IMG/VR virus record: IMGVR_UViG_2706795722_000001
Location: 12,965 to 76,964 of that record
Length of the DNA stretch: 64,000 nucleotides
From: a virus
Lineage: Duplodnaviria; Caudoviricetes
Reading direction: 5' to 3' (one strand)
Below the pieces are notes generated by a model. That model ran no database searches. It was not told the DNA's origin and saw only the letters and a list, made by a program, of their open reading frames with translations. Positions 1 through 64,000 of the stretch are shown here, one piece after another (the first letter of the stretch is position 1; every line of letters begins with the position of its first letter). A program made the position numbers and the translations under genes.

Positions 1-131
1 AGGAGATCATCAAGGCGAACTCCTGGCTCGCGGCCGACGACGACGTCGAGGCCCTCAAGGAGGAGCGTGACCGCCTCGACGAGCGCATCGAGCGCGCGGA
101 GGAGGAGCAGGCAAAAAAGATCTCCTCCTAG
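1..131 (+). CDS. Tail assembly chaperone, C-terminal part (5' end outside window)
   Basis: Frame 3 reads EIIKANSWLAADDDVEALKEERDRLDERIERAEEEQAKKISS* to TAG at 129-131. Lies just upstream of the tape measure gene. Confidence 0.8.
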   Translation, partial: EIIKANSWLAADDDVEALKEERDRLDERIERAEEEQAKKISS

Positions 132-394
132 AGCAAGCGGGGGACTTCGTCAAGGGCAAGGGGATTTCAAACCCTCACCCCGCACTTCTGATCTACGCCC
201 GACTCGAGGCGATGAAGTGGGCGATTCCCTACACTCCTGGAGGGATGGAAGACCAGAGCGTAATGCTCCTCCGGTGTTTCGACTTGATTAACAGGGTCAA
301 GAACGATCACGAGAGACAAGAGAATAAGAAGCGTGAACAAGAGATGAAGGCAAGGCAGAAGACGCCGAAAACCTCAGCTCGACGTAGACGCTGA
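113..394 (+). CDS. Tail assembly chaperone -1 frameshift extension (lambda G-T type)
   Basis: In-frame slippery heptamer A AAA AAG at 113-119. The -1 frame is open from there into the 212..394 ORF. Confidence 0.85.
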   Translation, partial: KKDLLLEQAGDFVKGKGISNPHPALLIYARLEAMKWAIPYTPGGMEDQSVMLLRCFDLINRVKNDHERQENKKREQEMKARQKTPKTSARRRR

Positions 395-397
395 AAC

Positions 398-433
398 CAC
401 GAAGGGTAGTGCTTGCGAGCACTACCCTTCGTG
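398..433 (+). terminator. Perfect 16-bp hairpin (CACGAAGGGTAGTGCT-TGCG-AGCACTACCCTTCGTG)
   Basis: Exact inverted repeat followed by TGTATTATT. Lies between the chaperone stop and the tape measure start. Confidence 0.6.
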
Positions 434-502
434 TGTATTATTGACACGAACTCACGGACACACGAGGTCCATTCCATTGGACTTCGAAGTCTGGAGTAGA
501 CC

Positions 503-3500
503 TTGAACTCGGCAGCGACGAATATTCTCATCACTGCGCAGGCAGCTCAGGCGGTCGCTACTCTCAATCGCGTCCAAGCGCAGCTTCGCGCACTTCAGAT
601 TTCTGCCAAGACTGCACAGGCCTCGTCGAACGGTAGCTGGTTCGGCACGATGGCCGCAGGCCAGGGGCGTATCACCGCAACCCAGGCGTCCCTTCGAGGC
701 TTCATTGCCTCGACCAATACCGCGAACGCTGCCAGTAACAGGCCGTGGTTTGCTTCAATGACAGCTGCTGGTTCCAGGTTACAGTGGATCGGCAAGCAGC
801 TCACAATGAATGTCACGGCACCGCTCTTGCTTGCGGCAGGTGCGGGCGTGAAGTTCGGCCTCGACATGGAGAAGTCCATGACGCGGCTCAAGAAGGTCTA
901 CGGCGACGGCTCGATGAGCGCCAAGCAGCAAACCAACGAGGTCAAGGCGCTCGAGAAGGCGATGATCGCCCTTTCGGACACCTACGGCGTAGCCTCGTCC
1001 GAGGTAGCCAATGTCGCCGCCGACTGGGCGGCTGCAGGCAGTTCCGGCAAGGCGCTCGCCGACCAGACGAAGCTTACCCTCGAGGCGATGATTCTCGGCG
1101 AGATGGATGCCGAGGAGGCGACTAAGTCGCTGATCGCCATCCAGGCGCAGTGGGGCGCGGTCACCGAGACTACCTCTGATAAGCTCGACAAAAACGGTAA
1201 GATCATTCAGAAGGTCGCCAACGACAAGCTGAGTCTTACCACCATTCTTCGCCAGCTCAACGCGGTGGAGAACGAGACCGGCACGTCGATGCAGGACCTC
1301 GTCACTGCATTCAGCAAGGCTTCCGGTGTCGCCAAGACGGTCGGCCTTGATACCGCACACCTCGCGGCTATGGTTGCCGCACTTGTTCCTGCGGCAGGTA
1401 GTGCGACCGAGGCTGGTAATGGCCTGAAGACGATGCTTACCCGCGTCATGAACCCGACTCGAGCGAGTCGTCAGGTTCTCGAGGCGATGGGAATCCAGCT
1501 CGAGTCTGCAGGATGGCAGAGCCTTAACGCTGCGCAGCGACTTGAGATGCTGTCCGAGAAGTTCGGTGGGCTTACTCAGGCTCAGAAGATTCAGGCGTCT
1601 GCACTTGTCGCTTCGGTTTGGCAGATCAACAAGTTCGAAGTCCTTATGGACTCGATGCGCAACAAGATGGGCTACTACCACAAGTCGCTCGCCTTGCTCG
1701 CCGACCAGGACCGAGTTGCTGCGATCGCTCAGAAGGAGCTTAACGCGGTCCTCGAGTCGAGTCCGCAGCGCGCAAAGCAGGCTGGCGCTATCATCAAGAA
1801 CTCCTTGATGAAGGCGATGGAGCCTCTTATTCCAGTCATCATTCAGGTGGCTCTTTGGTTCGGCAAGCTATTCCGAGCCTTCTCGGAGATTTCTCCGTCT
1901 GTTCGTTCACTCATCGTCTTGATTCTTTTGGTGGCCGCAGCCCTCGGCCCCATGATCGTGATGATGGGTCTTCTCAAGCTTTCTATTGGTCAGCTCGCGC
2001 CGATCTTCATGGCGCTCGGTCGAGTGCTCCTTCTCCCGCTGGCCCCTCTTAAGCTTCTTACGATTGGTTTTTGGGCTACAGCGCTTCGTTCTGTAGCTAT
2101 GGCTCGCGTCCTTCTTGGCGTCGTAACTGCCATCAAGGGTTTTGCGCTCGCTATGGCAGCTGTAGCGGCTATCGCTTCGCCTGTGTGGGCGGCGATGCTA
2201 GCCGGAACCGTTGCAGCGGGAAAGGCAATCGTAGCTGCATGGCGTTTGGCGTGGGCAAGTCTCATTGGAATCCAGCTTGCAGCTGGAATTGTTCTGACTA
2301 CGCGCCAGAAGATCATGCTCGCGGCCATGCTTACCGCGCAGATTCTCTGGAATCGTGCTTCGATTGCAGCACAGAAGGCTTGGGCTGTAGCATCGTACGC
2401 GGTGCAGTACGCCTACGCAGCGGTCATGATGACTATCCAGTCGGCATGGGCTGCCGCGATGATCCTTAAGACTGCCGCAATGCACGTCGCGCTCATGTCG
2501 GCCCAGGCCGCAGGACAGGTCGCCCAACTTGCCCTCCAGCGATCCTGGGCGGCGGCGTCTCTTGTTATCACCACTACCTGGGCAGCGGCTCAGGTGTGGC
2601 TTACTATTGCCTGGCGAGAAGCGTCGGTGGCTGCACAGACCGCAGCCTATCTTGTCATGCTCGGTCTTCAGAAGGCCTGGGCCGCGGCGTCACTCTTGCT
2701 TCAGGCTTCGACCTGGCGCAAGATCATTGCTATTACTATGGCAGGCTCGAAGGGGATGGCCGCTGCTGCACTTGCGGGAGGCAGGCTTCTTCTTGCTGCA
2801 CTGGCATCTCCGTGGCTTCTGGCTATTGGCGTTGTTGTCGGCTTGATTGTGATGTTCCGCAAGCAGATCTCTGCTGCCTTTAACAACATTGTTAACTACT
2901 TCCGAAACCTTCCTGCCGAGACCGCAAAGGGCCTCTCGCCGCTGACGAACATCTTCGTGAGGGCAAAGAACGCTATTGTTGGCGCTTTCAACGCGCTCCC
3001 TGCTGGCGTCAAGAATGCGCTACTCGCGGTCGTGCGTATCGTTCGCGCAGCTGCCATGAAGGTGTACGAGCTGTTCTCGTACATCAATCCGTTTGCACAC
3101 CACTCTCCCTCGTTGGTCGAGAACGTCACCAACGGTATGGCTGAGGTTAACAAGCAGTTCACCAACTCGGCCTCGGTCGCTAAGCGCGCCATCAGCGAGA
3201 TGCACGGTTCGATTCGCAGTCTCGAGGGGCTCGGTAGCGGGCTTAAGGCTTCGAACGAGCAGGCAGACCGGGACAAGGTTGCAAGCAACGCTGGCAAGGC
3301 TGGCGTCGGCAACGCAATGGGCGAGTACGACCGCCTAAACTCCCAGGTCAAGGCTTCCAAGGCTGAACTCGAGCGCATGAATGTTGCGATCGAGGCTCAG
3401 GAGGCCAAGCTCAAGTCTGTCAAGGCTGGCGTCGAGGCTTACGACGCCGCGCTCGAGAAGATGAACAGCGAGCTGGCGACCACCGAGTCGATCCAGCAGG

Positions 3501-6500
3501 ACGTATCCCGCGCATTGGATGCCGCGAAGGCTCGGTATGACCGCTTCGCGAACGCTCAGATCAAGGGCATGGGTGCCGCCGAGGATGCTATCTTTGCCAA
3601 TACGATGGCACAGAAGCGTCTTCAGCTTCAGATCGCGAAGATGAAGCAGGCCAACCCTGGCATCGACAACCTCACCGATTCGTACTCCAAGCTGCAGGGC
3701 TCGATTGAGGAGCTGACCGCCAAGCAGAAGGAGCTGCGAGAGGGTGGCGCAGGCTCTGACGTCTTGGGCGAGTACGACAAGATGATCGCCGAGCTGAAGG
3801 GTCAGCAGGGCGATGTCATGGGGGGCCAGCTCGACGGACCCGCCGGAAAGCTCAAGGAGCTCAACGAGCAGCTCGAGAATCTCCAGTCTCAGGCCGAGAT
3901 CATGGACCTCGAGAAGTCTCTGCAGTTCGATTCGCTGAACCGTAACATTGAGAAGTTCAAGAACAACGTCGAAGAGCTTCCGTACGGCCAGATCATGCAG
4001 GGGATGGACTCCTCTCGCACTTCGGTTAACAACCTTCAGTACGCTTACGACAGCTTGGGTATTGTGATCGACGGCCAGAAGGCCAAGATTGCAGACACTC
4101 AGGCTGCTCGTGATGCACTCCAGAAGACTTACGACGCCGAGAACACGAAGCTCGAGAAGGTCAAGGAGACCTATCAGGCACTCGAAGAAGCTATCCGTTC
4201 CGGCGAGCAGGCGATGCAGGACTTCGCCTCGCAGGCGGAACAGGCTGTTCAGCGCCAGGAGGAGGCGGCTCAGGCCGCCGAGAAGGCTGCAAAGGCTGGC
4301 AAGGGTGGAAAGGGTGGCGGCGGAAGCGACCCCTCCAATGCGCTGCAGAACTTCGAAGACGCCGCAGCCGGTGACTTCCCGACATTCGGTGGCAAGGACA
4401 CCATCGGTCGCGAGGGTGGTCTTGGTGATCAGTCTTCGCAGATTGACCAGTTTACCAAGAGTATCACCGACGGGCTCGAGACGAGCCTCGGTGGCCTGAA
4501 TCCGTTCGCTCCGCTCATGAAGTGGTGGGACAACACTGTCAACTGGTTCAAGGGTATGATGGGGCCGTTTGGTGACATCTTCTCTGGAATCGGCGAGGGT
4601 ATTCGAGTTGCGTTCAGCTCGGACGACACTGGTGCGGTTAGTGGTTTTGGTCAGACCATCCAGACGGTCAAGGATTCGCTGAGCGGATTCTGGGACACCC
4701 TCAAGACCATCGGCAGCCTCATCGGTGGTCTGTTCGGCCCTGACCTTATGACCTCCATCTCGGAGTTCGGTAACGGCTTTGCGGACATCTGGGGTAAGAT
4801 CTCGGGGCCGCTCAAGGACCTTGGCGCCGAGGTAATGCCTTTCATCAAGGCCGCGTTCGAGGCGCTCACGCCTGTCATCGGAATCTTCGTTGCCGCGCTA
4901 GAGGTTATCTGGGAAGTTATCAACGGAGCCATCGGTCCCGTCTTCACCTGGCTGGGCGATATTATCAAGTCGATCATCCAGATCATCACTGGTGTTGTCA
5001 AGATCATCACCGGCGTTATCAACGTTGTTGTCGGTCTTGTTAAGACTGTCATTGGTGTCATCAAGGGTATCTTCACCGGAGACTGGAGTACTGCGATCGA
5101 GGGGCTCAAGCAGCTCTTCGTTGACGGCTTCGGCAAGATCTTCAGTGGCATCTGGGACATCGTCAAGGGCATCTTTGGTGCAATCTGGAGCACGATCAAG
5201 AACTTCGTCGCCCTGATTATCAATACGATCTACGGCTTCATCAAGGGCGTCATCGACTTCTTCACCGAGCTGTGGGACGTGCTCGTCGGGCACTCGATCA
5301 TTCCCGACATGGTCACTGCGATCATCGAGTGGTTCTTCAAGCTTCCCGGCACTCTCCTCGGTTTGGTTGGCGACCTTGTTGTTAACATCATCACATTCTT
5401 CATCTCCCTCCCGCTCAAGATTCTCGCGGGCCTCGGCGAGCTAGGCTCTCTGCTTGGCGAGTGGCTTGGCAAGGCTTGGACTTGGCTTCAGGAGAACGCG
5501 CCTCGCCTCGCCGAGGGCTTCATGCAGTGGGTTCGAGATTTTCCGAAGAACTTTATTACGGGACTTGGGTTCTTTGGCGACAAGCTCGGCGAGTGGCTCG
5601 GCAAGGCGTGGACCTGGCTTCAGGAGAATGCGCCTAACCTGATCGCCGGGTTCCTCGGATTCATGGCTAAGATTCCCGGCTTCATTCTCGAGAAGCTTGG
5701 TCAGCCTGCCGGTATGCTCCTGCAGTACGGCAAGGATATGATCCAGGGTCTGCTCGACGGCGCTGGCTCCTTGCTTAAGGACATTGGCAAGTTTATGCTT
5801 GACAAGCTGCCGGGATGGATCAAGGAGCCCTTCAAGAAGGCAATGGGCATCGCGTCCCCCTCGAAGGTCTTCAAGGGCTACGGCGAGAACATTGGCGAGG
5901 GCCTTGTTCTCGGCATGGACGGCCAGCAGAAGCAGGTCGAGGATTCTTCAAAGGCTCTCGCTGCCGCTGCCGACACCGGGCCTATCGGAATCAGTGCCGC
6001 TCCCGATACTTCGAGCGTGACCGGTGCGATGGATGCCGTAGCCAAGCAGGCTGCCGCCGCGCCCGCAGCAACGGCCACTATCGACGCGCAGGCGGGCGCG
6101 GTCGCCGCCGCCGACCCGTCGCAGCTCAACCTTGACTCCACGACTGCGGAGCTCGACGCATTCATCGCAGACTCGACTGCCAAGTTGGCTGCATTCAATG
6201 CGCAGGTGACCGGCAGTATGGTTGCGATGGCCGAGGCTATCGCTGCGGCGTTCAAGGCTATCGAGACTTCGGCCTCTACCTCGTTCACCGCACTCGCGGG
6301 AACCGGCGTTAGCCAGTTCACGACGATGCAGACTACCCTCGTGGCTATCGTCACCAAGATGGTTGCAGACATCGCAGCCCAGCTGCAGTCGCTACTGGAG
6401 CAGGTCAAGGCGTTCACCACTCAGTTCGCTGCCGCATGGCAGGCGCTGTGGGATAGCTGGAGCACCAAGAGTGTTGAGGGTGTAGACAAGACCCTGACCG

Positions 6501-9241
6501 AGTGGGAGCGCCTCGCCGAGGGGCTCAACAACACGGTCGAGACTGGTATCAAGCCCGTCTTCGACAGCCTTGGCGAGATGCTCAAGCAGACCGAAGAGGG
6601 CTTCACCAAGTCTGTCGAGAACATCGGTACGGCTTGGGGTGGCCTCAAGGAGGGCACCGCCGCTCCGGTCCGCTTCACCGTGAACACGGTCTACAACGAG
6701 GGTCTTCTCGCAACCTGGAACGGTGTCGCTGATCTCATCGGCGGCAACAAGATGAGCCCGATCTCGCTCAAGTTCCGCGACGGTGGTCCGGTGCGCGGAC
6801 CTGGCACAGAGACCAGCGATTCGATCCCCGCGCTTCTGTCCAAGAATGAGTACGTGCTTAGCGCGGACGCTGTGCGCCGCGCCGGTGGCGTCGGTAATCT
6901 GAACAAGTTCAACTTCAGCAGCACCTCGCCACAAGGCATGTTCGGCATCGGCGGGCGTGGTCAGGTTATCCGTCGTGCGACGGGTGGTCCTGCCGATCCC
7001 GGCTCGCCTTCGCACGAGGCGCTCCAGCGCGGCTACCTGTACGCTCGTAAGATCGCCCCCGGCCCCTACGTCCTCGGTGGCAGCTCGGGCGGCTCGAGCG
7101 CCAACGGTACGGACTGCTCCGGTTACCAGTCGGAGATCGCAGACGTCATCATGGGCGGTCCAGGTGGTGCTCGCAAGTGGGCGACCGGCTCGTTCCCAGG
7201 CGGCGGCGGATCGCAGGGTTCTGTTGTCCGTATCGGTAATCAGACCTGGCTCAAGGGCCTCGGCGCAGGCCACTCGGTTGGCATCTCGGTCCCCCACGCG
7301 GCGGGCACCCTGGGCGGTGTTCCCGGCCTCCCGGCGGTGAACGTTGAGTCCGGCGGCGGAACCGGCCAGGGCGCTACGTTCGGCGGGCGCGCAACAGGCG
7401 CTGACGATCGTCAGTTCCCGACTCAGTACCACCTTGCTATCCTCGACTCGGCGTTCGTCTCGGGTGGCGGCGGCAGTGGCGCCTCGATGAAGGAAATTCT
7501 TGGTGGCATGGTCAAGCCTGGCCTCGACAAGATGATGCAGCAGGCCAGCGACTACAGCGCCAATGCCAAGGGCTTCAACGGTCAGATTCCGAAGTTGGTT
7601 GCCGCCAAGTGGAACGAGACTACCCTCAAGAAGATCGAGGCAGAGTCTGCAAAGCTTGACGTCAGCGGCCCCGCTGCCGTTGGTGGCGTCGAGAGTGTCG
7701 AGCGCTGGCGTCCGATGGCGACCGCAGCCCTCAAGCGTAATGGATTCTTGGGCGACAAGCGCGACCAGGACCTCATGCTCAAGCAGATTATGACCGAGTC
7801 GGGTGGCCGACCTGGCGTTCTGCAGACGGTTCAGGACGTCAACTCGGGAGGCAACGAGGCGCAGGGTCTGCTTCAGATCGTGCCCGGCACCTTCGCGGCC
7901 TACCGAGACCAGACGCTTCCGAACGACCGCACCGACCCCTGGGCGAACATGAACGCTGCCCTGCGGTACTACAAGGACCGCTACGGCAACGACCTCGGTA
8001 CGCACTGGGGCAAGGGCTTCGGTTACGACAGTGGTGGCTTCCTGCAGCCCGGCATCATCGGCAACTTCACCGGTGGAGTCGAGCCGGTTCTGACGCAGCA
8101 GCAGTGGAACGCGATGTACACTATCGCCGCCAACTCGCCACGACTGAACCAGCAGACGATGCAGGAGGCTGTCGAGCAGGCCAACGAGGAGACTGGCAAC
8201 ACCGACAAGAAGCAGACCGAAGCTGTCATCAAGGGCATGGAGGTTTGGCAGGAGGCTTGGAAGCCGCTCGTCTTCGACGCAACCGAGAAGTCCACCAAGG
8301 CTTCCGAGGCTATGACGAAGGCTACCGTCGCCTCGACCGGTTCCACTCAGATTCTCACTAAGAGTATCGGCAAGTGGGACACTACGGTCAAGGAGCTGTC
8401 GAAGGCGCTTACCCAGTTCTCGCAGTCGATGCAGCAGTCCATCCAGGTTCAGCAGGGTGGCGGCAGCGGCGGAAGCAGCTTCGGTACCATCAACTTCGGT
8501 GGAGTTAACGGTGCGGGCGGCGGCTCTGGTGCCAATAGCGGCGGGTTCAGCATGAAGGCTCCCACCTTCGGCGCATGGGCTCCGATGCTTAACGTTATGG
8601 CCGACCTCCTCGAGGCCCTGCCGTACGCAGAGCGCAACTGGCAAGCGGATAACCCGGTTCCCGGCGAGACGGAGAAGCAGCGCAAGCAGCGTATCGCGGC
8701 GAACAACCTCACGAACTTTGCCAAGGGTAGTTACAACGTTGTCAAGGACGTTGGGCCTCCCGTCCTACGCCACACGGCCATTATCGGCAGTGCGGTGGAG
8801 AAGCTCGTGTACGAAGATGGCGAAGCCTGGAGTGCGGCGTTCGCGGCGATTGCCCAAAACAACCCTGCGGGTTACGCTATCGCAGTCCTGTTGGGTATTA
8901 AGACAGTCGCCACGCTCGCGCCTCTGATCCTGGCTGCGATCATGGATATTGTGCCCGCGCTAATCCGTGCTATTGTTAGGTTCCTAACCCAGTTCATGCC
9001 TGATTCGGTGTTCGCTTACGCCGATTTGGCAGCCGCCGAGAACGCAGTACTGGAGCAGCAGGAGGGCGGCGAGGTCGCGCAAGGCCAGGGCCGACGCTAC
9101 CCGACTGAGGCGATGGTTAGCCCGAGCGGTAACGCCCCTGTCAACCTCTTTATCTACGGAGACCTCGAGATGCCGAACGTTAGCGATGGAAGCGACGCGA
9201 ATGAGTTCGTCGACCAGCTCCGACTGTTGGCGAGCAAGTAA
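503..9241 (+). CDS. Tape measure protein (2912 aa) with C-terminal NlpC/P60-like (DCSG) and lytic transglycosylase-like domains
   Basis: TP901-type N-terminal tape measure pattern, Ala/Gly-rich and coiled-coil segments, repeated GEWLGKAWTWLQENAP, GTDCSG at 7112-7123, and SLT-like motifs (IMTESGG...GLLQIVPGTF...NMNAALRYY) at ~7700-8040. Confidence 0.95.
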   Translation: MNSAATNILITAQAAQAVATLNRVQAQLRALQISAKTAQASSNGSWFGTMAAGQGRITATQASLRGFIASTNTANAASNRPWFASMTAAGSRLQWIGKQLTMNVTAPLLLAAGAGVKFGLDMEKSMTRLKKVYGDGSMSAKQQTNEVKALEKAMIALSDTYGVASSEVANVAADWAAAGSSGKALADQTKLTLEAMILGEMDAEEATKSLIAIQAQWGAVTETTSDKLDKNGKIIQKVANDKLSLTTILRQLNAVENETGTSMQDLVTAFSKASGVAKTVGLDTAHLAAMVAALVPAAGSATEAGNGLKTMLTRVMNPTRASRQVLEAMGIQLESAGWQSLNAAQRLEMLSEKFGGLTQAQKIQASALVASVWQINKFEVLMDSMRNKMGYYHKSLALLADQDRVAAIAQKELNAVLESSPQRAKQAGAIIKNSLMKAMEPLIPVIIQVALWFGKLFRAFSEISPSVRSLIVLILLVAAALGPMIVMMGLLKLSIGQLAPIFMALGRVLLLPLAPLKLLTIGFWATALRSVAMARVLLGVVTAIKGFALAMAAVAAIASPVWAAMLAGTVAAGKAIVAAWRLAWASLIGIQLAAGIVLTTRQKIMLAAMLTAQILWNRASIAAQKAWAVASYAVQYAYAAVMMTIQSAWAAAMILKTAAMHVALMSAQAAGQVAQLALQRSWAAASLVITTTWAAAQVWLTIAWREASVAAQTAAYLVMLGLQKAWAAASLLLQASTWRKIIAITMAGSKGMAAAALAGGRLLLAALASPWLLAIGVVVGLIVMFRKQISAAFNNIVNYFRNLPAETAKGLSPLTNIFVRAKNAIVGAFNALPAGVKNALLAVVRIVRAAAMKVYELFSYINPFAHHSPSLVENVTNGMAEVNKQFTNSASVAKRAISEMHGSIRSLEGLGSGLKASNEQADRDKVASNAGKAGVGNAMGEYDRLNSQVKASKAELERMNVAIEAQEAKLKSVKAGVEAYDAALEKMNSELATTESIQQDVSRALDAAKARYDRFANAQIKGMGAAEDAIFANTMAQKRLQLQIAKMKQANPGIDNLTDSYSKLQGSIEELTAKQKELREGGAGSDVLGEYDKMIAELKGQQGDVMGGQLDGPAGKLKELNEQLENLQSQAEIMDLEKSLQFDSLNRNIEKFKNNVEELPYGQIMQGMDSSRTSVNNLQYAYDSLGIVIDGQKAKIADTQAARDALQKTYDAENTKLEKVKETYQALEEAIRSGEQAMQDFASQAEQAVQRQEEAAQAAEKAAKAGKGGKGGGGSDPSNALQNFEDAAAGDFPTFGGKDTIGREGGLGDQSSQIDQFTKSITDGLETSLGGLNPFAPLMKWWDNTVNWFKGMMGPFGDIFSGIGEGIRVAFSSDDTGAVSGFGQTIQTVKDSLSGFWDTLKTIGSLIGGLFGPDLMTSISEFGNGFADIWGKISGPLKDLGAEVMPFIKAAFEALTPVIGIFVAALEVIWEVINGAIGPVFTWLGDIIKSIIQIITGVVKIITGVINVVVGLVKTVIGVIKGIFTGDWSTAIEGLKQLFVDGFGKIFSGIWDIVKGIFGAIWSTIKNFVALIINTIYGFIKGVIDFFTELWDVLVGHSIIPDMVTAIIEWFFKLPGTLLGLVGDLVVNIITFFISLPLKILAGLGELGSLLGEWLGKAWTWLQENAPRLAEGFMQWVRDFPKNFITGLGFFGDKLGEWLGKAWTWLQENAPNLIAGFLGFMAKIPGFILEKLGQPAGMLLQYGKDMIQGLLDGAGSLLKDIGKFMLDKLPGWIKEPFKKAMGIASPSKVFKGYGENIGEGLVLGMDGQQKQVEDSSKALAAAADTGPIGISAAPDTSSVTGAMDAVAKQAAAAPAATATIDAQAGAVAAADPSQLNLDSTTAELDAFIADSTAKLAAFNAQVTGSMVAMAEAIAAAFKAIETSASTSFTALAGTGVSQFTTMQTTLVAIVTKMVADIAAQLQSLLEQVKAFTTQFAAAWQALWDSWSTKSVEGVDKTLTEWERLAEGLNNTVETGIKPVFDSLGEMLKQTEEGFTKSVENIGTAWGGLKEGTAAPVRFTVNTVYNEGLLATWNGVADLIGGNKMSPISLKFRDGGPVRGPGTETSDSIPALLSKNEYVLSADAVRRAGGVGNLNKFNFSSTSPQGMFGIGGRGQVIRRATGGPADPGSPSHEALQRGYLYARKIAPGPYVLGGSSGGSSANGTDCSGYQSEIADVIMGGPGGARKWATGSFPGGGGSQGSVVRIGNQTWLKGLGAGHSVGISVPHAAGTLGGVPGLPAVNVESGGGTGQGATFGGRATGADDRQFPTQYHLAILDSAFVSGGGGSGASMKEILGGMVKPGLDKMMQQASDYSANAKGFNGQIPKLVAAKWNETTLKKIEAESAKLDVSGPAAVGGVESVERWRPMATAALKRNGFLGDKRDQDLMLKQIMTESGGRPGVLQTVQDVNSGGNEAQGLLQIVPGTFAAYRDQTLPNDRTDPWANMNAALRYYKDRYGNDLGTHWGKGFGYDSGGFLQPGIIGNFTGGVEPVLTQQQWNAMYTIAANSPRLNQQTMQEAVEQANEETGNTDKKQTEAVIKGMEVWQEAWKPLVFDATEKSTKASEAMTKATVASTGSTQILTKSIGKWDTTVKELSKALTQFSQSMQQSIQVQQGGGSGGSSFGTINFGGVNGAGGGSGANSGGFSMKAPTFGAWAPMLNVMADLLEALPYAERNWQADNPVPGETEKQRKQRIAANNLTNFAKGSYNVVKDVGPPVLRHTAIIGSAVEKLVYEDGEAWSAAFAAIAQNNPAGYAIAVLLGIKTVATLAPLILAAIMDIVPALIRAIVRFLTQFMPDSVFAYADLAAAENAVLEQQEGGEVAQGQGRRYPTEAMVSPSGNAPVNLFIYGDLEMPNVSDGSDANEFVDQLRLLASK

Positions 9242-11772
9242 TGGCTAGGCTGATTCATCGACCCAACCAGGCGGTCGATTACGGAACCGTCGAGACTAAC
9301 GGCTCGGGCAACGTCCTCGGCGACGGCGACAATAACACTCGTAAGCAGTACTACGAAGATTCGGGCAGTATCCTGCTGTACCCGACCTTCGACCCGCTGC
9401 TGGTGCCCGACGGGCGAGTCATCCTCGCGGTCAAGCCCGGCCTTGTGCAGCAGAACGGCGGATCGCTGATCCTGCTGCACAACGGCTGGGTCATGGGGTA
9501 CCTGCGCATTAACAATCAGCGCGTCGGCAAGTCGCGTATCTACCGTCAGGACGGATACAGCACGACCCCTCGCGCCATCGAGGGCGCGCCGATCTACAAC
9601 ACCGGACTCGCTCCCTGGCGGGCAGTCGACATCGACAAGATGACCACCGATGTCGGCTCCCCCACGGGAGAGTTCGGCCCGAACACCAAGAAGCTTTGGT
9701 GTATCTGCAATGAGTCATACATCGTTCTCGTCATTGACGACGACGTTGTTACTCCGTCGATCAACTACCCTGCTGACGGCGCGATCATCAACACTTCGTC
9801 TGTCGACTTCAAGGGTAACGTTAACGTCACCCAGGAAGAGCAGCCGGTAGCGTGCGTGTTCCAGGTCTGTCGTACCGAGTTCTTCGATGACGAAACGGTG
9901 GACACCTTCATCGGTGGTCTGGTACAGAAGAGTGGTGACACGAGCAACTACGACTCTGTCGTGAACCGTCCGAGCTACACTCGCCTCGGTCCCGGCAAGT
10001 GGTACATTCGAGTCAAGGCGAAGGACTACCGAGGAACCGAGTCGGAGTGGGGCGATACCACTTCATTCACGATCGTTCACGGACCTCTTCCTGTTCCTGT
10101 TCCGAACAACCCTGGCCCTGATGTCACCAAGAACACGCCTTACGGATACCGCGAGGCGGTTCTCCAGACGACTCCATCGGGCGACCGGTACGTCGGCATC
10201 GACTGGCAGTTCTGTCAGAATCCCGACTTCGCCACAGGTCCGGTGATTGAGTGGCGCAACAATGCTGTAGGTCGCTACAACGCTGGCCCTGTCGGTTACA
10301 CCGCTGATCCGAGCCCCGACGTCAAGCCGGGACTCAACAGCGAGAAGGTCTCTACCGGAGACCCGGATCAGTATCTCGTTCAGGGCGAGTGGTATGTCCG
10401 AGCTCGCGCGGTGGACGTTTGGAACCAGACGGGCGACTGGTCTGCGGGACATAAGTTTGTCGTCTCGCACCCGCCCGTGGTTCAGCAGCCGTGGCCGAGC
10501 GGTGATCGAGGCTTCGATGATGACGCTTACCCTGTGCGGTGGACCTTCGGCGACCCCTGGAAGGGTGACACGCAGAGTGCCTACCAGGTGATCGTGCGAG
10601 ACCCTGCCGCGAACATCTTGCACGACAGCGGCAAGGTCGTCAGCCCGTTCACCACCGCCAAGGTGAGCATCGGCGACGAGTGGAAGGAGCAAATCCTCGG
10701 TCTGTCGATTCAGATCTGGGACAAGGATGGCGTGCCATCGCTCGTCTGGACCGGCACCTTTCGTCACTCGACCGCACCGAAGATCACCCTGCCGTACCCG
10801 GCACCGGACGAGGAGATTATCACAGGTCAGCCCGACCTGTCTTGGTCTGTCGAGTACGCGCCGGGACAGAGTCAGAAGTCCTACCACATCGCGTTCATTC
10901 GACGTGACAAGGGCACGATTGAGTGGAAGAGTGACATCACTCAGAGTGCCGCTACCACTTGGCACGCGCCGACAGCGATCCTCAAGAACGTGTCTCTGTA
11001 CCAGCTCGCACTGACTATCGTGGATACGCAGGACTTGGGTACGACGCTTCTGCGTAACTTCAGCACGAACTACGTGCGGCCTCCGACGATCTACTGCTCG
11101 GCGTACGCGACGGACTACGAGGAGAACGGCTACGTCTCGATTCTGTGGCCCGACACCTCGGTAGACCCTCAGTTCATCGAGTTCCGCCTCTACCGGAAGA
11201 ACGTCGATGTCGAGGGTTCCGAGTGGGAGCAGATCGGAACGGTTGCCGATCCTGAGGTGTGGCAGTTCCGTGACTGGTCTACCTCCGGTCCATACCGCTA
11301 CAAGTACGCGATTACTCAGGTTGTCATGCTATACGGAGCGCTCGTCGAGTCTCTCCCTGACGAGTATGGCGATGTTGTGCAGGTCGTGTCGAGTCACTAC
11401 TGGCTCATTCTGCCCGACAACGAAGAACTGAACACCAAGCTCTACCATGTCACTGACGACAAGTACAGCTCGAAGATCGAAACGAGCTCGCACGTCATCA
11501 TGGGCGGCGGTGGAGCTCGAGTGGTGTATGGTTCGCCTATCGGCATCGAGGGTTCACTCACCGCCCAGGTGCGCGGAGCCTCGCCGCTCAACGTCAAGCA
11601 GCAGCGCGAGCGTATTCTGCGTATCCAGTTCGAGATGGGGTACTGCTACCTGCGCGACCCGTTCGGCAACTACACCAAGGTTGCAATCGGCGAGATTGCT
11701 GTGGCTCGTATGCCTGGCGTCGGCATCAACGAGTTCGTGGACATCGAGGTGCCTTACATGGAGGTGAAGTAA
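9241..11772 (+). CDS. Minor tail protein with Ig/FnIII-like repeats (843 aa)
   Basis: Directly after the tape measure. Repeated WY(I/V)R(V/A)(K/R)A.D...S.W beta-sandwich motifs. Confidence 0.8.
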   Translation: MARLIHRPNQAVDYGTVETNGSGNVLGDGDNNTRKQYYEDSGSILLYPTFDPLLVPDGRVILAVKPGLVQQNGGSLILLHNGWVMGYLRINNQRVGKSRIYRQDGYSTTPRAIEGAPIYNTGLAPWRAVDIDKMTTDVGSPTGEFGPNTKKLWCICNESYIVLVIDDDVVTPSINYPADGAIINTSSVDFKGNVNVTQEEQPVACVFQVCRTEFFDDETVDTFIGGLVQKSGDTSNYDSVVNRPSYTRLGPGKWYIRVKAKDYRGTESEWGDTTSFTIVHGPLPVPVPNNPGPDVTKNTPYGYREAVLQTTPSGDRYVGIDWQFCQNPDFATGPVIEWRNNAVGRYNAGPVGYTADPSPDVKPGLNSEKVSTGDPDQYLVQGEWYVRARAVDVWNQTGDWSAGHKFVVSHPPVVQQPWPSGDRGFDDDAYPVRWTFGDPWKGDTQSAYQVIVRDPAANILHDSGKVVSPFTTAKVSIGDEWKEQILGLSIQIWDKDGVPSLVWTGTFRHSTAPKITLPYPAPDEEIITGQPDLSWSVEYAPGQSQKSYHIAFIRRDKGTIEWKSDITQSAATTWHAPTAILKNVSLYQLALTIVDTQDLGTTLLRNFSTNYVRPPTIYCSAYATDYEENGYVSILWPDTSVDPQFIEFRLYRKNVDVEGSEWEQIGTVADPEVWQFRDWSTSGPYRYKYAITQVVMLYGALVESLPDEYGDVVQVVSSHYWLILPDNEELNTKLYHVTDDKYSSKIETSSHVIMGGGGARVVYGSPIGIEGSLTAQVRGASPLNVKQQRERILRIQFEMGYCYLRDPFGNYTKVAIGEIAVARMPGVGINEFVDIEVPYMEVK

Positions 11773-13520
11773 TGCCGCTCCCGCCCCGGCCTGATATTCA
11801 GGCGGCATTCCTCGCACCCGTCGTAAATATCACTCGCCGCATCGAGATCTACGAGCAGGACGGCACGACGCCCTGGCGTCAGGACCTGTGGCCCGACCTC
11901 CTGGTCGGCGGTAACATCAATCTTGATTACGACCGAGACGAGCGTCGCACGATGGATTGCGAGCTCGACAATGTCAATCAAGATCTCAATCCAGAGGCGG
12001 GCAAGCTCTGGTACGACAAGCGGTTCAAGCTGTTCTACGGCATTCGTCTCGACCAGGATGATCGAGGCGTCAAGGTCGCCATTGTGGAGCAGAACCTTGC
12101 GGACGGGCAAGCGTTCGAGCTCAAGAAGCATCTGTCCGCGAATGGGATTAGCGAGGTTCACTACCTCCCTACGGCTACGGAATATGAGCAGGTCGAGAAC
12201 TATGACGTGCTAGTGGCGGTTTCGAGCACCCAGTTGCAGAAGACTCAGTTCCTGAGCCAGTGTTACAACAGGGGCAAGGGAATCGTGACGTTCTCGATGG
12301 ATCAAGCGTTCGGGTCGTTGCCCGCGCTCATCGGGAACGCGGGCACGGGCACCGTCGTATCGGGCGGTGATCGCGTCTACGCTCCATCGGCTACCGGTTC
12401 GGGTGTGTCGATAGGGTGGGACGATTGGAGTACGGATTCGGACACTCCGTATCGTAAGATTCTAGCACCAGCGTCTGGTGCAAAGATCGCCGCGATCATG
12501 GAGGACGACAACGGTCAGTCTGTGAGCGCGGTATCCCGCGAGGACACAGACGGTCGACGATGGGTACACTGTGTGGCATCAGACTTCACCGAGGATGCAC
12601 TGCCGGATGGGTACGAAGAGTTCGGAAGGTTTGTCAGCAGGGCAGTTACTTGGACGTCTGCTTACGAGGCGCTCGAGGAATGGGAGATTCAGCTCGGCGA
12701 GTTCATGGCCGACTCTATCTCACTGGGGCAGTCGTACTCGACTATCTCGGTCAACGGCCGGGACTTGACAAAGATGTGCCAGCAGTCGAAGTTCGTAGTC
12801 TCGACGACATTCAAGGCGAAGACGCCTATCGAGAGTGTTATCAAGACTGTGGCAACGAATGCAGGTATCTCAAAGTTTAAGCTACCCATCACAGACAAGA
12901 TCCTTGACAAGGACATGACCTGGGAGCGTGGAACCTCCCGTTGGGATGTGATTCGAGATGTTTCACACAGCAACAATTATGAGGTATTCTTCGATAACGA
13001 AGGTTACCTGTTCATGCGCGAGTTTCGCGATCCACTCCTCACTCCGCCTACTCTTGAGCTTAGCGCTGGTTTGGGAGGTAATCTCATCTCGCGTGGAGGG
13101 AAGACCTCTGACAGCCAGCTTTTTAATCATATCGTTGTTGTTGGTGAATCTTCTGATTCATCGACTCCACCTGTGTATGCAGAGGCGATTAATACTACGC
13201 CGACTTCACCTACAAGCGTTGCCGAGATCGGTGATCGCGTAGCTGTTACAACCCTCAGCATGATTACTACAATTCAGCAGGCACAGAAGTATGCCAACAC
13301 CCTCCTGGCCGTGTCGGCACTCGAGGAGTTTGAGCTTGACTTCGAGGCAACTATGCTTCCCTGGATTGAGGCTGGCGACATCTTGGAGATGAAGAGGTCG
13401 GATAGCCGTTACTGGGGACCGGATCGGTACCTACTTACGAATCTGTCATTTCCCTTAGATCTGACGCCTATGTCTGGCAATGGGAAACGAATCGAAAAGG
13501 TAGAGGCGGCTGATAGCTAA
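11772..13520 (+). CDS. Minor tail / baseplate hub-like protein (582 aa)
   Basis: Position. LGEF..D.I.....ISVNGRDL and FFDNEGY motifs typical of hub-type tail proteins. Confidence 0.75.
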   Translation: MPLPPRPDIQAAFLAPVVNITRRIEIYEQDGTTPWRQDLWPDLLVGGNINLDYDRDERRTMDCELDNVNQDLNPEAGKLWYDKRFKLFYGIRLDQDDRGVKVAIVEQNLADGQAFELKKHLSANGISEVHYLPTATEYEQVENYDVLVAVSSTQLQKTQFLSQCYNRGKGIVTFSMDQAFGSLPALIGNAGTGTVVSGGDRVYAPSATGSGVSIGWDDWSTDSDTPYRKILAPASGAKIAAIMEDDNGQSVSAVSREDTDGRRWVHCVASDFTEDALPDGYEEFGRFVSRAVTWTSAYEALEEWEIQLGEFMADSISLGQSYSTISVNGRDLTKMCQQSKFVVSTTFKAKTPIESVIKTVATNAGISKFKLPITDKILDKDMTWERGTSRWDVIRDVSHSNNYEVFFDNEGYLFMREFRDPLLTPPTLELSAGLGGNLISRGGKTSDSQLFNHIVVVGESSDSSTPPVYAEAINTTPTSPTSVAEIGDRVAVTTLSMITTIQQAQKYANTLLAVSALEEFELDFEATMLPWIEAGDILEMKRSDSRYWGPDRYLLTNLSFPLDLTPMSGNGKRIEKVEAADS

Positions 13521-15451
13521 TGGCTACAGGCTTTGGCGAATGGGCGAACACAGTTCAGGCTCATAAGGTTATCACCCAGATTGCGGCCAACGAGGTTAAT
13601 CGCCTTCGGCCCGCGTCTCGTCTGGCCGAGGTAACTTCGATTGACACGCTCGACAAGTCGGTCATGGTTAAGTTTGTCGGCGAGAGCAACGAGGTTCGTG
13701 TACCATATACCTCCACTTCTCCTGCGAACACCGGCCAGTACGTCCGCGTCGGCGGGACAATGCACGACAGGCATGTTGAGGATGTCGTAGGAACTACGGC
13801 GACCGAGGCGCGCCTTGCCGACACCGAGAATCACGTTGACTCGCTCATGTCCAGCATCCTGGGTAACGAGTGGGCGAGCGAGGACGATGGAGAGTCGGGA
13901 AGCTTTATAGACCGCATCACCAACTTCTTTGGTGGCCTCGGTGGCAATAACGAAGATCTGCTCAGCCTCATTGGGGCGCTTGCGGACAACCCGCTCGGCA
14001 CGATCAATGACGCCAAGAACAAGATCAAGAGTATGCTGGAGTCGGCATTCGGTCTGATCGACCCGAGTCGAATCCCGCTGCTGCCTGCCTCGCACATCGG
14101 CAAGGCCGAGCCTGACATCCTGGCGAACTACACTTTTGACAGTGCGATCACCATCGACACCACTGGAGCTTGGGAGTGGGACGAGACGGTCGGCCACAGC
14201 GCGCCTGGTTCCGCTCGAACCATCGGAAACGGAACCAGGCGTGTTCTGACTTCGGTCCCCATCAAGGTGGACAAGCTACAGAAACTCGATGTAGCCGGGT
14301 GGGTGAAGTGGCAGAGTGTCACTGCCGTCGGTAACGCTTTTCAGATTGTCATTCTCGCGTCCGACGACATCTCGCCTGTGTCAGAGACTGTGGTCCAGTC
14401 GATCACCAATCCGGCAGCGAATGGTGACTGGACCAAGATGTCTGGCCAGTATGTGGTGCCCGAAGGCATCACGTCAGTCCGAGTCAGGCTTGTTGTTACC
14501 TCGACGACCACTGTCGGCACAGTCTGGTTCGATGACATGTCGATGAGCAAGATCAACGAGGTCCGACAGGGTCTCATCGAGAACCTTATCCCCGATCTGT
14601 CTGGACTGTGGGGCAACTTCACGAGTGTCTTCGAGAAGATAACCGGAGTCCTCGGCGCGGGGCCGATGCAGCTACAGCAGTGGATTGGACAGCTCAAGAA
14701 CATTCTGTCGGGGGTCGCCATCCCTGGCGGGGACCTGTTTCCGACTCTGTCGCAAGCGATCAACGGTGCGATCAGTAACGTTCAGACGTTTTCCCAGAAT
14801 CTGCTCAACGGCATCCTCAGTGGCATCCGAAAGATTCCGGTTGTTGGCGGCTCGATTGCAGATGTCATTTCGGAGCTCACTGGACTCAAAGACACCACCC
14901 AGACGGCGGTGGATGCTGCAGGAACTGCGCAGACGACTGCTGACATGGCGCATGTCGCGGCAGACAATGCGGTCTCGACTGCAGTTGATACCGTCAAGCA
15001 GGGACTCAACAACGCGGGTCCGCAGGCAGCTCCGATTCAGAGTGCACTCAAGTCGTTCATTGACCTTATCTTCGGTTCGGGTACCTCGTCCGGATCGACT
15101 CCGATTGTTCGGTGGTCGCAGGAGGTTCTGCTCTGTTCGAGTCCGGTGATCGTGGGCTTCAATGACATTCCGCTTGGATTCCAGTCCCCGTACGGCGCAA
15201 CCATTACTTCGATCAACGCGCGCACATCTGACCACCTCAGCACCGGGGCCGGATCGAAGGTTGTCATGCAGATTCGCAAGAACGGCACGACGATCCACAC
15301 GATTACCTGGAACGGCGGCAGCAACACTTACAACTCGGGAGCGCTGAATCTTACCGGAATCAACGTTAACGACGTGATTACCTTCTATGTCACTGAGGCC
15401 AGTTCGCAGATGGCTAACATGTCGGTGACAGTGGCAGGGAAGTACAACTAA
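13520..15451 (+). CDS. Minor tail protein with probable carbohydrate-binding beta-sandwich (643 aa)
   Basis: Position. The WTKMSGQYVVPEG...VRVRL...GTVWFDD motif is typical of CBM-like domains in actinophage tail proteins. Confidence 0.7.
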   Translation: MATGFGEWANTVQAHKVITQIAANEVNRLRPASRLAEVTSIDTLDKSVMVKFVGESNEVRVPYTSTSPANTGQYVRVGGTMHDRHVEDVVGTTATEARLADTENHVDSLMSSILGNEWASEDDGESGSFIDRITNFFGGLGGNNEDLLSLIGALADNPLGTINDAKNKIKSMLESAFGLIDPSRIPLLPASHIGKAEPDILANYTFDSAITIDTTGAWEWDETVGHSAPGSARTIGNGTRRVLTSVPIKVDKLQKLDVAGWVKWQSVTAVGNAFQIVILASDDISPVSETVVQSITNPAANGDWTKMSGQYVVPEGITSVRVRLVVTSTTTVGTVWFDDMSMSKINEVRQGLIENLIPDLSGLWGNFTSVFEKITGVLGAGPMQLQQWIGQLKNILSGVAIPGGDLFPTLSQAINGAISNVQTFSQNLLNGILSGIRKIPVVGGSIADVISELTGLKDTTQTAVDAAGTAQTTADMAHVAADNAVSTAVDTVKQGLNNAGPQAAPIQSALKSFIDLIFGSGTSSGSTPIVRWSQEVLLCSSPVIVGFNDIPLGFQSPYGATITSINARTSDHLSTGAGSKVVMQIRKNGTTIHTITWNGGSNTYNSGALNLTGINVNDVITFYVTEASSQMANMSVTVAGKYN

Positions 15452-16803
15452 TGTCAAACCTACTGAGGCCCTCGATTAACACTCGAGGTGGCGCAGACCC
15501 GGCGCTATGGGAGAAGCCTGTCAACCAGGCAAGTAAGTGGCTGTGCGCCAGGTCAGGAAGTACTCCATCCGGTAAGCCGCCTATGCGCTTGCTCCAGGAG
15601 GGTGGGTCCATCACCGTCGAGAATAACAGCTCACAGGAGTTCTTGATCTCGGTCTTCCTTGGTGATGGCGGATCGGCCAACCTGGGCGGCGCATCCGGCA
15701 ATAGCACGGTTCAGATCAGTCGTGCCGGGTCAACTATTACTGTTAAGTGTCAAGCACAGAAGGGTACTAACGGAACTCAGACTTTCACCACATCTGTCGG
15801 AGCAGATAGGTGGTCCAATATATATCTCAAGTGCAACAAATACGGCGCGTTCAGCGATCAGGTCCGAGTCACTGCCATGTGTGACTTCAACGAGACTAAG
15901 CAATTGATCGCAACAGGCTCGTTCTTGGGTGAAACCTTTGTCACGAACGGCAAAACTTTCACAGCCAACTCGCTTTCGGGGTGGGCCTGGATCGCCTCCA
16001 CCACTGGTGGATTCTGGGGAATGTTCGGACAGTCGTCTGTTCCGATTACCGATGTTAAGTATCGAGAGGCGTTTATCAACAACGCCACTTGGGATCTCGA
16101 CATCAACACCAGCCAGCACGATTGGCAGCGTCCTGCGGACCTCAAGACTATGCGCGCTTGGATCATTCAAGCTGGCGGTGGCCCAGGAGGTCCAGGTGGT
16201 AATGGTGGTGACGGCGGCGACGGCCGACAGGGTGATAACGTTCAGCCGCGAGGTTGTACTTCCGGCTCTAGCGGCGCCTCGGGTGGCCCAGGCGGCAAGG
16301 GTGGCCCAGGTGGACAGAATGGCTCTCCAGGGCAGAACGGGTCAGCTGGCTCAAGCGGTGGGTTTGGCGGCATGGCCTCATTCAGTCCTAACACCGGCAA
16401 CCCTGAAGATTACACATCTTGTAGCCCGGGCTCTGCCGGTTCCGGTGGTTCGGGTGGCTCCGGTGGCGCAGGCGGTCTAGGTGGGCGAGGTAGGGTGAAG
16501 CAAGTTGCATTCACGCAGGCTGTTGTGCCATGTCGAGTAGGCGTTAGGGGGTCGACAGGTGCGCCCGGTACGCGCGGAACCGACGGCAGCGACGCTGGTA
16601 CGTTCTCAAGCCCGTCCTCTGGTGGGCCAGGTGGGGACGGCAGTCCCGGCGGTCCCGGTGGAGCTACCTACTTTGGCAACGAGGATACAATTGACGCTAC
16701 CGACATCTCGACGCCTACAATTAAGTTCGGAGCCACTGAGTTTGAGCACGGCTGTGGTGGCCCAGGACAGGACGGCGGCGTCGTCCTGTATCTCATCTGG
16801 TAA
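15451..16803 (+). CDS. Glycine-rich minor tail protein (450 aa)
   Basis: Long GxxGxx runs. Position in the tail-tip cluster. Confidence 0.75.
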   Translation: MSNLLRPSINTRGGADPALWEKPVNQASKWLCARSGSTPSGKPPMRLLQEGGSITVENNSSQEFLISVFLGDGGSANLGGASGNSTVQISRAGSTITVKCQAQKGTNGTQTFTTSVGADRWSNIYLKCNKYGAFSDQVRVTAMCDFNETKQLIATGSFLGETFVTNGKTFTANSLSGWAWIASTTGGFWGMFGQSSVPITDVKYREAFINNATWDLDINTSQHDWQRPADLKTMRAWIIQAGGGPGGPGGNGGDGGDGRQGDNVQPRGCTSGSSGASGGPGGKGGPGGQNGSPGQNGSAGSSGGFGGMASFSPNTGNPEDYTSCSPGSAGSGGSGGSGGAGGLGGRGRVKQVAFTQAVVPCRVGVRGSTGAPGTRGTDGSDAGTFSSPSSGGPGGDGSPGGPGGATYFGNEDTIDATDISTPTIKFGATEFEHGCGGPGQDGGVVLYLIW

Positions 16804-16817
16804 CAAAGGAGAAAGTA

Positions 16818-17363
16818 ATGCTTCGTCCGCTTATTGAGGTTTCGTCTAACTACCCGTCGAATCCGTCTTACTTGATTCGGAAGTTCTGGATAGCGGATGG
16901 CTGGATCGAAGATAGTGGTGATCTTGCGTGGCAGTATTACGAACTGGTTAATGAAGCTCGAGATCATCTCGGACAGTCGTTCTGGATTTCGTATGGTCGC
17001 GGCAGAAGTCTTTCCGACTTCTGGGGGCCTGGAACTGACAGTCAGTTGATATTTACCAACGGCTCTAATCCTCCGAACGACGACGACGTCTTGGAGCAGT
17101 TGGGGTTTGAGGTTGTCACGGGAACTGCAACCCCCGCCGCGGAACCCGAGCTTCATCTCGTCGGAAGTGTCGCAACCCAGTCCGTGCTTCCTGCGACTGG
17201 AGAGCCGATGGGTATCTACTCAACCCGAGACGATCTTTCGGTGATCTACGGATTCTGGACTAACGCGAGAGGGGACCTCGACGGCATAGCTTCATGGGCC
17301 CAAGGAACCTGGGATGAGCTTATTACGCTGTTTCCCAATCCTGTGTTTCCTCAACTAGATTAA
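16818..17363 (+). CDS. Hypothetical protein in tail cluster (181 aa)
   Basis: AAGGAG RBS upstream. Tiles between tail genes. Confidence 0.7.
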   Translation: MLRPLIEVSSNYPSNPSYLIRKFWIADGWIEDSGDLAWQYYELVNEARDHLGQSFWISYGRGRSLSDFWGPGTDSQLIFTNGSNPPNDDDVLEQLGFEVVTGTATPAAEPELHLVGSVATQSVLPATGEPMGIYSTRDDLSVIYGFWTNARGDLDGIASWAQGTWDELITLFPNPVFPQLD

Positions 17364-17372
17364 GGTAGACTG

Positions 17373-18413
17373 ATGCCAGTAGGCTGGAGTACTGATGGAC
17401 CCCCTCCCTGGGTGCCTCAGCCCATTCGAGGGTGGGCTGATGTTCCTCAGCTCGCAGGTGTGGACGCAGGTCGTGGCACCGACCTTGCGGTTGTAGAGGC
17501 GAACCTTGTTGTCCCTGAGTATGCTCGTGGAACAGACCTCGCGATAGTTAAGTCTAAGATTACAGTCATCGACCTCGGGCGTGGCACGGATCGAGTTACC
17601 GTTAAGGGTAAGCTTGTCGTGCCAGACCTCGGGCGTGGACGCGATTACGCAACCACTGGAATCCGGCCAGTAGAGGGAGGGCGTGGCACAGATCTTCATG
17701 TCGTTAAGGGTGTCATTACCGTTAACGAGTATGGGCGTGGCACTGACCTGGGCATCTTTAACAAGGCTGCGCTCGGAGAAGTTCGTAGCGGGGGCAGGGC
17801 CACTGATACCGGAGTGGTTGTCTTTTCGCCCTGGGATGCGACAGGAAGCTACACCCAGACCAGTGCTGTCAACCTTAAGATTCCAGTTCAGTGTCGATTC
17901 ATAGACCTCATAGCTATCGGCGCTGGCGGTGGCGGGCAGGGTGCAGGATGGGCTATCGACGGCAAGGGCGGAGGCGGCGGAAACTTTGCGTACGTCACGC
18001 TCGAACGCGGTGTGCACATACCCTGGACAGCAATTGCTATTACCGTTACGGTAGGCGCTGGCGGTGCGCGTGGCTCCGGTGGCGCAATTCCAGGCTCGGG
18101 AAGCACGGGCGGAAATACTGTCATCACAGTCGAGGGGTATGGAACACTTACGGCAAATGGTGGACAGAGTGGCGGCGACCGAGGGGTAAGCAATGGCTCT
18201 CGTCCCGGCGGCGGTGTGCTCGGAGGCAACGTCAACACTGCGGGAAGTACCCAGAACGCGCTCGACTTGAACGGTAAGCGATACACTGGAGCGGGAGACC
18301 ACTCGAGTACGACAGCGCCAACGCCTGGCGCTGGCGGATACGGTGGCGCAGTCTTCTCTGGCAACGGCAACGCGGGGGCAAACGGCATGGCTTGGGTAAG
18401 GTGCTGGCGATGA
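17373..18413 (+). CDS. Minor tail protein with N-terminal RGTD repeats and a C-terminal glycine-rich domain (346 aa)
   Basis: Seven (G/A)R(G/A)(T/R)D units, then a GAGGGG...GGGGNF glycine-rich tail domain. Confidence 0.75.
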   Translation: MPVGWSTDGPPPWVPQPIRGWADVPQLAGVDAGRGTDLAVVEANLVVPEYARGTDLAIVKSKITVIDLGRGTDRVTVKGKLVVPDLGRGRDYATTGIRPVEGGRGTDLHVVKGVITVNEYGRGTDLGIFNKAALGEVRSGGRATDTGVVVFSPWDATGSYTQTSAVNLKIPVQCRFIDLIAIGAGGGGQGAGWAIDGKGGGGGNFAYVTLERGVHIPWTAIAITVTVGAGGARGSGGAIPGSGSTGGNTVITVEGYGTLTANGGQSGGDRGVSNGSRPGGGVLGGNVNTAGSTQNALDLNGKRYTGAGDHSSTTAPTPGAGGYGGAVFSGNGNAGANGMAWVRCWR

Positions 18414-18718
18414 GCGAGGAAGATCGCCTTGAGATGGCAGCCGCCGAAGGTGACGGAGGCTTCAATCCAGATGATTACCAGTCGCCCCCCCCGCACGACG
18501 GCGTCTGGTCGGACAACTTCATAATCAACAAAGCCTGGGTAAACGGGGTTACTACTTCTTGGAGGAATATTCCGAACTCAGGCGGACTCAAAATCAGGCG
18601 CGTTGTTAAGGTTATCTACATCAAGGACGACGCTACTGCTTACATGGCTTCATACAGAATCGAACAGACGGCCCTCTACTATGACGTAGAGGTCTACATC
18701 GCAGAGAGGATTTCATAA
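18410..18718 (+). CDS. Hypothetical protein (tail cluster)
   Basis: ATGA overlap with the upstream gene. ATG at 18410 is in the frame of track ORF 18392..18718. Confidence 0.65.
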   Translation: MSEEDRLEMAAAEGDGGFNPDDYQSPPPHDGVWSDNFIINKAWVNGVTTSWRNIPNSGGLKIRRVVKVIYIKDDATAYMASYRIEQTALYYDVEVYIAERIS

Positions 18719-19083
18719 TGCCCGCAGAATACGAGGACGCTCATCTCATTGCGGCGGCTACCGCTGTCACCAACCTCGGCAACAGGATCGGCCTGTTCTA
18801 CGGCAATACCCGAGTCGGAACAGCCTACACGGATACGACCTGGGGCACAGCTACCGCTGTGACCGATGGCGGCATCCGCAAGGGTCGTCGCCCCGGCAGC
18901 AATGTTACGATCTCGGTTCCGGCCAGCACGGTGCCGAACGGGACGGTGATCGACAAGTACGGAGTCTTCAACGGCACCACACTTCTCCGCAAGGTGCCAC
19001 TCACAGTCTCGCAGGTGGTGAACGACGGCTCGCAGGCATTCAGTATTGATGTGACGCCCGTCTACCTCTTCGAGGGTGTTTAA
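18718..19083 (+). CDS. Hypothetical, probable tail-associated protein (121 aa)
   Basis: TAATG overlap. Beta-rich sequence. Last gene before the lysis cassette. Confidence 0.7.
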   Translation: MPAEYEDAHLIAAATAVTNLGNRIGLFYGNTRVGTAYTDTTWGTATAVTDGGIRKGRRPGSNVTISVPASTVPNGTVIDKYGVFNGTTLLRKVPLTVSQVVNDGSQAFSIDVTPVYLFEGV

Positions 19084-19115
19084 GTGGTACCAGCATTTGC
19101 TTTCACAGGCAATGC

Positions 19116-19144
19116 TTGACCATTATAAGCTTCAAGTGTAAGAT
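19116..19144 (+). promoter_or_regulatory. Sigma-A-type promoter upstream of the lysis cassette
   Basis: TTGACC-17 nt-TAAGAT, followed by AGGAGG RBS and the holin ATG. Confidence 0.6.
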
Positions 19145-19168
19145 ACAACCCTGACACAGGAGGTAGAC

Positions 19169-19606
19169 ATGACCACGAATCAAGTCCCCGGCACGCAGAC
19201 CGTAGTGCCCCCGAACGTCTTCCAGATCCGGTCGAAGAACGACCTGATCACCCTGCTCTACTGGATCGTCCCGCTCACCTCGGCGGCGCTGGTTTCCTAC
19301 GGCGTGGTGCAGGACAGCGACGCGACCCTCTGGGCAGGCGTCGTGACTGGCGCGCTGCAGCTGGTTCTCCAGTTCGCGCGCACGCAGGACTACGCCCGCA
19401 AGGCCATCTACACCGTGCTGAACCTCGCGAACACCGTCCTGATCGCCTACGTGGCAGGCTGGAATCCCGACGCGCTGACTCACGTGATGCCGATCCTCAC
19501 CCTGATCCTGGGTGGCGCACCGGCTGCGCTGGCCACCCAGAACGTGAACAACTCGGGCGACGAGGGTCGCGAGTTCTACGTCGGTGAGCACCGGGCTGGC
19601 GAGTAG
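19169..19606 (+). CDS. Holin-like membrane protein (145 aa)
   Basis: About four hydrophobic segments. First gene of the lysis cassette. Strong RBS. Confidence 0.7.
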   Translation: MTTNQVPGTQTVVPPNVFQIRSKNDLITLLYWIVPLTSAALVSYGVVQDSDATLWAGVVTGALQLVLQFARTQDYARKAIYTVLNLANTVLIAYVAGWNPDALTHVMPILTLILGGAPAALATQNVNNSGDEGREFYVGEHRAGE

Positions 19607-19608
19607 TC

Positions 19609-19935
19609 ATGCCTATCGCCTATCACCGCAATAACTATGATCCGAGTGTGCTTCAGGCTACTACGGATCATGTGATCGCCCACATCTCGTCTGTGGCGAG
19701 TCCGACCGACAGCCCCGACGAGTTCGCCGACTTCGTGCAGATCAAGTACTCGCAGAACGAGGACGGATCGACTCGCGTGTACGGCGAGCTAAACCAGGAG
19801 CCCTGCTGCGACTACTCTCTGCCTGACGATTACGTCAAGCCTCCCGAGAGTCAGTATCAGCAGGGCTTCGGTGAGCGCAATATGACACCAGAGGAGCTCC
19901 AGGAGCACCTCATCGAGAAGGCGAGTCGCAAATGA
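19609..19935 (+). CDS. Hypothetical acidic protein (108 aa)
   Basis: Tiles between holin and amidase with ATGA overlap. GC3-biased codons. Confidence 0.7.
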   Translation: MPIAYHRNNYDPSVLQATTDHVIAHISSVASPTDSPDEFADFVQIKYSQNEDGSTRVYGELNQEPCCDYSLPDDYVKPPESQYQQGFGERNMTPEELQEHLIEKASRK

Positions 19936-20561
19936 GTGTCAAGATCATCGGAGACATCGCCGCTGAGTTCAACCGCCTCGGAGGCCGCTCGGTCTTCACT
20001 CGAGGATGGGAGTCGCGAGGAAATGGACAGACCTCCAATTACGGCGGACTCCTCCTCCATCACACCGCAGGCTCCCGCAACGTCAATATTGATCAGATTC
20101 TCATCTCTGGGAGATGGGACCTTGCAGGGCCCTTGTGCAACTTCTGCATCATGTACGACGGCGACTTGGGCGTCATTGCTGCACACCCTGCGAACCACGC
20201 TGGAGCCAGTGGTGGATGGGATACAGCGCCTTTTCCGCGAACTGGCCTCTTCAACCGAGAGATCATCGGCTGCGAAATCCAGTATCCCGGAGTGGAGCCG
20301 ATGGCTCAGGTTCAGTACGAGTCCGCAAAGCGTCTTGCCACCGCAACCCTCAATGTACTTGGCAAGGCTGGACAATACCAGTGGGTCAAGTTCCATCAGG
20401 GCACCTCCATAGAAGGCAAGTGGGACCCTGGCTACGCTGAGGGTAAGACGTACAACATCTCGTCCTTCCGCAACGATGCGAAGGGCACCGTCCAGGGCGA
20501 GGATATGAACAGTCTCGACTGGAAAGACAACCTTCGTCAGCTAGTGGGGTACCCCGAATGA
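19932..20561 (+). CDS. lysA: Lysin A, N-acetylmuramoyl-L-alanine amidase domain (209 aa)
   Basis: HHTAG...ANHAG...IGCEI...KFH...KWDPG Zn-amidase (Amidase_2-like) motifs. Confidence 0.85.
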   Translation: MSVKIIGDIAAEFNRLGGRSVFTRGWESRGNGQTSNYGGLLLHHTAGSRNVNIDQILISGRWDLAGPLCNFCIMYDGDLGVIAAHPANHAGASGGWDTAPFPRTGLFNREIIGCEIQYPGVEPMAQVQYESAKRLATATLNVLGKAGQYQWVKFHQGTSIEGKWDPGYAEGKTYNISSFRNDAKGTVQGEDMNSLDWKDNLRQLVGYPE

Positions 20562-20704
20562 GCGGCTGGATTGCGCCTCGAACGGGCGGTTACCGCCCAG
20601 GCTTTGGCTTTCGAGCCCCTCCGGAGCCCTTGCCTGCTAGAACAAAGCCAGTACCTCCTCCGCCAAAAGGTGGCGGTGGCGTCGCAGTAAGGAAGTCTCA
20701 ATGA
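20558..20704 (+). CDS. Small Pro/Gly-rich basic protein (48 aa, not in ORF track)
   Basis: MSGWIAPRTGGYRPGFGFRAPPEPLPARTKPVPPPPKGGGGVAVRKSQ*. ATGA overlaps at both ends. Confidence 0.55.
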   Translation: MSGWIAPRTGGYRPGFGFRAPPEPLPARTKPVPPPPKGGGGVAVRKSQ

Positions 20705-21564
20705 GCAAGCGCTTCTTCATCTTTGATGCTCGAGGCATTACTGAGTCGTACGAGCCTGTCGGCAACTTCGTACCGATGCTCACCCGAGTGGTTCGACTGG
20801 TCAAGAAGGTCCACCCCGATGTCATCGTGGAGCATATCCAATACCGGGCCTCGATCAGCGCGATCAACGCTGATCGAGACCCGTTCGCTCCTTCCGGCGA
20901 CAACGGGGCCAACGACATCGTCAAGTGGCTACGCGCTCGCATCGCGAAGCTCGGACCTGAGGACTACTACATCGTCGTGGGCTACAGCGGCGGCGCGGTG
21001 GGAACGACTCGTCACCTCAAGCTGTTCGGTGGCGATCACCGGTGCCTCATGTACGGCAACATCGCGAGCCCTTCGCGCTCGTCGGCGACGACCTACGGCC
21101 TCGGAAACGGTTTCGACTGGAATCCGATCACTCGGTTCAACGAGCCGCGCTCGGGCATCTACTCCACCCAGGGCACGCGCACCACGGTTCACAACCTCGG
21201 CACTGCGATTCCGCTTGTGGAGATCGCCAACCCCGCTGACGTGATGACCTCGTGCCCGCAGGTGTCGCCGCTGCACGTCTTCGCCGGTCCCGTGATGGCG
21301 TTCGACCTCAAGAACCCGCTGGAGCTCATCGGACAGCTACAGGCTCGAGGTATCGACGACATCGCGCGGAACATGCTCACTCCGACGAACTGGCTCTGCC
21401 CCGGCTGGACCAGTTGGCCTTCGGACCTGATCGCCTACTCGAGGCACACTCACACGACCGACTACTTTGACCTGAAGCTGTTCCGCGACAGTGCGAACAA
21501 GGCGATCTCGGGTGTGGAGTTGCTCGCTCGACAGATCAACTGGCGAATCTCGCGTGTCCGATGA
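20701..21564 (+). CDS. lysB: Lysin B-like cutinase / alpha-beta hydrolase (287 aa)
   Basis: IVVGYSGG nucleophile elbow, downstream Asp (PADV) and His (HTHTTDY). Lies in the lysis cassette. Confidence 0.7.
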   Translation: MSKRFFIFDARGITESYEPVGNFVPMLTRVVRLVKKVHPDVIVEHIQYRASISAINADRDPFAPSGDNGANDIVKWLRARIAKLGPEDYYIVVGYSGGAVGTTRHLKLFGGDHRCLMYGNIASPSRSSATTYGLGNGFDWNPITRFNEPRSGIYSTQGTRTTVHNLGTAIPLVEIANPADVMTSCPQVSPLHVFAGPVMAFDLKNPLELIGQLQARGIDDIARNMLTPTNWLCPGWTSWPSDLIAYSRHTHTTDYFDLKLFRDSANKAISGVELLARQINWRISRVR

Positions 21565-21646
21565 GGCTGATCGTATCTGGCTAGATGTGTGTGCGGCAGC
21601 GGACTTCCCTCCGCTGCCGCCCCTTCCTGAGATTAAGGAATCAAAG

Positions 21647-22492
21647 ATGCCCACACGGTATCATCCCCTCAAGAAGGGGTACGTCATCACCAGTCCGTTC
21701 GGCTGGCGCGCCTTCGACAACGCGGTGCACACCGGAATCGACTTCGGGAGTAGCACAGGATCGCCCGCCAACTGGCCGGTCTACGCAATCCAGGGCGGTA
21801 CAGTGCTACACTTCGGCGCTGCGTCCGGTTACGGTGGCCCCGATCCTGCAGGCTGGATCGTGATCGACTCGAGCGACGCGGAAGGGTCGGGCGTTTTCGA
21901 GTATGGTCACATCATTCGTGAGCCTTGGGTCAAGGAGAACGCCAAGGTGAAGGCTGGCGACAAGATCGGATACATCAATCCAAACAGGAACACGAACGCT
22001 GGAGTCGATCCCCACCTGCATGTGTCGTACATGCCGTACGAGTACAACCCCAAGAAGAAGAAGGACTTCGCGCCGCTACTCTCGGGCGCGCGCTTCGCTG
22101 GCGAACCCTTGCCAGTGGAACAACCGAGCACAGGAGGAACGAAAATGAGTGATGGCAGCGAGGTTCGCGTGCAGTTGCGCGGTCCCGGTGACAACGGCTG
22201 GACCCAGCTCGCTCCGCAGCCCGACGATCAGGGCAACAGGTTCAGCATCTTCAAGGGTCGAAACGTGACCGCCCAGACGGTTGTGGAGGCTCTGGCGACC
22301 ATCGTCTTCGAGCTCACCTTCCGCCTGCCGCGCGCGGGTCGTGGTTACCTCGACTTCAAAAAGCGCAAGGGCGATACAGTTCTCGGCCATTCGGCAAGTG
22401 CTGCGGCAATCGCCGCTGAGAACCAGGAGATCCTTCGGCGGATCGCCGCAAAGATGGAGGTGGACGTTAGCGACATCGGAGGCACTCAGTGA
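21647..22492 (+). CDS. lysA: Lysin A, M23 peptidase with C-terminal cell-wall-binding-type domain
   Basis: HTGIDF...YGH...HLH M23 motifs. C-terminal QLRGPGDNGWTQL motif seen in actinophage lysins. Start chosen at the ATG after AAGGAA; GTG at 21554 is an alternative. Confidence 0.85.
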   Translation: MPTRYHPLKKGYVITSPFGWRAFDNAVHTGIDFGSSTGSPANWPVYAIQGGTVLHFGAASGYGGPDPAGWIVIDSSDAEGSGVFEYGHIIREPWVKENAKVKAGDKIGYINPNRNTNAGVDPHLHVSYMPYEYNPKKKKDFAPLLSGARFAGEPLPVEQPSTGGTKMSDGSEVRVQLRGPGDNGWTQLAPQPDDQGNRFSIFKGRNVTAQTVVEALATIVFELTFRLPRAGRGYLDFKKRKGDTVLGHSASAAAIAAENQEILRRIAAKMEVDVSDIGGTQ

Positions 22493-22944
22493 GCTTCAAG
22501 GGAGGCCAGGGAGGGCCATTTCAGAAACAGCCCGAGGCCGAGAATAAGCCCGAAAGCATCAAGGGCTATCTCGCGCTGACGGCTTATGCTCTGTCGGCGT
22601 TTCCGATCTACTACGGCGTTCTCACTCTGGTCTTCGGTGAGCGTCTGTGGAAGCCGGAACGCAGCGCCTTCGGAATCCCTCTTGCTCCACAGTCCGTGGG
22701 AGTCGTTATGATTCTCGCAGGACTCGCTACGGTCATCGTGTCGAGTCGACGACTCAAGTGGGGCCGCTACGTGTCGTGGTGTATGAAGACCATGACGCTC
22801 ATGTGGGGAATCTTCTCTGTGACCTTCATCATCGACGCTATTCAGGGCGACTCGCCGGAGGTGTACGTCCCCATTGGGGCGTACATTCTGCTGTCAGTCC
22901 TCTGCGCGGCGCGCGCAATCTTGGAGGACCAATGGCGAACGTGA
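22489..22944 (+). CDS. Four-TM membrane protein (holin-like accessory)
   Basis: Four hydrophobic segments. GTGA overlap with the lysin stop. Confidence 0.7.
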   Translation: MSFKGGQGGPFQKQPEAENKPESIKGYLALTAYALSAFPIYYGVLTLVFGERLWKPERSAFGIPLAPQSVGVVMILAGLATVIVSSRRLKWGRYVSWCMKTMTLMWGIFSVTFIIDAIQGDSPEVYVPIGAYILLSVLCAARAILEDQWRT

Positions 22945-23435
22945 TTGAGAAGATCAAACTCGGGTTCCAGCACACCCGCAAGGTGTACTCGGGCTCGTAT
23001 CCGCTCTACCGGATGATCTGCTTCTTTGGAGTGGTTTCCGGAGTTCTGTCGTTCGGCCTGAACTCTTGGCCCGCGTCGTTCGTGGACGCGACCAGGGATG
23101 GGGCGATCTATCAGAACATCTTCGGTGGTATGCAACTCGTAGGTTGCCTTCTCGTCCTGGTGGGAATGTACTTCCACAAGGAGGATGAGCCGAGTCTTCA
23201 AAAGGTGTCGACGGCGCTGTATCTGGAGCGAACCGGATGCAGTCTGTTGGTGCCAGTGGTGGCTTCCTATACCTGGGGTGTGATCCAGATGAACATGGGG
23301 CCGCCTACGACGTGGGCGACTCTGACGCTTGTAGCGGCAGGTCTCTACTTCGTTATCAGGTTCATCGAGATCGGACGTGTCCTGAAGACAATTCGACAGG
23401 AGACCCCGAAGGCCGAGGAGTTGAAGGGTGAATGA
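22932..23435 (+). CDS. Four-TM membrane protein (holin-like accessory)
   Basis: ATG after GGAGG in the frame of track ORF 22647..23435. Four hydrophobic segments. Confidence 0.7.
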   Translation: MANVIEKIKLGFQHTRKVYSGSYPLYRMICFFGVVSGVLSFGLNSWPASFVDATRDGAIYQNIFGGMQLVGCLLVLVGMYFHKEDEPSLQKVSTALYLERTGCSLLVPVVASYTWGVIQMNMGPPTTWATLTLVAAGLYFVIRFIEIGRVLKTIRQETPKAEELKGE

Positions 23436-23793
23436 CGTTATCACCTTGCTGCTTGGCGGCGGACTTGCTGCGAGCATCATCGAGACAGTCAAGTTCTTTG
23501 CCACCCGCAGGCAGGTAAAACGAAAGGACGAGGCCTCCTCGCTTCGCGAGGAGGCCTCGGCTGACGCAACGGTTGGTGGCGCATGGCGCGAGCTGTGGCA
23601 GACCGGCGATCAGTGGAACAGTAAGCTTAACAGTGCCCTCAAACTTGAGGTCACGAAGAACGAACAGCTAGTCGATTTGGTACAAGAGGCCACAGCTCAG
23701 CTCGACCGGGAAAAGGCTGAGCCAATCCTGGACAAGATGCACGTCATTCGAGCCAGCGTCAGTATTCGGAGTCTGGACGACTCTTCACACTAG
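23428..23793 (+). CDS. Single-TM membrane protein with coiled-coil tail (121 aa)
   Basis: N-terminal VITLLLGGGLAASII, then a charged helical region. Typical last gene of actinophage lysis cassettes. Confidence 0.7.
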   Translation: MNDVITLLLGGGLAASIIETVKFFATRRQVKRKDEASSLREEASADATVGGAWRELWQTGDQWNSKLNSALKLEVTKNEQLVDLVQEATAQLDREKAEPILDKMHVIRASVSIRSLDDSSH

Positions 23794-23807
23794 GTGTCTG
23801 ATCGCTC

Positions 23808-23843
23808 GAAAGCGGACCACGTCGTTTGACGTGGTCCGCTTTC
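23808..23843. terminator. Bidirectional terminator-like perfect 16-bp hairpin at the convergence of the two arms
   Basis: GAAAGCGGACCACGTC-GTTT-GACGTGGTCCGCTTTC, with T-rich flanks on both strands. Confidence 0.8.
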
Positions 23844-23900
23844 TTCTTCTCGGGATACTTTGAACACCGCGGCAGGTGTCCGTACTCGCCCATGCACTCG

Positions 23901-24125
23901 TCACACTCGAACATGGTCCACCACCTTTGCGAGCTTCTTGGCTTCTCGGCGCTCTGAGGAGGTCATCTCTCCGTATGTGAGGTACTGGTGCATACGCACC
24001 AGGAAAAGGTCGCCACACTTTCCGCACTGAAGGAAGGTGCCATCGGGGTATCGAGGGTTACCGTTCGGTTCGTATTCGAGCTCACAACGACAGCGCTCGA
24101 CTCCCAGCTTGAGTACTCGCATCAT
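23901..24125 (-). CDS. Small Zn-ribbon-like protein (74 aa)
   Basis: CRC and CGKC motifs. Follows the nuclease gene. Confidence 0.6.
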   Translation of the reverse strand: MMRVLKLGVERCRCELEYEPNGNPRYPDGTFLQCGKCGDLFLVRMHQYLTYGEMTSSERREAKKLAKVVDHVRV

Positions 24126-24129
24126 TCAC

Positions 24130-25326
24130 CTACTTCATCTTCTTAACGATCTTGGGCTTCGGTTCGGATATGGTTTCCTTCACCGACGAACGAAGCAGGG
24201 ACTTCTGAGACGGCGAAAGGGCCGCACCCTTGAGGAGCTTTTCGACCTCCGCGTTTGTGACCTTGTCCATCTGCGCAAAGATGGCGTCACCCACGATCTC
24301 TCGAACCTTGGCCGGTTCGTAAGACTTGCGTCGGGACGACTTGAACTCGACGCTGTAGTCCTCGGTGTCGTACTCGACTTCGTCCTGGTCCATCGCGTCC
24401 TTGAGCATTTCTTCGACGATCTCGTCGATGGCGTACTTGATTGCCTTCGCTGCGCCGTCCAGTTCGAGGAAGCGCTTAGCCATCTCGTTGCGGTCGCCCT
24501 GAATCGCCATGATGCCGCCAGCATCGACGTTCTTGGTTACCAGAGGACAGGTGGACTTAGCTACACAGAACTGGCACTCCGAGTTTAGGGTGCGCCTGCC
24601 GGGGTCAGGCTCGGCGATGATACGCTCGGCAACTCGCCGAACATACTTCCAGGTCTCGATGTTGTCGTCGCGAGTGAGGCGAACCTCTGCCGTATCGTAA
24701 CGCAGCTGATCGAAGCAGACCCAGATCTCGTCGGGCTTGAGCTCCTCGCCAAGCTCGGCAGCGAGCTCCTTGAATGCAAGCTGAATTGCCATGCCGTACA
24801 GACGAGCCTGCGGCTTCTCGCGCAGCGCAGTAGACGTGAGAACCTGTCGCCAGGTCTTGTAGTCCACGACGCGGATGATAACCTTACCATCTTCCTCGAA
24901 GCGATCGAGGCGGTCGAAGATGAAGGTGTACGGAACATCGCCGATGGAAGTCTTGATGGGAACGCGGACCTTCTTCTCCACCATGAGCACCTCGACGTTC
25001 TCGAGGTTGGTGCGCTCGAACCACCGCTCGAGCATGTCGAGTCCGTCGGCGTACCAGGTGTTCTTGACGTCCGGAACTGTCTGGAACTGCTTCATGAACT
25101 CTTGCTTGAAGTACGCGACGATCCTGGTCCACTCGAGTTCGCAGACCTTATCGACGTACGACTCGGTGACCACCCGCTCGAGCGTATCGTGCACCGCAGA
25201 CCCAAGCTTGGCGGGGTTACTACTGCCGCCAGGTGTGGGCGTGCGCTGCACGTTCTCGAGAAAGAATCGGTGCGTGCAACCCTCGAACGTCTGGAGGGAT
25301 GACGCGGAAATCGTCGTAAGCTTCAT
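24130..25326 (-). CDS. Cas4/AddB-like PD-(D/E)xK exonuclease with Fe-S cysteines (398 aa)
   Basis: N-terminal Cys (GCTHRF), FDRLD...VVDYKT nuclease motif, CQFCVAKSTC cluster motif. Confidence 0.85.
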   Translation of the reverse strand: MKLTTISASSLQTFEGCTHRFFLENVQRTPTPGGSSNPAKLGSAVHDTLERVVTESYVDKVCELEWTRIVAYFKQEFMKQFQTVPDVKNTWYADGLDMLERWFERTNLENVEVLMVEKKVRVPIKTSIGDVPYTFIFDRLDRFEEDGKVIIRVVDYKTWRQVLTSTALREKPQARLYGMAIQLAFKELAAELGEELKPDEIWVCFDQLRYDTAEVRLTRDDNIETWKYVRRVAERIIAEPDPGRRTLNSECQFCVAKSTCPLVTKNVDAGGIMAIQGDRNEMAKRFLELDGAAKAIKYAIDEIVEEMLKDAMDQDEVEYDTEDYSVEFKSSRRKSYEPAKVREIVGDAIFAQMDKVTNAEVEKLLKGAALSPSQKSLLRSSVKETISEPKPKIVKKMK

Positions 25327-25560
25327 TTTTTCTTTGGCCCCCTTGGAGTCGATTTGCCGCCCCAGATTCCATCGGTCGAGCTGGTGCGTTCCCTGTAGTC
25401 AGCACACTGCTTTGCAACAGGACACTGCATACATATCTTCTTTGCTTCATTGGCGCGGTGCGACTGACCCCGGCCAGGAAAGAAAGCGTCTGGGTCGTGA
25501 TACCCTACACAGAGGGCTTTGCGGGTCCACTCTTCGGGCTCGATGTGGAAGGTTGCATGG
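25323..25560 (-). CDS. whiB: WhiB-family Fe-S transcription factor; 5' end unresolved (no ATG/GTG/TTG in frame before the first Cys)
   Basis: Manual translation gives EEWTRKALCVGYHDPDAFFPGRGQSHRANEAKKICMQCPVAKQCADYRERTSSTDGIWGGKSTPRGPKKK*: four Cys plus GIWGG. The stop overlaps the nuclease ATG. Confidence 0.85.
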
Positions 25561-25927
25561 GAGCCGATGGCGCCTGAGGCTTGTTCTCCTTCGCCGCAGG
25601 TGCATTCGTCTCCGACGTCTTGAGTGTTTCGTCCGTCTGCACCTGATCGAACAGCGAGGGCTCGGCAGATGCCTGTGCACCTAAAGGGGCGCGGCCACCG
25701 CGCGCCTCCAGCTCGAAGGCGGTCTGCGGCTCGCCGGTACCGAAGAGCTCGTCGGCGTCAGACTTAGCATCTGCCTCAGCGCGCTGCTCGGAGCTGAACG
25801 CGGTCTGCTGCATGTGCTGCTGGAATGCGGTCTGCTCGGGGGCGATGGGGCGAAAGTCGGTGTAGTTCACCTCGCCTACACTCTTGATCGGATTGAGCTC
25901 GTACGGTCCTGCGGGCTTATTCGCCAT
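25505..25927 (-). CDS. Low-complexity protein with three QTAF repeats (140 aa); possible N-terminal partner of WhiB by frameshift
   Basis: AGGAG RBS, GC3-biased codons, in-frame C CCT TTA at 25688-25682. Confidence 0.75.
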   Translation of the reverse strand: MANKPAGPYELNPIKSVGEVNYTDFRPIAPEQTAFQQHMQQTAFSSEQRAEADAKSDADELFGTGEPQTAFELEARGGRAPLGAQASAEPSLFDQVQTDETLKTSETNAPAAKENKPQAPSAPMQPSTSSPKSGPAKPSV

Positions 25928-25993
25928 CTTTATGCTCCTACGGTTGTGGTTGTGCTACCGTGTGATAGGTTATCACGGTTTGTGTGTTTCGTG

Positions 25994-26128
25994 CTAGTAC
26001 GCGGGCACAGTGGCAAGCAATGCGCTGATGCGGTCAGCGAAGAACCGCTCCACCATATCGGTAGAGCGGTCGGCGGCGCGAGTCCACCAGTGCTTGCGAT
26101 GGCGACCGCCGCCTCGCGTGAGCTTCAT
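25994..26128 (-). CDS. Small basic protein (44 aa, not in track)
   Basis: MKLTRGGGRHRKHWWTRAADRSTDMVERFFADRISALLATVPAY*. Tiles with neighbours. Confidence 0.5.
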   Translation of the reverse strand: MKLTRGGGRHRKHWWTRAADRSTDMVERFFADRISALLATVPAY

Positions 26129-26129
26129 G

Positions 26130-26216
26130 TCACTTCCATCCGGCCGAGATGCCCATGACTGTGATGATGCCCAGGATTATCCAGATAGTAACCTGAATCC
26201 AAAGGGTCCAGCTCAT
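26130..26216 (-). CDS. Single-TM micro-protein (28 aa, not in track)
   Basis: MSWTLWIQVTIWIILGIITVMGISAGWK*. ATGA overlap with the upstream ORF. Confidence 0.5.
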   Translation of the reverse strand: MSWTLWIQVTIWIILGIITVMGISAGWK

Positions 26217-26398
26217 GATATACGTCCCATCTTCTGTAGTCGAGTTACTTCAAACACGCCAGCTTTTCTCCAGTGTATAGAATTGTGAATCCACACTGTC
26301 TTGCAAGTCTTGCACCGATAAACGGTACCGAGAGTTACCCTTCCTTCGTACGAAGGACAGTAGGCACAGTTGCTAACTGAACTCGGCGAAGAGGTCAT
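26213..26398 (-). CDS. Small Zn-ribbon protein (61 aa)
   Basis: CAYC and CKTC motifs. ATG lies inside the 3' end of the methyltransferase gene. Confidence 0.5.
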   Translation of the reverse strand: MTSSPSSVSNCAYCPSYEGRVTLGTVYRCKTCKTVWIHNSIHWRKAGVFEVTRLQKMGRIS

Positions 26399-27095
26399 TG
26401 CTATCCTCCTCGAGCTTCTTTGCGGCCCGCTCGTAGCGAACCTCATCGAGCTCGATCGCTACCGCGTTCCGGTTGCAGTTCTTCGCGGCTCGGACGAGGG
26501 AGCCAGAACCGCCAAAGGGGTCGACAAGAAAGGCTCCCTCGGTTGTGGAATGCTTGATAAGAAGCTCCAGCAGCGCCGGAGGCTTCTCGTGAGGATGGAT
26601 GAGCGCGTCAGGCCGAAGCTGGGGAATGTGAAGAACACCGTTCCGTCGCTTGGCGTTTCGGGGCGCTCGGCCCTTCTTGAGAAAGATGATGAACTCATGT
26701 CCCTGTCCCCACGATTCGAGGTCGCCCATGCCGGGGCCGTCCTTCTCCCACACGAGCACAGCCTTGCGCACGAACCCGTACTGGCTGCAGAACTCGTCCA
26801 GCATGGCGAGCCATTCCTTGAGGACCTGATACGCGGTGAACACGTACAGGTCGCAGTCTTCCTTGGTTGCCGGAAGTAGCGAGCTCATCACGTCCTTGAA
26901 GACCTGAATCGCCACCTCCGGATTCTCGTCGTTCGCGATCTTCGTTGCGTACTTCTTGCCACCCTCGGTAACCGCCATGTTGCTGAGGTTGTCCACGCCG
27001 AAGGGCGGGTCGGTGATGATGCAGTCCACCGAGTTGGGCTTGAACTTCTGGCACAGCTCGATACTGTCGCCGTGCCAGATCTGATGAATCTTCAC
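26373..27095 (-). CDS. Amino-DNA methyltransferase (N6-adenine/N4-cytosine, beta class), apparently orphan (240 aa)
   Basis: Motif IV TDPPF near the N-terminus and motif I LVDPFGGSGS near the C-terminus, plus HPHEKP. No adjacent restriction enzyme recognised. Confidence 0.9.
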   Translation of the reverse strand: MKIHQIWHGDSIELCQKFKPNSVDCIITDPPFGVDNLSNMAVTEGGKKYATKIANDENPEVAIQVFKDVMSSLLPATKEDCDLYVFTAYQVLKEWLAMLDEFCSQYGFVRKAVLVWEKDGPGMGDLESWGQGHEFIIFLKKGRAPRNAKRRNGVLHIPQLRPDALIHPHEKPPALLELLIKHSTTEGAFLVDPFGGSGSLVRAAKNCNRNAVAIELDEVRYERAAKKLEEDSNDLFAEFS

Positions 27096-27117
27096 ATCAC
27101 TCCTTTAAGTTGAGATT

Positions 27118-27282
27118 GAGGGCACACAGTTCGTTAGGCACGCGGTCTGTCGTTTAATGTCAGCAAGTCGCCTCTGCATGACACCCTCAGGTTTGTAGTG
27201 GTCACTCGGGCCAGAATCGGAGAAACGCGCCCAATACCAGCATTAGCGTGCTAGCCCAAGTCGTTACCGCTGGTGCGACCAC
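27118..27282 (-). ncRNA. Candidate structured RNA (two three-way junctions plus loop-loop pseudoknot)
   Basis: Six helices found by hand, with G-U pairs consistent only with the minus strand. No credible ORF in the ~190-nt gap. Confidence 0.5.
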
Positions 27283-27289
27283 AGCCCAG

Positions 27290-27541
27290 CTACTCCGTGA
27301 CCTCGATCTCGTCATCGTCGGAGAACTCGACATCCTCGAGCGTGATCTGGTTGATCTCGCCGCCGATCTCGTCGAGGATCAGGTTGAGGTCGCCCTCGTT
27401 GCTGTCCACGATGTCGGCCACCTCGTTGTAGGCGGTCTCGATCTTGTCGTCGTCGGACACGTTCGAGGGGTCGTCGAAGACGTCGCCGTCGATCTTGATG
27501 GTCTTGGGGTTGTCGATGTGCAGCTTCAGGGTGAGGATCAT
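27290..27541 (-). CDS. Very acidic small protein (83 aa, 26 D/E vs 4 K/R)
   Basis: AGGAG RBS, GC3-biased codons, composition counted by hand. Confidence 0.75.
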   Translation of the reverse strand: MILTLKLHIDNPKTIKIDGDVFDDPSNVSDDDKIETAYNEVADIVDSNEGDLNLILDEIGGEINQITLEDVEFSDDDEIEVTE

Positions 27542-27550
27542 GATGTTCTC

Positions 27551-27805
27551 CTAGTTGTTCTCGTTGTTGGGGATGGTGATGACTTCGTTGTGGATGATCT
27601 TGCTGAGTGAGATCTTGACCTCGCCTGTCTCGCCGGCCAGGTTGAAGATGACCTCCTCGAGGGAGGCCTCGCCTGCGCGGTACATATCCAGGTCGAGGTT
27701 AACCGCATCCTGGATGGTTGCGACCCCGCTGGGGCAGTCGTCGGTCTTGTAGTTGTCGAGATTGACCTCGGCGTCGAGAATCTCGACCTCGAAGTAGAGG
27801 CGCAT
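27551..27805 (-). CDS. Acidic small protein (84 aa)
   Basis: MRLYFEVEILDAEV... begins at the ATG overlapping the MazG stop, in the frame of track ORF 27551..28240. Confidence 0.7.
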   Translation of the reverse strand: MRLYFEVEILDAEVNLDNYKTDDCPSGVATIQDAVNLDLDMYRAGEASLEEVIFNLAGETGEVKISLSKIIHNEVITIPNNENN

Positions 27806-28290
27806 CACAAGGCCTTTCCGTGCAGCCTGGGGCGCGTGGCGTTGTACCTGTACTTGAAGATGTACGCCTCGGCGAGCGACATGCCCCGGCTCTCCGCCGA
27901 GTCCGCGATGCGAATGATGGTGTCCACGAACTCTGCCGTGGCACCCTCTGCCTTGCGAATGGTCTCGCCGTCCTCCTCGTACGGGTCGATGTGCATCTGA
28001 TCGTCCTTCTTGGAACGGAACCAGAGCTTCGGCTCGCGGGCGCGATGCGACTCGAGCGCCTCGGACACCTCGGAATGGATGAGGGCGATCTCCTCGGGGA
28101 AGCCGCGGTCGGAGTCGTGGAACCCCTTGGTCTCGATCATGCGGTGGACGCTCGCCTGCATGAGGTCGAGTGCGCTGGCAACGAGGCCCTCGCCCTCCTC
28201 GGTCAGGGCCCCGGTCTCCTTGTCGAACATGTGCCGCCACTCGGGACCGTTGATCAGGGGATCACTCTGCTGCTCGGTGGGGTACGTCAT
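27805..28290 (-). CDS. MazG-like nucleotide pyrophosphohydrolase (161 aa)
   Basis: EEIALIHSEVSEALE...EFVDTIIR ExxE...ExxD motif. Confidence 0.8.
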   Translation of the reverse strand: MTYPTEQQSDPLINGPEWRHMFDKETGALTEEGEGLVASALDLMQASVHRMIETKGFHDSDRGFPEEIALIHSEVSEALESHRAREPKLWFRSKKDDQMHIDPYEEDGETIRKAEGATAEFVDTIIRIADSAESRGMSLAEAYIFKYRYNATRPRLHGKAL

Positions 28291-28493
28291 TTTGTAACCA
28301 ACTTTCCATTCTTGTCGACCTCCACAACGAAGGGTCGATCCTTTGCGTAGCGATTAACGGTCACCAGGAAGTACTTGCCGTCCTTGTGTGCCCAGTACTC
28401 ACTGTTCTTCGGGGCGTCGGCGATGTATGCGAGTCCAGCTTGCGCGCACACACCGACGCCAGGGATTGGCTTGGGAATGCTTCTTTTCCTCAT
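28287..28493 (-). CDS. Hypothetical protein (68 aa)
   Basis: ATG at 28493. ATGA overlaps with both neighbours. Confidence 0.6.
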   Translation of the reverse strand: MRKRSIPKPIPGVGVCAQAGLAYIADAPKNSEYWAHKDGKYFLVTVNRYAKDRPFVVEVDKNGKLVTK

Positions 28494-29077
28494 GGCGTCC
28501 ACTCGTTGTCTTGTATGTCCTGTCCACCAAGTTCTCGCTTCAGCATCTCCTGCCATGCGTACAGTCCCTCCGGAGAAAAGAAGCTGTCGTTGTCGCAGAT
28601 GGCTGTTTCGAGTGTGGTAAACCCTTCGATACTGTGACGAACCTCGATCACCACGAACGGAAGAGTGCTCTCCCGCTGTGGTCCATAGAGCCGGGATTCG
28701 GTGCGGATCACGTCGCGGTCGTTGCCGAATGCTGCCCCCTGTAGCGCATCCTCCGTTCCCTTTTGCATATTGGTAACGTCGGCCCAATTGCGAGTTAAAG
28801 TTCGACCACTCGCAATCTTTGTCGCCGTGAGCTGACGACTGAATGTGAACCTGACACTGTAGTACGGCCCCGGCAGGTCGGTAAGGTCGGTCAGCACAAC
28901 CTCGGCCCGGATGGCGTCCTGGTACATCTTGAGTACCTTATTCGGGGACACCTTCGGAAAGCGTTTCTTGCCTGCCGGGACGATCTGAATATTGCCCATA
29001 GCCCAAGGCTCGGGATTCAGCGGAAAAGCAGCCGCAACGACATTAGGGTACGCCACAGCAGACTCCTTCCATTCCAT
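28490..29077 (-). CDS. rusA: RusA-like Holliday junction resolvase
   Basis: ADVTNMQKGTEDALQG..FGNDRDV matches the RusA D..N..K...D.L.....ND..V pattern. The start may be the downstream GTG. Confidence 0.75.
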   Translation of the reverse strand: MEWKESAVAYPNVVAAAFPLNPEPWAMGNIQIVPAGKKRFPKVSPNKVLKMYQDAIRAEVVLTDLTDLPGPYYSVRFTFSRQLTATKIASGRTLTRNWADVTNMQKGTEDALQGAAFGNDRDVIRTESRLYGPQRESTLPFVVIEVRHSIEGFTTLETAICDNDSFFSPEGLYAWQEMLKRELGGQDIQDNEWTP

Positions 29078-29170
29078 TCCTGTCGAGCCAGGTGTCGCGA
29101 GTATCCAACCGGGTACTCATCCGGCATGGATCGAGCGATCTCGCGACCTCGTGCGCTGATCCAGTGGTCC

Positions 29171-29545
29171 CTACCCGACACGAGTATCTCCGTACTCGGT
29201 ACGGATGAGGCTTGAGTCCGACTCGACTCGCCACACCCTGTAGTTGAGGAACTCGGCGAGGTCGAGCTCGCGCATCGCACCGCGTGAGCCTCGCCAGCCA
29301 GGAAGGAGGACCAGGTCGGTGCATTCGAGCATCTCCTTGAGGTCGGCCTTGACGTACTCCTCGTACGGGAGGCTGCCGGGCTCGCCGGGGAGCGAGCGGG
29401 CGATCTCGGCGGGCGAGACGACCGTGTACCCCCTGTTGCGCAGCTCGGCTGCAAAGAAGTCGAAGGTCTTGAAGTTGTGACCCTCGATCCCCGTCATCGG
29501 GCCTGCAAGGTAATACTTGCGAAGCGTGTCAAGACCCATCTTCAT
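29171..29545 (-). CDS. DUF4406 / nucleoside 2-deoxyribosyltransferase-like protein
   Basis: YYLAGPMTG...SPAE...DL..MLEC..LVLLPGW..SRGA..E motif. Confidence 0.75.
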   Translation of the reverse strand: MKMGLDTLRKYYLAGPMTGIEGHNFKTFDFFAAELRNRGYTVVSPAEIARSLPGEPGSLPYEEYVKADLKEMLECTDLVLLPGWRGSRGAMRELDLAEFLNYRVWRVESDSSLIRTEYGDTRVG

Positions 29546-30671
29546 CTCCTCTGCTCTTGGCGATTTCGGCTCGAGGCATGACGACTCCTTCGTAACCGTC
29601 ATCCCCGAGGAACTTGACCATCGAGACGGTCTTCTCGGGATTGTACTCCATGACGAGCTCCCTGCCGGGAGCCTTGGTGATGATGTCCGTGAAGTACTCC
29701 ACCGAGAACATGAACTTCACGATGTCGTGATCGCCACCCGAGATCAGGAGAATGGTCTCCTCGATCTCTTCCGCCGAGTCGCGATCCTTGACCGACAGCG
29801 TCATGCTCTCGCCGCCGATGTAGACGTCGAGGCCGATCTGTCGATCCGAGGCGCCGATCTTGGACACTCGGCTGAGTGTCGAGATTACGTCCTCCTTGGA
29901 GAAGGAGATCGCTGCAGGCATCTCCTTTTCCATGATCCTGTTCACCGGATCGAACCGGGGCTCGAACAGGCTGCACTTAATGAAGATGTCTTCGGTGGGC
30001 GCGATGACGAGGTTGTCGCCAATCACTCCCATCTGAATTTCCTCGAGCGAACGAAGCACCGGGCCGATGAGCTGGTACGGAAGAACGATGTTGTTTCGTC
30101 CGTCAGCGAACTTGAACTCGTTCGGAACGCGCACCAACGTCTTACCGTTCGTGGCGCACAGGTGGCCTTCGTCCATGTAGACCCCACACCTGGGCGGCAG
30201 ACCGTCCGACGAAGTGGACCATCCGACCAGGTCGAGGCGGGTGCCGAAGCCCTTGAGATTGAACATACCCTCAGGCTCAAACATGAACTGATCGGGATCG
30301 GGATAGTCACCCGACTTGATCAGCGGAGTGGTGGCCTTCATTCGCCCGCTGGTGATGCGAATCTTGCCGCCCTCCTCCTTGAGCTTGACCGACCCCGACG
30401 CCGCGAGGTTCGAGACGATACCGTGAGTCGAGTTGGAAGCGACACGCCAGCTTGTGGCTACCGGCACCTCGAGCTCGTTGGGGTAGAGGTACTCGGTGTA
30501 GAAGACCTCGCCGTTCGTAACCCGAAGGGTCACATACTCCTCGCCGGGGTACAGGTCGATGATAAAGCCCTTGAACTTGTCGAGCTCGCGACCGCGAGTG
30601 GGTGCGATGATGTTCGCTCGCTTCACGGCGTCAGCGAGCGCTGCGTTGTTGAACTCGACCGTTGCGGCCAT
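29529..30671 (-). CDS. dnaN: DNA polymerase III beta sliding clamp (380 aa)
   Basis: Length, three-domain repeat pattern, motifs such as G.YPDP, LCATNG..L and the terminal GVVMPR. Confidence 0.8.
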   Translation of the reverse strand: MAATVEFNNAALADAVKRANIIAPTRGRELDKFKGFIIDLYPGEEYVTLRVTNGEVFYTEYLYPNELEVPVATSWRVASNSTHGIVSNLAASGSVKLKEEGGKIRITSGRMKATTPLIKSGDYPDPDQFMFEPEGMFNLKGFGTRLDLVGWSTSSDGLPPRCGVYMDEGHLCATNGKTLVRVPNEFKFADGRNNIVLPYQLIGPVLRSLEEIQMGVIGDNLVIAPTEDIFIKCSLFEPRFDPVNRIMEKEMPAAISFSKEDVISTLSRVSKIGASDRQIGLDVYIGGESMTLSVKDRDSAEEIEETILLISGGDHDIVKFMFSVEYFTDIITKAPGRELVMEYNPEKTVSMVKFLGDDGYEGVVMPRAEIAKSRGDEDGS

Positions 30672-30690
30672 GCTCTACCTCCCTTCCGGT

Positions 30691-31308
30691 TCAGAGGTCG
30701 GCGACCGAAGCCGCCGGGCGGTGGACCCAGGTGTCGAGGCGACGCTCCAGGTCGATGGAGTGCCGGATGTCCTCGAGGACTCGGTGATCCTGAGCCCCCT
30801 CGGGGCTCTCGTACTTGGTGGGGTCGTTGTCGATCTTCTTCCAGAGCGACGGGTACTTGGCCTTGATGCGCTCCATGTCGGAGCTCGAGTCCACGATCCG
30901 GTAGTGGAAGAACTCGTTGAGGTTGGGCATCTTCTGCTCGAGGAACTTGCGATCGAAGTGCACCGAGCTGCCCCACACCGGGAGCCGCTTCGCGCCCCAG
31001 GCCTTGACGATCTCCAGGATTGACGCCTCGGCCTCGCTGTAGAAGCGGGGCATGACGCCGGTTTCCTCGAGCGAGCGCAGCTCGGGGAGCAGGCCGGACT
31101 TGGTGTGCATCTTCACGATGAACTCGCTGAGGTCGTTCAGCTTGAGGCGCGCCTGGATTTGCGGGGTCCAGATGACCGCCGAGTGCTCCTCGACGATCGT
31201 CCAGGTGTCGGTGTTGACTCGGGCGATGCCGAGCTCGATGATCTCCTCGGCCACCGGCGACAGGCCGGTCGTTTCGAGGTCGATGAATACCGCTTCGTTG
31301 GGGTTCAC
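30691..31308 (-). CDS. orn: Oligoribonuclease-like DEDDh exonuclease (205 aa)
   Basis: FIDLETTGL...MHTKSGLL...GSSVHFDRKFLEQKMPNLNEFFHYRIVD...HRVLEDI closely follows Orn motifs. Confidence 0.8.
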   Translation of the reverse strand: MNPNEAVFIDLETTGLSPVAEEIIELGIARVNTDTWTIVEEHSAVIWTPQIQARLKLNDLSEFIVKMHTKSGLLPELRSLEETGVMPRFYSEAEASILEIVKAWGAKRLPVWGSSVHFDRKFLEQKMPNLNEFFHYRIVDSSSDMERIKAKYPSLWKKIDNDPTKYESPEGAQDHRVLEDIRHSIDLERRLDTWVHRPAASVADL

Positions 31309-31490
31309 TTGGTCGACTCCTTGATGTAGTTGGTGACATCCGACTTAGGGATGAGCCATCCCTTTCCTGGGCGGGTCGCGTTGGGGAACTTGCCCGCCCG
31401 AACCAGCTCGCGCACGGTTGCCGGTTCCACGAGCAGCATGTCAGACACCTGCTTGGTGTTGAGCATCTTCTGCTCAGGTGCAACGTTCAC
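31305..31490 (-). CDS. MerR/excisionase-type HTH DNA-binding protein (61 aa)
   Basis: MLNTKQVSDMLLVEPATVRELVRAGKFP...GKGWLIP. Confidence 0.8.
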   Translation of the reverse strand: MNVAPEQKMLNTKQVSDMLLVEPATVRELVRAGKFPNATRPGKGWLIPKSDVTNYIKESTK

Positions 31491-31749
31491 GGTGACTCTC
31501 CTTTCCGTAATACTTGTCTATCCGCATGGACTCGAGCATGAGATCCATAAGCGTCCAATAGACTCTGTTTTGACAGCCCTCACATATGTGACGACTTCTG
31601 AGTTCAAGCGGTGCGTTCTTGTACTGACTGTCCCATTCGATCTGATACCTGAATGTTGCATCCTCTAGAGATACTGGAATCAGGTTGGCGTGCTTATCGT
31701 TCGGAAACTCGCAGCGCTTGCGTGTATTCACGCAGCCTGTAGCCTTCAT
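31474..31749 (-). CDS. Hypothetical Cys-containing protein (91 aa)
   Basis: Tiles between the helicase and HTH genes. Confidence 0.55.
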   Translation of the reverse strand: MKATGCVNTRKRCEFPNDKHANLIPVSLEDATFRYQIEWDSQYKNAPLELRSRHICEGCQNRVYWTLMDLMLESMRIDKYYGKESHRERCT

Positions 31750-31755
31750 GCTGCA

Positions 31756-33306
31756 TCACAGAGTCCCTTCGAGGGCGTCCTTGATCTTGTCCATGAAGGA
31801 CTCGGTCTGGCCATCGGTTGCGCCACCCCTGATCACCGCATCGAACGAGAACTTCTTGTCCTTGATGATCTGCTCGACACGGTATTCCGCCGAGTTCTTC
31901 ACCATGTACTCGAAAACCTGGATCGACGGATGATGCTCGGACCCAACACGACGAAGGCGACCGATGCCCTGATCGTTGAGCGCAGGGCTGAACTCCTTGT
32001 CGATGAACTGGCAGTGGTTGGCTGCCACCATATTGAGGCCGACTCCCATTGCCTTGATGATTCCGATAATCACGCCAGGCTCTTTATCAGCGGACCACTC
32101 CTTGACGATGCCCTGTCGCTTGTCCTTGTTGATGTTGCCGTGAATCTCGGAAACCTTTGTGCCCGGTCGCGCCTCCTCGAGCCTGCGCTTGTACGCCTCG
32201 ATGATCGGACGAAACTGTGTGAAGACGATCAGCTTGTGGCCGTTGTCGAGAATCTCGCAGGCATCCTCAATGGCGAGGTCGAGCTTGGGCGACTCGTCCC
32301 AGCCGGGGACTAGCGTGCAGGTGGACGAACAGATCTGACGGAAGCGCAACTGGCGAACCATCGGCCACTCGAGGCTCTCGTCCTCCTCGTCCGTGAGGGA
32401 GGGGATGAACTTCTGCAGCCGGTGCTCAGTGGCAAGGTGGTTGTACATCTCGCGCGGCTTGCCGGTGAGCGAAACCATACGCTTGATGATGTTGATCTCG
32501 GGCAGGTCAATCACGTTGTCGATCTCGCGGCGAAGCATGACCTGTCCGAGGCGGGCGTTGAGCTGGCGCTCGTTCTTGACAGCCGTAACCTGCTTGCCGT
32601 TGAAGCCGCCGAGAACGCAGTACTTCGCCTTGAATCCAGCGAACGTCCCCCACTGGCCGGGGGTAACGAAATCGAGGAGTGTCCACAGGTCGTCAACCTG
32701 CCCTGTCATTGGCGTTCCGCTCATCGCCAGCGTACGATCACGGGTGATCTGGGTAATGTTCTTGTACGCGAGCGTGTTGCGGTTCTTGATGACATGAGCC
32801 TCGTCGGCTACGAGCATGTCGATGCCCTGCTTGCCACCCTTCAGCATGTTGATCTGCTGAATGTGATCGCCCAAGATCTCGTAGTTGATGACGAGAATCT
32901 TGTGGTTGTCGATCTTCTTGAACTCCTCGATCTGCTTGAAACGCTCAACAACACTGTTGCCGGTCGCTACACAGTAGTCGAAGTGTGTGAACTTCTCGAT
33001 CTCATCCAGCCAGTTCATGCGCAGGGACGCGGGCACGACAGCGACCATGATGCAGCGCGCCTCGGGGTCCTTCTTGACGCTCGTCCAGACGTGCATCCCG
33101 AAGTTGAACAACGCCTGGATCGTCTTGCCGAGGCCCATCTCATCGGCGAGGATTGCGCCCTTCTTGTTCTTGAGCCACTTCACACCCTCTTCCTGATAAG
33201 GCTTGAGGATGATCTCCCGACGAATCCAGTAGTCGAGCGAGCCGCGCCCCTTACTAGGGTCGTAGGAGGTGAGGGACGTAGGCGCTACGGCGACCGGTGC
33301 GCTCAT
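31756..33306 (-). CDS. SNF2-family (SF2) helicase
   Basis: LADEMGLGKT (Walker A), VADEAH (DEAH), AMSGTP, QGIGRLRR. Start set at the ATG (MSAPVA) after GGAGG. Confidence 0.9.
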   Translation of the reverse strand: MSAPVAVAPTSLTSYDPSKGRGSLDYWIRREIILKPYQEEGVKWLKNKKGAILADEMGLGKTIQALFNFGMHVWTSVKKDPEARCIMVAVVPASLRMNWLDEIEKFTHFDYCVATGNSVVERFKQIEEFKKIDNHKILVINYEILGDHIQQINMLKGGKQGIDMLVADEAHVIKNRNTLAYKNITQITRDRTLAMSGTPMTGQVDDLWTLLDFVTPGQWGTFAGFKAKYCVLGGFNGKQVTAVKNERQLNARLGQVMLRREIDNVIDLPEINIIKRMVSLTGKPREMYNHLATEHRLQKFIPSLTDEEDESLEWPMVRQLRFRQICSSTCTLVPGWDESPKLDLAIEDACEILDNGHKLIVFTQFRPIIEAYKRRLEEARPGTKVSEIHGNINKDKRQGIVKEWSADKEPGVIIGIIKAMGVGLNMVAANHCQFIDKEFSPALNDQGIGRLRRVGSEHHPSIQVFEYMVKNSAEYRVEQIIKDKKFSFDAVIRGGATDGQTESFMDKIKDALEGTL

Positions 33307-33535
33307 CTTCGACCTCCCATAGGATTGCTTCGTATTCGTCTCGCGTGCCGCGAACGCGACCTTCGATGTAGTCAACTGGCGTCTTGAACGTGCGCTCGAC
33401 CCAGTCGATGTAATCGACCGCTTCCTGAGCAGTGTTAGGTACAGAGCATCGGTGAAGTTCTTCGATGCTTGGTTCCCGGTAAACGAAAGCGTCGTAGCGC
33501 TTAGTGGGGTCTTGGTCTCGAACAAATCGCTTCAC
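33254..33535 (-). CDS. Hypothetical protein (93 aa)
   Basis: GTGA overlap with the upstream stop. GC3 bias. Confidence 0.55.
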   Translation of the reverse strand: MKRFVRDQDPTKRYDAFVYREPSIEELHRCSVPNTAQEAVDYIDWVERTFKTPVDYIEGRVRGTRDEYEAILWEVEDERTGRRSAYVPHLLRP

Positions 33536-34050
33536 CCCCACTTCTCCTTGTGCTGGCAGCCCGGGCAGCCGTCGTGCTTCTCTTTGGTCTCGATGTAATC
33601 GGCGAGCGAAGCGTACTTCCTGCTACACCCCACGCAGACGTGAGGCTCGGAAAGCCTCGGGTCGGGAGCCTCGACTACCGGATCGAAGTGAGGCTGAGTG
33701 GAGTCCGTAGGCCCGGTGTAAGGCTTGTTGTCAGCCTCCGCTTCGTCCACCAGGCCGAGTGCTTCTTCGTACGTCTTGCCGTCTACCATGAGACCTCGAC
33801 GATAGATGCGAGAGCCGACACCGATGCCGATGAGCTGGTGTGCGTATGGCGTAACGCCGATCTCTTCGATCAGCTTGAGTACATAGCTCAACTGATCGGG
33901 ACGCAGTTCGTCAATGAACTGCGCGAACGCCGACAGGTCGGCGTTGTAGTTCTGCTCCTTCTCGCGCTGAGCTTCCTCGTAACGCTTCTGCTGAAACGCC
34001 TGGAACTCAACGGCTTCCCGAGCGAACTCGGGGACTTCATCGTCGGGCAT
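33532..34050 (-). CDS. Hypothetical protein with C-terminal Zn finger (172 aa)
   Basis: CVGC and CPGC motifs. GAGGAAGGA RBS. Confidence 0.75.
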   Translation of the reverse strand: MPDDEVPEFAREAVEFQAFQQKRYEEAQREKEQNYNADLSAFAQFIDELRPDQLSYVLKLIEEIGVTPYAHQLIGIGVGSRIYRRGLMVDGKTYEEALGLVDEAEADNKPYTGPTDSTQPHFDPVVEAPDPRLSEPHVCVGCSRKYASLADYIETKEKHDGCPGCQHKEKWG

Positions 34051-34081
34051 GAAGGATTCCTTCCTCTTAGGGTCACAGGAA

Positions 34082-34110
34082 AGGGGGAGGCGTTTCCAGC
34101 GCCTCCCCCT
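34082..34110 (-). terminator. Perfect 11-bp GC-rich hairpin
   Basis: AGGGGGAGGCG-TTTCCAG-CGCCTCCCCCT, with a short U-tract on the minus strand. Confidence 0.6.
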
Positions 34111-34199
34111 AACCCCTGTATCCTCATAATGTCAGCCGCGCGGGATTGCGCCAGACTCTCGAGTGCGGTAGGGTCTCGATTACCTGTGGGGAAGACTGA

Positions 34200-34355
34200 C
34201 TAGAGGGGCTTAATTATCTCCGCGCCGCAGAGACACTCTATCGCGTTGTACGGCTCTTTGTAGGTCCAGCCTTCATGACCTTCGTGCTCCGTGCCACGCA
34301 CGGCTTCCGCGAAGACGACGTCAAGCTGGCCCGCCGTCTTTGTCGATGCGCTCAT
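34200..34355 (-). CDS. Small hypothetical protein (51 aa, not in track)
   Basis: MSASTKTAGQLDVVFAEAVRGTEHEGHEGWTYKEPYNAIECLCGAEIIKPL*. TGATG overlap with the SSB-like stop. Confidence 0.55.
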   Translation of the reverse strand: MSASTKTAGQLDVVFAEAVRGTEHEGHEGWTYKEPYNAIECLCGAEIIKPL

Positions 34356-35389
34356 CAGAACGGAGGCTCTTCGTCATCGTCGATCTGGACCGTGCCCGCA
34401 GCGGGAGCCGTGGGCTTCTTGACCTTGCCGACTGTCGAGATGACCTGCTCCTCGGGCTCCGGTTCGGGCTTGGGCTGGCGCGAGGGGGCCGGGGGCGGCG
34501 TCGGGGCAGCCGGGGTGTCGACCACCTCGGCGTCGATGGTGTTGCCCTCGATGTCGCCGTCCGGAACCTGGTCGGCCTCCGACAGGCCCGCGTTCTCGTC
34601 GTCCTCCTTGGGCATCGGAAGCTGATCGAGGAAGGTGCGCGCCGACTTGAAGGAGTCGAAGTAGTCCTGCCAGGCGTCGGGGTCGGTCTTGGCGACCTTC
34701 TTGAACTTCGGCGTGCAGTACTTCACCATGCCGCGCTTGTTGACCTCGAGCTCGAGCTGCGTGGCGACCGTGAAGATCGGCGTCTTCTTGGTAGCGAACG
34801 GAGTCACGTACTGACGGGCGGGCTTGATGCCCGAGCGCCGGATCGTGAACAGGGCCGGAATCCAGCTCTCCGAGTCCTCGGGGTCCTGGTACAGGAGGGG
34901 GAACGTCCACTCCTCCGAGCACCACGGACGCTTGCCGGTCGGGTCGGTGTTCCACTCCTTGAAGTGGCAGGACTTGCACGGCAGGCTGGGCATCGAGAGG
35001 AGGTTCTCGCCGACCGAGATGGGAGCCATGTCACTCGGCTTGAAGACCGACTGAGCATCCCAGGGAAACTGCTTCGCAGTGGGCAGCTCGGAGTCGATGT
35101 TCGGGAAGCCGTCGCGGGTGTTCGGCGACTTGCAGAGCGGAGCGTCCGCGTCCGCACCCTCGTTGACCTCGCCCCACATGATGCGGGACTTGTGGAGGCC
35201 GAGGAGGACGACCGTCAGCTCGGGGAACAGCTCGTCGGTCTGGCTGTTCTTGAACATGCCCTCGGCGTGGTCGATCGAGAGGCGCGGCATCGTGAGGTCG
35301 CTCGAGTCGAAATCCTCGAGGCCGGTTTCCGTGTTGTCCCACGGAGCGACCTCGGTGCCCGTCGCCTCGCTGGGCTGAAGAGAAGTCAT
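34355..35389 (-). CDS. ssDNA-binding / recombination-type protein with Zn motif and acidic tail (344 aa)
   Basis: C..C..C+KSC..C cysteines, Pro-rich linker, C-terminal DDDEEPPF resembling SSB C-terminal tails. Lies in the replication cluster. Confidence 0.6.
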   Translation of the reverse strand: MTSLQPSEATGTEVAPWDNTETGLEDFDSSDLTMPRLSIDHAEGMFKNSQTDELFPELTVVLLGLHKSRIMWGEVNEGADADAPLCKSPNTRDGFPNIDSELPTAKQFPWDAQSVFKPSDMAPISVGENLLSMPSLPCKSCHFKEWNTDPTGKRPWCSEEWTFPLLYQDPEDSESWIPALFTIRRSGIKPARQYVTPFATKKTPIFTVATQLELEVNKRGMVKYCTPKFKKVAKTDPDAWQDYFDSFKSARTFLDQLPMPKEDDENAGLSEADQVPDGDIEGNTIDAEVVDTPAAPTPPPAPSRQPKPEPEPEEQVISTVGKVKKPTAPAAGTVQIDDDEEPPF

Positions 35390-35479
35390 GTCTGTTTGCT
35401 CGTTTCTGTAGGTCTCGGCTGTTTTGGCTGTCTCGCATGTTTCGTAGTTTTGCGTGTTCGTATCCCTACGAACTCATAC

Positions 35480-35508
35480 ATATTACCACACATACCGATG
35501 TTTGTCAA
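35480..35508 (-). promoter_or_regulatory. Sigma-A promoter, TGTGG class
   Basis: Minus strand TTGACA-17 nt (ending TGTGG)-TAATAT. Confidence 0.8.
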
Positions 35509-35834
35509 ACCCGACGCTTGCCGGGCGCTTTGTTCTTTAGCGACACCCGCCTCTGCTCAGTGAACCGGATACCCTTGTAGCGCATCCAGAGCTTGAAGGA
35601 GGTTTCCGACACGCGCCACACAGGCTTCATCTCGGGTGTCGCGATATTGATTGCTATCAGGCGGCCTCTGCGCGACCCGACCGACCTGCCGTGGAAGAAC
35701 AGGAACTCGTCTTCGAGCGACTTCTTGCTGATGTCGAGCATAAGCGCGATCTGATCGACCGTGAACATGAACTCCCTGGCCGGAAGGTTCACCTCCGAGT
35801 CGATCTCGTCTTCAGAGAAGCTGTTGCTGGACAT
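35505..35834 (-). CDS. HTH-type DNA-binding protein (109 aa)
   Basis: FTVDQIALMLDISKKSL...WRVSE..FKLWM resembles excisionase-like HTH. Confidence 0.6.
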   Translation of the reverse strand: MSSNSFSEDEIDSEVNLPAREFMFTVDQIALMLDISKKSLEDEFLFFHGRSVGSRRGRLIAINIATPEMKPVWRVSETSFKLWMRYKGIRFTEQRRVSLKNKAPGKRRV

Positions 35835-36168
35835 ACACAGACCCTGTCCGGATGTGCGCGAAGTGTCGCGAGCGTACCGGAGGCATGTTGACTCCACTGT
35901 TCGACACCGGGAAGAGCTCGCAGTTGCAGAACGTGTACAGCAGCTCTGCCAACCAGGGGGAGACGTTGAGCCCATAGCGGGGCGCGCCACCACTCTTGAC
36001 GGAAGCGTCCGACTCGTCGTAGAAGGTGTCCATCATTTCCTTGAGGTACTCGGGCGAACTTGCCGAGCGCGAGTGGTCCTGAAACCTCACGTACACGTAC
36101 TTGCAGTCGCCGAACTGCTCGAAGCCGGTCCAGACAATGTTGTCAGGCTTCGTCGGCAGCGCAACCAT
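35812..36168 (-). CDS. Hypothetical protein (118 aa)
   Basis: GGAGG RBS. TAATG-type overlap. Confidence 0.6.
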   Translation of the reverse strand: MVALPTKPDNIVWTGFEQFGDCKYVYVRFQDHSRSASSPEYLKEMMDTFYDESDASVKSGGAPRYGLNVSPWLAELLYTFCNCELFPVSNSGVNMPPVRSRHFAHIRTGSVYVQQQLL

Positions 36169-36470
36169 TAGCGCACCTCCTTGTAAACCTGCTCGGCGTC
36201 GTGGACGGTGGCCGCGAACGTCAGCGTACGAGTCGACGGGCTCGTCTCCACGACGCTCCAGTAGAACTTCTCGTCGGAGCCGAGGAACACCTTGCGCGCG
36301 TCCTGGATCGCGCGCGTCGAGGTCTCCTGTGCGTAGCTGCGCACCTGTGCATTCCCGGCCTTGTCCACCAGAACCCAGTACCACAGACTCGGCTTGGTGT
36401 TGGGGATCGCGAGGCTGCCCTTCGTGATCCTGATGTAGCGGAGCCTCCCGTGCCCCTTGTGTCCGTTCAT
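36168..36470 (-). CDS. Hypothetical protein (100 aa)
   Basis: ATGA overlap, RBS, GC3 bias. Confidence 0.65.
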   Translation of the reverse strand: MNGHKGHGRLRYIRITKGSLAIPNTKPSLWYWVLVDKAGNAQVRSYAQETSTRAIQDARKVFLGSDEKFYWSVVETSPSTRTLTFAATVHDAEQVYKEVR

Positions 36471-36928
36471 CGTCCCGTCACCTTCCTCTTCTTGCGAGCC
36501 TTCGCTCGCTTCTTGTCGAGCTCGGCCTTGCGTCGGTTGAACTTGGCCTCGAGCTTGTCGACCCGCTCGCACCACTCGCGGTAGGTCTCACCCGGCTCCT
36601 GTGATGGGAGTTCGTTGAGAAACTCCCTCATGTGTTGGCCTCGCCACTGCGACTCTTCTTGCATCAGGTATCCCCTCCTCCGAGGTTCTGCATGTGGAAC
36701 CAGATCGCCGTCGTAGAAGAACGACTCCTGCTTCTCGTCACCTCTGATCAGCGCGTCGAGCTTCTCGTGACCGACCTTCCTCTCGTCCTCGCGGTCGAGG
36801 TTGAAGTCGTTGAACAGATCAGCAACCTCCTCCTTAGCCTCCTCATACGACATGCCGTTGCCGCCGTCGTAGAAGCGCTCGAGCAGGTGCGCTTTGACTC
36901 GCTCGAGCAACTCTCCCTGGTCTGCCAC
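36467..36928 (-). CDS. Hypothetical helical protein with basic C-terminus (153 aa)
   Basis: RBS, tiling, GC3 bias. Confidence 0.7.
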   Translation of the reverse strand: MADQGELLERVKAHLLERFYDGGNGMSYEEAKEEVADLFNDFNLDREDERKVGHEKLDALIRGDEKQESFFYDGDLVPHAEPRRRGYLMQEESQWRGQHMREFLNELPSQEPGETYREWCERVDKLEAKFNRRKAELDKKRAKARKKRKVTGR

Positions 36929-36934
36929 CTTGAT

Positions 36935-37159
36935 CTACCTTCCGTAAGGCGAGGGCGCTCGACCCTCGGGAATCTCGGGGAGCGTCGGCCACATTTTGCG
37001 CAGCCAATTCCACGACTCCACCGACAGGACAACCATCGTAGGCTTCTGGTTCACGCGAACCAGCACTGGCCCATCCTTGGTGAGCTCGCGCACAAGGCGA
37101 GGCTGGCCCGACAGGACCGTCGAGGGGATGTCGCCGCCCAGCTTGGTCGGCTTGCTCAT
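36935..37159 (-). CDS. Phd/YefM antitoxin-like protein (74 aa)
   Basis: IPSTVLSGQPRLVRELTKDGPVLVRVNQKPTMVVLSVESWNWL fits the Phd/YefM pattern (…GPVxVxxNxKPxxVVLSxExWxxL). Confidence 0.55.
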   Translation of the reverse strand: MSKPTKLGGDIPSTVLSGQPRLVRELTKDGPVLVRVNQKPTMVVLSVESWNWLRKMWPTLPEIPEGRAPSPYGR

Positions 37160-37794
37160 CGCTTCGCCTTCCGCTTGAGCGCTTCGAGTCCGTCGCGCAT
37201 TCCCTCGAGCGTGAGTCCCTTAAAGTACAGCGGCTTGTGATTGATCTTGGCGTAGCCGAGACGCTCCCACCGCTGGAACACTGCGCCGATCGCTCCGGTG
37301 CTCGGTGGGCTGTCGGGGTCGATGAGGTTCGCGATGAACTGCGGCGTGCAGGGCTCGTCGAACTCGCCGAGCATCGCGCGGTTGCAGATCTGCTGCACCT
37401 CGGTCTCGAGCTGCCCGCGTTGACGGTAGCCCGACGGCGTTTCGGTGAACGTACGGGCCGATTCCAATAGCCCAGGAGCCGTTTCGCTGCGCTTTTCCGC
37501 GCCCCGCGACGTTTGACCACCGGCCAACGAAGCACCCGGCATATCGCGACCGAAGTACATGGACAGGTCGGGTCCGACGAAGGGAACGTAGTTCGGGTTC
37601 TGATGCACTCGCCTGGGCTCGCCCGCCATCTCGTACATGCGGTTGAACTTCTGGTGGCACGCACAGGCACACAGCTCGTATTTCACGCACACCTTCATGT
37701 GCTTGCCACTCGGGCTCACCGGGGCGGTGCCCTCGCAGTGGCCGTTGCTGCAGAACCCGCTGACGTACTTGCTGTTAGGGTCTTGTTTACTCAC
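37156..37794 (-). CDS. Cys/His-rich N-terminus plus probable winged-HTH C-terminus (212 aa)
   Basis: CSNGHC...C...CACACH, and TPQFIANLIDPDSPPSTGAIGAVFQRW. Confidence 0.7.
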   Translation of the reverse strand: MSKQDPNSKYVSGFCSNGHCEGTAPVSPSGKHMKVCVKYELCACACHQKFNRMYEMAGEPRRVHQNPNYVPFVGPDLSMYFGRDMPGASLAGGQTSRGAEKRSETAPGLLESARTFTETPSGYRQRGQLETEVQQICNRAMLGEFDEPCTPQFIANLIDPDSPPSTGAIGAVFQRWERLGYAKINHKPLYFKGLTLEGMRDGLEALKRKAKR

Positions 37795-38063
37795 GCGGGG
37801 TACTCCTCTCTGATGGCTTCGAACTGCCTGTTGATCTCGCCGAGGTCGCCGGTAAGCTGGACGAGGTTGTGGCGAATGCCGGGAATGAAACTGATTTCCG
37901 AGTTGTGGCGATTAACCGAGTTCTCGATAACGACACAGTCTTGGATTAACAGGTTGAATCTTTCGATCAACTCGTTGACCTTGTCTGCGATCTCTTGCAC
38001 CGATGGTGGTGGACCTTGCCATGCGTACTCATTCAGTGGAATGACGCGCGTAGGATTAATCAA
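37791..38063 (-). CDS. Coiled-coil hypothetical protein (90 aa)
   Basis: GTGA overlap. Heptad-like sequence. Confidence 0.6.
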   Translation of the reverse strand: MINPTRVIPLNEYAWQGPPPSVQEIADKVNELIERFNLLIQDCVVIENSVNRHNSEISFIPGIRHNLVQLTGDLGEINRQFEAIREEYPA

Positions 38064-38616
38064 GGTCGGTCACCTCCGCTCCTTCGCCGTAGACCGCACC
38101 CTCCTCGCCCGAGAAGGTTTCTTCCTGCTTGGCCCTGCTTGCTATCGACCGCTCCTGCTGGCTGGGGTCGATACTGCTTCGGCCTAGCCAGCCAGTGGGG
38201 AGGAACTCCAGTGTGTCCTCGAAAGCGGTTCCGCCTTCGCGCCGCCAAATCACCGGTGGGTCACGAAAGATCCGACCCAGCGAAGTGTCGCCGTCTTGAA
38301 GTGCCTCTTCGGCGATCTTGTCGCGCGCCTTCACGCTGTCGAGCGAGGCCTCGAAGGCTACGTCGATCACACGCTTGATCGCGACTAGCTCCTCTTCGGT
38401 CAACGAAGTAAGCTTGACCTGAATCACCCTTCGGCCCTCGGCCTCGATGAACAGGTCTACATCGACGCCGTAGTTGCGAGTCGAGTTCGGACGCACATAC
38501 GTCGTGAAGGCGTACCTATACGCCTTGGTCCACATCCTTCGGAAAGGGCCAAACGACCCTGCGAGAATGTGTGAATCAGTGGCCTTACCCGGCCTGCTTC
38601 CGCCTGGCACGCGCAA
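38056..38616 (-). CDS. Hypothetical protein (up to 186 aa; true start probably downstream)
   Basis: ORF track. GC3-biased central part. Confidence 0.6.
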   Translation of the reverse strand: MRVPGGSRPGKATDSHILAGSFGPFRRMWTKAYRYAFTTYVRPNSTRNYGVDVDLFIEAEGRRVIQVKLTSLTEEELVAIKRVIDVAFEASLDSVKARDKIAEEALQDGDTSLGRIFRDPPVIWRREGGTAFEDTLEFLPTGWLGRSSIDPSQQERSIASRAKQEETFSGEEGAVYGEGAEVTDLD

Positions 38617-38824
38617 CCTTCATCCTCTCGATCCTCGACATGTCGCGAGGGTAGTTGTAGTCCTTGTCTTCTCCGAGGCAGTTCTCGCACAGCCAGTCGA
38701 CGGTGCGGGAGCGGAACACGGTCGAGTTGTTTCCGATGCCCGAGAACATCACCTTCTTCGAGGTGAGGTCTTCTCGTTTCTTGTCCTTGCCACAGTTCGT
38801 GCAAGCGTACAACGGGTCAGCCAT
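38585..38824 (-). CDS. Zn-ribbon protein (79 aa)
   Basis: CTNC and CENC motifs. GAAAGG RBS. Confidence 0.7.
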   Translation of the reverse strand: MADPLYACTNCGKDKKREDLTSKKVMFSGIGNNSTVFRSRTVDWLCENCLGEDKDYNYPRDMSRIERMKVARARRKQAG

Positions 38825-38837
38825 TTCGGCCTTTCAT

Positions 38838-40208
38838 TTAGAAGGGTGCGGGGACGGCGTCCCCAAAGTCGGACGGAGACCTGTAATCGAAGCACTCTGC
38901 ACACTTGTTGGACAAGGCCAGCACGAGCCGATCGAATGACATCGAGTTGAACATCGAGTACTGCTTCTCGCATTCGGTGCAAACGATGTCCACTCCTGCG
39001 CCGAGGTCGACGATCTCGTCAAGCGAGCTCACGAAAGCCTGCTCGACCACCTCAAGTGGAATGTGATAAGTCATCGGAAACTCGCCAATGTTAAGCACGA
39101 ATAGCGCCTCGTCAGCAATCACCCCAGAGGAGAGGTTGGCCGCAACAAGTGCGACCAAACGGATGACATCTTCCTCGACGTCGACCTCGGCGCGCAGGCG
39201 CGCGTACTGCATCGTCTGGATCACCTTGGACCCGTCGATCTCCACTAGGAGTGGGAAGTCGAAGTAGGCTTCGGTGTGAATGAGGGTCATGAGAATCGAC
39301 TCCTGCATCCGCTTCCACTGAACGTAATCCTTGCGCTCGCCCTGTGTGTCGAAGATCGGACGATACACCGGAACCTTGCCGTACGAATTATCCACCTCGG
39401 AATCGAGAAGAACATACAGACCGTTTCTCTGTCCATTCGGAGTCTCGATTATACGAGTAGTGAAGTGTTCGTCGGGAGACGCTACCGTGAGGTCGTTTCC
39501 CAGTGGACCGAGAACGCAGGTTGCGCGCTGAAACAGCGGATCATACAGGTCTTCGGTGTCGATGATCTCCCATGCCGAGTGAACATCTCGCCAACGATTA
39601 TGGAGGCCGAGTTGAATCAGGGGCTGCGAGATCATGTCCGCAACCCAGTCTGCTTGCTTCTTAAGCTGTGGGTGAATCCTGTTCATCGCCAGACCCCCCT
39701 TCGTTGTATCGCTGTAACCGACCGGTGACACCGGGATTAAGAACTTCGGAGAACTTTCGGCGGTCTTCTCGGGAGAGGAGGCCGTTCGATTCAAAGGCGC
39801 GAATAGCCCTGTGTAAGGCTGTGTCTTGAGATTCCCCGCCTGACCGCCTTTCCCCCCGCCTTTCCCCCCGCCGCTCCCCGCGACGCGCGCTTTGAACGCG
39901 GAAGGAATCTGTTGCATGAGGCCTCTGGCGCCCTCCGCGCTCACGATGAACTCGTTGCGCTCCACCACTCCCTGGCCCACCGTCTCGCCGGTGTCCGTGT
40001 GTAGGGTTATCCCCAGCGTGTTCTGCTTCGCCTGCTCTTTCTGGAGCTTCTCGAGCTGTTTGTGGATTCGAGTCCCGCTCGACCCCAGTATCTCGTCCGG
40101 AGTTACCGAGATATTCTTGATCCACTCTGGAGCTGATTGACGGTGGAGCCTTGCGCGGCCCGCGTACTCGTCGTTTCGCTTGTTCCGGTTTCGATTGCCC
40201 TTCGACAT
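38838..40208 (-). CDS. Hypothetical protein (456 aa from ATG 40208, or 282 aa from ATG 39686) with C-terminal CxxC pair
   Basis: AAGGAGGTG RBS before 40208. Second RBS-like GGGGGT before 39686. CTEC and CAEC motifs at the end. Confidence 0.65.
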   Translation of the reverse strand: MSKGNRNRNKRNDEYAGRARLHRQSAPEWIKNISVTPDEILGSSGTRIHKQLEKLQKEQAKQNTLGITLHTDTGETVGQGVVERNEFIVSAEGARGLMQQIPSAFKARVAGSGGGKGGGKGGQAGNLKTQPYTGLFAPLNRTASSPEKTAESSPKFLIPVSPVGYSDTTKGGLAMNRIHPQLKKQADWVADMISQPLIQLGLHNRWRDVHSAWEIIDTEDLYDPLFQRATCVLGPLGNDLTVASPDEHFTTRIIETPNGQRNGLYVLLDSEVDNSYGKVPVYRPIFDTQGERKDYVQWKRMQESILMTLIHTEAYFDFPLLVEIDGSKVIQTMQYARLRAEVDVEEDVIRLVALVAANLSSGVIADEALFVLNIGEFPMTYHIPLEVVEQAFVSSLDEIVDLGAGVDIVCTECEKQYSMFNSMSFDRLVLALSNKCAECFDYRSPSDFGDAVPAPF

Positions 40209-40323
40209 CTTTCACCTCCTTCTTGACTGGGGTCTTGCGAACTTTCTTTGGCTTGGCTGACGTCTCGCACTCGCACGGGAACGAGTCACAGAACATGCAC
40301 GACTCGGGAAGCTTAGCGGCCAT
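39661..40323 (-). CDS. Hypothetical protein with N-terminal CxxC/CxC (220 aa), overlapping the 456-aa ORF in another frame
   Basis: TAATG overlap with the upstream gene. CMFCDSFPCEC, and a protein-like C-terminal helix ALHRAIRAFESNGLLSREDRRKF. Confidence 0.55.
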   Translation of the reverse strand: MAAKLPESCMFCDSFPCECETSAKPKKVRKTPVKKEVKDVEGQSKPEQAKRRVRGPRKAPPSISSRVDQEYLGNSGRDTGVERDSNPQTAREAPERAGEAEHAGDNPTHGHRRDGGPGSGGAQRVHRERGGRQRPHATDSFRVQSARRGERRGERRGERRSGGESQDTALHRAIRAFESNGLLSREDRRKFSEVLNPGVTGRLQRYNEGGSGDEQDSPTA

Positions 40324-40490
40324 TACTCCACCGGCTGGATTTCCACGATGTTCGTCTTGTCGCTGTACTTGAAGCCGATCGCCTCGTACACCTCACCGTT
40401 CGCGCGGTCCACGAACAGGATCTTCTGTGTACCGCTCTTGTTCTTCGCCATGAGCTTCATGATGGCGTCCTTGAAGTCGAAGACGTTCAC
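40323..40490 (-). CDS. Small hypothetical protein (55 aa, not in track)
   Basis: MNVFDFKDAIMKLMAKNKSGTQKILFVDRANGEVYEAIGFKYSDKTNIVEIQPVE*. GTGA and TAATG overlaps. Confidence 0.65.
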   Translation of the reverse strand: MNVFDFKDAIMKLMAKNKSGTQKILFVDRANGEVYEAIGFKYSDKTNIVEIQPVE

Positions 40491-40750
40491 AGGTCATGTC
40501 CCATCTGGAAAGCGCCGAACACGTTGCTGGCGTACATCGACAGGCCGACCGCCTCGGAGGTGTTCCCGGCCAGGGAGGTGGCCCGATGCTGGTCACCCTC
40601 TGCGAACGGGGAGTCGAGGGTGAGCGCGAGGATGCAGGCGCCGATCTGCTGGTCGGGTCGCGCCGCGCCGCTGACGTGCAGGTACTCTGCGATTGCGTCG
40701 AGCGCCTTCTGCTTCGCCGCGATCTCGGCGTCACTCTGGTTCTGGTTCAA
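40487..40750 (-). CDS. Hypothetical protein (87 aa)
   Basis: GAGGAGGT RBS directly after the promoter. Confidence 0.75.
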   Translation of the reverse strand: MNQNQSDAEIAAKQKALDAIAEYLHVSGAARPDQQIGACILALTLDSPFAEGDQHRATSLAGNTSEAVGLSMYASNVFGAFQMGHDL

Positions 40751-40776
40751 GTCGGGGACCTCCTCAATGTTCTACG

Positions 40777-40805
40777 ATAGTACCACATCGTAGGGTGTTT
40801 GTCAA
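40777..40805 (-). promoter_or_regulatory. Sigma-A promoter, TGTGG class
   Basis: TTGACA-17 nt-(TGTGG)TACTAT. The -10 is flanked by the 7-bp inverted repeat CTACGAT/ATCGTAG. Confidence 0.8.
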
Positions 40806-41470
40806 TTCGCGACGAGCTTCTGCTTCTCGTGCTCAAACTGCTCGTCGGTGAGCTTGAACATGGACTGGATTGCACCCTCGGGGATTCCCTTGGCGAGCAT
40901 CTTCTGTAGGTGCTCGCGTTCGTCGTCACCGAACGCCCTGAACTTGCCAGTCTTCGGGTCTGCCTTCGGGCCGCGCGCGGGTTTGGGTGCCGATTTCGTC
41001 GGAGGCTTGACTGCCTCGCGCATCGGGGGCGGCATCGGGTTGTATCCGTCACAGCCTGGCGTGTCCATGAAGTCGATTTCACCCGTCTTCATGCGGTAAC
41101 GCTTGAGTGCCCACTTGCTCACGGCAACTGTGCTCTCAAAATGAGGTACGCTCATCTTCTGGATTGCGATCGCGAGCCCCTGTGCCTGCCCCTTGACGAG
41201 ATCGAAGCCCTCGCCGGGATTTGCCTTCTGGTCCATGATCGCCTTAGTTACGCGATCCAGCTCTTCCCAGAGCTGCTCGATGATACTCGGTCCCGCAGGC
41301 ATAGGTTCCCCCTCTACTTCTTTGTACGGACAGATCGCACCGTGCTTGTCATGCGCTGTCCATGCGGCCTTTTCGGACCGATGGTTTGACTCCCACTCGC
41401 ACTGTGGGTCGCCACAGGTGAACGCCCACCCGGCTTCAGCCGGGTAGACTTCAGGCCATGAAACCTTCAT
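40802..41470 (-). CDS. Hypothetical protein with N-terminal C2H2-like motif (222 aa)
   Basis: CGDPQC...H.....H...C motif. GC3 bias. Confidence 0.7.
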   Translation of the reverse strand: MKVSWPEVYPAEAGWAFTCGDPQCEWESNHRSEKAAWTAHDKHGAICPYKEVEGEPMPAGPSIIEQLWEELDRVTKAIMDQKANPGEGFDLVKGQAQGLAIAIQKMSVPHFESTVAVSKWALKRYRMKTGEIDFMDTPGCDGYNPMPPPMREAVKPPTKSAPKPARGPKADPKTGKFRAFGDDEREHLQKMLAKGIPEGAIQSMFKLTDEQFEHEKQKLVAN

Positions 41471-41603
41471 CCGGCCTGACCTCTTCCTCTTCCTCCGGTG
41501 TCATGGGCACGCGCAGCTTCGACAGGTCCATGACCTCGTTTGCCTCTTCGGTGTGCGGCTCGGGCGCGTTGTCAGGGTCGGCCCAGTATGGAGTCGAGGC
41601 CAC
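41451..41603 (-). CDS. Small acidic protein (50 aa)
   Basis: GTG immediately after the upstream stop. Ends PEEEEEVRPDEGFMA*. Confidence 0.5.
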   Translation of the reverse strand: MASTPYWADPDNAPEPHTEEANEVMDLSKLRVPMTPEEEEEVRPDEGFMA

Positions 41604-41604
41604 G

Positions 41605-41997
41605 TCAGTAGCACATCGCGATCGAGTAGTTGGGGTCGTCGTCGGACGACTCGGCCACCTTGTAGCCGTTGACGAACAGGGCGCAGTAGACCGCGTCTCC
41701 GTTGATGCCGTTGATTCCGATCCCCACGGACTCGCTGGTCGAGCCGGTGAAGATCGTCCGCGTGATGCACGTAACGCCACGCACGCTCTGGCCATCCAGG
41801 TAGGTGCGCGAGCGCTGCACGTCGTTGCCGTACTCGTTCTGGTAGGACAGGCTCACGGTCGCGCCGGTGGGCGAACAGAACATTTGGTCCACCTTCGAGT
41901 ACGAGGGGACGACCTCGGCGTTCGAGTACGCAGCGCCTGCGGTCATGATTGCCGCCGCGCCCGTCAGGGCGGCGGCGGTCTTGATGATACGGTTCAT
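41605..41997 (-). CDS. Secreted protein with signal peptide and MmpS-like beta domain (130 aa)
   Basis: MNRIIKTAAALTGAAAIMTAGAAYSNA signal (AxA). C-terminal YCALFVNGYKVAE...AMC resembles the MmpS-type CxI.VnG..V.E...C pattern. Confidence 0.7.
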   Translation of the reverse strand: MNRIIKTAAALTGAAAIMTAGAAYSNAEVVPSYSKVDQMFCSPTGATVSLSYQNEYGNDVQRSRTYLDGQSVRGVTCITRTIFTGSTSESVGIGINGINGDAVYCALFVNGYKVAESSDDDPNYSIAMCY

Positions 41998-42055
41998 GGT
42001 GATTACCTCCTGATGTTTGGGGACCAGGTTAAACTGGTACCACCTGCTATTGAAG

Positions 42056-42095
42056 GAATGACCCGAGCAGCGCTCCATTACTGCTCGGGTCATTC
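42056..42095 (-). terminator. Perfect 15-bp hairpin
   Basis: GAATGACCCGAGCAG-10 nt-CTGCTCGGGTCATTC in the intergenic gap. Confidence 0.6.
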
Positions 42096-42165
42096 GATGC
42101 GTATTCGGTCGCCACCTTTCCCTGACGTTACCCAGCTAAGCTGGCGCGGGAAACTTGTTGAGGAC

Positions 42166-42588
42166 TTACTCGTCCTCGCCGCCGTCCTCGTTATCCTTCT
42201 TTGCCGGGGGGTCGGCATGAAAGTGCGAGAGCGGCTCGTGGTCGAGCTGATCGTGGAAGGCCAGAGCGTCCTCGGGCGACATCGCGTTGATGTCAGCGAG
42301 GCTGTAGCCGTGGCGGTCCACGAGGTGACGCTTGACCGTGTCGAGGCCGACGATGTTGAGGCGACGCGCCTTCATCTCGGGCTCGGCCTCGGGGGCCACA
42401 TGGATGTCAGCGATGTCCTCGCGCTTGACGAGCTTGAGGTTGGACTTGCCCTTCTCCTTGAAGGCGATCATCTCGGGCGACGCCGAGGCGACCGTGCCGG
42501 TCACATGCTCGTCGTCACCGACGAGCTTGAGCTCGACACGCTTACCGTCGTAGTCGATCAGCTCGAGTTCGGTGGCGGGTGCGGACAT
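42166..42588 (-). CDS. Protein with possible Sm/LSm-like N-terminal fold (140 aa)
   Basis: DGKRVELKLVGDDEHVTGTVASASPEMIAFKEKGKSNLKLVKREDIADIHV follows the Sm1/Sm2 pattern. AGGAG RBS. Confidence 0.6.
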   Translation of the reverse strand: MSAPATELELIDYDGKRVELKLVGDDEHVTGTVASASPEMIAFKEKGKSNLKLVKREDIADIHVAPEAEPEMKARRLNIVGLDTVKRHLVDRHGYSLADINAMSPEDALAFHDQLDHEPLSHFHADPPAKKDNEDGGEDE

Positions 42589-42616
42589 GATTTCTCCTAG
42601 TTTCGTGTGGTCAGGG

Positions 42617-42668
42617 GCGTTCGTGCCCGTACCCGTTAATGGTACCACGGACACGGGCACGAACGCAA
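42617..42668 (-). promoter_or_regulatory. Promoter embedded in a 14+4-bp inverted repeat
   Basis: GCGTTCGTGCCCGT/ACGGGCACGAACGC arms. Minus-strand TTGCGT-18 nt-(CGTGG)TACCAT with the -10 in the loop. Confidence 0.55.
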
Positions 42669-42706
42669 CCCGAACGCGAATGAACTTTGGGTGACCGAAG
42701 GTTCAC

Positions 42707-43267
42707 CTACCCGGCGCGGAGAACCTCCAGGGTGCGCAGACCGTCCACGCCCATGAACTTCACGAGCTCGCTCCAGGTCTTCGGGTTCGTGGTGTTGCCC
42801 GAACTGGACGAGAGGAACCACATCTTCTTGGTGTAGACGGGGCGGAACGAGAACTGATCGTTCAGCTCCTCGACGCTGACCGTGACGTCCACTCCCACGG
42901 CGGTGTAGTCGTAGCACTTGTGCTCACGGAACATCTTCCGGAAGGCGATCACCGGCGGGCGACCGTCCGAGGTGCTCTTCGGCTCCTGGCCGAGCATCGT
43001 GGCGGCAAGCTCTTCCTGGAGGGACTGCACCGTCCGGTCGTGCTCGGTCAGGCGCGACTCCACGGAGTTCCGTGCACTGATCGCCTCGCCGAGCTGCTTC
43101 GCCACGTCGGCGAGCGGTCGAGTCGCCTCGGGCTCGCTGTCGATCAGGCTGAGCTGCGGAAGCCCAGCCGCCGCCTCGATGCGAGCACGACACTTCGCGC
43201 GCTCGTGCGAAGTCGCCGGGTGGGTGCAGTTCTTGTGACTGACGCGCTTGATCTTCTCTGCTGCCAT
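42707..43267 (-). CDS. Hypothetical protein (186 aa) with N-terminal H..C.H.....RA.C motif and QLSLI
   Basis: AAGGAGGT RBS. GC3 bias. Confidence 0.75.
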   Translation of the reverse strand: MAAEKIKRVSHKNCTHPATSHERAKCRARIEAAAGLPQLSLIDSEPEATRPLADVAKQLGEAISARNSVESRLTEHDRTVQSLQEELAATMLGQEPKSTSDGRPPVIAFRKMFREHKCYDYTAVGVDVTVSVEELNDQFSFRPVYTKKMWFLSSSSGNTTNPKTWSELVKFMGVDGLRTLEVLRAG

Positions 43268-43279
43268 GTGGGAACCTCC

Positions 43280-43564
43280 TTACTTCTTCTTGTCGTCGTC
43301 GGACGGGATCAGGTCCTCGGGATCGGGGCGCGGACCCTGACCGTCGTCGATGGGCTCGCCGACCTGACGGATGCCCACAGGCTTGATCTTCTCGCCCACG
43401 TCGCGGGGCCCGTTGCCCGACTCGATCTTCGCGGCCGAGGGGCCGGTGCCGAGGTCGCCGTCATTGGCGTTGGTGTTCGGGTCCGCGAAGGCCGACCCGA
43501 GACCGAGGCCGCTCGCAGCGAAGGCGATCATGACGCCGATGAAGAAACGCTTCTTGTTGTTCAT
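43280..43564 (-). CDS. Secreted low-complexity protein (94 aa)
   Basis: MNNKKRFFIGVMIAFAASGLGLGSAFA signal peptide. AGGAGGT RBS. Confidence 0.75.
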   Translation of the reverse strand: MNNKKRFFIGVMIAFAASGLGLGSAFADPNTNANDGDLGTGPSAAKIESGNGPRDVGEKIKPVGIRQVGEPIDDGQGPRPDPEDLIPSDDDKKK

Positions 43565-43716
43565 TTGGAACCTCCTGTGATTGGTTTCTGTTCGGACGGT
43601 TTGCCGAACTTGCAGTGCGTGCACTCGTTTCCGTGATTGATCCAGCTTCCACACTTCTTGCATGTGGCACGGAACTTGTGCGAGTCTTCGATCTCGGGCG
43701 GCGGCGGAATGCTCAC
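43561..43716 (-). CDS. Small Zn-ribbon protein (51 aa, not in track)
   Basis: MSIPPPPEIEDSHKFRATCKKCGSWINHGNECTHCKFGKPSEQKPITGGSK*. ATGA overlap. Confidence 0.6.
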   Translation of the reverse strand: MSIPPPPEIEDSHKFRATCKKCGSWINHGNECTHCKFGKPSEQKPITGGSK

Positions 43717-43729
43717 CGCCTTTGCCTCG

Positions 43730-43933
43730 TCAGTCACGCTGAGTGGCGCGGTGCGTACTCTCGCTCGCCACCCGCTCGATCGTGGCCTCGACAGGCGAGG
43801 CGCTCCCTTCGGTGATCGTCGTCAGGGCCTGCCGCGCGGCCTCCAGAAGGGTACGTCTCGTCACGCCCTGGTCGGCGGTGAGCTCCACGCGATACTCGCG
43901 CTCATCCACCTCGAGCTCAATTGATACTCGCAT
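43730..43933 (-). CDS. Hypothetical protein (67 aa)
   Basis: AAGGAG RBS before ATG 43933. Confidence 0.65.
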   Translation of the reverse strand: MRVSIELEVDEREYRVELTADQGVTRRTLLEAARQALTTITEGSASPVEATIERVASESTHRATQRD

Positions 43934-43944
43934 TGCTATTCTCC

Positions 43945-44202
43945 TTACATGCACTCGCCGTTATGTTCGGTGAAGCAGTCGGAACACATCGGCGTCTTTC
44001 GGATTTTGGACTGACGATACCGGGGAGGGTCGTCCTCCTCGGCGGCTCGCTTTGCCTCCCAGTGGGTGGGCAAGTCGATCCCTGTTGCACACGAGGCGTG
44101 TTGCCACGGTCCCGATTCGTGCGGCGTAACCGGGTCGCCGAGGTGAACTTTCGTTCTACACTCGGGGCAGGTTGACTCTTTCTTGGCTGGTATGACGACC
44201 AT
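43945..44202 (-). CDS. Zn-finger protein (85 aa)
   Basis: CPEC...H..C and CSDC...H..C motifs. Confidence 0.7.
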   Translation of the reverse strand: MVVIPAKKESTCPECRTKVHLGDPVTPHESGPWQHASCATGIDLPTHWEAKRAAEEDDPPRYRQSKIRKTPMCSDCFTEHNGECM

Positions 44203-44531
44203 TATGAAGCTCCTACCCTTTCGCGTAGGCGTCGGAGGGTTGTGCCCGAGCAGTGCAGGATCAGTAGTGCATCCTTCTTTGTCACCTCGCCATCGTTGAC
44301 CATCTGTGCAATCTTCGCACGGTCGTGCGGATCTTTGAGGTGATAGTCGCCGAGCTTCTTGAGCGCGATCTCTATCGCTATCGGATCGTGTTCGTCAGGG
44401 TTGCCTTTGGGGCGCTCCTGTATTGGCCAGTTTGCGAGTGTGCCTGCGCGCTTCTCGACTCCGTAACACTCCGGACACAAGCCTCGGCACGGTCGCTCGG
44501 TAGGGTTGGCACACTTCAAACAGTTCTGCAT
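44202..44531 (-). CDS. Zn-finger plus HTH protein (109 aa)
   Basis: CLKC...C...CPEC. C-terminal TKKDALLILHCSGTTLRRL helix-turn-helix-like segment. Confidence 0.65.
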   Translation of the reverse strand: MQNCLKCANPTERPCRGLCPECYGVEKRAGTLANWPIQERPKGNPDEHDPIAIEIALKKLGDYHLKDPHDRAKIAQMVNDGEVTKKDALLILHCSGTTLRRLRERVGAS

Positions 44532-44532
44532 G

Positions 44533-44739
44533 TCACGCCCTCTCTATCTTGAGCACCGTACGTAGTAGCGGCTTTCCGGAGCAGATTCGATTGATACGCT
44601 TCAACTTGAGCATATGACGATTAGCGAACTCTGGTTCGTACCAGTTAGTCGAGATAGGTTCCCACTGTCCTCCTGGTTCGGGCTGAATAAATACAGCCAA
44701 TGTATCGTGGCTATACTTATCAACCTTGAACTCCATCAC
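44533..44739 (-). CDS. Hypothetical protein (68 aa)
   Basis: GTGA overlap. Tiling. Confidence 0.55.
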   Translation of the reverse strand: MMEFKVDKYSHDTLAVFIQPEPGGQWEPISTNWYEPEFANRHMLKLKRINRICSGKPLLRTVLKIERA

Positions 44740-45272
44740 TCGAGCTCAACCCCCTCCTGCATGATGCCGCGAAGCGCGGAGTCGACGCGCTCCTTGTGCG
44801 GGTTGCGTACGTTCTGGCCCTGGTAGCGGGCACCCTTGCGCATGTCCACGCAGAACTCGCCTTCGTCCGAACCACACTTGGGGCAGTCGATCATGAACGT
44901 GTTCACGATGTAGCCCGAGTCGCTCAACGCTTCGGTGTATCGAAGTGCGATATTCTCTTCGTACTTCTGCTTCTTGACCTCGCGGTCAAGCGCGACCACC
45001 TCTCGCGGCGGGAGCGTCTTGCGAACCTCGGTGATACGAGCCTTCGCCTCCATCATCTCGGCGTAGGCTCGCACGTCATCGACTGCGCACTGGTGGAATG
45101 AGTAGGAAACCACCTGACTGACGAGCCCCTCGTTGTCGAGGAACACGCCGGATCGACAAGAGTTGACGTCGAGCGGAGCGGACCAGCGCGAGGGAACGTC
45201 GGCACGCTTGGCCCAGATGACCGGCTTGCCGCATGTGTTGCATGAGGTGATGTTGCCTGTGTCATCGGCCAT
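44736..45272 (-). CDS. Multi-Zn-finger protein (178 aa)
   Basis: CNTC...H.C and CPKC...C...H motifs. Start after GGAG RBS. Confidence 0.7.
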   Translation of the reverse strand: MADDTGNITSCNTCGKPVIWAKRADVPSRWSAPLDVNSCRSGVFLDNEGLVSQVVSYSFHQCAVDDVRAYAEMMEAKARITEVRKTLPPREVVALDREVKKQKYEENIALRYTEALSDSGYIVNTFMIDCPKCGSDEGEFCVDMRKGARYQGQNVRNPHKERVDSALRGIMQEGVELE

Positions 45273-45486
45273 CGGCGTACTCCACCTTTCCGAAGAAAGG
45301 GTGACCGCCACTGACTCGCTGCCACTTCACGGCAGTCCTGGTGTACTGCTGCTCCACCAGGTACCCCATCGGGACGCGCTCGAGTGCCTCGTCCAGCTCC
45401 GCCTTCGAGGACGTCTCGAGCCACAGCGTACCGTCGGCGAGAATCACCCGGTACGTATTGCCCGGCTCCCACTTGATGTCACTCAT
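45262..45486 (-). CDS. Hypothetical protein (74 aa)
   Basis: ATGA overlap with the VWA stop. Confidence 0.7.
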   Translation of the reverse strand: MSDIKWEPGNTYRVILADGTLWLETSSKAELDEALERVPMGYLVEQQYTRTAVKWQRVSGGHPFFGKVEYADGR

Positions 45487-47393
45487 TGCAACCTCTTTCC
45501 CAGGTGTTCGACCACCTTGCGGTAATCCTCGGGACCGTTGACCTGGAAGGTGTCGAAGCCGTATTCCTTCGGCGAGTCAACTCCCATACCCACAGCCATG
45601 AGGGTGATGTTGTTCTTCTTGGCGTACTCGATCTCCGACTTGAGAACCATGAGCTCCTCGTCGTAGTTTGAGGCAGGCATAGCTCCGTCAGTGTAGTACA
45701 TGACGATCTTCTCGGTTGCCTTGGACTGCTCGGCACGCTTGCGGTAGAACTGCAAGCTGTGTCCGTCCAGGTTTCCGGCACACGAGTTGATCGTACGCAG
45801 GTTGTTCCGGGCCTTACGGTCCCACGGCTTGCCGCTCGCCTTGATCTCGTAGAAGACGGGACAACTGTCCTCATATGTCTCGTAGTCGAACTCGGACGTG
45901 TGGGCCCAGACCTCAAACGAGATTCCGAGGCGGTGGCACACGTCGGCCATTGCCAACACTGCCGTCTTCTCGATCTCGATTGTCGAGCCTCCGGTCGATC
46001 CCGAGACGTCCATGCCGATCACGACGTGATAGCTGCGCTTGTCGGGCACGACACGCTTGGCGAACAGCCGCTCGTCACCGAACGGAACACGCCGCGCCAG
46101 CATTCGCCCCGACACCTTGCCACTGCGCTGATTGCGGTGGTGCTCGACGCGAGCGTTCACGCCGAACGCCAGTCGAGCTGCCGTGATAGCGGGACTCAGG
46201 TAACGCTCGTCCGACTTGAACGCACCCTCGCTGGGCGGGTTCTGGTAATACGAACCACTGTAGGCCCTCTGTCCGGGCTCGGGAATGTAGACCTTCGGCG
46301 CGCCCACGTTCTCCGGCACACGATCGAGAAGCTTGTACGAGTCGATTGCGTTCTGCACGTCCTCTGGCTTAAGCCCTTCGGTGCCAGAAGGATCGTCGCC
46401 GTGACCGCCCATCCCCTTCTCATCTTTGTCGCCGATCTCGATGCCGTGACCGAACAGCAGCTTCATGAGCTTGTCGATCATTTCGAGCATCTCGTCAATC
46501 GCCTCTTCGTCGTGCGGGTCCACGATCATGTAACCGTTCTCGTTCATGATCGTGAGCACCTCGAGGACAACCTCGAACGTCTCGGCGGTGTCGATTGCAC
46601 TGAGTGCACGCTTCATGCACCGCTGAAGCGGTACACTGTTGTGCATCAGGTCAACAACCTCGGGGTCGAAGTAGCCGTCGATCTCAGTATCGTTAGCCGA
46701 GAACAGGAACGCCAGCGCCAACTGCATCTCAACCTTCATGTCTTCATAGAAGGTGATGGTGCCGTCTTGATTCTGGATACCGTTGACCATGATCTCCTCG
46801 TTGAGCGCGCGGTAGGCGAGCTCCTCTTCGGGATCATTGGCCAGGCGAGCGGCGTCGCACCGCGCGTCTTCCATGCACAGCATGAGCATACTGAGCCACG
46901 GGTGACGCGCTCGATTGACGTGACCAATCAGCGGGTTCTTGGTGGTTCCGATCGAGTTAGCCATTCTCTGAACGAACACCTCAGGAAGGCTGTACTGATC
47001 GCCCACCTGGGTGCCGCACTCCATGAGCAGGTGGGTGACATACCCGTTGCGGAACTTGTCGAACGAACCGTGAACGATGTGTCCGATCTCGTGCTTAAGC
47101 ACGGTCATAATGAACTCGCGACTCGCGCACGCATGGCAGATTAGCAGACCGAACTCGCGCTCGTCGCATACCAGTCGGTTGTGCTTCTGAGGCAAGCCGA
47201 GCTCCATCGGCGGAGCGATCGTGATCGTCTTGCCGTCGGTCTGACTGTTGGCACCCGCCTGGATCTTGAGTTGCGGGTTGCCGGTTTCAGCACGAGCGTA
47301 CGACTGCAGCGCAGGGATCATCGTGTTGAACCTGCGCACCGCCTTAGCGGCAAGCTGCCTGCGCTCTCGGACACTATCGTTGTACATGTTCAC
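45483..47393 (-). CDS. VWA-domain protein (CobT/NorD-like) with N-terminal HExxH (636 aa)
   Basis: MIDAS DVSGS...GNLDG...YTDG. LKHEIGH and EDARCD in the N-terminal half. Adjacent to the MoxR ATPase. Confidence 0.85.
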   Translation of the reverse strand: MNMYNDSVRERRQLAAKAVRRFNTMIPALQSYARAETGNPQLKIQAGANSQTDGKTITIAPPMELGLPQKHNRLVCDEREFGLLICHACASREFIMTVLKHEIGHIVHGSFDKFRNGYVTHLLMECGTQVGDQYSLPEVFVQRMANSIGTTKNPLIGHVNRARHPWLSMLMLCMEDARCDAARLANDPEEELAYRALNEEIMVNGIQNQDGTITFYEDMKVEMQLALAFLFSANDTEIDGYFDPEVVDLMHNSVPLQRCMKRALSAIDTAETFEVVLEVLTIMNENGYMIVDPHDEEAIDEMLEMIDKLMKLLFGHGIEIGDKDEKGMGGHGDDPSGTEGLKPEDVQNAIDSYKLLDRVPENVGAPKVYIPEPGQRAYSGSYYQNPPSEGAFKSDERYLSPAITAARLAFGVNARVEHHRNQRSGKVSGRMLARRVPFGDERLFAKRVVPDKRSYHVVIGMDVSGSTGGSTIEIEKTAVLAMADVCHRLGISFEVWAHTSEFDYETYEDSCPVFYEIKASGKPWDRKARNNLRTINSCAGNLDGHSLQFYRKRAEQSKATEKIVMYYTDGAMPASNYDEELMVLKSEIEYAKKNNITLMAVGMGVDSPKEYGFDTFQVNGPEDYRKVVEHLGKRLQ

Positions 47394-48991
47394 CTCCTTA
47401 CGTTACGCTGTCGGGCCTTCTTCTCCTGTGCCTTGATCTCCTCGGTGACGATGTTGAGCACCACCTCGCGCGTCTCGGGCTCGAGGTAGTCGAGCACACC
47501 GAGGCTGTACGCCTTCGGGAGATCGAACCAGGCGGTAGCGCGGGCCACCTTGATCTGGTTGCGAATGCCCCAGGTCAAGGGCAGCTCGCCGTTGTCGCTC
47601 ATCTCGCGCAGCGTCTTCGCTACCCGCATGATGACGTCTTCGTGATCCTGGTTGAGGTTGAAGCCGTCCAGGTCGCAACGGGCACGGATGATACCCCGCT
47701 CCACGAGCTCGCCCGGCATGTCCACGAAGATATGCATGAGGCGCGATCCGTCAGCGTCACCGATCATCTCGGCACCGACGTTGCGAGCGTCCCAGGCAGG
47801 GTTCATCGCCATTCCGAGGAACGCGAAGGCGTGACGCTTGATGACCTCGCCCTCGTTCTTGTCGTTCACGAGCTGCTTGCTGTTGTCGGTCAGTGGACGG
47901 ATGTACTGCCACACCTCGGGCGGGCCGGTGTTCGGCTCGTCCAACACGACGACACACGGCTTGACCCAGGCCTTCGGAATGCGACCCGGCTTGAAGACCG
48001 TCTCGTTATTCTCGAAGTGCATCTTCCCGGCGAGGTCGTCGATCTCGGAGTCACGAGTGATCGAGATACGCTCGAAGGGCAGCTGCATGAGCCACGCCAT
48101 GTAGCGGAAGAACTCCGTCTTGCCGGTGCCCGCCCTGCCGTGCAGCGCAGGCGTCTCGTCCAAGTGGAACCACAGCGCGCCAACAGTGTACGAAAGCTGC
48201 ATGTGATCGACGTACTGCTCGGGGTGCTCGTCGTCGCCGGTCGCGGGAATCTTTGCTTGCTCGTCAGCACTGAATAGCTCGCGCTTGAAGATCGGCAGGA
48301 AGATCTCACGCTTGCCGCTCCGCAGCCGCCGCCAGGCGCGGATGCCCTGGGCGTCCTGTGCCGGAGTGACCGGGCGATCCGTGGGGTACGTCGCCGGGTC
48401 GACACTCGTATCGACCTGATCCGCCGAAGCAGCCGCAGCCATTTCGCCAGGCAGAATGTACTTAGCGAGCATCGGGTCGAAGTGGATGCTGTCGATCAAC
48501 TTCTGGAAGTGCGCCTGCGGATCGGTGACGTTGGCACGCTCAGAGACCTTGCACTCCTTCGCAATCGGCGCGGCCTTGAGGTCGGGAATCAGCTTTCCGA
48601 ACTTCGAGCACGCTCCCATCGTGATGTTGCCCTCGGTGTGCTCAGCCATCTTGGCACCCTGCACATAGAAGTAGCACGCGCGGCAGGTCTTCGCCATGCC
48701 AACCTTGGTGGTCGGATCAGGCGGCACGCCGACGCCGATTGACAGTGCAACCTGCTGCTTGCCAGCGGGTTCGTACGAGTTGTACGTGCGGCACTTCGAG
48801 CCGACCTCCTCGGCGCGCGCGCCCTCGTCACCCTGCGTCATCGAGGTAGTCGCGATGATGGTCCCGAGCAGTCGGCAGGTGCTCATGAGCGTCGGCTTGC
48901 CGTACAGGTCGGTCTGCTTGGTGGTGTCTTCGCGCCTGATGAGGTGGTGGCAATCGAGACAACTCTTGATGCGCTCTTCGTCAGCGGCCAT
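47390..48991 (-). CDS. MoxR/CobS-like AAA+ ATPase with two N-terminal Cys4 repeats (533 aa)
   Basis: GRAGTGKT (Walker A), VVVLDEPN (Walker B), AMNP sensor. Two CxxC...C..xG...C repeats. Confidence 0.85.
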   Translation of the reverse strand: MAADEERIKSCLDCHHLIRREDTTKQTDLYGKPTLMSTCRLLGTIIATTSMTQGDEGARAEEVGSKCRTYNSYEPAGKQQVALSIGVGVPPDPTTKVGMAKTCRACYFYVQGAKMAEHTEGNITMGACSKFGKLIPDLKAAPIAKECKVSERANVTDPQAHFQKLIDSIHFDPMLAKYILPGEMAAAASADQVDTSVDPATYPTDRPVTPAQDAQGIRAWRRLRSGKREIFLPIFKRELFSADEQAKIPATGDDEHPEQYVDHMQLSYTVGALWFHLDETPALHGRAGTGKTEFFRYMAWLMQLPFERISITRDSEIDDLAGKMHFENNETVFKPGRIPKAWVKPCVVVLDEPNTGPPEVWQYIRPLTDNSKQLVNDKNEGEVIKRHAFAFLGMAMNPAWDARNVGAEMIGDADGSRLMHIFVDMPGELVERGIIRARCDLDGFNLNQDHEDVIMRVAKTLREMSDNGELPLTWGIRNQIKVARATAWFDLPKAYSLGVLDYLEPETREVVLNIVTEEIKAQEKKARQRNVRR

Positions 48992-49044
48992 TGTTGGCGC
49001 ACTCCTTTCGGTAGTGATGGGCGTTGCTCTTGGTCACACGGTAC

Positions 49045-49073
49045 ATAGTACCACATGTGAAACCGTATGTCAA
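49045..49073 (-). promoter_or_regulatory. Sigma-A promoter, TGTGG class, upstream of the MoxR/VWA operon
   Basis: TTGACA-17 nt-(TGTGG)TACTAT. Confidence 0.8.
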
Positions 49074-49711
49074 ACGGTTTCTTCCTCGCGGTATTCGCGA
49101 TGATTCTCGTTCCAGTCCGCACGGTGCGCGTGACACATCGGGACCACTCGATGAGGCCGTACCTGTTGATATTTCGAGGGCGGTAGGTGATCGAGCGACA
49201 CGAGGCCACCGTCACCCGCACCCTCGGCTGCCTCCTGGGCGCACACGACACAGATGCGTCGCGGGTGCTGAAGCATCCATCCGTTGCGCTTCTCGAGCGC
49301 GTACGTCGGGTCAGGGATAACCTCGTATCCCTGCACACCCTGCAAGCGCTCAAGCTTGTTCAGAATGCGCCGCACCCGACTGATCTTGACATAGAAGTCC
49401 TGCCAGACCATTCCGTCGGCGTCCTCTGATGCAATCAGAACCGGCATGACCGGCTCGCGTGCGGCAGCGGCGGCTGAACTATTGAAGATCGCCGCGCACT
49501 CGGTGGTGTCTTCGTCGTCCCACCAGGGCTCGTCGCACCCGATGGTCTGTACCCAGTTGCGATGCGTGATCGAGAACGGTCCCTGATTGAGCTCCATGTA
49601 CGTCGGCTCGGTGGGCAGTCGGTCAACCACTAGCTCGAGCCGCGCCGGTAGATCGTACTCACCGGACATTGCGGGGTCGAATACCTCGGCGGCGAGGATG
49701 TTGAGTGTCAC
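49070..49711 (-). CDS. Hypothetical protein with C-terminal CxxC/CH motifs (213 aa)
   Basis: GTGA overlap. CVVC...PMCHAH. Confidence 0.7.
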   Translation of the reverse strand: MTLNILAAEVFDPAMSGEYDLPARLELVVDRLPTEPTYMELNQGPFSITHRNWVQTIGCDEPWWDDEDTTECAAIFNSSAAAAAREPVMPVLIASEDADGMVWQDFYVKISRVRRILNKLERLQGVQGYEVIPDPTYALEKRNGWMLQHPRRICVVCAQEAAEGAGDGGLVSLDHLPPSKYQQVRPHRVVPMCHAHRADWNENHREYREEETV

Positions 49712-49869
49712 TCGTTCTCCGTTCCTAGCAGCCGCATAGCGGCTTCGATGTCATCTTCGGTTACTGGATTGCCGGTCACCTCGCGGGGTGTCTCGCCTAG
49801 CGTTTCACCCGCGCGGGTGACCGGCACCAGTTCGCCTTCGTCGTTGAAGTGCCAATCCTTGGCGCTCAC
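49708..49869 (-). CDS. Small hypothetical protein (53 aa)
   Basis: GTGA overlaps at both ends. Confidence 0.55.
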   Translation of the reverse strand: MSAKDWHFNDEGELVPVTRAGETLGETPREVTGNPVTEDDIEAAMRLLGTENE

Positions 49870-50066
49870 TCGTTCACAACTTCGAGGTGGGCGGCGTCGG
49901 CGATCACCTTGAGTGATGCCTCGCGTTCTCTGTGGAACCAGGGCACCGGACCACTGCCCGACTTGTTCGTGTTCATGCACCGCGTCTGCGGTGGTGATCC
50001 GCACTTCAGACATGTGAAGTCGATGGGCGTGAGCGTCACACCGTCGAGCATGTACAACTTCTTCAT
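49866..50066 (-). CDS. Small Zn-finger protein (66 aa)
   Basis: CLKC...C...H motif. GGAG RBS. Confidence 0.65.
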   Translation of the reverse strand: MKKLYMLDGVTLTPIDFTCLKCGSPPQTRCMNTNKSGSGPVPWFHREREASLKVIADAAHLEVVNE

Positions 50067-50075
50067 GACTTTCTC

Positions 50076-50492
50076 CTATCTACAGGGCTCATGCCCTGGG
50101 TCTGTGGCGTCGATCGTGGCGGCAGCGTCACCAATCGACGCCCAGGCATTATTCATCGCCTGCGCAACTCGATTCAGTTCGGCACGCAATGCGGCCTGCT
50201 TAACGGAATCCTTGTTGTACAGATTGGCGATGATCTCGCCCTGAATGCGCTCCAGGTCACCCTTGGACTGCGACAAGACCTTCTGGCCTTCGCGCAACTT
50301 CTGGACAGCGTTCATCCAATTGACACACTCGGGTGTAGCCTTGCCGCGCACCTCCTTCTCGACAGTCTTTGTAACCTGAACCATCATTGCGGGCTGGGGC
50401 TTCGCGGGAGCGGGCGGCTCAGGTGCGAACAACGTCACACTGAGCACGCCCGCGACCGCGAGGCCGAGCACGAACCATACGAACGAGCGCAT
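50076..50492 (-). CDS. Membrane-anchored coiled-coil protein (138 aa)
   Basis: N-terminal hydrophobic helix FVWFVLGLAVAGVLSVTLF, then heptad-like helices. Confidence 0.75.
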   Translation of the reverse strand: MRSFVWFVLGLAVAGVLSVTLFAPEPPAPAKPQPAMMVQVTKTVEKEVRGKATPECVNWMNAVQKLREGQKVLSQSKGDLERIQGEIIANLYNKDSVKQAALRAELNRVAQAMNNAWASIGDAAATIDATDPGHEPCR

Positions 50493-50494
50493 AT

Positions 50495-51436
50495 TCAGTC
50501 GCGGCTCGCTGCGCCAGGGTACCAGGCACCGGCCTTGTTGTCAACGTAATCGACAACGTCAGCGCGCTTCGTGATGCACTCGGAGCCGAGACGGTAGTAG
50601 CGGCTCTTGTCATCGGTCAGTTCACGACCGCAGTTGACACACTCGGAGAACTTGGCGCCATAGCGGTCAGCACATCCGGCCTTGTCCATCATGATCTGCG
50701 TCAACAGGTCCGCAACCGTCGAGCCGTGCACGGTGTTTCGCCCCGTGACGCTGCCGGTAGGGAAGTAGAACTGCAGGTCATTCCAAGCGTCGGACGACTT
50801 GTACTGCACGACACGGTACTCGGTACCGCCGAGCGCCTTGCTCTTGCGCGTAGACACGCGCATGAAGACAACCTGGGTCTCGTCATCGTTCGCGACAGCG
50901 TACCTGCCGTCAGGGATCATGCGCAAGATGTTGTAGTCGAGCTTGTCTTTCACGGGCGTCACGACAGCGGCGAGCGGGTCGGGTGCACTCGGCAACGTCG
51001 AGACGCGCGTGGACTCGTCACGCTGGTCCTCGGGCACGTCGGACAAGTCCTGCAGTTGCGCGATCACCTGGCTGGCGGCGAGCATTGAGTCCACCTTGCC
51101 CTCGATCCGCGCGAACTTCTCGTCACACAGGTGGTCGATGAAGCCGAGCTGGCGATCACTTGCCGGTCGCCTCGAACGGGTGTCGGCGGGCCTGTTCGGA
51201 CCCGGCTTCACGACACGCTGGCCAACCAGGGCGGTGGGCTGAATCGAGACGGGCGCGGGATTCGGCGCTGGCATCGGTGCGGCGTGGCTTGCGGTCACGG
51301 CACGGGCGAGCTTGTTCTCGATCTTCATGATCTCGGCAATACTAGCGTTCTGTCGCGCGGCGAATGCGTCGAGGCTGTTCTGCATCTGGGTTCGGATTGC
51401 GTAGATCTCGTTCAGTGCATCACTGATGTCACTCAT
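50495..51436 (-). CDS. Hypothetical protein with C-terminal Zn-ribbon (DUF6011-like) (313 aa)
   Basis: CVNCGRELTD..S....LGSEC, and an ASDRQLGFI motif. Confidence 0.7.
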   Translation of the reverse strand: MSDISDALNEIYAIRTQMQNSLDAFAARQNASIAEIMKIENKLARAVTASHAAPMPAPNPAPVSIQPTALVGQRVVKPGPNRPADTRSRRPASDRQLGFIDHLCDEKFARIEGKVDSMLAASQVIAQLQDLSDVPEDQRDESTRVSTLPSAPDPLAAVVTPVKDKLDYNILRMIPDGRYAVANDDETQVVFMRVSTRKSKALGGTEYRVVQYKSSDAWNDLQFYFPTGSVTGRNTVHGSTVADLLTQIMMDKAGCADRYGAKFSECVNCGRELTDDKSRYYRLGSECITKRADVVDYVDNKAGAWYPGAASRD

Positions 51437-51657
51437 TTTGTCAACACCTCCTCTGCGATTGCGGTACCCGTGCTCATGCCCGAGAAGGCGCTGAACACAT
51501 CGTACTCGGTGAATGCGTCACACTCAAGAGTGCGCACCAGACGTTCGCCCGGTCCGAGCGCTTCGTCCATCTTCTTTCGGCAATCCCAAAAGGTTTTGCC
51601 ACTGAACTTACGCTTCTCGGCAGGCGTCGCGTGCCAGGTGATTGTACCTTGCCACAT
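51433..51657 (-). CDS. Hypothetical protein (74 aa)
   Basis: ATGA overlap. Tiling. Confidence 0.6.
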   Translation of the reverse strand: MWQGTITWHATPAEKRKFSGKTFWDCRKKMDEALGPGERLVRTLECDAFTEYDVFSAFSGMSTGTAIAEEVLTK

Positions 51658-51660
51658 GGT

Positions 51661-51885
51661 CTACACCCGCGTCCATGACATAGCGCGCACCGCGCCAGCG
51701 GCCACGCTGCGCCACTTCGAGGGGCGCGCGGGTGAATGGACCGGATCGACCGGAGCGGGCGTCCACGGGGCGGACAGGGGGCTGTACGGGGTCACGCTCG
51801 GCGGCGCGGGGGCGGCATGGCGCGGCGCGGTCGCGGGCCGGGTCACGGGCGGGTAGTCCAAGGTGTTCAAGCGATGCTTCGGCAT
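51661..51885 (-). CDS. Pro/Ala-rich protein (74 aa)
   Basis: GGAG RBS before ATG 51885. Very high GC3. Confidence 0.55.
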   Translation of the reverse strand: MPKHRLNTLDYPPVTRPATAPRHAAPAPPSVTPYSPLSAPWTPAPVDPVHSPARPSKWRSVAAGAVRAMSWTRV

Positions 51886-51913
51886 TGCGATGCACTCCGT
51901 TTCGGTAGTGTTG

Positions 51914-52222
51914 TTACTTCTTCTTGCTAAGCAGGTAGACGAGATCACGCTCGATGTTCTCGGCGCGAGCGAGCGTGAACATGGCACCGATTCTCGACGT
52001 GCGCGTGCACGCCTGCTTGAGCCAGAAGTCACGTTCTTTAGTGAGGCGCTCAATCAGTTCGGCGGGCGGCTCGTCGCAATCGCACAACGGAATCAGTTGT
52101 GTGCACTCGGGACACACGAGGTCTTGCTCGCATGTGTCGCACAGGTAGCCAGCGCTACCGAGCCACGCGCTGTAGACGTCCACGACACGCGCGCAGTTGG
52201 TGCAGTTGGCGAGGGTAGGCAC
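51914..52222 (-). CDS. Cys-rich Zn-finger protein (102 aa)
   Basis: CTNC, CDTC, CPEC, CDC motifs. Confidence 0.65.
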   Translation of the reverse strand: MPTLANCTNCARVVDVYSAWLGSAGYLCDTCEQDLVCPECTQLIPLCDCDEPPAELIERLTKERDFWLKQACTRTSRIGAMFTLARAENIERDLVYLLSKKK

Positions 52223-52226
52223 GGCT

Positions 52227-52355
52227 CTACCGCGCGGCGCGCTTGGGGGCCTTGGCGAGCTTGACCAGCGACACGCGGCCCTGCGGCTTGCGGGACTTGT
52301 GCAGCGACACGGTGCGCGGTGCGCGGGGCGCCTTGGCGAGGTTCACGACGTACAT
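52227..52355 (-). CDS. Highly basic micro-protein (42 aa, not in track)
   Basis: MYVVNLAKAPRAPRTVSLHKSRKPQGRVSLVKLAKAPKRAAR*. AAGGAG RBS, no acidic residues, strong GC3. Confidence 0.7.
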   Translation of the reverse strand: MYVVNLAKAPRAPRTVSLHKSRKPQGRVSLVKLAKAPKRAAR

Positions 52356-52722
52356 AGTTTGCACTCCTTACGGTAGTGGTGTGTAGTTCTGTAGTCCGGA
52401 CTGGACTAGAGGGAGCGTCGGGCACGGGCGCGCCGGTAGATTTCGCGCACGAGGCTAGGTGATGCACGTAGGGGGATTACGCCCCGACGCTTCCACTAGA
52501 CGAGTCCGAATTGAGGGCGGTCGCCGCGCGGGGCTTAGTGTGACCCGCGCCAGCCGCGCGGCGACCTGTTGTTGCGCTGTCGTGACGCCCTGACCCGTGT
52601 CGGAGGTCTCGACCTTCGGGCGGGGGCGCGGCGACAACTTCGTGATTGACACGCTCACGATGGGCGCTCGGTACGCCTCGGTAACTAGGTGATGCCTCCA
52701 CCCGACCTTATCGTACCCGTCC

Positions 52723-52750
52723 CCCGCGCTACCTCATTCGGTAGCGCGGG
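52723..52750 (-). terminator. 11-bp hairpin downstream of the 306-aa gene
   Basis: CCCGCGCTACC-TCATTC-GGTAGCGCGGG. Confidence 0.55.
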
Positions 52751-52810
52751 ACGCTCAGGGCCTATGCGGCTTGTTTTAACGTGGGCCCTGACCCACGGGA
52801 CGCTCGGACG

Positions 52811-53731
52811 TTAGTCCTTCGTCGCGCCCTTGACGCCCTGCTCGTTCTCGCCGGGGGTCACGCCCTCGACGCCGGACTTGCCGAACAGGCGCGCCGACAC
52901 GGCACCGCTGGACGGGTGATCGTCGCCGTACTCCTCCGAGGAGTGCTTCACGATCTCCGAGACGGTGAGGAACGTGCCCGAGGCGACACCATCGAACGCG
53001 CTCTCGATGTGCGCGGCCACGTTGCGGCGGACGCCGGTGAACGGGGCACGCGGGGCACCCGAGGCGGTGCGACCCTTGCCGAGGCCCTTGCCCTGCACGA
53101 GCTTGACCGCAGCGGCGGCGACGGGGCTGATCTCGGGCGCGTCGCCACGGGTCTCCTCGTCCTCACGCGACCACTCGATGTACTCCTCGGCCTCGCGGGT
53201 GGCGATGTCGATATCGAGGGGCTCGAAGTCCTGCACCTCGTCGGGCGCGGTGTTCACGAGGACCTCGCGGGCGATCTCGAGGGCGGCGACACGCTCGGCG
53301 AACGCGACGGCCGGATCGACCTTCGGCGCGGCGGGCTTCGGCTCGGCCTTGGTGGTCAGGAGCCGGTCGCTGATCTCGTTGTACGAGACGGCCTTGATGT
53401 ACTCGCCCGCCGGGAGCGCGGCCTTCATCTGGTCGTTCACGTAGTTCTTGGCCAGGTTCTTGTACTTGATGCCACCGGTCACGGCACGGTACGCGGCGGA
53501 GACGGCGTCGAGGTTGGCCTCGGTCACGGTGCCGGTGTCGGCGTCGGCCTCCTCCACGGCCTTCTCCACGGCCTCGGTGAAGTTGTCGACGGCGGGCAGG
53601 TGCTCGGCGTCGGCGGCGGCCTGCTTGGCCTCCTTCTCCTCGGCGGTGGGCTCGGTGGCCTCGGGGGCCTGCTCGACGCTGGCGTCGAACTCGGTGTCGT
53701 CGGCGGTGAAGACGTCGGTGCGGTCGCTCAT
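52811..53731 (-). CDS. Ala/Glu-rich, probably highly expressed early protein with possible C-terminal DNA-binding domain (306 aa)
   Basis: Extreme GC3 bias, AGGAGGT RBS, its own promoter, and LTVSEIVK...HPSSGAVSARL. Confidence 0.85.
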   Translation of the reverse strand: MSDRTDVFTADDTEFDASVEQAPEATEPTAEEKEAKQAAADAEHLPAVDNFTEAVEKAVEEADADTGTVTEANLDAVSAAYRAVTGGIKYKNLAKNYVNDQMKAALPAGEYIKAVSYNEISDRLLTTKAEPKPAAPKVDPAVAFAERVAALEIAREVLVNTAPDEVQDFEPLDIDIATREAEEYIEWSREDEETRGDAPEISPVAAAAVKLVQGKGLGKGRTASGAPRAPFTGVRRNVAAHIESAFDGVASGTFLTVSEIVKHSSEEYGDDHPSSGAVSARLFGKSGVEGVTPGENEQGVKGATKD

Positions 53732-53813
53732 GGGATTACCTCCTGGTTTGGTGGGCGGGTGACGCAGGTTGCGCCGGTGTGCCCGTGGGGTGTTCGTTTT
53801 CCGTTGTACCTAT

Positions 53814-53842
53814 AGCCTAGCTCGTATCGGCTCGATGTGCAA
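53814..53842 (-). promoter_or_regulatory. Sigma-A-type promoter
   Basis: TTGCAC-17 nt-TAGGCT. Confidence 0.6.
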
Positions 53843-53875
53843 GCGGCTTTTGGTACTAGTTTTGCGTGACGCGGG

Positions 53876-54187
53876 TCACGCGGGTAGTTCGGACACGTAA
53901 CAAACCGTGTCGTTTTCCATCCAGTTCGCGGTGCCGCACTTGATCTCGGCTCCTAGTATCAACCACTGGTAGGCCGCGCCAGGCCGGTGCACGTTGGCTA
54001 TGCGGACTATGCCACGCGCCATGGTGAGGGCCTGATCAAGGGTATCGTAGGTGTAACGGGTCTGGTGATTCCCGTTACGCCACACGCTAACCTGATGCCG
54101 CACTGCGTGCGGGTTGCGGTCACGGTATAGCCGGATGATGTGATCCGGCGCTTCACCGATCTCGGGTAGTTCGTTCGCGTCACTCAC
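53876..54187 (-). CDS. Hypothetical protein (103 aa)
   Basis: ORF track. Overlaps the stop of the upstream micro-gene. Confidence 0.6.
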   Translation of the reverse strand: MSDANELPEIGEAPDHIIRLYRDRNPHAVRHQVSVWRNGNHQTRYTYDTLDQALTMARGIVRIANVHRPGAAYQWLILGAEIKCGTANWMENDTVCYVSELPA

Positions 54188-54296
54188 GATTGCCTACTTT
54201 CACGTATGCAATCACGATGATTGCGAGTGCAATCACGAGGTGGATGCCGTTAGCACCGCGAAGGGTACCGGCGATGAAGTCGAGGACTGCGTACAC
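54180..54296 (-). CDS. Single-TM micro-protein (38 aa, not in track)
   Basis: GGAGG RBS. MYAVLDFIAGTLRGANGIHLVIALAIIVIAYVKVGNRE*. Confidence 0.55.
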   Translation of the reverse strand: MYAVLDFIAGTLRGANGIHLVIALAIIVIAYVKVGNRE

Positions 54297-54305
54297 GCGG
54301 GCCTC

Positions 54306-54458
54306 CTACTTGCCGAAGATCACGTTCGTGATGTAGGGCACGTTCGCCTCGTGGATCACGCGATCCAGGGCGCGGGCCTCGCGGCGCGTCATCCGGCGCG
54401 TGGAGGCGCCCTTGACCTGCTGGAACTGTCCACGCTGATGCTTGAAGGTCTTGCTCAT
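54306..54458 (-). CDS. Small basic protein (50 aa, not in track)
   Basis: MSKTFKHQRGQFQQVKGASTRRMTRREARALDRVIHEANVPYITNVIFGK*. Strong GC3. Follows a promoter. Confidence 0.65.
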   Translation of the reverse strand: MSKTFKHQRGQFQQVKGASTRRMTRREARALDRVIHEANVPYITNVIFGK

Positions 54459-54509
54459 GATGCACTCATTTCTGTAGTGTTCAGGTGGGCTGGATTACCC
54501 TCTGAATAC

Positions 54510-54539
54510 ACCCTACCACGTATGGTGTACTCAGGTCAA
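54510..54539 (-). promoter_or_regulatory. Sigma-A-type promoter
   Basis: TTGACC-18 nt-(TGG)TAGGGT, overlapped by a 10/11-bp inverted repeat (54502-54512 / 54524-54534). Confidence 0.55.
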
Positions 54540-54546
54540 ACCCAGA

Positions 54547-54771
54547 TTACCTGTTTGCGGTCGCCACGATAGCCCGCATGAGGTTCTCGATCCTAACGAG
54601 GTCGTTTTCGTCGGTGACCTCGTCCGGTCCGTAGCCTAGCGCGATCATGTTCTGACGCGCCATTTCTTCGACGCTTCCACGTTGTTCTGTGGTCAGGTTG
54701 TCACGGATAGCGTACCACGTTCCGCGTGCGGTCGCGTCCACGTTGCCTTCGTACGTCTCGCTCATCATCAC
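54547..54771 (-). CDS. Hypothetical protein (74 aa)
   Basis: GTGA overlap. Tiling. Confidence 0.65.
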   Translation of the reverse strand: MMMSETYEGNVDATARGTWYAIRDNLTTEQRGSVEEMARQNMIALGYGPDEVTDENDLVRIENLMRAIVATANR

Positions 54772-55130
54772 GCACCGGCCTTTGCGGCGGCAACCATGAC
54801 CATGTTGCGGTAGAACTCGGGCACCTCGCGCCGGATGTATCGGGCCGGGTCTAGCGAACGCTTAGCCTCGGCAAGGTATGCCTCCACGCGGGGCGTGTGG
54901 TCGATCTCCACGCGATTCTTGCGAACCGGCGTGTTGCCGTGGTGGATCACGCCCGAAACTCGTCCGGTGTGCGCCGCGATCTTCTCACGCCGCGCCTTGC
55001 GCTGGTCGGCGTCGAGGTCCGCCCAGTTGTCGGGGTTGAATGCCAGTTCACGGTTGAGCTGGATCTGCTGGTATTCGGTGTGATGGATCACGGGTACGGT
55101 ACTGTAGACGCGCTTGCGTGCCTTGGACAT
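54768..55130 (-). CDS. Basic hypothetical protein (120 aa)
   Basis: GAAAGGG RBS after the promoter cassette. Confidence 0.7.
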   Translation of the reverse strand: MSKARKRVYSTVPVIHHTEYQQIQLNRELAFNPDNWADLDADQRKARREKIAAHTGRVSGVIHHGNTPVRKNRVEIDHTPRVEAYLAEAKRSLDPARYIRREVPEFYRNMVMVAAAKAGA

Positions 55131-55163
55131 AACCACGGCCCTTTCGGTGTCGGTTTTGGATCT

Positions 55164-55230
55164 GGTACTAGCGTACCATGACCGCCTACCTACCGCAACT
55201 TTCGTTAGGTAGGCGATCAAAACACGCTAG
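55164..55230 (-). repeat. Hairpin-plus-promoter cassette, copy 1
   Basis: 20-nt GGTACTAGCGTACCATGACC identical to 55600-55619. TTGCGG-17-TACGCT, 8-bp hairpin CCTACCTA/TAGGTAGG, and GATCAAAACaCGCTAG at the upstream stop. Confidence 0.8.
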
Positions 55231-55559
55231 ATATTGCGACCGATGAAATCCATGAAGTGACCCATGATCTCATCCACGTCGAGAATGTGGTCGAGTTCCA
55301 CGGTCTGGGAATCCGGACCGTCGCCGAACCGATCGAGGGAGGTGTTCATCACCATCACGCACGGCTCGGGGAATGTGAGCCGCCACGCGATACCGGTAGC
55401 CGACTTGTTCTCGTAGACCAACGAGTCGCCGGTGAAGGTGATCTCGTCAATCATCGTTTCCACGGTGGCCGCGCGGTAGTCGAGAGTTTCGGCCCCCATG
55501 TGTGTCATGGTTTCGGCGATGATTGCCGCGCGCAATGTCTTGAATTGCGAGTTGTTCAT
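55227..55559 (-). CDS. Hypothetical protein (110 aa)
   Basis: Flanked by the two cassettes. GAAAG RBS. Confidence 0.7.
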   Translation of the reverse strand: MNNSQFKTLRAAIIAETMTHMGAETLDYRAATVETMIDEITFTGDSLVYENKSATGIAWRLTFPEPCVMVMNTSLDRFGDGPDSQTVELDHILDVDEIMGHFMDFIGRNI

Positions 55560-55599
55560 TTGTCACATCTTTCGATTGTGTTGTCACGGTTACCCGTGC

Positions 55600-55658
55600 G
55601 GTACTAGCGTACCATGACCACGGCAAGTTTGTCAACTTGCCGGATCAAAACGCGCTAG
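55600..55658 (-). repeat. Hairpin-plus-promoter cassette, copy 2
   Basis: TTGACA-18-TACGCT-AGTACC. 9-bp hairpin CGGCAAGTT/AACTTGCCG over the -35, and GATCAAAACgCGCTAG at the upstream stop. Confidence 0.8.
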
Positions 55659-55831
55659 GACTGCCACGCCCTACGGAATCCGTAGACGAAATCTTCGTGT
55701 TGCGTAGCACCGAGTTCGTACCAATCCGGTTCGATTCCCATTTTGCGCATACGGTGGGCAAGATTTTCACCCGCCACCATTTGCGTTGCGTCACGAAGTC
55801 CGGAAAGTCCATCTACCGTAGAACGGTACAT
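55655..55831 (-). CDS. Small hypothetical protein (58 aa, not in track)
   Basis: GAAAGGG RBS. MYRSTVDGLSGLRDATQMVAGENLAHRMRKMGIEPDWYELGATQHEDFVYGFRRAWQS*. Confidence 0.65.
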   Translation of the reverse strand: MYRSTVDGLSGLRDATQMVAGENLAHRMRKMGIEPDWYELGATQHEDFVYGFRRAWQS

Positions 55832-55871
55832 TGGTCAACCCTTTCGGTGTTGTATTCGATTGTGTGGTACT

Positions 55872-55900
55872 AGTCTATCACGTTCGATCTAGGTTGTCAA
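55872..55900 (-). promoter_or_regulatory. Sigma-A promoter (early battery)
   Basis: TTGACA-17-TAGACT followed by AGTACC. Confidence 0.75.
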
Positions 55901-55933
55901 CCCGGACCCGGTGCGATTTTCCGTTGTGGTACT

Positions 55934-55962
55934 AGTCTAGCGTAGATCGGGAACTTTGTCAA
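55934..55962 (-). promoter_or_regulatory. Sigma-A promoter (early battery)
   Basis: TTGACA-17-TAGACT followed by AGTACC. Confidence 0.75.
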
Positions 55963-56065
55963 ACCGTTTCGCGCGCCGTGCGGAAACTTTGGTTCGGCTA
56001 ACAATCTAGGGTACTAGGACTAGGTCCGTTCGCGTAGTTCGTGTTCCGTTTTTCGATCTAGGACT

Positions 56066-56094
56066 AGTTAACCATAGATCGGGTACTAGGTCAA
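56066..56094 (-). promoter_or_regulatory. Possible sigma-A promoter (early battery)
   Basis: TTGACC-17-(TGG)TTAACT. Confidence 0.5.
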
Positions 56095-56289
56095 ATCGTG
56101 TCGGGTGATCTTCCCAAGATATGGGACGCGAAATCTAGGCCCGCTAGAACGAACGCTACGGGGCTCGCGTAGGTCTCGGCCTAGTTGTACCGGCGATGCG
56201 GGAACGTTCGGCTACGGGCGATCTAGGCGGGTCTATGTGGAAAGTGCTACGGGGGCGGGTGGCGCGGTGCGCGACTGGATGCCTAGTGA

Positions 56290-56930
56290 AACTAAAGGTT
56301 TTTCTTTGGTTGCATAGTGCAAGCTTTTCTTTAGCTAAAGATAATGATGCATGTGAATGTATAAGCTTAGCTAAGAAAACGGGGTCTAGAAAAAGTCTTT
56401 AGTTTCGGGCACTAAAGATATGGGGGTAGATAGCAAGCGAAACTAAAGACTTATTTTAGGCACGGTAATTACTGTATGTAATAAAGATATTAGATAGCAT
56501 AGTTATACAGGGTAATTGCTCTGTATAATGATATAGTATGGGTAAGTAGTTAGCGAGTGTAATAGATATAGTATGGGTAAGTATATAGCATGAGTAATGA
56601 TAGTAGTATGGATAGCTTATTAGTAAGTGTAATGATGTAGTATGTATGAGTAATGATATACTTAGTATGTGTAATGATATATACTTAGCTATGAGTACTA
56701 ATGATATGTGTATGTATATCTTTAGTATGAGTATCTAAGTATATTGTTATAGTAAGTAATGAGCATAAGTATCAATAGTGTTTCATGTGAAACATACTTA
56801 GTTATGAGTGCTAATGGTATCTAGAAATAATACTTAGTTATGAGTGCTAACGATTCCGGCCAGTCGATAGGCGCGCTAATGAGCGGGGCTAAAAGAAAAG
56901 TCTTTAGTGGCACTAGCTAAAGATATGATT
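56290..56930. repeat. AT-rich, C-poor low-complexity region with internal direct repeats, bracketed by ~43-nt degenerate direct repeats
   Basis: GATATAGTATGGGTAAGTA x2 (56530, 56565), ATACTTAGTTATGAGTGCTAA x2 (56794, 56830), flanking units at 56380-56422 and 56884-56927. Confidence 0.85.
56779..56794. promoter_or_regulatory. parS: Host-chromosome-type parS-like site TGTTTCATGTGAAACA
   Basis: 15/16 match to the conserved bacterial parS palindrome TGTTTCACGTGAAACA. Confidence 0.6.
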
Positions 56931-56939
56931 AGAGAGCGA

Positions 56940-56960
56940 AAGCATCCGTGATGGATGCTT
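56940..56960 (-). terminator. Intrinsic terminator after the 48-aa gene
   Basis: AAGCATCC-GTGAT-GGATGCTT hairpin with a TTTT tract on the minus strand. Confidence 0.65.
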
Positions 56961-56967
56961 CGCGTGG

Positions 56968-57114
56968 CTACTTAGCGTGCTTACCGATGTAGGTCGGGTC
57001 GAAGTAGCGCGGGGACGAGTAGTTCATCTGAGTAATGAGCTTGGTCATGTCCGGATCGTTGGTGTAGCGGCCTGTGAGCTCTACGGTGGTCGTGGTGGCT
57101 TCGTTGTTGTTCAT
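56968..57114 (-). CDS. Leaderless small protein (48 aa, not in track)
   Basis: MNNNEATTTTVELTGRYTNDPDMTKLITQMNYSSPRYFDPTYIGKHAK*. GC3-biased island within AT-rich DNA. ATG at the predicted +1. Confidence 0.7.
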   Translation of the reverse strand: MNNNEATTTTVELTGRYTNDPDMTKLITQMNYSSPRYFDPTYIGKHAK

Positions 57115-57120
57115 AGTTCT

Positions 57121-57149
57121 AGTATAGCAAGTCGTCGGCGAAAGTACAA
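57121..57149 (-). promoter_or_regulatory. Sigma-A promoter for a leaderless transcript
   Basis: TTGTAC-17-TATACT, with 6 nt to the ATG. Confidence 0.7.
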
Positions 57150-57642
57150 CTTTTTAGGTAACAAGTCGATAACGATCTTGTTAGTTGGGTAAAGTGCGCA
57201 AAAAGTCGTAGTGTGGACAACGAATGATTTGACTTTGGAAAGTTCATCTTTTGGCAACGGATCTTTTCGACTGCGGAGTAGCAACACTGAAAGTTGCACT
57301 CACTAACGACTTTTAAGTAGTACGACTAAGCAATGCTTTGCGAAATCAAATCTCGTGTGTGTCTTGACTTTGGGATGTAACTTTGGTAAGGGGGCGGGGC
57401 GATGCGGAGCTCTCTGCTCCGTTGTCAGCACACACAAAATTTTCAGAATACTCTCGAACTAGTACCACAAGTGATATGTACATTGCGAGCATTGTAGTTA
57501 GTGCCGTCCATGTTGTTCCTAGTACCACCCAGGAAAGGATGTAGACTTGATTATTAAGGTTTCTTCGAACAGTGTTCTAATTATAGTTGTTTATAGTATT
57601 ATTATAGTATTTATACCCTTCTACCTGCATATATACCTATAC

Positions 57643-57920
57643 CGTAACCGCGTAACCACTATAACCACACCCCGCACCACCAAACCCGCCTTGTGTATTC
57701 AGGTCTTGCCTCCGCCACCGAGTGTCACTCCCTGGCCGGGGTCATCGAGTCTAATATTCAGCCCCGTCGACTACCCCTAAGTCCCGCCACTTATGTAAGT
57801 ACATCTCGCGTTTTTCCACCGAACGTGGTTACGTGGTTACGATACCCCCAAAAACCACGTTTGACCTGCGGTTTTCGGGGGTTACGAAGGGGTGGTTACG
57901 AGCGGTTACGGGTGGTTACG
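57643..57920. repeat. Iteron-like GGTTACG array
   Basis: GGTTACG at 57827, 57835, 57880, 57894, 57904 and 57914. Inverted CGTAACC at 57643 and 57651. Confidence 0.8.
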
Positions 57921-58061
57921 CCCGGCGCGTTTCCCCAGGATAGCGAGGTTGGGAATACTGGTTTTCGTTCGTATGTTCGATTCTATATTCGTACGCATTG
58001 CCTGGCTCAAAAGAAAACTATAACCATAAATTATTTTTGGTTATGGTTTTCTTGCAAAAGG

Positions 58062-58093
58062 AAGGCCCGGCTAGTTAGTACCAGCCGGGCCTT
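58062..58093 (-). terminator. Terminator of the primase/helicase operon
   Basis: AAGGCCCGGCT-10 nt-AGCCGGGCCTT, followed by CCTTTT on the minus strand. Confidence 0.7.
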
Positions 58094-58115
58094 GTCCTCT
58101 TCGAACGGTGCATAC

Positions 58116-58577
58116 TTACATGTTCGATGTATTGCCGTCGAAACGCACGATCTCCTTGGACCTGTTCAGCACTCGCGGGTACGTCAAACCCTTGCCCGTG
58201 AAGATCTCTTCGATCCTGTGAAACGTCTTGCTGTCGTCGCTGATCAGGTGCGCCAGTAGTGAACCCAATCCCGCAGCTGCCCCGGCGGTCTCGGCGATTG
58301 CGACAGCGGTTGCCATCTTATCGTCTCGATTCTGTATTATTCTGATCCGCACGCTCAGACTCTCGTAGAGCTCGCCGTAGTAGGTCGCCCCCATTTCCAG
58401 CAACGAGAGCATCGACTTGATCCCCGCCGCGAGCTCTTCCTCGCGCGCCGAGGCCATCGACTCCTGGATTAGGCCGTGCGCCTTCGCCAAGAGCTCATAG
58501 CTCTCGCTGTCGCCCGTGGGGATGCTCTCCTGGCAGGCGGCGACCAACCAGTCGAGCGCTTCGTTAGCGTTCTGCAT
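58116..58577 (-). CDS. Hypothetical helical protein (153 aa)
   Basis: GGAGG RBS. Tiling. Confidence 0.7.
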   Translation of the reverse strand: MQNANEALDWLVAACQESIPTGDSESYELLAKAHGLIQESMASAREEELAAGIKSMLSLLEMGATYYGELYESLSVRIRIIQNRDDKMATAVAIAETAGAAAGLGSLLAHLISDDSKTFHRIEEIFTGKGLTYPRVLNRSKEIVRFDGNTSNM

Positions 58578-58878
58578 TCTTGTCCGCCTCCGGTAGCGCC
58601 AAGTAGTTGGCGAGCTTAGCTAGGTCGTCCTGGCAAGTCCTGAGCGCGTGACCGATCGAGCGTGCGCGCACCGAGTGCTCCGTCGGTGCGTTCTCGAGAA
58701 GCTTCTCGAGCGCTCCGGACCCCATCCTGAGCTGGGTCAGGCCAGAGTACATTTCCTCGACCGCCATGATTGCGGTCAGTCGGACGCCCTGCTCGGTGTT
58801 GGGCTCGAAGACGATCTTCGGGCCCTCGTTGGTGCCACCCAGGGGTGTGATACTGGGGATGCTTTCTCCAGGCATCAT
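58564..58878 (-). CDS. Hypothetical protein (104 aa)
   Basis: ATGA overlap. Tiling. Confidence 0.65.
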   Translation of the reverse strand: MMPGESIPSITPLGGTNEGPKIVFEPNTEQGVRLTAIMAVEEMYSGLTQLRMGSGALEKLLENAPTEHSVRARSIGHALRTCQDDLAKLANYLALPEADKNAER

Positions 58879-59201
58879 AGCGCATCGTTTCCGTTCTCGA
58901 GGTAATCGGCGAGCTGTGCGAGGTAGCGACGAGCGTCGCGAATCTCCTGCTGTGCATCCTCGGCGTAGCCGAACGCCGTGGTGTGGGCCTTCTTGGCCCT
59001 GAGCGAAAGCAGGAGCGTGTCCAGCTCGCTGTCGAGCTGCTCGAGAACCGTGTCGACTCCGCTCGAGAACTCGAGGTTGTCACCTCGGGCGTTCGGTCCC
59101 ATGCTCGAGGAGGCGTAGAAGTCGATCTTCGGGCGCGGGGCGCGGTTGAGCTTGGACTCGAACCGCGTGAGCATGAGCTCCATCGTCTTGCTAGGCATCA
59201 T
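58875..59201 (-). CDS. Hypothetical protein (108 aa)
   Basis: Tiling. GC3 bias. Confidence 0.7.
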   Translation of the reverse strand: MMPSKTMELMLTRFESKLNRAPRPKIDFYASSSMGPNARGDNLEFSSGVDTVLEQLDSELDTLLLSLRAKKAHTTAFGYAEDAQQEIRDARRYLAQLADYLENGNDAL

Positions 59202-59445
59202 CGCGCTCCAGGTCCGCGGTGAGCCTGCCGCTGAGCTTGGCGAGCTTGCGGGCCGCGGCGTCCAGGTGCGTCTTCGCCTCGAGCGCCAGAACCGCCGCCG
59301 GGCCGGTGTCCTCGTCGTTGATCTGCGGCATCTCCCGCTCGAGCTCTTCGCGCTCGACCGAGGTGTGGATGTCGTCGCAGTAGCCGGAGAACCGGCGGAT
59401 CTGATCGAGCATCGAGGAGGTGGCGTTCCGGTTATTGATACTCAT
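59191..59445 (-). CDS. Hypothetical coiled-coil protein (84 aa)
   Basis: ATGA overlap. GC3 bias. Confidence 0.7.
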   Translation of the reverse strand: MSINNRNATSSMLDQIRRFSGYCDDIHTSVEREELEREMPQINDEDTGPAAVLALEAKTHLDAAARKLAKLSGRLTADLERDDA

Positions 59446-59720
59446 GCTGCGTTACCTGCTTTCTTGTTTGTCTTCAGGGACAGTTGGTGATCTTTGAGTC
59501 GCATCTCGAGGTATGCATCCTTGATCTCATTCGCCGAGGTTCCGCCGTCGGCACGCTTGCGGTCTCGGAGGTTCTTTGTGCACAAGGGTCCGCGACAGCC
59601 CTTGTTGTAGCCAATCGGCCTGCCGTGGTGATGGGCCGGAAAGGCGGGGTCGCACAGCTCGGCGTCGACTTCTTTGCCAAGGTCGGCGAGCATGGCGTTC
59701 ATGATCTCTTCGATGTTCAT
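59442..59720 (-). CDS. Small protein with HG...GY..GCR...C metal-binding motif (92 aa)
   Basis: HHGRPIGYNKGCRGPLC. ATGA overlaps. Confidence 0.7.
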   Translation of the reverse strand: MNIEEIMNAMLADLGKEVDAELCDPAFPAHHHGRPIGYNKGCRGPLCTKNLRDRKRADGGTSANEIKDAYLEMRLKDHQLSLKTNKKAGNAA

Positions 59721-62011
59721 TTTGCACTCCTTTCGTTCTCTCGTGCAATCGCTTCCTTGAGATGTGGCGAGCTGCTAGACAGCAAGAAGCGCTGCGACTT
59801 GGGGCCGCGAGCCCCCGAGTTGGGATCGACGACGATCTCGCCACTTTCGATAAGGCGCTCGAGCTTCTTGCGGAAGTTGTCCTTATCCCAGCCCTTGCGA
59901 ACCCCGTGCGAGCGCAACCAAATCTGGCCCATCGTGGCGAACCCCTTGCCCTGGTAGGCTATCGCGCCAGCAGCGGCTCGCAGGATAGCCTCCTCCATCT
60001 CGTTGCCCTCTGTGCTCACCGTCTTGGTGTTGGTCATCGTGGCAGTGCGATCGAGGTACTCCATAAGCCATTCCGCGGCGCGCAGGTCCTCGGGGATGAT
60101 CTGATCGCGGTCGCTGTTCAATGCGAATAGCAGACAGTACTTACGGAACTTGAGGTCAAAGCGGCTCTTCACATCTGAGGTTGCCTTGAGCAGCTGCATC
60201 TTGAGGTTGATGCGGTCGAACTCTTTCTCGCACTCGTCAGCGAAGTGGATGTGAACCAGCTCGCGCTTTTCCTGATCCCCACCATTGAGGTACTTGGTGG
60301 CCAGGTCGCCGTACAGCTCGCGCGCGTAGGTAAGATTAACGGACTTGCGTCGGAACGTGTGCTCCTCGACAATCCTGTTGCCGGTGACAATATCAAACCT
60401 GGCCACAAAGCCGTTGTTGATGTTGCCACCGCCGAGAACCTTACTCATGACCGAAGGCTGAGTGCCCATCGCGATGATCGCGTTGGGGTTGATCGCAGAC
60501 AACTCGCCGGATGTCATCGAGCCGGTGGAGACTTTGTGATTGACTCGACCGGAGTTCTCGAGCTTCTGAATCGTGGTAAGCAACGAAGAACCCTTGATCG
60601 CTGACTTGCTCATGATCTGGGCAAGCTCGTCAATCTCCATGAGCGCGGTGACGTCCCGAATCTTCTGTGGACCAGATTCCGCCTTGTGCGTCGAGAGCTC
60701 GTTGATCAGGTATTCGCCCGAGCCGACGTCGGAGATCTGCTTGGCGCCCGAATGAAGCTGATAGGCGCCCGCGCTCGCTGATAGAACTCGCCACCTGAAG
60801 GCGTCGTGTTCCATGATCTCGTTGACGTACTCGAACACCTGTGACTTGCCGATACCCGATCCGGCGACGTACATGCAAGAAATCGACGGCTTGAAGATAG
60901 AACCTGCGACCGAACCCCGAACATACGGCCCCGCCGACACAGCGAGAAGCTGAAGTGCACGAAAGAGCATGAACTCCTTGGGGTACGCGACGTGCTTCGT
61001 GGCCCACATGAACTCGTACAGCGGAGTGTCCTTGGGGAGGTACTCGAAGATCTTGTCGATCTCGGGGAGAACCTCCTCGTCTCCGTCGAGAGGAGCCTCA
61101 TCCTCAACGTCAGGTCGAATCTTCGTAACAGATGCCATGCTGGTCGGCTCTGCTGCCAGACTGGTCGGTTTCGGCTCACTGGTCGGCTCAACCGCCTTCG
61201 CCGCTTCCTTCTTGATCGGCGTAGGCTTGACTGCGGGCTGTTCTGTGAGAGCGTTGGGCTTGTCCACTCCGAAGTCTTTGGTGCTGAACTTGGTGGGGCC
61301 GATGCTGGGGAGGTCTTCGTCGCCGTCGGCGTAGTCCATGCCGAGCGGCTTGGTCGCAGGAGTTTCCCTATGACTCTCCTCGTCGTCGTCCGAGCTGTCC
61401 TCGCTCGGGAGCTTGCCGAACTCGGCTTCGAAGTCGGCAATCTCCTGCTTCTTCTTTGCGGGAGACTTGCCGACGTAGCCGAGCTTGTCGCGCTCGAACG
61501 TCCAGCCGCAGAACTTCTCGAGGGTCAGCTGCTTGGCCTGTGCGAAGTCCTTGCCCTTAGCGGCCTTGCCGAAGGTCATTCCAGCGGCAGCGGCGACCAT
61601 GTCGATAATGCCGCCGCCGCTGTCGCACTGACCATAGCAGACCCAGGTGTTGGTCTTGATGTTGATACAGGCGGCTTCGGACTCGGTGTTGTGGTGGTTC
61701 GCGGACGGACAGAAGATCAAGAGCTCGCCCTTGCCGCCGCTCTTGAGCTTTGGGCGGTTGTCGCCGGTCAGCTTGCGATACACCTGCGAGATCTGGAGCT
61801 TCTTGAGTGCCGAGTCCTCCTCGTTCTGCTGCTCAGCCCGCCGGTCAGCGTACGAGTGCTTCTCGAACAAGTCGGGAGCAGCTTCGAGAAACTCCTCGGG
61901 GACTTGAGTCTCCTCGGCAGACTGAAGCTGCTCCTTCGTCGTCTCGGCTTGCTCCGACTTCTCGATGTCCGCCTGAATCTTGGCGAGCATGTCGTTCCAC
62001 TGGCCACTCAT
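59717..62011 (-). CDS. Replicative helicase-like ATPase (DUF3987/YfjI-like) with N-terminal CHC2-type Zn finger (764 aa)
   Basis: CPSANHH...WVCYGQC..GG.IID Zn-binding domain, AGSGIGKS (Walker A), MEIDEL (Walker B), GTQP and GFVARF motifs. Confidence 0.75.
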   Translation of the reverse strand: MSGQWNDMLAKIQADIEKSEQAETTKEQLQSAEETQVPEEFLEAAPDLFEKHSYADRRAEQQNEEDSALKKLQISQVYRKLTGDNRPKLKSGGKGELLIFCPSANHHNTESEAACINIKTNTWVCYGQCDSGGGIIDMVAAAAGMTFGKAAKGKDFAQAKQLTLEKFCGWTFERDKLGYVGKSPAKKKQEIADFEAEFGKLPSEDSSDDDEESHRETPATKPLGMDYADGDEDLPSIGPTKFSTKDFGVDKPNALTEQPAVKPTPIKKEAAKAVEPTSEPKPTSLAAEPTSMASVTKIRPDVEDEAPLDGDEEVLPEIDKIFEYLPKDTPLYEFMWATKHVAYPKEFMLFRALQLLAVSAGPYVRGSVAGSIFKPSISCMYVAGSGIGKSQVFEYVNEIMEHDAFRWRVLSASAGAYQLHSGAKQISDVGSGEYLINELSTHKAESGPQKIRDVTALMEIDELAQIMSKSAIKGSSLLTTIQKLENSGRVNHKVSTGSMTSGELSAINPNAIIAMGTQPSVMSKVLGGGNINNGFVARFDIVTGNRIVEEHTFRRKSVNLTYARELYGDLATKYLNGGDQEKRELVHIHFADECEKEFDRINLKMQLLKATSDVKSRFDLKFRKYCLLFALNSDRDQIIPEDLRAAEWLMEYLDRTATMTNTKTVSTEGNEMEEAILRAAAGAIAYQGKGFATMGQIWLRSHGVRKGWDKDNFRKKLERLIESGEIVVDPNSGARGPKSQRFLLSSSSPHLKEAIARENERSAK

Positions 62012-62238
62012 ACGTACTCCACCCGATTGATCTTGATGCGACCCTCGGGAACACTGAGTGCCCGCGCCGCCTCCTGGGTGGCCTTGAATGCCACGTTCTG
62101 ACGTGAAACACAGTGCGTGGTCAGCAGGTGTCCACTGACATCGTGCACATGAACGTCCCAGCCTGCGGCGAGAGCCTCAGCTTTGACGCGAACCTCGATG
62201 CGCCGACGGCTGCTACGAGTTGCTTTCTTCTGCTGCAA
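62008..62238 (-). CDS. Hypothetical protein (76 aa)
   Basis: GAGGAGG RBS before TTG. ATGA overlap. Confidence 0.55.
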   Translation of the reverse strand: MQQKKATRSSRRRIEVRVKAEALAAGWDVHVHDVSGHLLTTHCVSRQNVAFKATQEAARALSVPEGRIKINRVEYV

Positions 62239-62437
62239 TTTCTTCTGCCTCCTCGCGCGTACGGACTACACCAAGCTGTTCTTTGTATTCGAGCGCTTCG
62301 TCTCGAGTGGGGGCGACGACCTTTTCGGGTGGATTTCCATTTGGAAAGACTTCGATTGGACCCTCGAAGTCTTCGGGGGTCGGCGGATTCTCTGCGTAAT
62401 CCTTTGCCATTTCTTCGTAGTCGGGCGTTTCGCTCAT
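62213..62437 (-). CDS. Acidic hypothetical protein (74 aa)
   Basis: ATGA overlap with the upstream stop. Confidence 0.6.
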   Translation of the reverse strand: MSETPDYEEMAKDYAENPPTPEDFEGPIEVFPNGNPPEKVVAPTRDEALEYKEQLGVVRTREEAEEIAAEESNS

Positions 62438-62928
62438 TTCTTTGCCTCTTCTTCCTGCCAGCGGATGCACATCAGGTACACGAGGGCGTCGGCGACCTCG
62501 TCAATAGCGTCTTCGAGATGGTCGCGCCCATTGCTGGACTGCAAGATGGTTCCATACTTCTCGAAACCGAAGCGTTTGCGCGCACGAATCACCTCGATAG
62601 GGTCTTTTCCGGCCTTGGAGCACAGATTCTTGAAGAGAGTGTGTGCGCTGTTGTAGTTAGACGACGGAATGCCGCCCATCGGGCCGCTCGGAAGTCCGAT
62701 GAACAGCTGAGCGACAACGAGATCGTGTACGCTTTCCTCGTTGCTCGCAATCGGCGCAGGCTGCACGGAAATGCCGTGCTTTTCGCGCAAAGCGTCCTCA
62801 TCGACCACAAAACCGCGAGAAATGAGCCCTTCTGCGATGGTTTCGGCCATTTCTGGGTCCAAAATACCCTCAGAAAGGTCGCCGACGGCCCTCATTAGGG
62901 CGTCTTTGTTGCTGATTTTGTCGCTCAT
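62434..62928 (-). CDS. All-alpha NTP pyrophosphatase (MazG-superfamily)-like protein (164 aa)
   Basis: RKRFGFEKYG...GRDHLEDAIDEVADALVY. Confidence 0.6.
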   Translation of the reverse strand: MSDKISNKDALMRAVGDLSEGILDPEMAETIAEGLISRGFVVDEDALREKHGISVQPAPIASNEESVHDLVVAQLFIGLPSGPMGGIPSSNYNSAHTLFKNLCSKAGKDPIEVIRARKRFGFEKYGTILQSSNGRDHLEDAIDEVADALVYLMCIRWQEEEAKK

Positions 62929-63840
62929 TTAGGACTCATTTCCGGGCATCTTGTAGGGGTTTCCCGACTCGAGTAGGAACGCAGGATCAGGATGAGGAGC
63001 AAGAATAGCCTGCGCCTGTGTCTGGTCGATAAAGAAGCAGGGGTCCTTCGGGTTCTTGTTATTGCGCCCCCCGGGGAGACGTACCAAGTTTCCAAGATCT
63101 TTGCCCTCCATCGTGTCCTGCTTGGGGAAAATCTCGACCGTGAAGTTCTGAACGCCGAACTGCGGGTCGGGTTCGGTGTGCTTGAAGAAGTTCTTGCCTC
63201 GAACGGCGTCGAAGTTGTGGTTCGAGGAGATGAGTTTCCCCGCGTATTCGAGGGTGTAGAGCGCCGCCTGCCTGGCGACCTTCGCGTCTACCGGCTCGGG
63301 GAAGAATGCATATGCGTGAACGCCCTTGTTGCCGGAGTACGCGGCTGCAGCTCCAAGCCCGAGGTGGGTGACAATGGAACTGGTGAGCGCATCGACTATG
63401 GTACGCATCTGGTACTTGTACCAGGCGCGACCGGGATGCTTTCGGTTGAGCCAATCGGCTCGAGGATGCGAGTTATGGACCTCGATTGCGTCCATGTAGC
63501 CCGCGTCATCTGTGATCTCCTTTAGCTGCTCCTCGGAAGGAAGCTGGACCCAGCTCCCGTGTCCAATCTCGCAGCACTCGGGGAGTGGCTGTCCGCGCTT
63601 GTAGAGCTCGCAGTAGCCGGTGTCGAGGTCGCAATCGAACACGATCAGCTTGGTGAGTCCGCTTGCGTCGCAGGTGTAGTGGCCGAAGGTCTGCTCGCCC
63701 GCGACGTGTGCGCGCAAGTCCTTCATCTTCCAGGGTTCGCGGATCGGCCTGTAGCCGCCATCCGCTGTTTGGATAGCCTTCACGTCTTTGCGCTGAACGA
63801 AGCGCTTGGCGATGAGGGCTGCGAGGTCGGGTTCGGACAA
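62929..63840 (-). CDS. Archaeo-eukaryotic primase (AEP/primpol) catalytic protein
   Basis: IVFDCD (motif I), YSGNKGVH (motif II), FPKQ...GNLVRLPGG (motif III region). TTG start after GAAAGAGG. Confidence 0.8.
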   Translation of the reverse strand: MSEPDLAALIAKRFVQRKDVKAIQTADGGYRPIREPWKMKDLRAHVAGEQTFGHYTCDASGLTKLIVFDCDLDTGYCELYKRGQPLPECCEIGHGSWVQLPSEEQLKEITDDAGYMDAIEVHNSHPRADWLNRKHPGRAWYKYQMRTIVDALTSSIVTHLGLGAAAAYSGNKGVHAYAFFPEPVDAKVARQAALYTLEYAGKLISSNHNFDAVRGKNFFKHTEPDPQFGVQNFTVEIFPKQDTMEGKDLGNLVRLPGGRNNKNPKDPCFFIDQTQAQAILAPHPDPAFLLESGNPYKMPGNES

Positions 63841-63893
63841 GGTATCACCTCTTTCATCGGGGCGCGTGCGGGTGTGCTCGCGACGATTGGTAT

Positions 63894-63922
63894 ATAGTAC
63901 CACATTCGGCGCAGCGTGTCAA
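63894..63922 (-). promoter_or_regulatory. Sigma-A promoter, TGTGG class, driving the primase operon
   Basis: TTGACA-17 nt-(TGTGG)TACTAT. Confidence 0.8.
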
Positions 63923-63974
63923 ATATAGCCCTGAACTGCGCGTTTACCTAATGCTCGCTTCAAGCCGCGCGAGA

Positions 63975-64000
63975 TGGTACTATTAAAGTATGCCAAAGAT
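63975..64000 (+). promoter_or_regulatory. Divergent extended -10 promoter with a probable leaderless ATG at 63990
   Basis: TGG-TACTAT at 63975-63983, then ATG 7 nt later. Truncated by the window edge. Confidence 0.4.

Follow-up and report, generated by a model that had tools for sequence, protein, structure and literature searches.

A conserved C_CCU_UUA heptamer and a start-less WhiB frame in actinobacteriophages point to regulator synthesis by -1 frameshifting

Organization of the WhiB locus

The window analyzed here is a stretch of 64,000 nucleotides from a phage genome of 76,964 bp. On its minus strand, flanked on one side by a DNA methylase gene and on the other by a Cas4-like exonuclease gene, lie two overlapping reading frames (Table 1). 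The first, ORF A, has an ordinary start and encodes a protein of 140 amino acids. The second encodes a WhiB domain, and is in the -1 frame relative to ORF A. The sequence-only reading of this DNA had placed the heptamer C_CCT_TTA in phase within ORF A, and both the frame relation and the coordinates of the heptamer are confirmed. The AGGAG that precedes ORF A is the sole ribosome entry point for both of the products discussed below.

Table 1. Features of the locus, in coordinates of the window.
Feature	Position	Strand	Basis and remarks
Shine-Dalgarno sequence AGGAG	25935..25939	-	Read from sequence; 7 nt 5' of the ORF A ATG
ORF A, 0-frame product, 140 aa	25505..25927	-	ORF list; PHROG 6890 at 3e-58; ATG at 25927, stop TAG at 25507-25505
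TGA closing the -1 frame upstream of the putative shift site	25758..25760	-	Sequence, present genome
Whole open -1 frame, 144 codons and stop, without usable start codon	25323..25757	-	ORF and codon reading; stop TGA at 25325-25323; from 25682 onward, the portion that would be translated after a shift
Candidate slippery heptamer C_CCT_TTA	25682..25688	-	0 frame Pro81-Leu82; -1 frame CCC TTT
-1-frame Cys4 segment, C-x3-C ... C-x-C-G-E-G	25596..25679	-	Overlaps 0-frame codons 84-112
WhiB domain, four Fe-S ligand Cys and GIWGG, then short basic tail	25350..25529	-	Pfam PF02467
Cas4-family PD-(D/E)XK exonuclease gene	24130..25326	-	Pfam PDDEXK_1 at 3.5e-22

The WhiB domain is intact, and is predicted with confidence to fold. 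It matches the Pfam family Whib (PF02467) with 57.3 bits against a cut-off of 23.6 (E = 2.3e-15), bearing out the earlier description of a complete domain with four cysteines and GIWGG. We searched for the signature of the Wbl family, that is C-Xn-C-X2-C-X5-C together with a G[IV]WGG turn, and both elements are present; the turn is GIWGG in the window and GIWAG in one relative. The four cysteines correspond to C60, C86, C89 and C95 of a 121-aa polypeptide read in the -1 frame, and are invariant in 74 aligned WhiB sequences. Structures of WhiB, WhiB1, WhiB3, WhiB4 and WhiB7 in the PDB align from just ahead of the first cysteine, with the WhiB chain 8dy7_H matching the domain at 6e-12, and AlphaFold2 (AF2) gives pLDDT values above 90 for residues 50-113 of the polypeptide. 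By analogy with the rest of the family, this part of the protein would be expected to bind a [4Fe-4S] cluster and region 4 of the principal sigma factor.

The frame that encodes this domain lacks a usable start codon. As the sequence-only reading had noted, it is open back to the TGA listed in Table 1 with no ATG, GTG, TTG or CTG before the first cysteine. The sole codon of these four types anywhere in the frame is an ATG at 25430, which lies past two of the four WhiB cysteines. At its 3' end the WhiB frame runs into the next gene, with the exonuclease ATG (25326-25324) overlapping the WhiB-frame stop as ATGA; in the relatives the junction is ATGA or TAGTG. More distant phage WhiB proteins have ordinary starts, placed 15-25 residues ahead of the first cysteine.

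ORF A itself divides into a conserved N-terminal part (amino acids 1-94), which contains three TAF motifs, and a variable tail rich in Pro, Ser and Lys. The AF2 model is of low confidence (pLDDT 60), with one long helix and a tail predicted to be disordered. The protein joins PHROG 6890, labelled 'endonuclease', by HMM comparison. No nuclease domain was found in ORF A by matching to Pfam, NCBIfam or the Atlas, and the label seems unfounded.

CCCTTTA occurs once in the whole genome when both strands are counted. Its second codon had been described as a rare TTA in a high-GC genome. The rarity stands, in that TTA is the rarest leucine codon, with 25 of 18,189 codons and about 1.6% of leucine codons as counted over a rough set of ORFs, some of them spurious, but at 59% the G+C content is only moderately high. 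The genome carries a single tRNA gene, for tRNA-Asn, and encodes no tRNA-Leu(UAA) of its own.

Conservation of the heptamer and of both reading frames

We compared the locus with its relatives. The window is about 85% identical to the Tsukamurella phages TIN3 and TIN4, and about 67% identical to some 76 records of Gordonia phages (Montyvirus, Woesvirus and Getseptimavirus; cluster CS). Our base-by-base reading covered 19 of the 80-odd related genomes, comprising 17 phage records and two Logan lineages and giving 16 unique sequences. They span Tinduovirus, Getseptimavirus, Woesvirus, Montyvirus and a new metagenomic lineage (L066 and L067) in which ORF A is only 65% identical. The Logan sampling consists of three assemblies found via ORF A.

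In every relative read, down to about 67% nucleotide identity, the WhiB frame is start-less and lies -1 to ORF A. No stop codon has arisen in the WhiB frame in any lineage read, and all indels in a 650-column alignment of the region are multiples of three. In L068, a relative at 96% identity, ATC stands in place of the internal ATG, so that its whole -1 ORF is without ATG, GTG, TTG or CTG.

The heptamer C_CCT_TTA is invariant in 19 of 19 relatives, present in each as one copy and in identical phase. The comparison with related phages that had been proposed as a check on the frameshift thus found both the conserved heptamer and the start-less frame. The zone within which a shift is permitted extends from the last -1-frame stop to the 0-frame stop. 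In the relatives the former lies between 6 and 33 codons 5' of the heptamer (6 in L066, 8 in Monty), and across the family the downstream limit falls 157-184 nt past the CCC. CCCTTTA is the only heptamer of the form X_XXY_YYZ common to all the sequences in this zone. The first C of the heptamer occupies the third position of a codon that varies (GCC for Ala, CGC for Arg, CTC for Leu), yet this C never changes. The wobble positions of the 0 frame are unusually constant here, with 8 of 16 columns invariant from -21 to +24, compared with 10 of 79 upstream (p = 0.002). The heptamer is therefore conserved beyond the needs of the 0-frame protein. It lies in phase with the upstream frame, and is followed by a -1 ORF that is open, start-less and coding, the two properties expected of a -1 frameshift site.

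The sequence CCT TTA encodes Pro-Leu in the 0 frame and Phe-Arg in the -1 frame, and part of its conservation may reflect this double coding. Such a constraint, however, presupposes that ribosomes already read the -1 frame at that point.

Single-base differences among the 16 unique sequences were classed by their effect in each frame. Upstream of the heptamer, changes silent in the 0 frame alone outnumber those silent in the -1 frame alone by 144:10. From +13 to +56 the ratio is 8:7 (Fisher p = 1e-4 against the upstream region), and it becomes 16:20 from +57 to the PEEW motif, 1:12 from PEEW to the ORF A stop and 5:90 after that stop. A version of the count made with 14 sequences gave a similar picture. 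Selective constraint changes frame at the heptamer, and the substitutions place the onset of purifying selection on the -1 frame immediately 3' of it. The wobble periodicity of ORF A runs up to the heptamer, and the 0-frame protein remains conserved for about 12 further codons (P-L-G-A-x-x-S-x-x-P-S-L-F-D) before the variable tail begins.

The -1-frame sequence immediately 3' of the heptamer is P-F-R-C-x-G-[IV]-C, and C-x-C-G-E-G follows later. We call this the Cys4 segment. Its four cysteines, which start three codons past the CCC, are invariant in all lineages. Their codons swap between TGC and TGT, and these swaps are non-synonymous in the 0 frame, where they change Ala to Val. The pattern of substitutions, the constancy of the cysteines and the continued conservation of the 0 frame are all as expected of a region in which both frames are translated from the heptamer onward.

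The Cys4 segment is specific to these phages within the databases searched. HMMER comparison with 1.8 billion representative sequences matched the -1 polypeptide via its WhiB domain only (query amino acids ~44-118), and gave no homologue of the Cys4 segment outside the phage group. The AF2 model of the segment is of low confidence. No homologue in which ORF A and WhiB are fused in frame was found in a word-indexed search with the -1 polypeptide, and a search with ORF A returned only proteins of ORF A size; the evidence for a fusion is consequently comparative. Scans of IMG/VR, metagenomes and genomes revealed no members beyond the known phages.

We have also sought elements that might stimulate a shift. 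No conserved stem-loop or pseudoknot was found 3' of the heptamer, either by RNAalifold on ten sequences or in single folds of four. The RNAalifold consensus has an energy of -3.7 kcal/mol without covariation, and the z-scores of the single sequences range from +0.9 to -1.6. A hairpin 9 nt downstream occurs in the window and in GMA7, with two compensatory pairs distinguishing these two sequences, and is absent from the Monty and Woes groups. On the 5' side, where the spacing sought for a Shine-Dalgarno-like stimulator was 10-14 nt upstream, all lineages have a GGNGG element 5-6 nt upstream of the heptamer, which also encodes Gly-Gly.

Other explanations of the start-less frame

Programmed -1 frameshifting at the heptamer is in our judgement the probable origin of the WhiB protein. 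There are other ways in which such an arrangement might be explained, and the comparisons above bear on each of them.

The frame might be changed elsewhere than at CCCTTTA, either at a non-canonical site further downstream in the overlap or by slippage of RNA polymerase adding one base. This would fit with our having found no stimulatory structure at the heptamer, and the phages of the Monty group do have a run of six G 11 nt upstream of it. The run is not conserved, however: the window has GGTGGC there, several phages have GGGGGC, and transcriptional slippage at this position was rejected for that reason. The zone also lacks any stretch of A or T of the length that polymerase slippage requires. 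A site further downstream is difficult to reconcile with the selection already acting on the -1-frame cysteine codons 3 and 7 past the CCC, and there is no second canonical heptamer common to all the sequences. We regard both of these forms of recoding as improbable.

Alternatively, WhiB could be made as a stand-alone protein, with or without the Cys4 segment, from a non-canonical start inside the -1 frame. The window does contain ATC codons in this frame, one of them in the G-I-C sequence six codons past the CCC, and an ATC start had been offered in the sequence-only reading. That idea does not survive the comparison with relatives. In the GMA7 group the ATC of G-I-C is replaced by GTC, and none of the remaining ATC codons is conserved; no Shine-Dalgarno sequence lies ahead of any ATC, and the invariant cysteine that precedes the G-I-C codon would fall outside the product. 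Moreover, the confinement of indels to multiples of three holds the WhiB frame in a fixed relation to ORF A, for which a free-standing gene has no need. Internal initiation has about the same small likelihood as the other forms of recoding just considered.

Less likely still is a WhiB frame in decay, or one that yields only a peptide of 33 amino acids from the internal ATG. This would be in keeping with the GenBank and RefSeq records of the relatives, which either leave the stretch blank or give a 33-aa 'WhiB family transcription factor' that begins at that codon. Against this, the -1 frame shows 37 synonymous and 2 non-synonymous changes in the interval from the ORF A stop to the internal ATG. 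Since this selection acts upstream of the ATG, the 33-aa product is ruled out as the functional unit. Such a peptide would contain just two of the four cluster-ligand cysteines, and L068 lacks the ATG altogether. Nor has any lineage acquired a stop codon in this frame.

Finally, the absence of one base through an error of sequencing or assembly, which had been suggested near ATG CAA CCT TCC and for which nothing speaks beyond the oddity of the arrangement, can be dismissed, since the same frame relation is kept in genomes sequenced independently in Australia and the USA, as well as in three Logan assemblies, and the ATG at 25558 that a one-base repair would bring into use is absent in TIN3.

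A frameshift model and its relation to known systems

We therefore return to programmed -1 frameshifting at C_CCU_UUA, which would operate as follows. Ribosomes would start at the ATG of ORF A, and a fraction of them would slip back by one base on reaching the heptamer; that the slip is made by the ribosome is our inference. Two products with residues 1-81 in common would result. One is the 140-aa 0-frame protein, the variable tail of which is probably disordered. The other would be a fusion of about 201 amino acids, comprising ORF A residues 1-81, Leu or Phe, and then 119 residues from the -1 frame that include the Cys4 segment and the complete WhiB [4Fe-4S] domain. A fusion with the first ~82 residues of ORF A had been proposed from the sequence. 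Comparison supports the fusion, while the length is corrected to 81 residues plus the Leu or Phe. The fusion would be the phage's only route to its WhiB, and the WhiB part would presumably work as other WhiB proteins do, via the principal sigma factor of the host.

The slip could occur by either of two routes. In the first, tandem slippage, the tRNA-Pro would move from CCU to CCC and the tRNA-Leu from UUA to UUU, creating the junction Pro-Leu-Arg. In the second, the tRNA-Pro in the P site would slip while the rare UUA codon awaits its tRNA, and the junction would be Pro-Phe-Arg. The single host tRNA that reads UUA, tRNA-Leu(UAA), is the counterpart of Streptomyces bldA. It is possible, if rather doubtful, that the site acts as a tRNA-sensing switch, with slippage rising when this scarce tRNA becomes limiting. 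If so, the physiological condition of the host would govern how much plain ORF A protein is made relative to the fusion regulator (ORF A-Cys4-WhiB), and no RNA structure would be required. Two findings speak against a strong shift site, namely that no conserved structure was detected downstream and that in E. coli the tetramer U_UUA is only weakly shifty (PMC4066793).

The heptamer and its A-site codon both have precedents among viruses. C_CCU_UUA is the shift site of Giardia lamblia virus (PMC8230311), in line with the earlier statement that it is a viral -1 slippery sequence. At the U_UUU_UUA site of HIV-1 the scarce tRNA-Leu(UAA) sets the efficiency and determines the junction residue, Leu or Phe, and the P-site route is documented (PMC6547452). 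The phage site thus has an identical heptamer to the former and shares the A-site codon UUA with gag-pol of the latter. Those two viruses use eukaryotic ribosomes and downstream structures, whereas in the phages the ribosomes would be actinobacterial.

The arrangement that is closest in logic is found in bacterial insertion sequences. In the OrfA/OrfAB system of IS3 and IS911 (reviewed in PMC5009743) a Shine-Dalgarno sequence, together with structure further downstream, promotes a -1 slip at A_AAA_AAG. As here, an X_XXY_YYZ heptamer lies in a small upstream ORF, a short protein and a fusion have a common N-terminus, and the second functional domain of the fusion has no start of its own. The phage site differs in its heptamer, C_CCU_UUA, in having no stimulator that we could detect, and in that the added domain is WhiB rather than a transposase. 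The dnaX gene of E. coli, with its tau and gamma products, resembles the phage locus as a non-structural gene in which a -1 frameshift gives two products in a set ratio, but there the shifted product is shortened, and here it would be lengthened by a whole domain.

Tailed phages have a conserved programmed -1 frameshift of their own, in the G/GT tail assembly chaperone genes. To our knowledge no other frameshift is annotated as a matter of routine in the genomes of these phages. The present genome has such a site, A_AAA_AAG in its tail chaperone gene at window positions 113-119. G/GT sits between the genes for the major tail protein and the tape measure protein. The WhiB site does not; it has a different heptamer, and lies in a regulator gene within an early block of DNA metabolism, between the methylase and exonuclease genes. 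The sequence-only reading had thus been right to place it outside the tail-chaperone context. Stand-alone phage WhiB proteins such as WhiBTM4 are likewise early actinobacteriophage genes and share the Pfam domain, the four cysteines and GIWGG. They have their own ATG or GTG, while the WhiB described here has none, and would instead carry a foreign N-terminus of 81 residues and the Cys4 segment.

In the literature searched we found no published report of a frameshift that makes a WhiB protein. Frameshifts go unmentioned in a survey that covered more than 800 phage whiB loci and left out the Tsukamurella phages for lack of data (PMC8612146). The genome announcement for Hotorobo, Woes and Monty makes no mention of a WhiB frameshift either.

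If the proposed mechanism is correct, actinobacteriophages would have a conserved programmed frameshift that does not belong to the tail chaperone genes, and it would be the first known to us to build a regulator of the WhiB family. The annotation of about 80 deposited genomes would be corrected, in which the gene is at present either absent or given as a 33-aa fragment unable to bind an Fe-S cluster. The protein would have a new WhiB architecture, in which a phage-specific N-terminus of 81 residues is followed by the Cys4 segment and then the WhiB domain. The locus would also provide a natural and apparently structure-free X_XXU_UUA site on actinobacterial ribosomes, where the contribution of rare-codon decoding to -1 frameshifting could be tested directly in Gordonia or Mycobacterium smegmatis.

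Sequence around the probable shift site

A GGNGG element sits 5-6 nt upstream of the C_CCT_TTA heptamer in all lineages, in the forms GGTGG, GGGGG and GGAGG; this encodes Gly-Gly, and could pair with the anti-Shine-Dalgarno sequence as well as coding. On the 3' side, a hairpin begins 9 nt past the heptamer in both the window and GMA7, where the two versions differ by two base-pair changes that are compensatory. This hairpin is not kept in the Monty or Woes groups of related Gordonia phages.

Locations of the features discussed
Feature	Location	Strand	Source
GGNGG element, G-rich	window 25689-25704	-	
Hairpin 3' of C_CCT_TTA	window 25639-25672; L005 (GMA7 record):1262-1295	- (window)	
Conserved [EQ]-P-S-L-F-D motif, 0-frame tail	window 25640-25657	-	
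WhiB-frame locus, L068	L068:1501-2105		Logan SRR27947036
ORF A/WhiB locus, L066 and L067	L066:1501-2108		Logan SRR25400130, SRR33452761
tRNA-Asn(GTT)	G000 (whole phage genome):C1:12390-12463, just upstream of window		
Canonical -1 site A_AAA_AAG, tail assembly chaperone gene	heptamer 113-119, within window 100-131	+	

Relatives in Logan assemblies

L068, a relative with 96% identity, has ATC in place of the WhiB frame's internal ATG, and its -1 ORF therefore lacks any ATG, GTG, TTG or CTG. L066 and L067 are a previously unsampled lineage of the phage group with the start-less WhiB frame. Their ORF A is 65% identical, the gene order of methylase, ORF A/WhiB and exonuclease is unchanged, and the -1 frame is open from just 6 codons before the heptamer.

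The ORF A product

Homologues of ORF A (window 25505-25927, minus strand) are named 'endonuclease' in RefSeq and PHROG 6890; no nuclease domain is detectable in ORF A, and the structure predicted for it consists largely of a single helix and disordered sequence. Three T-A-F motifs, all of them conserved, occur in the protein. Just past the shift site, the 0-frame tail carries the [EQ]-P-S-L-F-D motif, which may resemble a sliding-clamp-binding pentapeptide; the motif is absent from the GMA7 group.

Frameshifting in the tail chaperone gene

Immediately after tRNA-Asn(GTT), the phage's sole tRNA gene, comes the tail assembly chaperone gene. Its A_AAA_AAG heptamer, with GGAGGAGGAG ending 6 nt upstream on the plus strand of the window, is the site of an ordinary G/GT frameshift, and the -1 frame is open until about window position 394. 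This frameshift provides a useful positive control that is internal to the genome.

What the first reader, a model, noticed from the sequence alone, without database searches (positions are those of the whole stretch)
27118..27282. Compact structured RNA immediately upstream of the DNA methyltransferase
Seen on the minus strand. Domain 1: P1 GUGGUCGC/GUGACCAC (27282-75/27205-198), P2 ACCAGC/GCUGGU and P3 UUGGGC/GCCCGA form a three-way junction with 0/1/0-nt linkers. Domain 2: P4 GAGGGU/GCCCUC encloses GUCA-U-GCAG/UUGC-UGAC and ACAG/CUGU. The P2 loop GCACGC (27251-46) is complementary to GCGUGC (27143-38) in the last loop, a 6-bp long-range pairing. All non-Watson-Crick pairs are G-U on this strand and would be A-C mismatches on the other. 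I could not match it to SAM-I/IV or any riboswitch I know. Inference: a riboswitch-like or ribozyme-like element controlling the methyltransferase, or an independent phage ncRNA.
Basis: partly seen in the sequence, partly recalled or inferred. Interest (0 to 1): 0.75.

Follow-up and report, generated by a model that had tools for sequence, protein, structure and literature searches.

The report
New pseudoknotted RNA family in actinophages
The first half of the flagged stretch is one copy of a conserved, knotted RNA fold that I could not find described anywhere; it recurs in many phages of Gordonia, Tsukamurella and Mycobacterium (including the model phage L5) whatever the neighbouring genes, so it is a self-contained RNA module of unknown function and not a switch dedicated to the methyltransferase.

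Summary
Domain 1 (window 27197-27283, minus strand) is real and conserved. About 87 nt recur in unannotated intergenic DNA of at least 20 actinophage lineages, always in the sense of the flanking genes. On 29 distinct sequences, four helices are 94% paired and 20 of 27 pairs show changes on both sides (covariation 0.446, against 0.143 shuffled and at most 0.081 slid).

Its P3 is mis-paired: the 3' arm pairs with the first UUGGGC, which makes P2 a pseudoknot. GCACGC forms a local helix P4. Domain 2 and the long-range pairing are not conserved.

About 20 unpaired nucleotides are invariant, including GGUAACGA. A shorter form with the same core occurs in L5, Che12 and other cluster A mycobacteriophages upstream of thyX.

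Nothing in Rfam 15 matches, and I found no paper describing it.

Flanking genes are unrelated across at least 15 contexts. Most genomes carry one copy. The closest relatives with the same methyltransferase (TIN3/TIN4) lack it. So it is not a methyltransferase riboswitch.

Function is inferred only. My best guess, at about 0.4, is a self-cleaving or RNA-processing module, like the Pistol ribozymes in the same phages. Rivals are a stable ncRNA, a riboswitch and an antitermination RNA.

The parts
27197..27283 (-). Whole conserved element (long form of the 'GGUAACGA' pseudoknot motif)
   Evidence: Covariance model R1 scores it 75.2 bits, E = 5e-17, covering model positions 1-87 in full. It is the only copy in the window and in the 76,964-bp genome.
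27277..27282 (-). P1 5' strand GUGGUC. G27276 can close the helix as a G.U pair with U27204.
   Evidence: In the family, P1 has GGUC/GACC nearly invariant, and its outer pairs covary as GC, UA, CG, AU and GU. G8 and U130 are invariant in 29 of 29 sequences.
27198..27203 (-). P1 3' strand GACCAC, preceded by the invariant U27204
27269..27274 (-). P2 5' strand ACCAGC. This is the pseudoknot strand, lying between P1 and the conserved linker.
   Evidence: P2 is 98.3% paired. Three of its 6 pairs change on both sides, for example A-U 16 against C-G 13 at the outer pair. This copy reads CCAGC/GCUGG where most read CUCGC/GCGAG.
27261..27268 (-). Invariant single-stranded linker GGUAACGA
   Evidence: 29 of 29 at seven positions and 28 of 29 at the eighth, in sequences found by BLAST. 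It is also present in the short form.
27252..27260 (-). P3 5' strand CUUGGGCUA
   Evidence: Pairs with 27205-27213. In the family it is 96.5% paired, and 8 of 9 pairs change on both sides.
27205..27213 (-). P3 3' strand UGGCCCGAG
27246..27250 (-).
   Evidence: P4 is 96.6% paired, and 4 of 5 pairs change on both sides. Examples are Stormageddon GCGUGC/GCACGC and StAugustine GCGCCG/CGGCG. This copy has an A27249.C27227 mismatch.
27226..27230 (-). P4 3' strand GCGCG
27236..27241 (-). P2 3' strand GCUGGU, inside the P4 loop. It is flanked by conserved UA(AU) (27245-27242) and AUUGG (27235-27231).
27214..27225 (-). Variable loop between P4 and P3 (12 nt here; 11-15 nt in most copies, about 60 nt in one metagenomic copy)
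27118..27190 (-).
   Evidence: No homologue shares it. The fold z-score is -1.02. No promoter or terminator consensus was found in it.
27290..27541 (-). Upstream 83-aa acidic protein gene. Its stop codon lies 7 nt before P1.
   Evidence: The protein is 41% identical to Woesvirus gp47 and 42% to TIN3 Orf41, so the synteny is the same while the spacer differs.
26373..27095 (-). DNA methyltransferase gene (GTG start), 101 nt downstream of the element
   Evidence: 92.2% identical in DNA to the annotated TIN3/TIN4 DNA methyltransferase.

Best explanation
SHOWN. Window 27197-27283 (minus strand) is one member of a structured-RNA family of actinobacteriophages that I could not find described. The fold has these parts.
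- A closing helix P1 (GGUC/GACC plus 2-4 variable pairs).
- A pseudoknot helix P2, formed between the strand after P1 and the apical loop of a long hairpin.
- An invariant 8-nt linker, GGUAACGA.
- The hairpin itself (P3, plus P4 in the long form), and one invariant U before P1 closes.

The element is transcribed in the sense of the surrounding genes. It usually starts 3-15 nt after the stop codon of the preceding gene. It is present once per genome and occurs next to unrelated genes.

INFERRED. It acts by itself on the RNA that carries it. My best guess is a small self-cleaving ribozyme, or an equivalent RNA-processing module, that cuts the polycistronic early or middle transcript at this point. 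That would uncouple the fate of the upstream and downstream cistrons, here the acidic-protein gene and the methyltransferase gene.

The 0.4 given here is for that mechanism. That the family and its fold are real I put at about 0.93.
For: Family and fold.
- BLAST of the spacer finds only Domain 1, in unannotated intergenic DNA of 38 and then 62 phage records.
- On 29 distinct sequences the helices are 94.0% paired, against 76.9% when shuffled.
- 20 of 27 pairs change on both sides. The covariation score is 0.446, against 0.143 shuffled (0 of 500 shuffles reach it) and 0.042-0.081 with partners slid by 1-3 columns.
- All four helices covary, including the pseudoknot.
- The unpaired positions G8, GGUAACGA, UA, A..GG and U130 are invariant.
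- Thirteen distinct short-form copies were found with a pattern that fixes only GGUCG, CGGUAACGA and UGACC. In them the first four P3 pairs are paired in 13, 13, 13 and 12 of 13 copies, with four pair types each. The two pairs beyond GGUC/GACC are paired in 13 of 13.
- No Rfam family matches at E up to 10.

Autonomy.
- Flanking proteins fall into unrelated singletons across at least 15 contexts.
- There is one copy in 13 of 14 motif-bearing genomes.
- Presence is sporadic: TIN3 and Hotorobo, which share the synteny, have no copy.

Likeness to ribozymes.
- The size (54-90 nt), the pseudoknot, the roughly 20 invariant junction nucleotides and the optional peripheral domain (long and short forms) all fit small self-cleaving ribozymes.
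- So do gene-context independence and patchy occurrence in phage spacers. That this is how such ribozymes behave is established knowledge, not tested here.
- Pistol ribozymes live in the same phages: window 52716-52796 (starting 14 nt after a stop codon), GMA2, GTE7 and TIN3.
- In one metagenomic phage contig the motif and a Pistol ribozyme share one 330-nt spacer, 167 nt apart on the same strand.
Against: - No known ribozyme model matches, and no candidate cleavage site can be named.
- Pistol is common in this phage group whether or not the motif is present (TIN3 has Pistol but no motif), so the co-occurrence is weak evidence.
- One copy per genome, terminator-like hairpins right after the element in about eight lineages, and one copy inside a tRNA array fit a stable ncRNA gene at least as well.
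- This window's copy has the lowest score of the complete copies (75.2 bits) and an A.C mismatch in P4.
Confidence: 0.4

Rival explanations
1. A stable, trans-acting non-coding RNA gene. It would be excised or terminated from the transcript and would bind a conserved host or phage component. Candidates include a tRNA-like RNase P substrate, a Y-RNA-like ligand of host Ro60/Rsr, or a decoy against a host nuclease or defence system.
For: - One copy per genome.
- Strong hairpins directly downstream in GMA3, Jumbo, Evaa, Apricot, Hangman, the M. abscessus prophages and a Pseudonocardiaceae MAG. In Hangman and the prophages the next gene is convergent, so nothing lies downstream to regulate.
- In contig L134 the element lies in a same-strand tRNA array.
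- P1 is exactly 7 bp in 11 of 29 copies.
- The GGUCGA...UGACC end helix resembles the Ro60-contacted GGUCCGA and the YrlA motif GNCGAAN0-1G (PMC4201824).
- High primary-sequence conservation across unrelated phages would fit a conserved host partner.
Against: - No recognisable promoter. The element abuts the preceding stop codon.
- Short forms lie 20-45 nt before the next start codon without a terminator.
- No TROVE/Ro60 gene in this genome. The VWA protein next to the GMA6 copy has no TROVE domain.
- No tRNA call and no YrlA or Y RNA model hit.
- The YrlA motif is matched only as GUCGA.
Confidence: 0.25
2. A riboswitch or other cis-regulator of the downstream gene. It would sense a metabolite such as SAM/SAH, a nucleotide or a folate and control the methyltransferase, or thyX in cluster A phages.
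For: - An aptamer-like core closed by P1, with invariant junction nucleotides.
- The neighbours are often DNA or nucleotide metabolism genes: methyltransferase here and in Woesvirus, RNR and ThyX in L5 and Che12, helicase clusters in GMA3 and Jumbo.
- Short forms sit just upstream of a ribosome-binding site.
Against: - Downstream genes are unrelated in at least 15 contexts.
- Some copies end operons.
- The element is tied to the upstream stop codon, while its distance to the next start varies from about 17 to 240 nt.
- No conserved expression platform. Domain 2 is unique to this phage.
- Phages with the same methyltransferase lack the element.
- No match to any riboswitch model.
Confidence: 0.12
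3. An RNA that acts on the transcribing RNA polymerase, as HK022 put or the Bacillus EAR element do. It would let transcription read through downstream terminators at the boundary between gene blocks, or alternatively stop it there.
For: - Single copy in the early or middle region.
- A terminator-like hairpin follows immediately, and same-strand genes follow that, in GMA3, Jumbo, Evaa and Apricot.
- In GTE7/GMA7 and Evaa a consensus promoter follows, read from the sequence.
- Strong sequence conservation would fit binding to the host polymerase, which is conserved across Mycobacteriales.
Against: - Copies at convergent operon ends would drive antisense read-through.
- Most copies, this one included, have no terminator consensus nearby.
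- No similarity to the EAR model in Rfam.
Confidence: 0.1
4. A DNA-level element, such as a miniature mobile element, a recombination site, or a single-strand replication or priming signal. In that case the RNA fold would be incidental.
For: Patchy distribution and different insertion contexts. P1 looks like short terminal inverted repeats. The spacer upstream of the methyltransferase has been exchanged between relatives.
Against: - Compensatory changes keep four helices, including a pseudoknot.
- The element is always in the sense orientation of the flanking genes.
- G.U exceeds A.C, 36 to 23.
- One copy per genome, and no target-site duplications seen.
Confidence: 0.04

Closest known systems
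Small self-cleaving ribozymes of phage spacers (Pistol RF02679, twister, hatchet, hammerhead)
   Same: They share the 50-90 nt size and a pseudoknotted or junction core with many invariant unpaired nucleotides. They also share variable peripheral stems, sense orientation in spacers, independence from neighbouring genes and patchy distribution. Pistol occurs in the same genomes, and once in the same spacer.
   Different: No covariance model of any ribozyme class matches. The helix order (P1a, P2a, P3a, P2b, P3b, P1b) differs from the helix orders of Pistol, HDV, twister and hatchet as I recall them. Cleavage is untested.
H-type and hairpin-loop-outside pseudoknot riboswitch aptamers (SAM-II/V, preQ1-II/III, SAH, c-di-GMP-II)
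   Same: A compact pseudoknot with a conserved linker strand that could line a groove or a pocket, closed by a terminal helix.
   Different: No model match. No coherent set of regulated genes. No conserved expression platform. The element is attached to the upstream gene's end.
Bacterial Y RNAs (YrlA) bound by Ro60/Rsr, known in M. smegmatis, Gordonia and some mycobacteriophages (PMC4201824)
   Same: A terminal helix made of the 5' and 3' ends with GGUCGA / UGACC, resembling GGUCCGA and GNCGAA. Both occur in actinobacterial hosts. Size is about 90 nt.
   Different: No tRNA-like T and D arms. No rsr gene nearby or in the genome. No model hit. The bulged C is absent.
Processive antitermination RNAs (HK022 putL/putR, Bacillus EAR)
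   Same: Cis-acting, protein-independent, highly conserved RNA placed inside operons ahead of terminators. EAR also contains a pseudoknot.
   Different: No sequence or model similarity. Many copies have no terminator downstream, or lie at convergent operon ends.

Membership tests
Any Rfam 15 family (including SAM-I, SAM-IV, SAM-I/IV, SAH and all ribozymes) | Covariance-model score at or near the family's gathering threshold | tested here: not met
   Nothing at the gathering threshold except a distant Pistol hit elsewhere in the window. At E up to 10 on 26900-27500 there were only spurious snoRNA and miRNA hits. Homologous loci and short forms also gave nothing.
New 'GGUAACGA pseudoknot' motif (defined here) | P1 GGUC/GACC, G, P2a, GGUAACGA, a P3(-P4) hairpin with P2b in its loop, U, P1b | tested here: met
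   The window copy scores 75.2 bits over the full model. All helices can be drawn at 27197-27283, with one A.C mismatch in P4.
Riboswitch | Conserved aptamer with covariation | tested here: met
Riboswitch | Consistent association with a functionally coherent set of downstream genes | tested here: not met
   Downstream proteins are unrelated across at least 15 contexts, and several copies have no downstream gene on the same strand.
Riboswitch | Expression platform (terminator or anti-terminator, or RBS sequestration) that competes with P1 | tested here: inconclusive
   Hairpins follow in about eight lineages, but I saw no alternative pairing with the aptamer. Domain 2 of this copy is not conserved.
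Riboswitch | Specific ligand binding | not testable with these tools
   Needs in-line probing or ITC.
Self-cleaving ribozyme | Compact conserved core with invariant junction nucleotides, tolerant of variable peripheral stems | tested here: met
Self-cleaving ribozyme | Site-specific self-scission | not testable with these tools
   No RNA-end data could be obtained.
Y RNA / YrlA | Encoded next to an rsr (TROVE/Ro60) gene | tested here: not met
   No TROVE match in the 76,964-bp genome. GMA6 Orf62 next to its copy is VWA-only.
Y RNA / YrlA | 5' motif GNCGAAN0-1G (or GGUCCGA) in the terminal stem | tested here: inconclusive
   Only GGUCGA is conserved. Position 10 covaries within P2 and the trailing G is absent.
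Y RNA / YrlA | tRNA-like T and D arms | tested here: not met
   ARAGORN finds no tRNA-like gene in the window. No YrlA or tRNA model hit on the element.
Processive antitermination RNA (put/EAR) | Lies upstream of terminators within one transcription unit | tested here: inconclusive
   True for GMA3, Jumbo, Evaa and Apricot. Not for this window or for copies at convergent ends.

The most novel reading that the evidence does not exclude
The element founds a new class of catalytic or ligand-binding RNA, most attractively a new small self-cleaving ribozyme class. It is spread through phages of Gordonia, Tsukamurella and Mycobacterium, including the model phage L5, where it sits between the RNR and thyX genes and could be tested genetically at once.
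Probability: 0.35. Interest if true: 0.9.

Novelty: categorically new. Interest (0 to 1): 0.78.

Why it matters
New structured-RNA classes with a pseudoknot, four covarying helices and about 20 invariant nucleotides are rare. Most earlier ones turned out to be ribozymes, riboswitches or partners of core machinery.

This one is confined to actinobacteriophages; 150 sampled host genomes gave no copy outside a likely phage fragment. It is present in well-studied, genetically tractable phages (L5, Che12, Woes and GTE7-like), so its function can be tested directly.

It also corrects the annotation. The spacer is not a methyltransferase leader, and in some records the element is overlapped by a called CDS.

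If it is a ribozyme or processing signal, it would add to the evidence that these phages punctuate their polycistronic transcripts with RNA modules, as they do with Pistol. If it binds a host factor, it would be a new phage-host interface in mycobacteria-related hosts.

I rate it 'categorically new' in the sense of an RNA family without known relatives. The kind of function may still prove to be a known one.

Tried and rejected
I rejected this as a criterion because the conserved fold is pseudoknotted, and minimum-free-energy folding draws a different structure.
- Rfam at the gathering threshold and at permissive E-values, on the window, on homologues and on short forms: nothing.
- tRNA or tmRNA: none.
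- First IMG/VR pattern (17 fixed bases): mostly chance hits, with only five true ones.
- Bacterial genomes: no hit with the strict pattern. One hit with a broader pattern, on a 2.4-kb contig of an UNPUBLISHED Pseudonocardiaceae MAG. That sequence is one of the 29 rows in the second alignment; the first alignment (23 rows) gives the same result without it.
- 150 sampled Mycobacteriales genomes: only that MAG plus one 31.9-bit hit in 77% GC DNA, which I judge spurious.
- One metagenome contig.
- Ro60 idea: no TROVE gene in the genome, and the GMA6 neighbour is a VWA/AAA pair.
- Same-site replacement by a known RNA in relatives: the TIN3 and Hotorobo spacers match no Rfam family, and the TIN3 spacer is unique to TIN3/TIN4.
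- Second copy in the window: none.
- Literature: no description found in six full-text searches and three papers read.
- Automated downstream-hairpin scan: noisy, used only together with reading the sequences.

Full report
1. WHAT IS AT THE COORDINATES

On the minus strand, an 83-aa acidic-protein ORF (27290-27541) ends with UAG. A GTG-start ORF (26373-27095) follows 194 nt later. That ORF is 92% identical in DNA to the annotated DNA methyltransferase of Tsukamurella phages TIN3 and TIN4. The window lies in a complete 76,964-bp virus record.

Energy alone does not mark the region. The fold z-score is -1.00 for 27118-27282, -0.10 for the whole spacer and +0.04 for the opposite strand. Rfam 15 has nothing here even at E up to 10, and ARAGORN finds no tRNA.

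2. ONLY DOMAIN 1 IS CONSERVED, AND IT IS WIDESPREAD

A sensitive BLAST of the spacer against 50,697 phage records hit 38 records. Every hit used only query positions 3-97, which is Domain 1, and lay in DNA with no annotated feature. A second search with the GTE7 copy raised this to 62 records.

The copies come from many unrelated genera:
- Woesvirus.
- GMA3, GMA2, Jumbo, GTE7/GMA7/Austin and GMA6.
- Chidiebere-like phages, Stormageddon, DumpTruck/Zany, Evaa and Apricot.
- Mycobacterium phages StAugustine and Hangman.
- Mycobacterium abscessus prophages.
- Metagenomic contigs also carry it.
These are documented.

In every annotated case the element has the orientation of the flanking genes.

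3. THE CONSERVED FOLD

I aligned 23 and then 29 distinct copies and counted pairs for explicit structures.

The supported structure on the second alignment is:
- P1, columns 1-7 with 131-137.
- P2, columns 10-15 with 45-50, a pseudoknot.
- P3, columns 24-33 with 121-129.
- P4, columns 35-39 with 56-60.

For this structure 94.0% of cells are paired, against 76.9% when shuffled. Twenty of 27 pairs show changes on both sides. The covariation score is 0.446, against 0.143 shuffled (0 of 500 shuffles reach it) and 0.042-0.081 when partners are slid by 1-3 columns. The first alignment gives the same picture.

Every helix covaries. Examples, read:
- P1 in Evaa is CUGAGCC/GGCUCAG.
- The outer pair of P2 is A-U in 16 sequences and C-G in 13.
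- P3 appears as CUGAGA/UCUCAG, CUGUGU/ACACGG, GGAUCAG/CUGAUCC and CGAGAGGU/GCCUCUCG.
- P4 appears as GCGUGC/GCACGC and GCGCCG/CGGCG.

It is only 72.5% paired and has one covarying pair. So P1 and P2 were correct, but the 3' arm belongs to the first UUGGGC.

GCACGC is the 5' strand of P4, not a free loop. In this copy P4 has an A.C mismatch (A27249.C27227).

The invariant unpaired positions are the G after P1, GGUAACGA, UA, A..GG and the single U before the P1 3' strand.

G.U cells outnumber A.C cells 36 to 23, and 28 to 8 in P3. This is a modest strand signal. The uniform sense orientation is the stronger argument for an RNA.

A covariance model of the nested helices scores the window copy at 75.2 bits (E = 5e-17). 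This is the lowest score among complete copies, which range from 85 to 100 bits.

4. A SHORT FORM, AND PHAGE L5

The model found a second, weak hit in GMA6, 11 nt after the head-decoration gene. It keeps P1, G, P2a, CGGUAACGA, P3, U and P1b, but its hairpin is short and lacks P4.

I then scanned IMG/VR with a pattern that fixes only GGUCG, six free bases, CGGUAACGA and UGACC. It returned 42 loci, where I expected roughly 6-20 by chance (my estimate, scaled). Thirty-three of them were new, and they hold 25 distinct matched sequences. Fifteen of those have a P3 of 3-10 bp at the expected place and a P1 extension of at least 2 bp. Ten have no P3 (0 or 1 pair) and look like chance matches.

In the 13 short forms, the first four P3 pairs are paired in 13, 13, 13 and 12 of 13 copies, with four pair types each. 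The two P1 pairs beyond GGUC/GACC are paired in 13 of 13. Two further long forms have completely different P2 and P4 sequences that still pair: contig L134 has CAUCGC/GCGAUG and GAGGAC/GUCCUC.

The short form is the spacer between gene 49 (RNR) and gene 48 (thyX) of mycobacteriophage L5, of Che12 and of many other cluster A phages. It lies just downstream of a stoperator-like sequence. It has no Rfam match either.

5. CONTEXT

Naive ORF calls and the record annotations put the upstream stop within about 15 nt of P1 in most contexts; here the gap is 7 nt. The distance to the next start codon varies from about 17 to about 240 nt.

Flanking proteins cluster only within closely related phages. Across at least 15 independent contexts they are unrelated.

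The neighbours include:
- a methyltransferase (this phage and Woesvirus);
- small ORFs ahead of a helicase (GMA3, Jumbo);
- RecA (DumpTruck);
- a SprT-like protease (Evaa);
- a CobT-like VWA protein (GMA6);
- a metallophosphatase (StAugustine);
- a head-decoration gene (GMA6 short form);
- RNR and ThyX (cluster A).

About eight long-form lineages have a strong hairpin directly after the element. In Hangman and in the M. abscessus prophages the next gene is convergent. In GTE7/GMA7 and in Evaa a consensus promoter follows, read from the sequences. In this window I found no promoter or terminator consensus between the element and the methyltransferase gene.

The model finds one copy in 13 of 14 motif-bearing genomes. 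It finds none in TIN3 or Hotorobo.

The 83-aa acidic protein upstream is homologous to Woesvirus gp47 (41%) and to TIN3 Orf41 (42%). So the gene order acidic protein, spacer, methyltransferase is shared, while the spacer itself differs: the motif here and in Woesvirus, unrelated sequences in TIN3 and Montyvirus.

Among 150 sampled Mycobacteriales genomes, the only convincing hit was a 2.4-kb contig of an UNPUBLISHED MAG. That sequence is one of the 29 rows, and nothing else in this report rests on it.

6. MECHANISM

What is shown: a conserved, pseudoknotted, sense-strand RNA fold that is independent of its neighbouring genes, present once per genome, and patchily distributed even among close relatives.

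This rules out the specific claim of a methyltransferase riboswitch. It makes any metabolite riboswitch unlikely, because there is no coherent regulon, no conserved expression platform, and some copies end operons.

Among self-contained RNA functions, I rank a small self-cleaving ribozyme or RNA-processing module first, at about 0.4. Four things point that way:
- The anatomy fits: size, pseudoknot, many invariant junction nucleotides and an optional peripheral domain.
- The way it is distributed fits: sporadic, and independent of context.
- It sits in phage spacers.
- Pistol ribozymes occupy comparable positions in the same phages.

The Pistol evidence is as follows. The window has one at 52716-52796, starting 14 nt after a stop codon. 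GMA2, GTE7 and TIN3 have one too. In contig L140 a Pistol lies 167 nt from the motif in the same spacer. This is an argument by analogy, not a demonstration. Pistol also occurs without the motif.

A stable ncRNA gene comes second, at about 0.25. One copy per genome, trailing hairpins, a copy inside a tRNA array, a frequent 7-bp P1, and a GGUCGA/UGACC end helix reminiscent of the Ro60 site of Y RNAs all favour it. The lack of a promoter, the lack of an rsr gene and the short forms that abut ribosome-binding sites count against it.

Antitermination (about 0.1), a riboswitch (about 0.12) and a DNA-level element (about 0.04) follow.

7. NOVELTY AND VERDICT

No Rfam 15 family matches, and I found no paper describing the element. 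Earlier notes of this scan only restate the same stretch, and two further look-ups found nothing.

I therefore treat it as a new RNA family, with a long and a short form, of unknown function. The interesting object is the 87-nt Domain 1, not the 165-nt two-domain model.

Noticed in passing
window 52716-52796 (minus strand): Pistol ribozyme hit just above threshold (35.8 bits, gathering score 34.5). It starts 14 nt after the stop codon of a 306-aa ORF (52811-53731, phrog_6708, function unknown). Stronger Pistol hits occur in TIN3 (61.5 bits), GMA2 (56.8) and GTE7 (48.1).
   Followed up: partly
L146 1517-1587 (mycobacteriophage L5, NC_001335, between genes 49 and 48): The short form of the motif lies between the RNR and thyX genes of L5, Che12 and many cluster A phages, immediately after a stoperator-like CTTGACATCCACC. 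Other cluster A phages, such as StarStuff and D29-like D32, align only from the thyX start onward, so their spacer differs and they may lack it.
   Followed up: partly
L140 9304-9629 (minus strand; IMG/VR contig 3300000440_000053): One roughly 330-nt spacer holds the short-form motif, then a terminator-like hairpin, an AT-rich stretch and a Pistol ribozyme (44.4 bits).
   Followed up: partly
L134 2039-4857 (IMG/VR contig 3300050821_007764): A long-form copy with entirely different P2 and P4 sequences lies inside a same-strand array of seven tRNA genes, 6 nt after a 245-aa ORF.
   Followed up: no
L111 399-462 (GMA6, NC_030906 76698-76761): GMA6 carries both a long form (after a CobT-like VWA gene) and a short form (after the head-decoration gene). 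It is the only genome seen with two copies.
   Followed up: partly
L092 999-1084 (Gordonia phage Apricot): The element lies inside the annotated CDS gp57 ('DNA repair protein', locus 520-1230). Either that CDS is called too long or the element overlaps coding sequence there. In Evaa the upstream gene's TGA stop lies inside P1.
   Followed up: no
L088 998-1078 (Gordonia phage Zany): A decayed copy. The 5' two thirds are intact, but the P3 3' strand is missing and P1 is shortened (57.5 bits). The related DumpTruck has an intact copy at the same site.
   Followed up: no
L001 1411-1509 (TIN3) and L109 614-705 (Hotorobo): The spacer between the acidic-protein gene and the methyltransferase gene holds three unrelated sequences in related phages (motif, a TIN3-specific 96 nt, a Montyvirus-specific 92 nt). 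All contain hairpins. The site looks like an exchange hotspot.
   Followed up: partly
window 27290-27805 (minus strand): Two small acidic proteins lie upstream of the element. The 83-aa one has homologues at the same position in Woesvirus and TIN3 (41-42% identity).
   Followed up: partly
L080 about 1620-1650 (GTE7) and L091 about 1105-1140 (Evaa): Near-consensus sigma-70-type promoters (TTGACA, 17 nt, TACTAT or TATTCT) lie just downstream of the element. In these phages, then, the element ends a transcription unit.
   Followed up: no

Follow-up and report, generated by a model that had tools for sequence, protein, structure and literature searches.

Among the closest described systems is that of the virulent phage phi29, which carries five parS sites of the host type and whose genome is moved into the prespore with the help of host Spo0J (Meijer et al. 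2005, as summarised in PMC2731898). The Bacillus phages phi29 and Nf are virulent, have no ParB of their own and carry the parS of the host chromosome, and in all of this they resemble the phage studied here (PMC2731898). A first-pass annotation of this phage had proposed an undescribed system, a claim that fails because phi29 already uses host Spo0J with its five host-type sites (PMC2731898). The likeness between the two phages has limits. While phi29 is a protein-primed podophage with five sites, the present phage is a terminal-repeat siphophage with a single, imperfect one, and its binding of ParB is putative. To our knowledge, neither Tsukamurella nor Gordonia forms endospores, so the benefit in phi29, entrapment of its genome in the spore, is not transferable to these non-sporulating hosts.

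A second comparison is with the chromosomal centromeres of the hosts themselves. ParB is general in Actinobacteria and the parS consensus holds there, with 10 sites in C. glutamicum and 3 in M. smegmatis (PMC7022226). All ten C. glutamicum sites are identical, none having the central change of the site described below; one of them is enough for ParB loading over about 32 kb, and sites with three or more mismatches are not bound (PMC7083940). The parS clusters of these Mycobacteriales chromosomes and the site described below are of the identical 16-bp palindrome type, but the chromosomal sites are clustered near oriC together with cognate parAB, whereas ours is a lone site on a phage. Finally, phage-plasmids and extrachromosomal prophages, such as P1 and the cluster A mycobacteriophages (RedRock, for instance), also carry a centromere-like site on the phage genome, but they are temperate and have their own ParA and ParB and their own parS repeats (PMC7157519), none of which was found in the present phage.

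A single parS-like site in a C-poor region

We analysed a stretch of 64,000 nucleotides (hereafter the window) from a 76,964-bp IMG/VR virus record, in which one 16-mer matches the 16-bp palindromic parS consensus TGTTNCACGTGAAACA at 15 of 16 positions:

56779..56794, no strand assigned: parS-like 16-mer TGTTTCATGTGAAACA

The 16-mer differs from TGTTTCACGTGAAACA by a single mismatch in the central CpG, C8 to T, with a perfect right half-site and one change in the left. It is the sole copy in the whole virus record, and no second match with two or fewer mismatches was found in the window, which sets it apart from the several sites of phi29. The first-pass annotation had reported a one-mismatch parS at this place inside an AT-rich core, and both the site and its setting are borne out, with a GC content of 0.41 and a GC skew of +0.32 across 56001-57000.

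From base composition, the expected number of matches with at most one mismatch is 3.0e-4 for a whole window; it falls to 2.8e-5 for the non-coding DNA at 55830-57700 and to 3e-6 for the AT-rich core. The earlier estimate of 7e-4 was of the right order, although the accompanying statement that AT-richness would raise the chance was wrong: the core contains 27 C in 391 nt, and this scarcity makes a chance match there less likely, not more. A per-window p-value alone is nevertheless not decisive, because about 250,000 windows were scanned and about 75 chance matches with at most one mismatch are expected overall. An intrinsic terminator at the 16-mer was rejected, the stem being a weak 6-bp AT stem with no T-run and no terminator being predicted there.

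A virulent-type siphophage without its own partition genes

Nucleotide matches to the region came only from the Tsukamurella phages TIN3 and TIN4 (Tinduovirus), at ~70% identity. We gathered further relatives using one marker gene of the window:

59717..62011, minus strand: primase/helicase (DUF3987; phrog_5311)

Its product shares 73% amino-acid identity with that of TIN3 and 33-55% with those of ~90 Gordonia phages of cluster CS, whose genera are Montyvirus, Getseptimavirus, Woesvirus and Demosthenesvirus. Domain searches in six frames of the whole genome found no ParB_N, HTH_ParB, AAA_31, CbiA, Phage_integrase or Resolvase, so that the absence of parA, parB and integrase first noticed in the window extends to the entire genome. 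ParB_N was not found in five relatives either, and the annotation of TIN3 (50 kb listed) contains no lysogeny genes. We classify the phage as a virulent-type, cluster-CS-like siphophage without parA, parB or integrase of its own. A phage-encoded ParB was rejected as the partner of the 16-mer, given that neither ParB_N nor HTH_ParB occurs in any frame, and the six frames hold neither the ParA ATPase nor the ParB of a self-encoded phage or plasmid parABS system.

An iteron core close to the predicted genome end

Minus-strand genes flank the ~1.1 kb of non-coding DNA (55830-56960) that contain the 16-mer, which has the following surroundings:

55872..55962, minus strand: two tandem promoter-like sites TTGACA-17-TAGACT, leftward, facing the early genes
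56396..56418, no strand assigned: left bracket palindrome TCTTTAG-N9-CTAAAGA, with a counterpart in TIN3
56470..56860, no strand assigned: AT-rich iteron core, strongly C-depleted on the plus strand, delimited by composition and repeats
56526..56644, plus strand: tandem iteron array, period 35, 3.4 copies
56794..56854, plus strand: two 25-nt direct repeats of ATACTTAGTTATGAGTGCTAA type, conserved in TIN3
56901..56923, no strand assigned: right bracket palindrome TCTTTAG-N9-CTAAAGA, identical in TIN3
56968..57114, minus strand: small 48-aa ORF, situated past the iteron core and before the predicted terminal repeat
57240..57414, plus strand: predicted direct terminal repeat, by homology to the left end of John316 and the right end of Berries

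The left bracket palindrome belongs to a set of CTAAAG-type palindromes, and repeats of 35, 21 and 25 bp make up the iterons of the core. The first of the two 25-nt repeats begins at the final base of the 16-mer, and a third copy of this ATACTTAGTTATGAGTGCTAA-type repeat is found at 56681-56705. Contamination by host DNA during assembly was rejected, because the 16-mer is embedded in phage-specific repeats common to TIN3; no trace of host-like flanking DNA was seen around it.

The mark of an iteron origin, an AT-rich stretch with tandem direct repeats whose position is kept among relatives, is present. We regard the core as a candidate origin or terminal recognition region: since only 0.5-0.9 kb separate it from the predicted end of the terminal repeat, a part in recognising that repeat during packaging would suit it just as well. 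Across three genera, tandem arrays occupy the same place, 0.8-1 kb from the right genome end; their periods are 35 bp in Berries (L247 6037-6234) and 19/38 bp in John316 (L005 6282-6371), and their sequences are unrelated. Same-place arrays with unrelated sequences suggest lineage-specific binding proteins that co-evolve with them. Searches with Pfam and PHROGs detected no DNA-binding domain in ten neighbouring ORFs, and Rfam returned nothing credible in 55000-58500. The small ORF at 56968..57114 had no family match; at the corresponding position TIN3 has Orf97.

The two promoter-like sites individually span 55962-55934 and 55900-55872, and the repeated GGTACTAG motif corresponds to their -10 and start region. 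The same promoter family, TTGACA-17-TAGACT followed by AGTACCACA, also occurs at about 55600-55640. Inverted copies of GGTACTAG are located at 57458 and 57519, beyond the predicted terminal repeat, and have no good -35; because of these copies in opposite orientation, the shared motif may also double as an operator.

Measured terminal repeats in cluster CS phages are 184-191 bp long (PMC5559632), and the left boundary of the repeat predicted here is approximate, having been placed by analogy with these relatives. For the right boundary (...GGAGCTCTC, at 57414) the support is good: the window contains a homologue of the final 45 nt of the direct terminal repeat found in John316 and Berries, and the counterpart of the Berries record end (...GAAGCTCTC) ends at 57414. 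Read across this boundary, positions 57370-57423 run from GGGATGTAACTTTGGTAAGGG to GGAGCTCTC and continue with TGCTCCGTT, and are homologous to the end of the terminal repeat in Gordonia phages of cluster CS. From this homology it follows that the deposited genome is probably a permuted representation, with the true physical right end probably at about 57414. By the same homology, ~620 bp would separate the 16-mer from the right physical end of virion DNA.

The variant spelling in host chromosomes and viral contigs

We next considered whether the variant is a real spelling of parS. The presumed host family was taken as the GTDB family of a Rhodococcus MAG with a GC-flanked parS pattern, and comprised 401 genomes. 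Sites with at most one mismatch to parS were present in 377 of these genomes, compared with three genomes, once each, for the reversed control. The exact variant occurred at 27 sites in 26 of the 401 genomes; its reversed control had 0, and about 0.1 would be expected by chance at 65% GC. In six of eight host loci examined, other parS or parS-like sites lay no more than 1.5 kb from the variant, and one of these loci has it among three perfect parS. One host genome carries two variant copies, 2.5 kb apart, as the only parS-like sites found. Occurrence within host parS clusters, and as the sole parS-like sites of one genome, suggests that the change is tolerated. The variant spelling thus appears to be a natural member of chromosomal parS clusters, and the description of the site as host-type in the first-pass annotation is upheld by its presence in 26 of 401 genomes, usually among parS, against none for the control.

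Viral contigs gave a similar picture. At least 119 IMG/VR contigs contained a perfect parS, compared with 2 for its reversed control, and at least 119 contained the window variant, compared with 13 for its reversed control (at least ninefold). Because of this excess, most occurrences of the exact 16-mer on viral contigs are not due to chance, although many of them will be phage-plasmids or host flanks. For example, the IMG/VR loci L026, L065, L011 and L025 have 4-5 perfect parS within 0.8-3 kb, and these contigs are probably phage-plasmids or partition regions. Our literature search for binding data on a single central mismatch found no publication printing either spelling of the central variant. 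In one host-family chromosome (L385 1491-1526), the variant forms the core of a 36-bp perfect palindrome, with GGTTCGGGAA to the left of the 16-mer and TTCCCGAACC to its right, showing that extended palindromes around parS are not peculiar to phages.

Replacement of the site in sister phages

The first-pass annotation had proposed to check whether the 16-mer is conserved in related phages while its flanks diverge, and had named its absence from relatives as an outcome that would speak against the proposal. We observed the reverse: the 16-mer is missing in TIN3 and TIN4, whose flanks are 95-100% identical. No parS with three or fewer mismatches was found in the homologous 8.4 kb of TIN3, and none with two or fewer in the whole TIN3 and TIN4 genomes. 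Pairwise alignment of the window with TIN3 resolved the difference into two adjoining segments:

56703..56762, no strand assigned: 60-nt block, the same in TIN3 and the window, that adjoins the variable segment on its left
56763..56794, no strand assigned: lineage-specific 32-nt segment ending with the 16-mer

The identical block, in a region that is only ~70% identical as a whole, includes a degenerate TCTTTAG-N9-CTAAGTA palindrome and is a strongly constrained core of the iteron region. In place of the 32-nt segment, TIN3 has 53 nt of TAATGATAT-type iterons, and to the right of the replaced segment identity resumes at ~95%. The alignment therefore shows the 16-mer to be a discrete, lineage-specific difference within an otherwise strongly constrained core.

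We extended the search to 21 related genomes from about ten lineages (~1.6 Mb), to which a profile search had contributed six more cluster-CS genomes. In 18 of the 21 (TIN3, TIN4 and 16 further genomes), no parS with two or fewer mismatches was found; the only carriers were the Woes-type Gordonia phages Berries and Woes, and Bianmat. For closer IMG/VR relatives, searches with conserved flank patterns and the primase/helicase retrieved TIN4 only. Absence from the nearest relatives means that the 16-mer is no conserved part of an origin or terminal region, and its absence from TIN3, TIN4 and the 16 further relatives that it is dispensable for the lytic cycle.

Perfect, paired sites in Woes-type phages

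Two perfect parS 16-mers are present in each of the cluster CS3 phages Berries and Woes, and the chance expectation for perfect sites across the ~1.6 Mb of related genomes is about 3e-4. The sites are at 70769 and 71191 in Berries (PP978880.1; L247 4270-4285 and 4692-4707) and at 71019 and 71440 in Woes (G004), and 17 further records are 99% identical over the two-parS stretch of the Woes type. Each pair forms the cores of a 34-bp and a 28-bp perfect palindrome with differing outer arms; these palindromes lie in an intergenic stop-hairpin-leader cassette that is repeated among small early genes. In John316 and in the sister phages Nimi13 and Lahirium, GC-rich hairpins of unrelated sequence occupy the corresponding slot, from which we conclude that the slot conserves a hairpin and not parS. 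In Bianmat, one of the two slots reads TGTTTCACATGAAACA, the reverse complement of the window variant, and its central transition falls at a slot where Berries and Woes have a perfect site.

Given the two perfect sites in Woes and Berries, host parS turns up in this phage group more than once, at non-homologous places and more often than chance would allow. Woes-type phages and the window phage belong to the same wider group (primase/helicase 43-45% identical), share a host family, lack a phage ParB and have their sites in the right arm of the genome, in its early or terminal part. The Woes-type sites, however, are perfect, paired, placed between early genes and the cores of longer palindromes, whereas the window site is single, imperfect, located in the iteron core and not positionally homologous to them. 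The perfect paired sites are clearer cases than the window site, and they, along with the conserved terminal control region, are the more informative objects.

Alternative explanations

Coincidence is the alternative that survives best, and although unlikely it has to be taken seriously: the 16-mer would have arisen through neutral turnover of AT-rich iterons and palindromes, with ParB either not binding in vivo or binding without consequence. TIN3 and TIN4 have ordinary TAATGATAT iterons instead, with the flanks kept; the region is rich in inverted repeats (41 near-perfect 16-nt palindromes in the window), and the local words GTGAAAC-TAAAG (56286) and CATGTGAA (56351) recur nearby. The absence of half-site enrichment (8 observed versus 5.8 expected) also fits this account, as do the roughly 75 one-mismatch matches due by chance over ~250,000 windows and the 13 IMG/VR contigs that contain even the reversed control of the variant. 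These arguments are countered by the local expectation, which drops to about 3e-5 over the non-coding stretch and to about 3e-6 over the C-poor core, and by the at least six changes and an indel that would be needed to reach the 16-mer from the TIN3 sequence. Independent recurrence of parS in a related lineage and the at least ninefold excess of the variant over its control in viral contigs likewise speak against coincidence.

We consider it improbable that the site is a decaying relic, that is, a once-perfect host parS acquired through recombination with DNA of a host or of a phage and now drifting without function. C-to-T at CpG is the commonest kind of decay, and this, with the identical change away from a perfect site in Bianmat, at the slot that is perfect in Berries and Woes, is why the window site may be a decaying copy; that it is single and lacking in the nearest relatives agrees with such an origin. 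On the other hand, the variant persists in host parS clusters and provides, in two copies, the only parS-like sites of one host genome, and the flanks of the 16-mer bear no trace of host-like DNA.

That the 16-mer belongs to the phage's own machinery, as a site for a phage protein, a structural element of the origin or terminus or a weak promoter whose likeness to parS is incidental, seems quite improbable: it does lie among iterons and bracket palindromes conserved in TIN3 and is overlapped by a leftward promoter-like TTCACA-18-TATGCT (56791-56762), but the genome holds no second copy, TIN3 and TIN4 lack it despite common neighbouring genes, no DNA-binding domain was detected in the flanking small ORFs, and the promoter match is only 9/12 in AT-rich DNA where the region count (7) is not above that of shuffles (mean 4.4, s.d. 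2.3).

A candidate landing site for host ParB

We put at about even the chance that the 16-mer is an accessory, lineage-specific landing site for host ParB. A real ParB site is favoured by the low chance expectation, above all in non-coding DNA, by the occurrence of the same spelling in the host family and its excess on viral contigs, by the absence of ParB from the phage, by the reappearance of parS in the phage group and by the phi29 precedent. A selected function is made less probable by the single imperfect copy, its clean replacement in sister phages, a mismatch of the commonest decay type, the non-sporulating hosts and the nearby genome end. The window site is by itself weak evidence, as it is the only one, deviates from the consensus and does not occur in the sister phages.

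As a landing site for host ParB, the 16-mer would be a host-type parS, a natural variant of the centromere of Mycobacteriales such as Tsukamurella, Gordonia and Rhodococcus, set in what is probably the terminal control region, non-coding, of a siphophage of virulent type and close to cluster CS. Because the phage has no ParB, host chromosomal ParB is the likeliest binder. It would nucleate on the 16-mer and load CTP-dependent sliding clamps onto the adjoining phage DNA, which comprises the iteron core and, ~0.8 kb leftward, the early promoters, as well as the terminal repeat ~0.6 kb in the other direction. ParB-CTP clamps slide off free DNA ends, and with the predicted end only ~620 bp away they would be lost from the phage DNA unless it is circular or concatemeric; loading would accordingly be expected once one of these forms has been reached. 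The site would act as a lineage-specific accessory, outside the conserved origin or packaging machinery. By analogy with phi29 parS and Spo0J, the likely benefit would be that phage genomes are tied to the host segregation apparatus when lysis is delayed, as in carrier or quiescent cells.

A broader proposition, which we find rather unlikely as it stands, is that virulent actinophages of the CS type, namely the Tinduovirus-like window phage and the Woes-type phages, independently acquired host parS in non-sporulating mycolata and use it for a ParB-dependent carrier state or for coating of the terminal and early region. In a carrier state, host ParB and ParA, and by way of them the polar DivIVA-anchored origin complex or SMC, would carry non-lysing genomes to daughter cells; alternatively, ParB may coat the terminal and early region and shield or silence it. 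Either, if true, would carry the principle known from phi29 over to another host biology, with another benefit.

If host ParB does load on the 16-mer, the phage would provide an actinobacterial, non-sporulating case beside phi29, the single studied virulent borrower of a host centromere system. The benefit would then be something other than entrapment in a spore, for example the inheritance of phage DNA in carrier cells of the foam-forming mycolata of wastewater, and such inheritance would be relevant to the biocontrol of these bacteria by phages.
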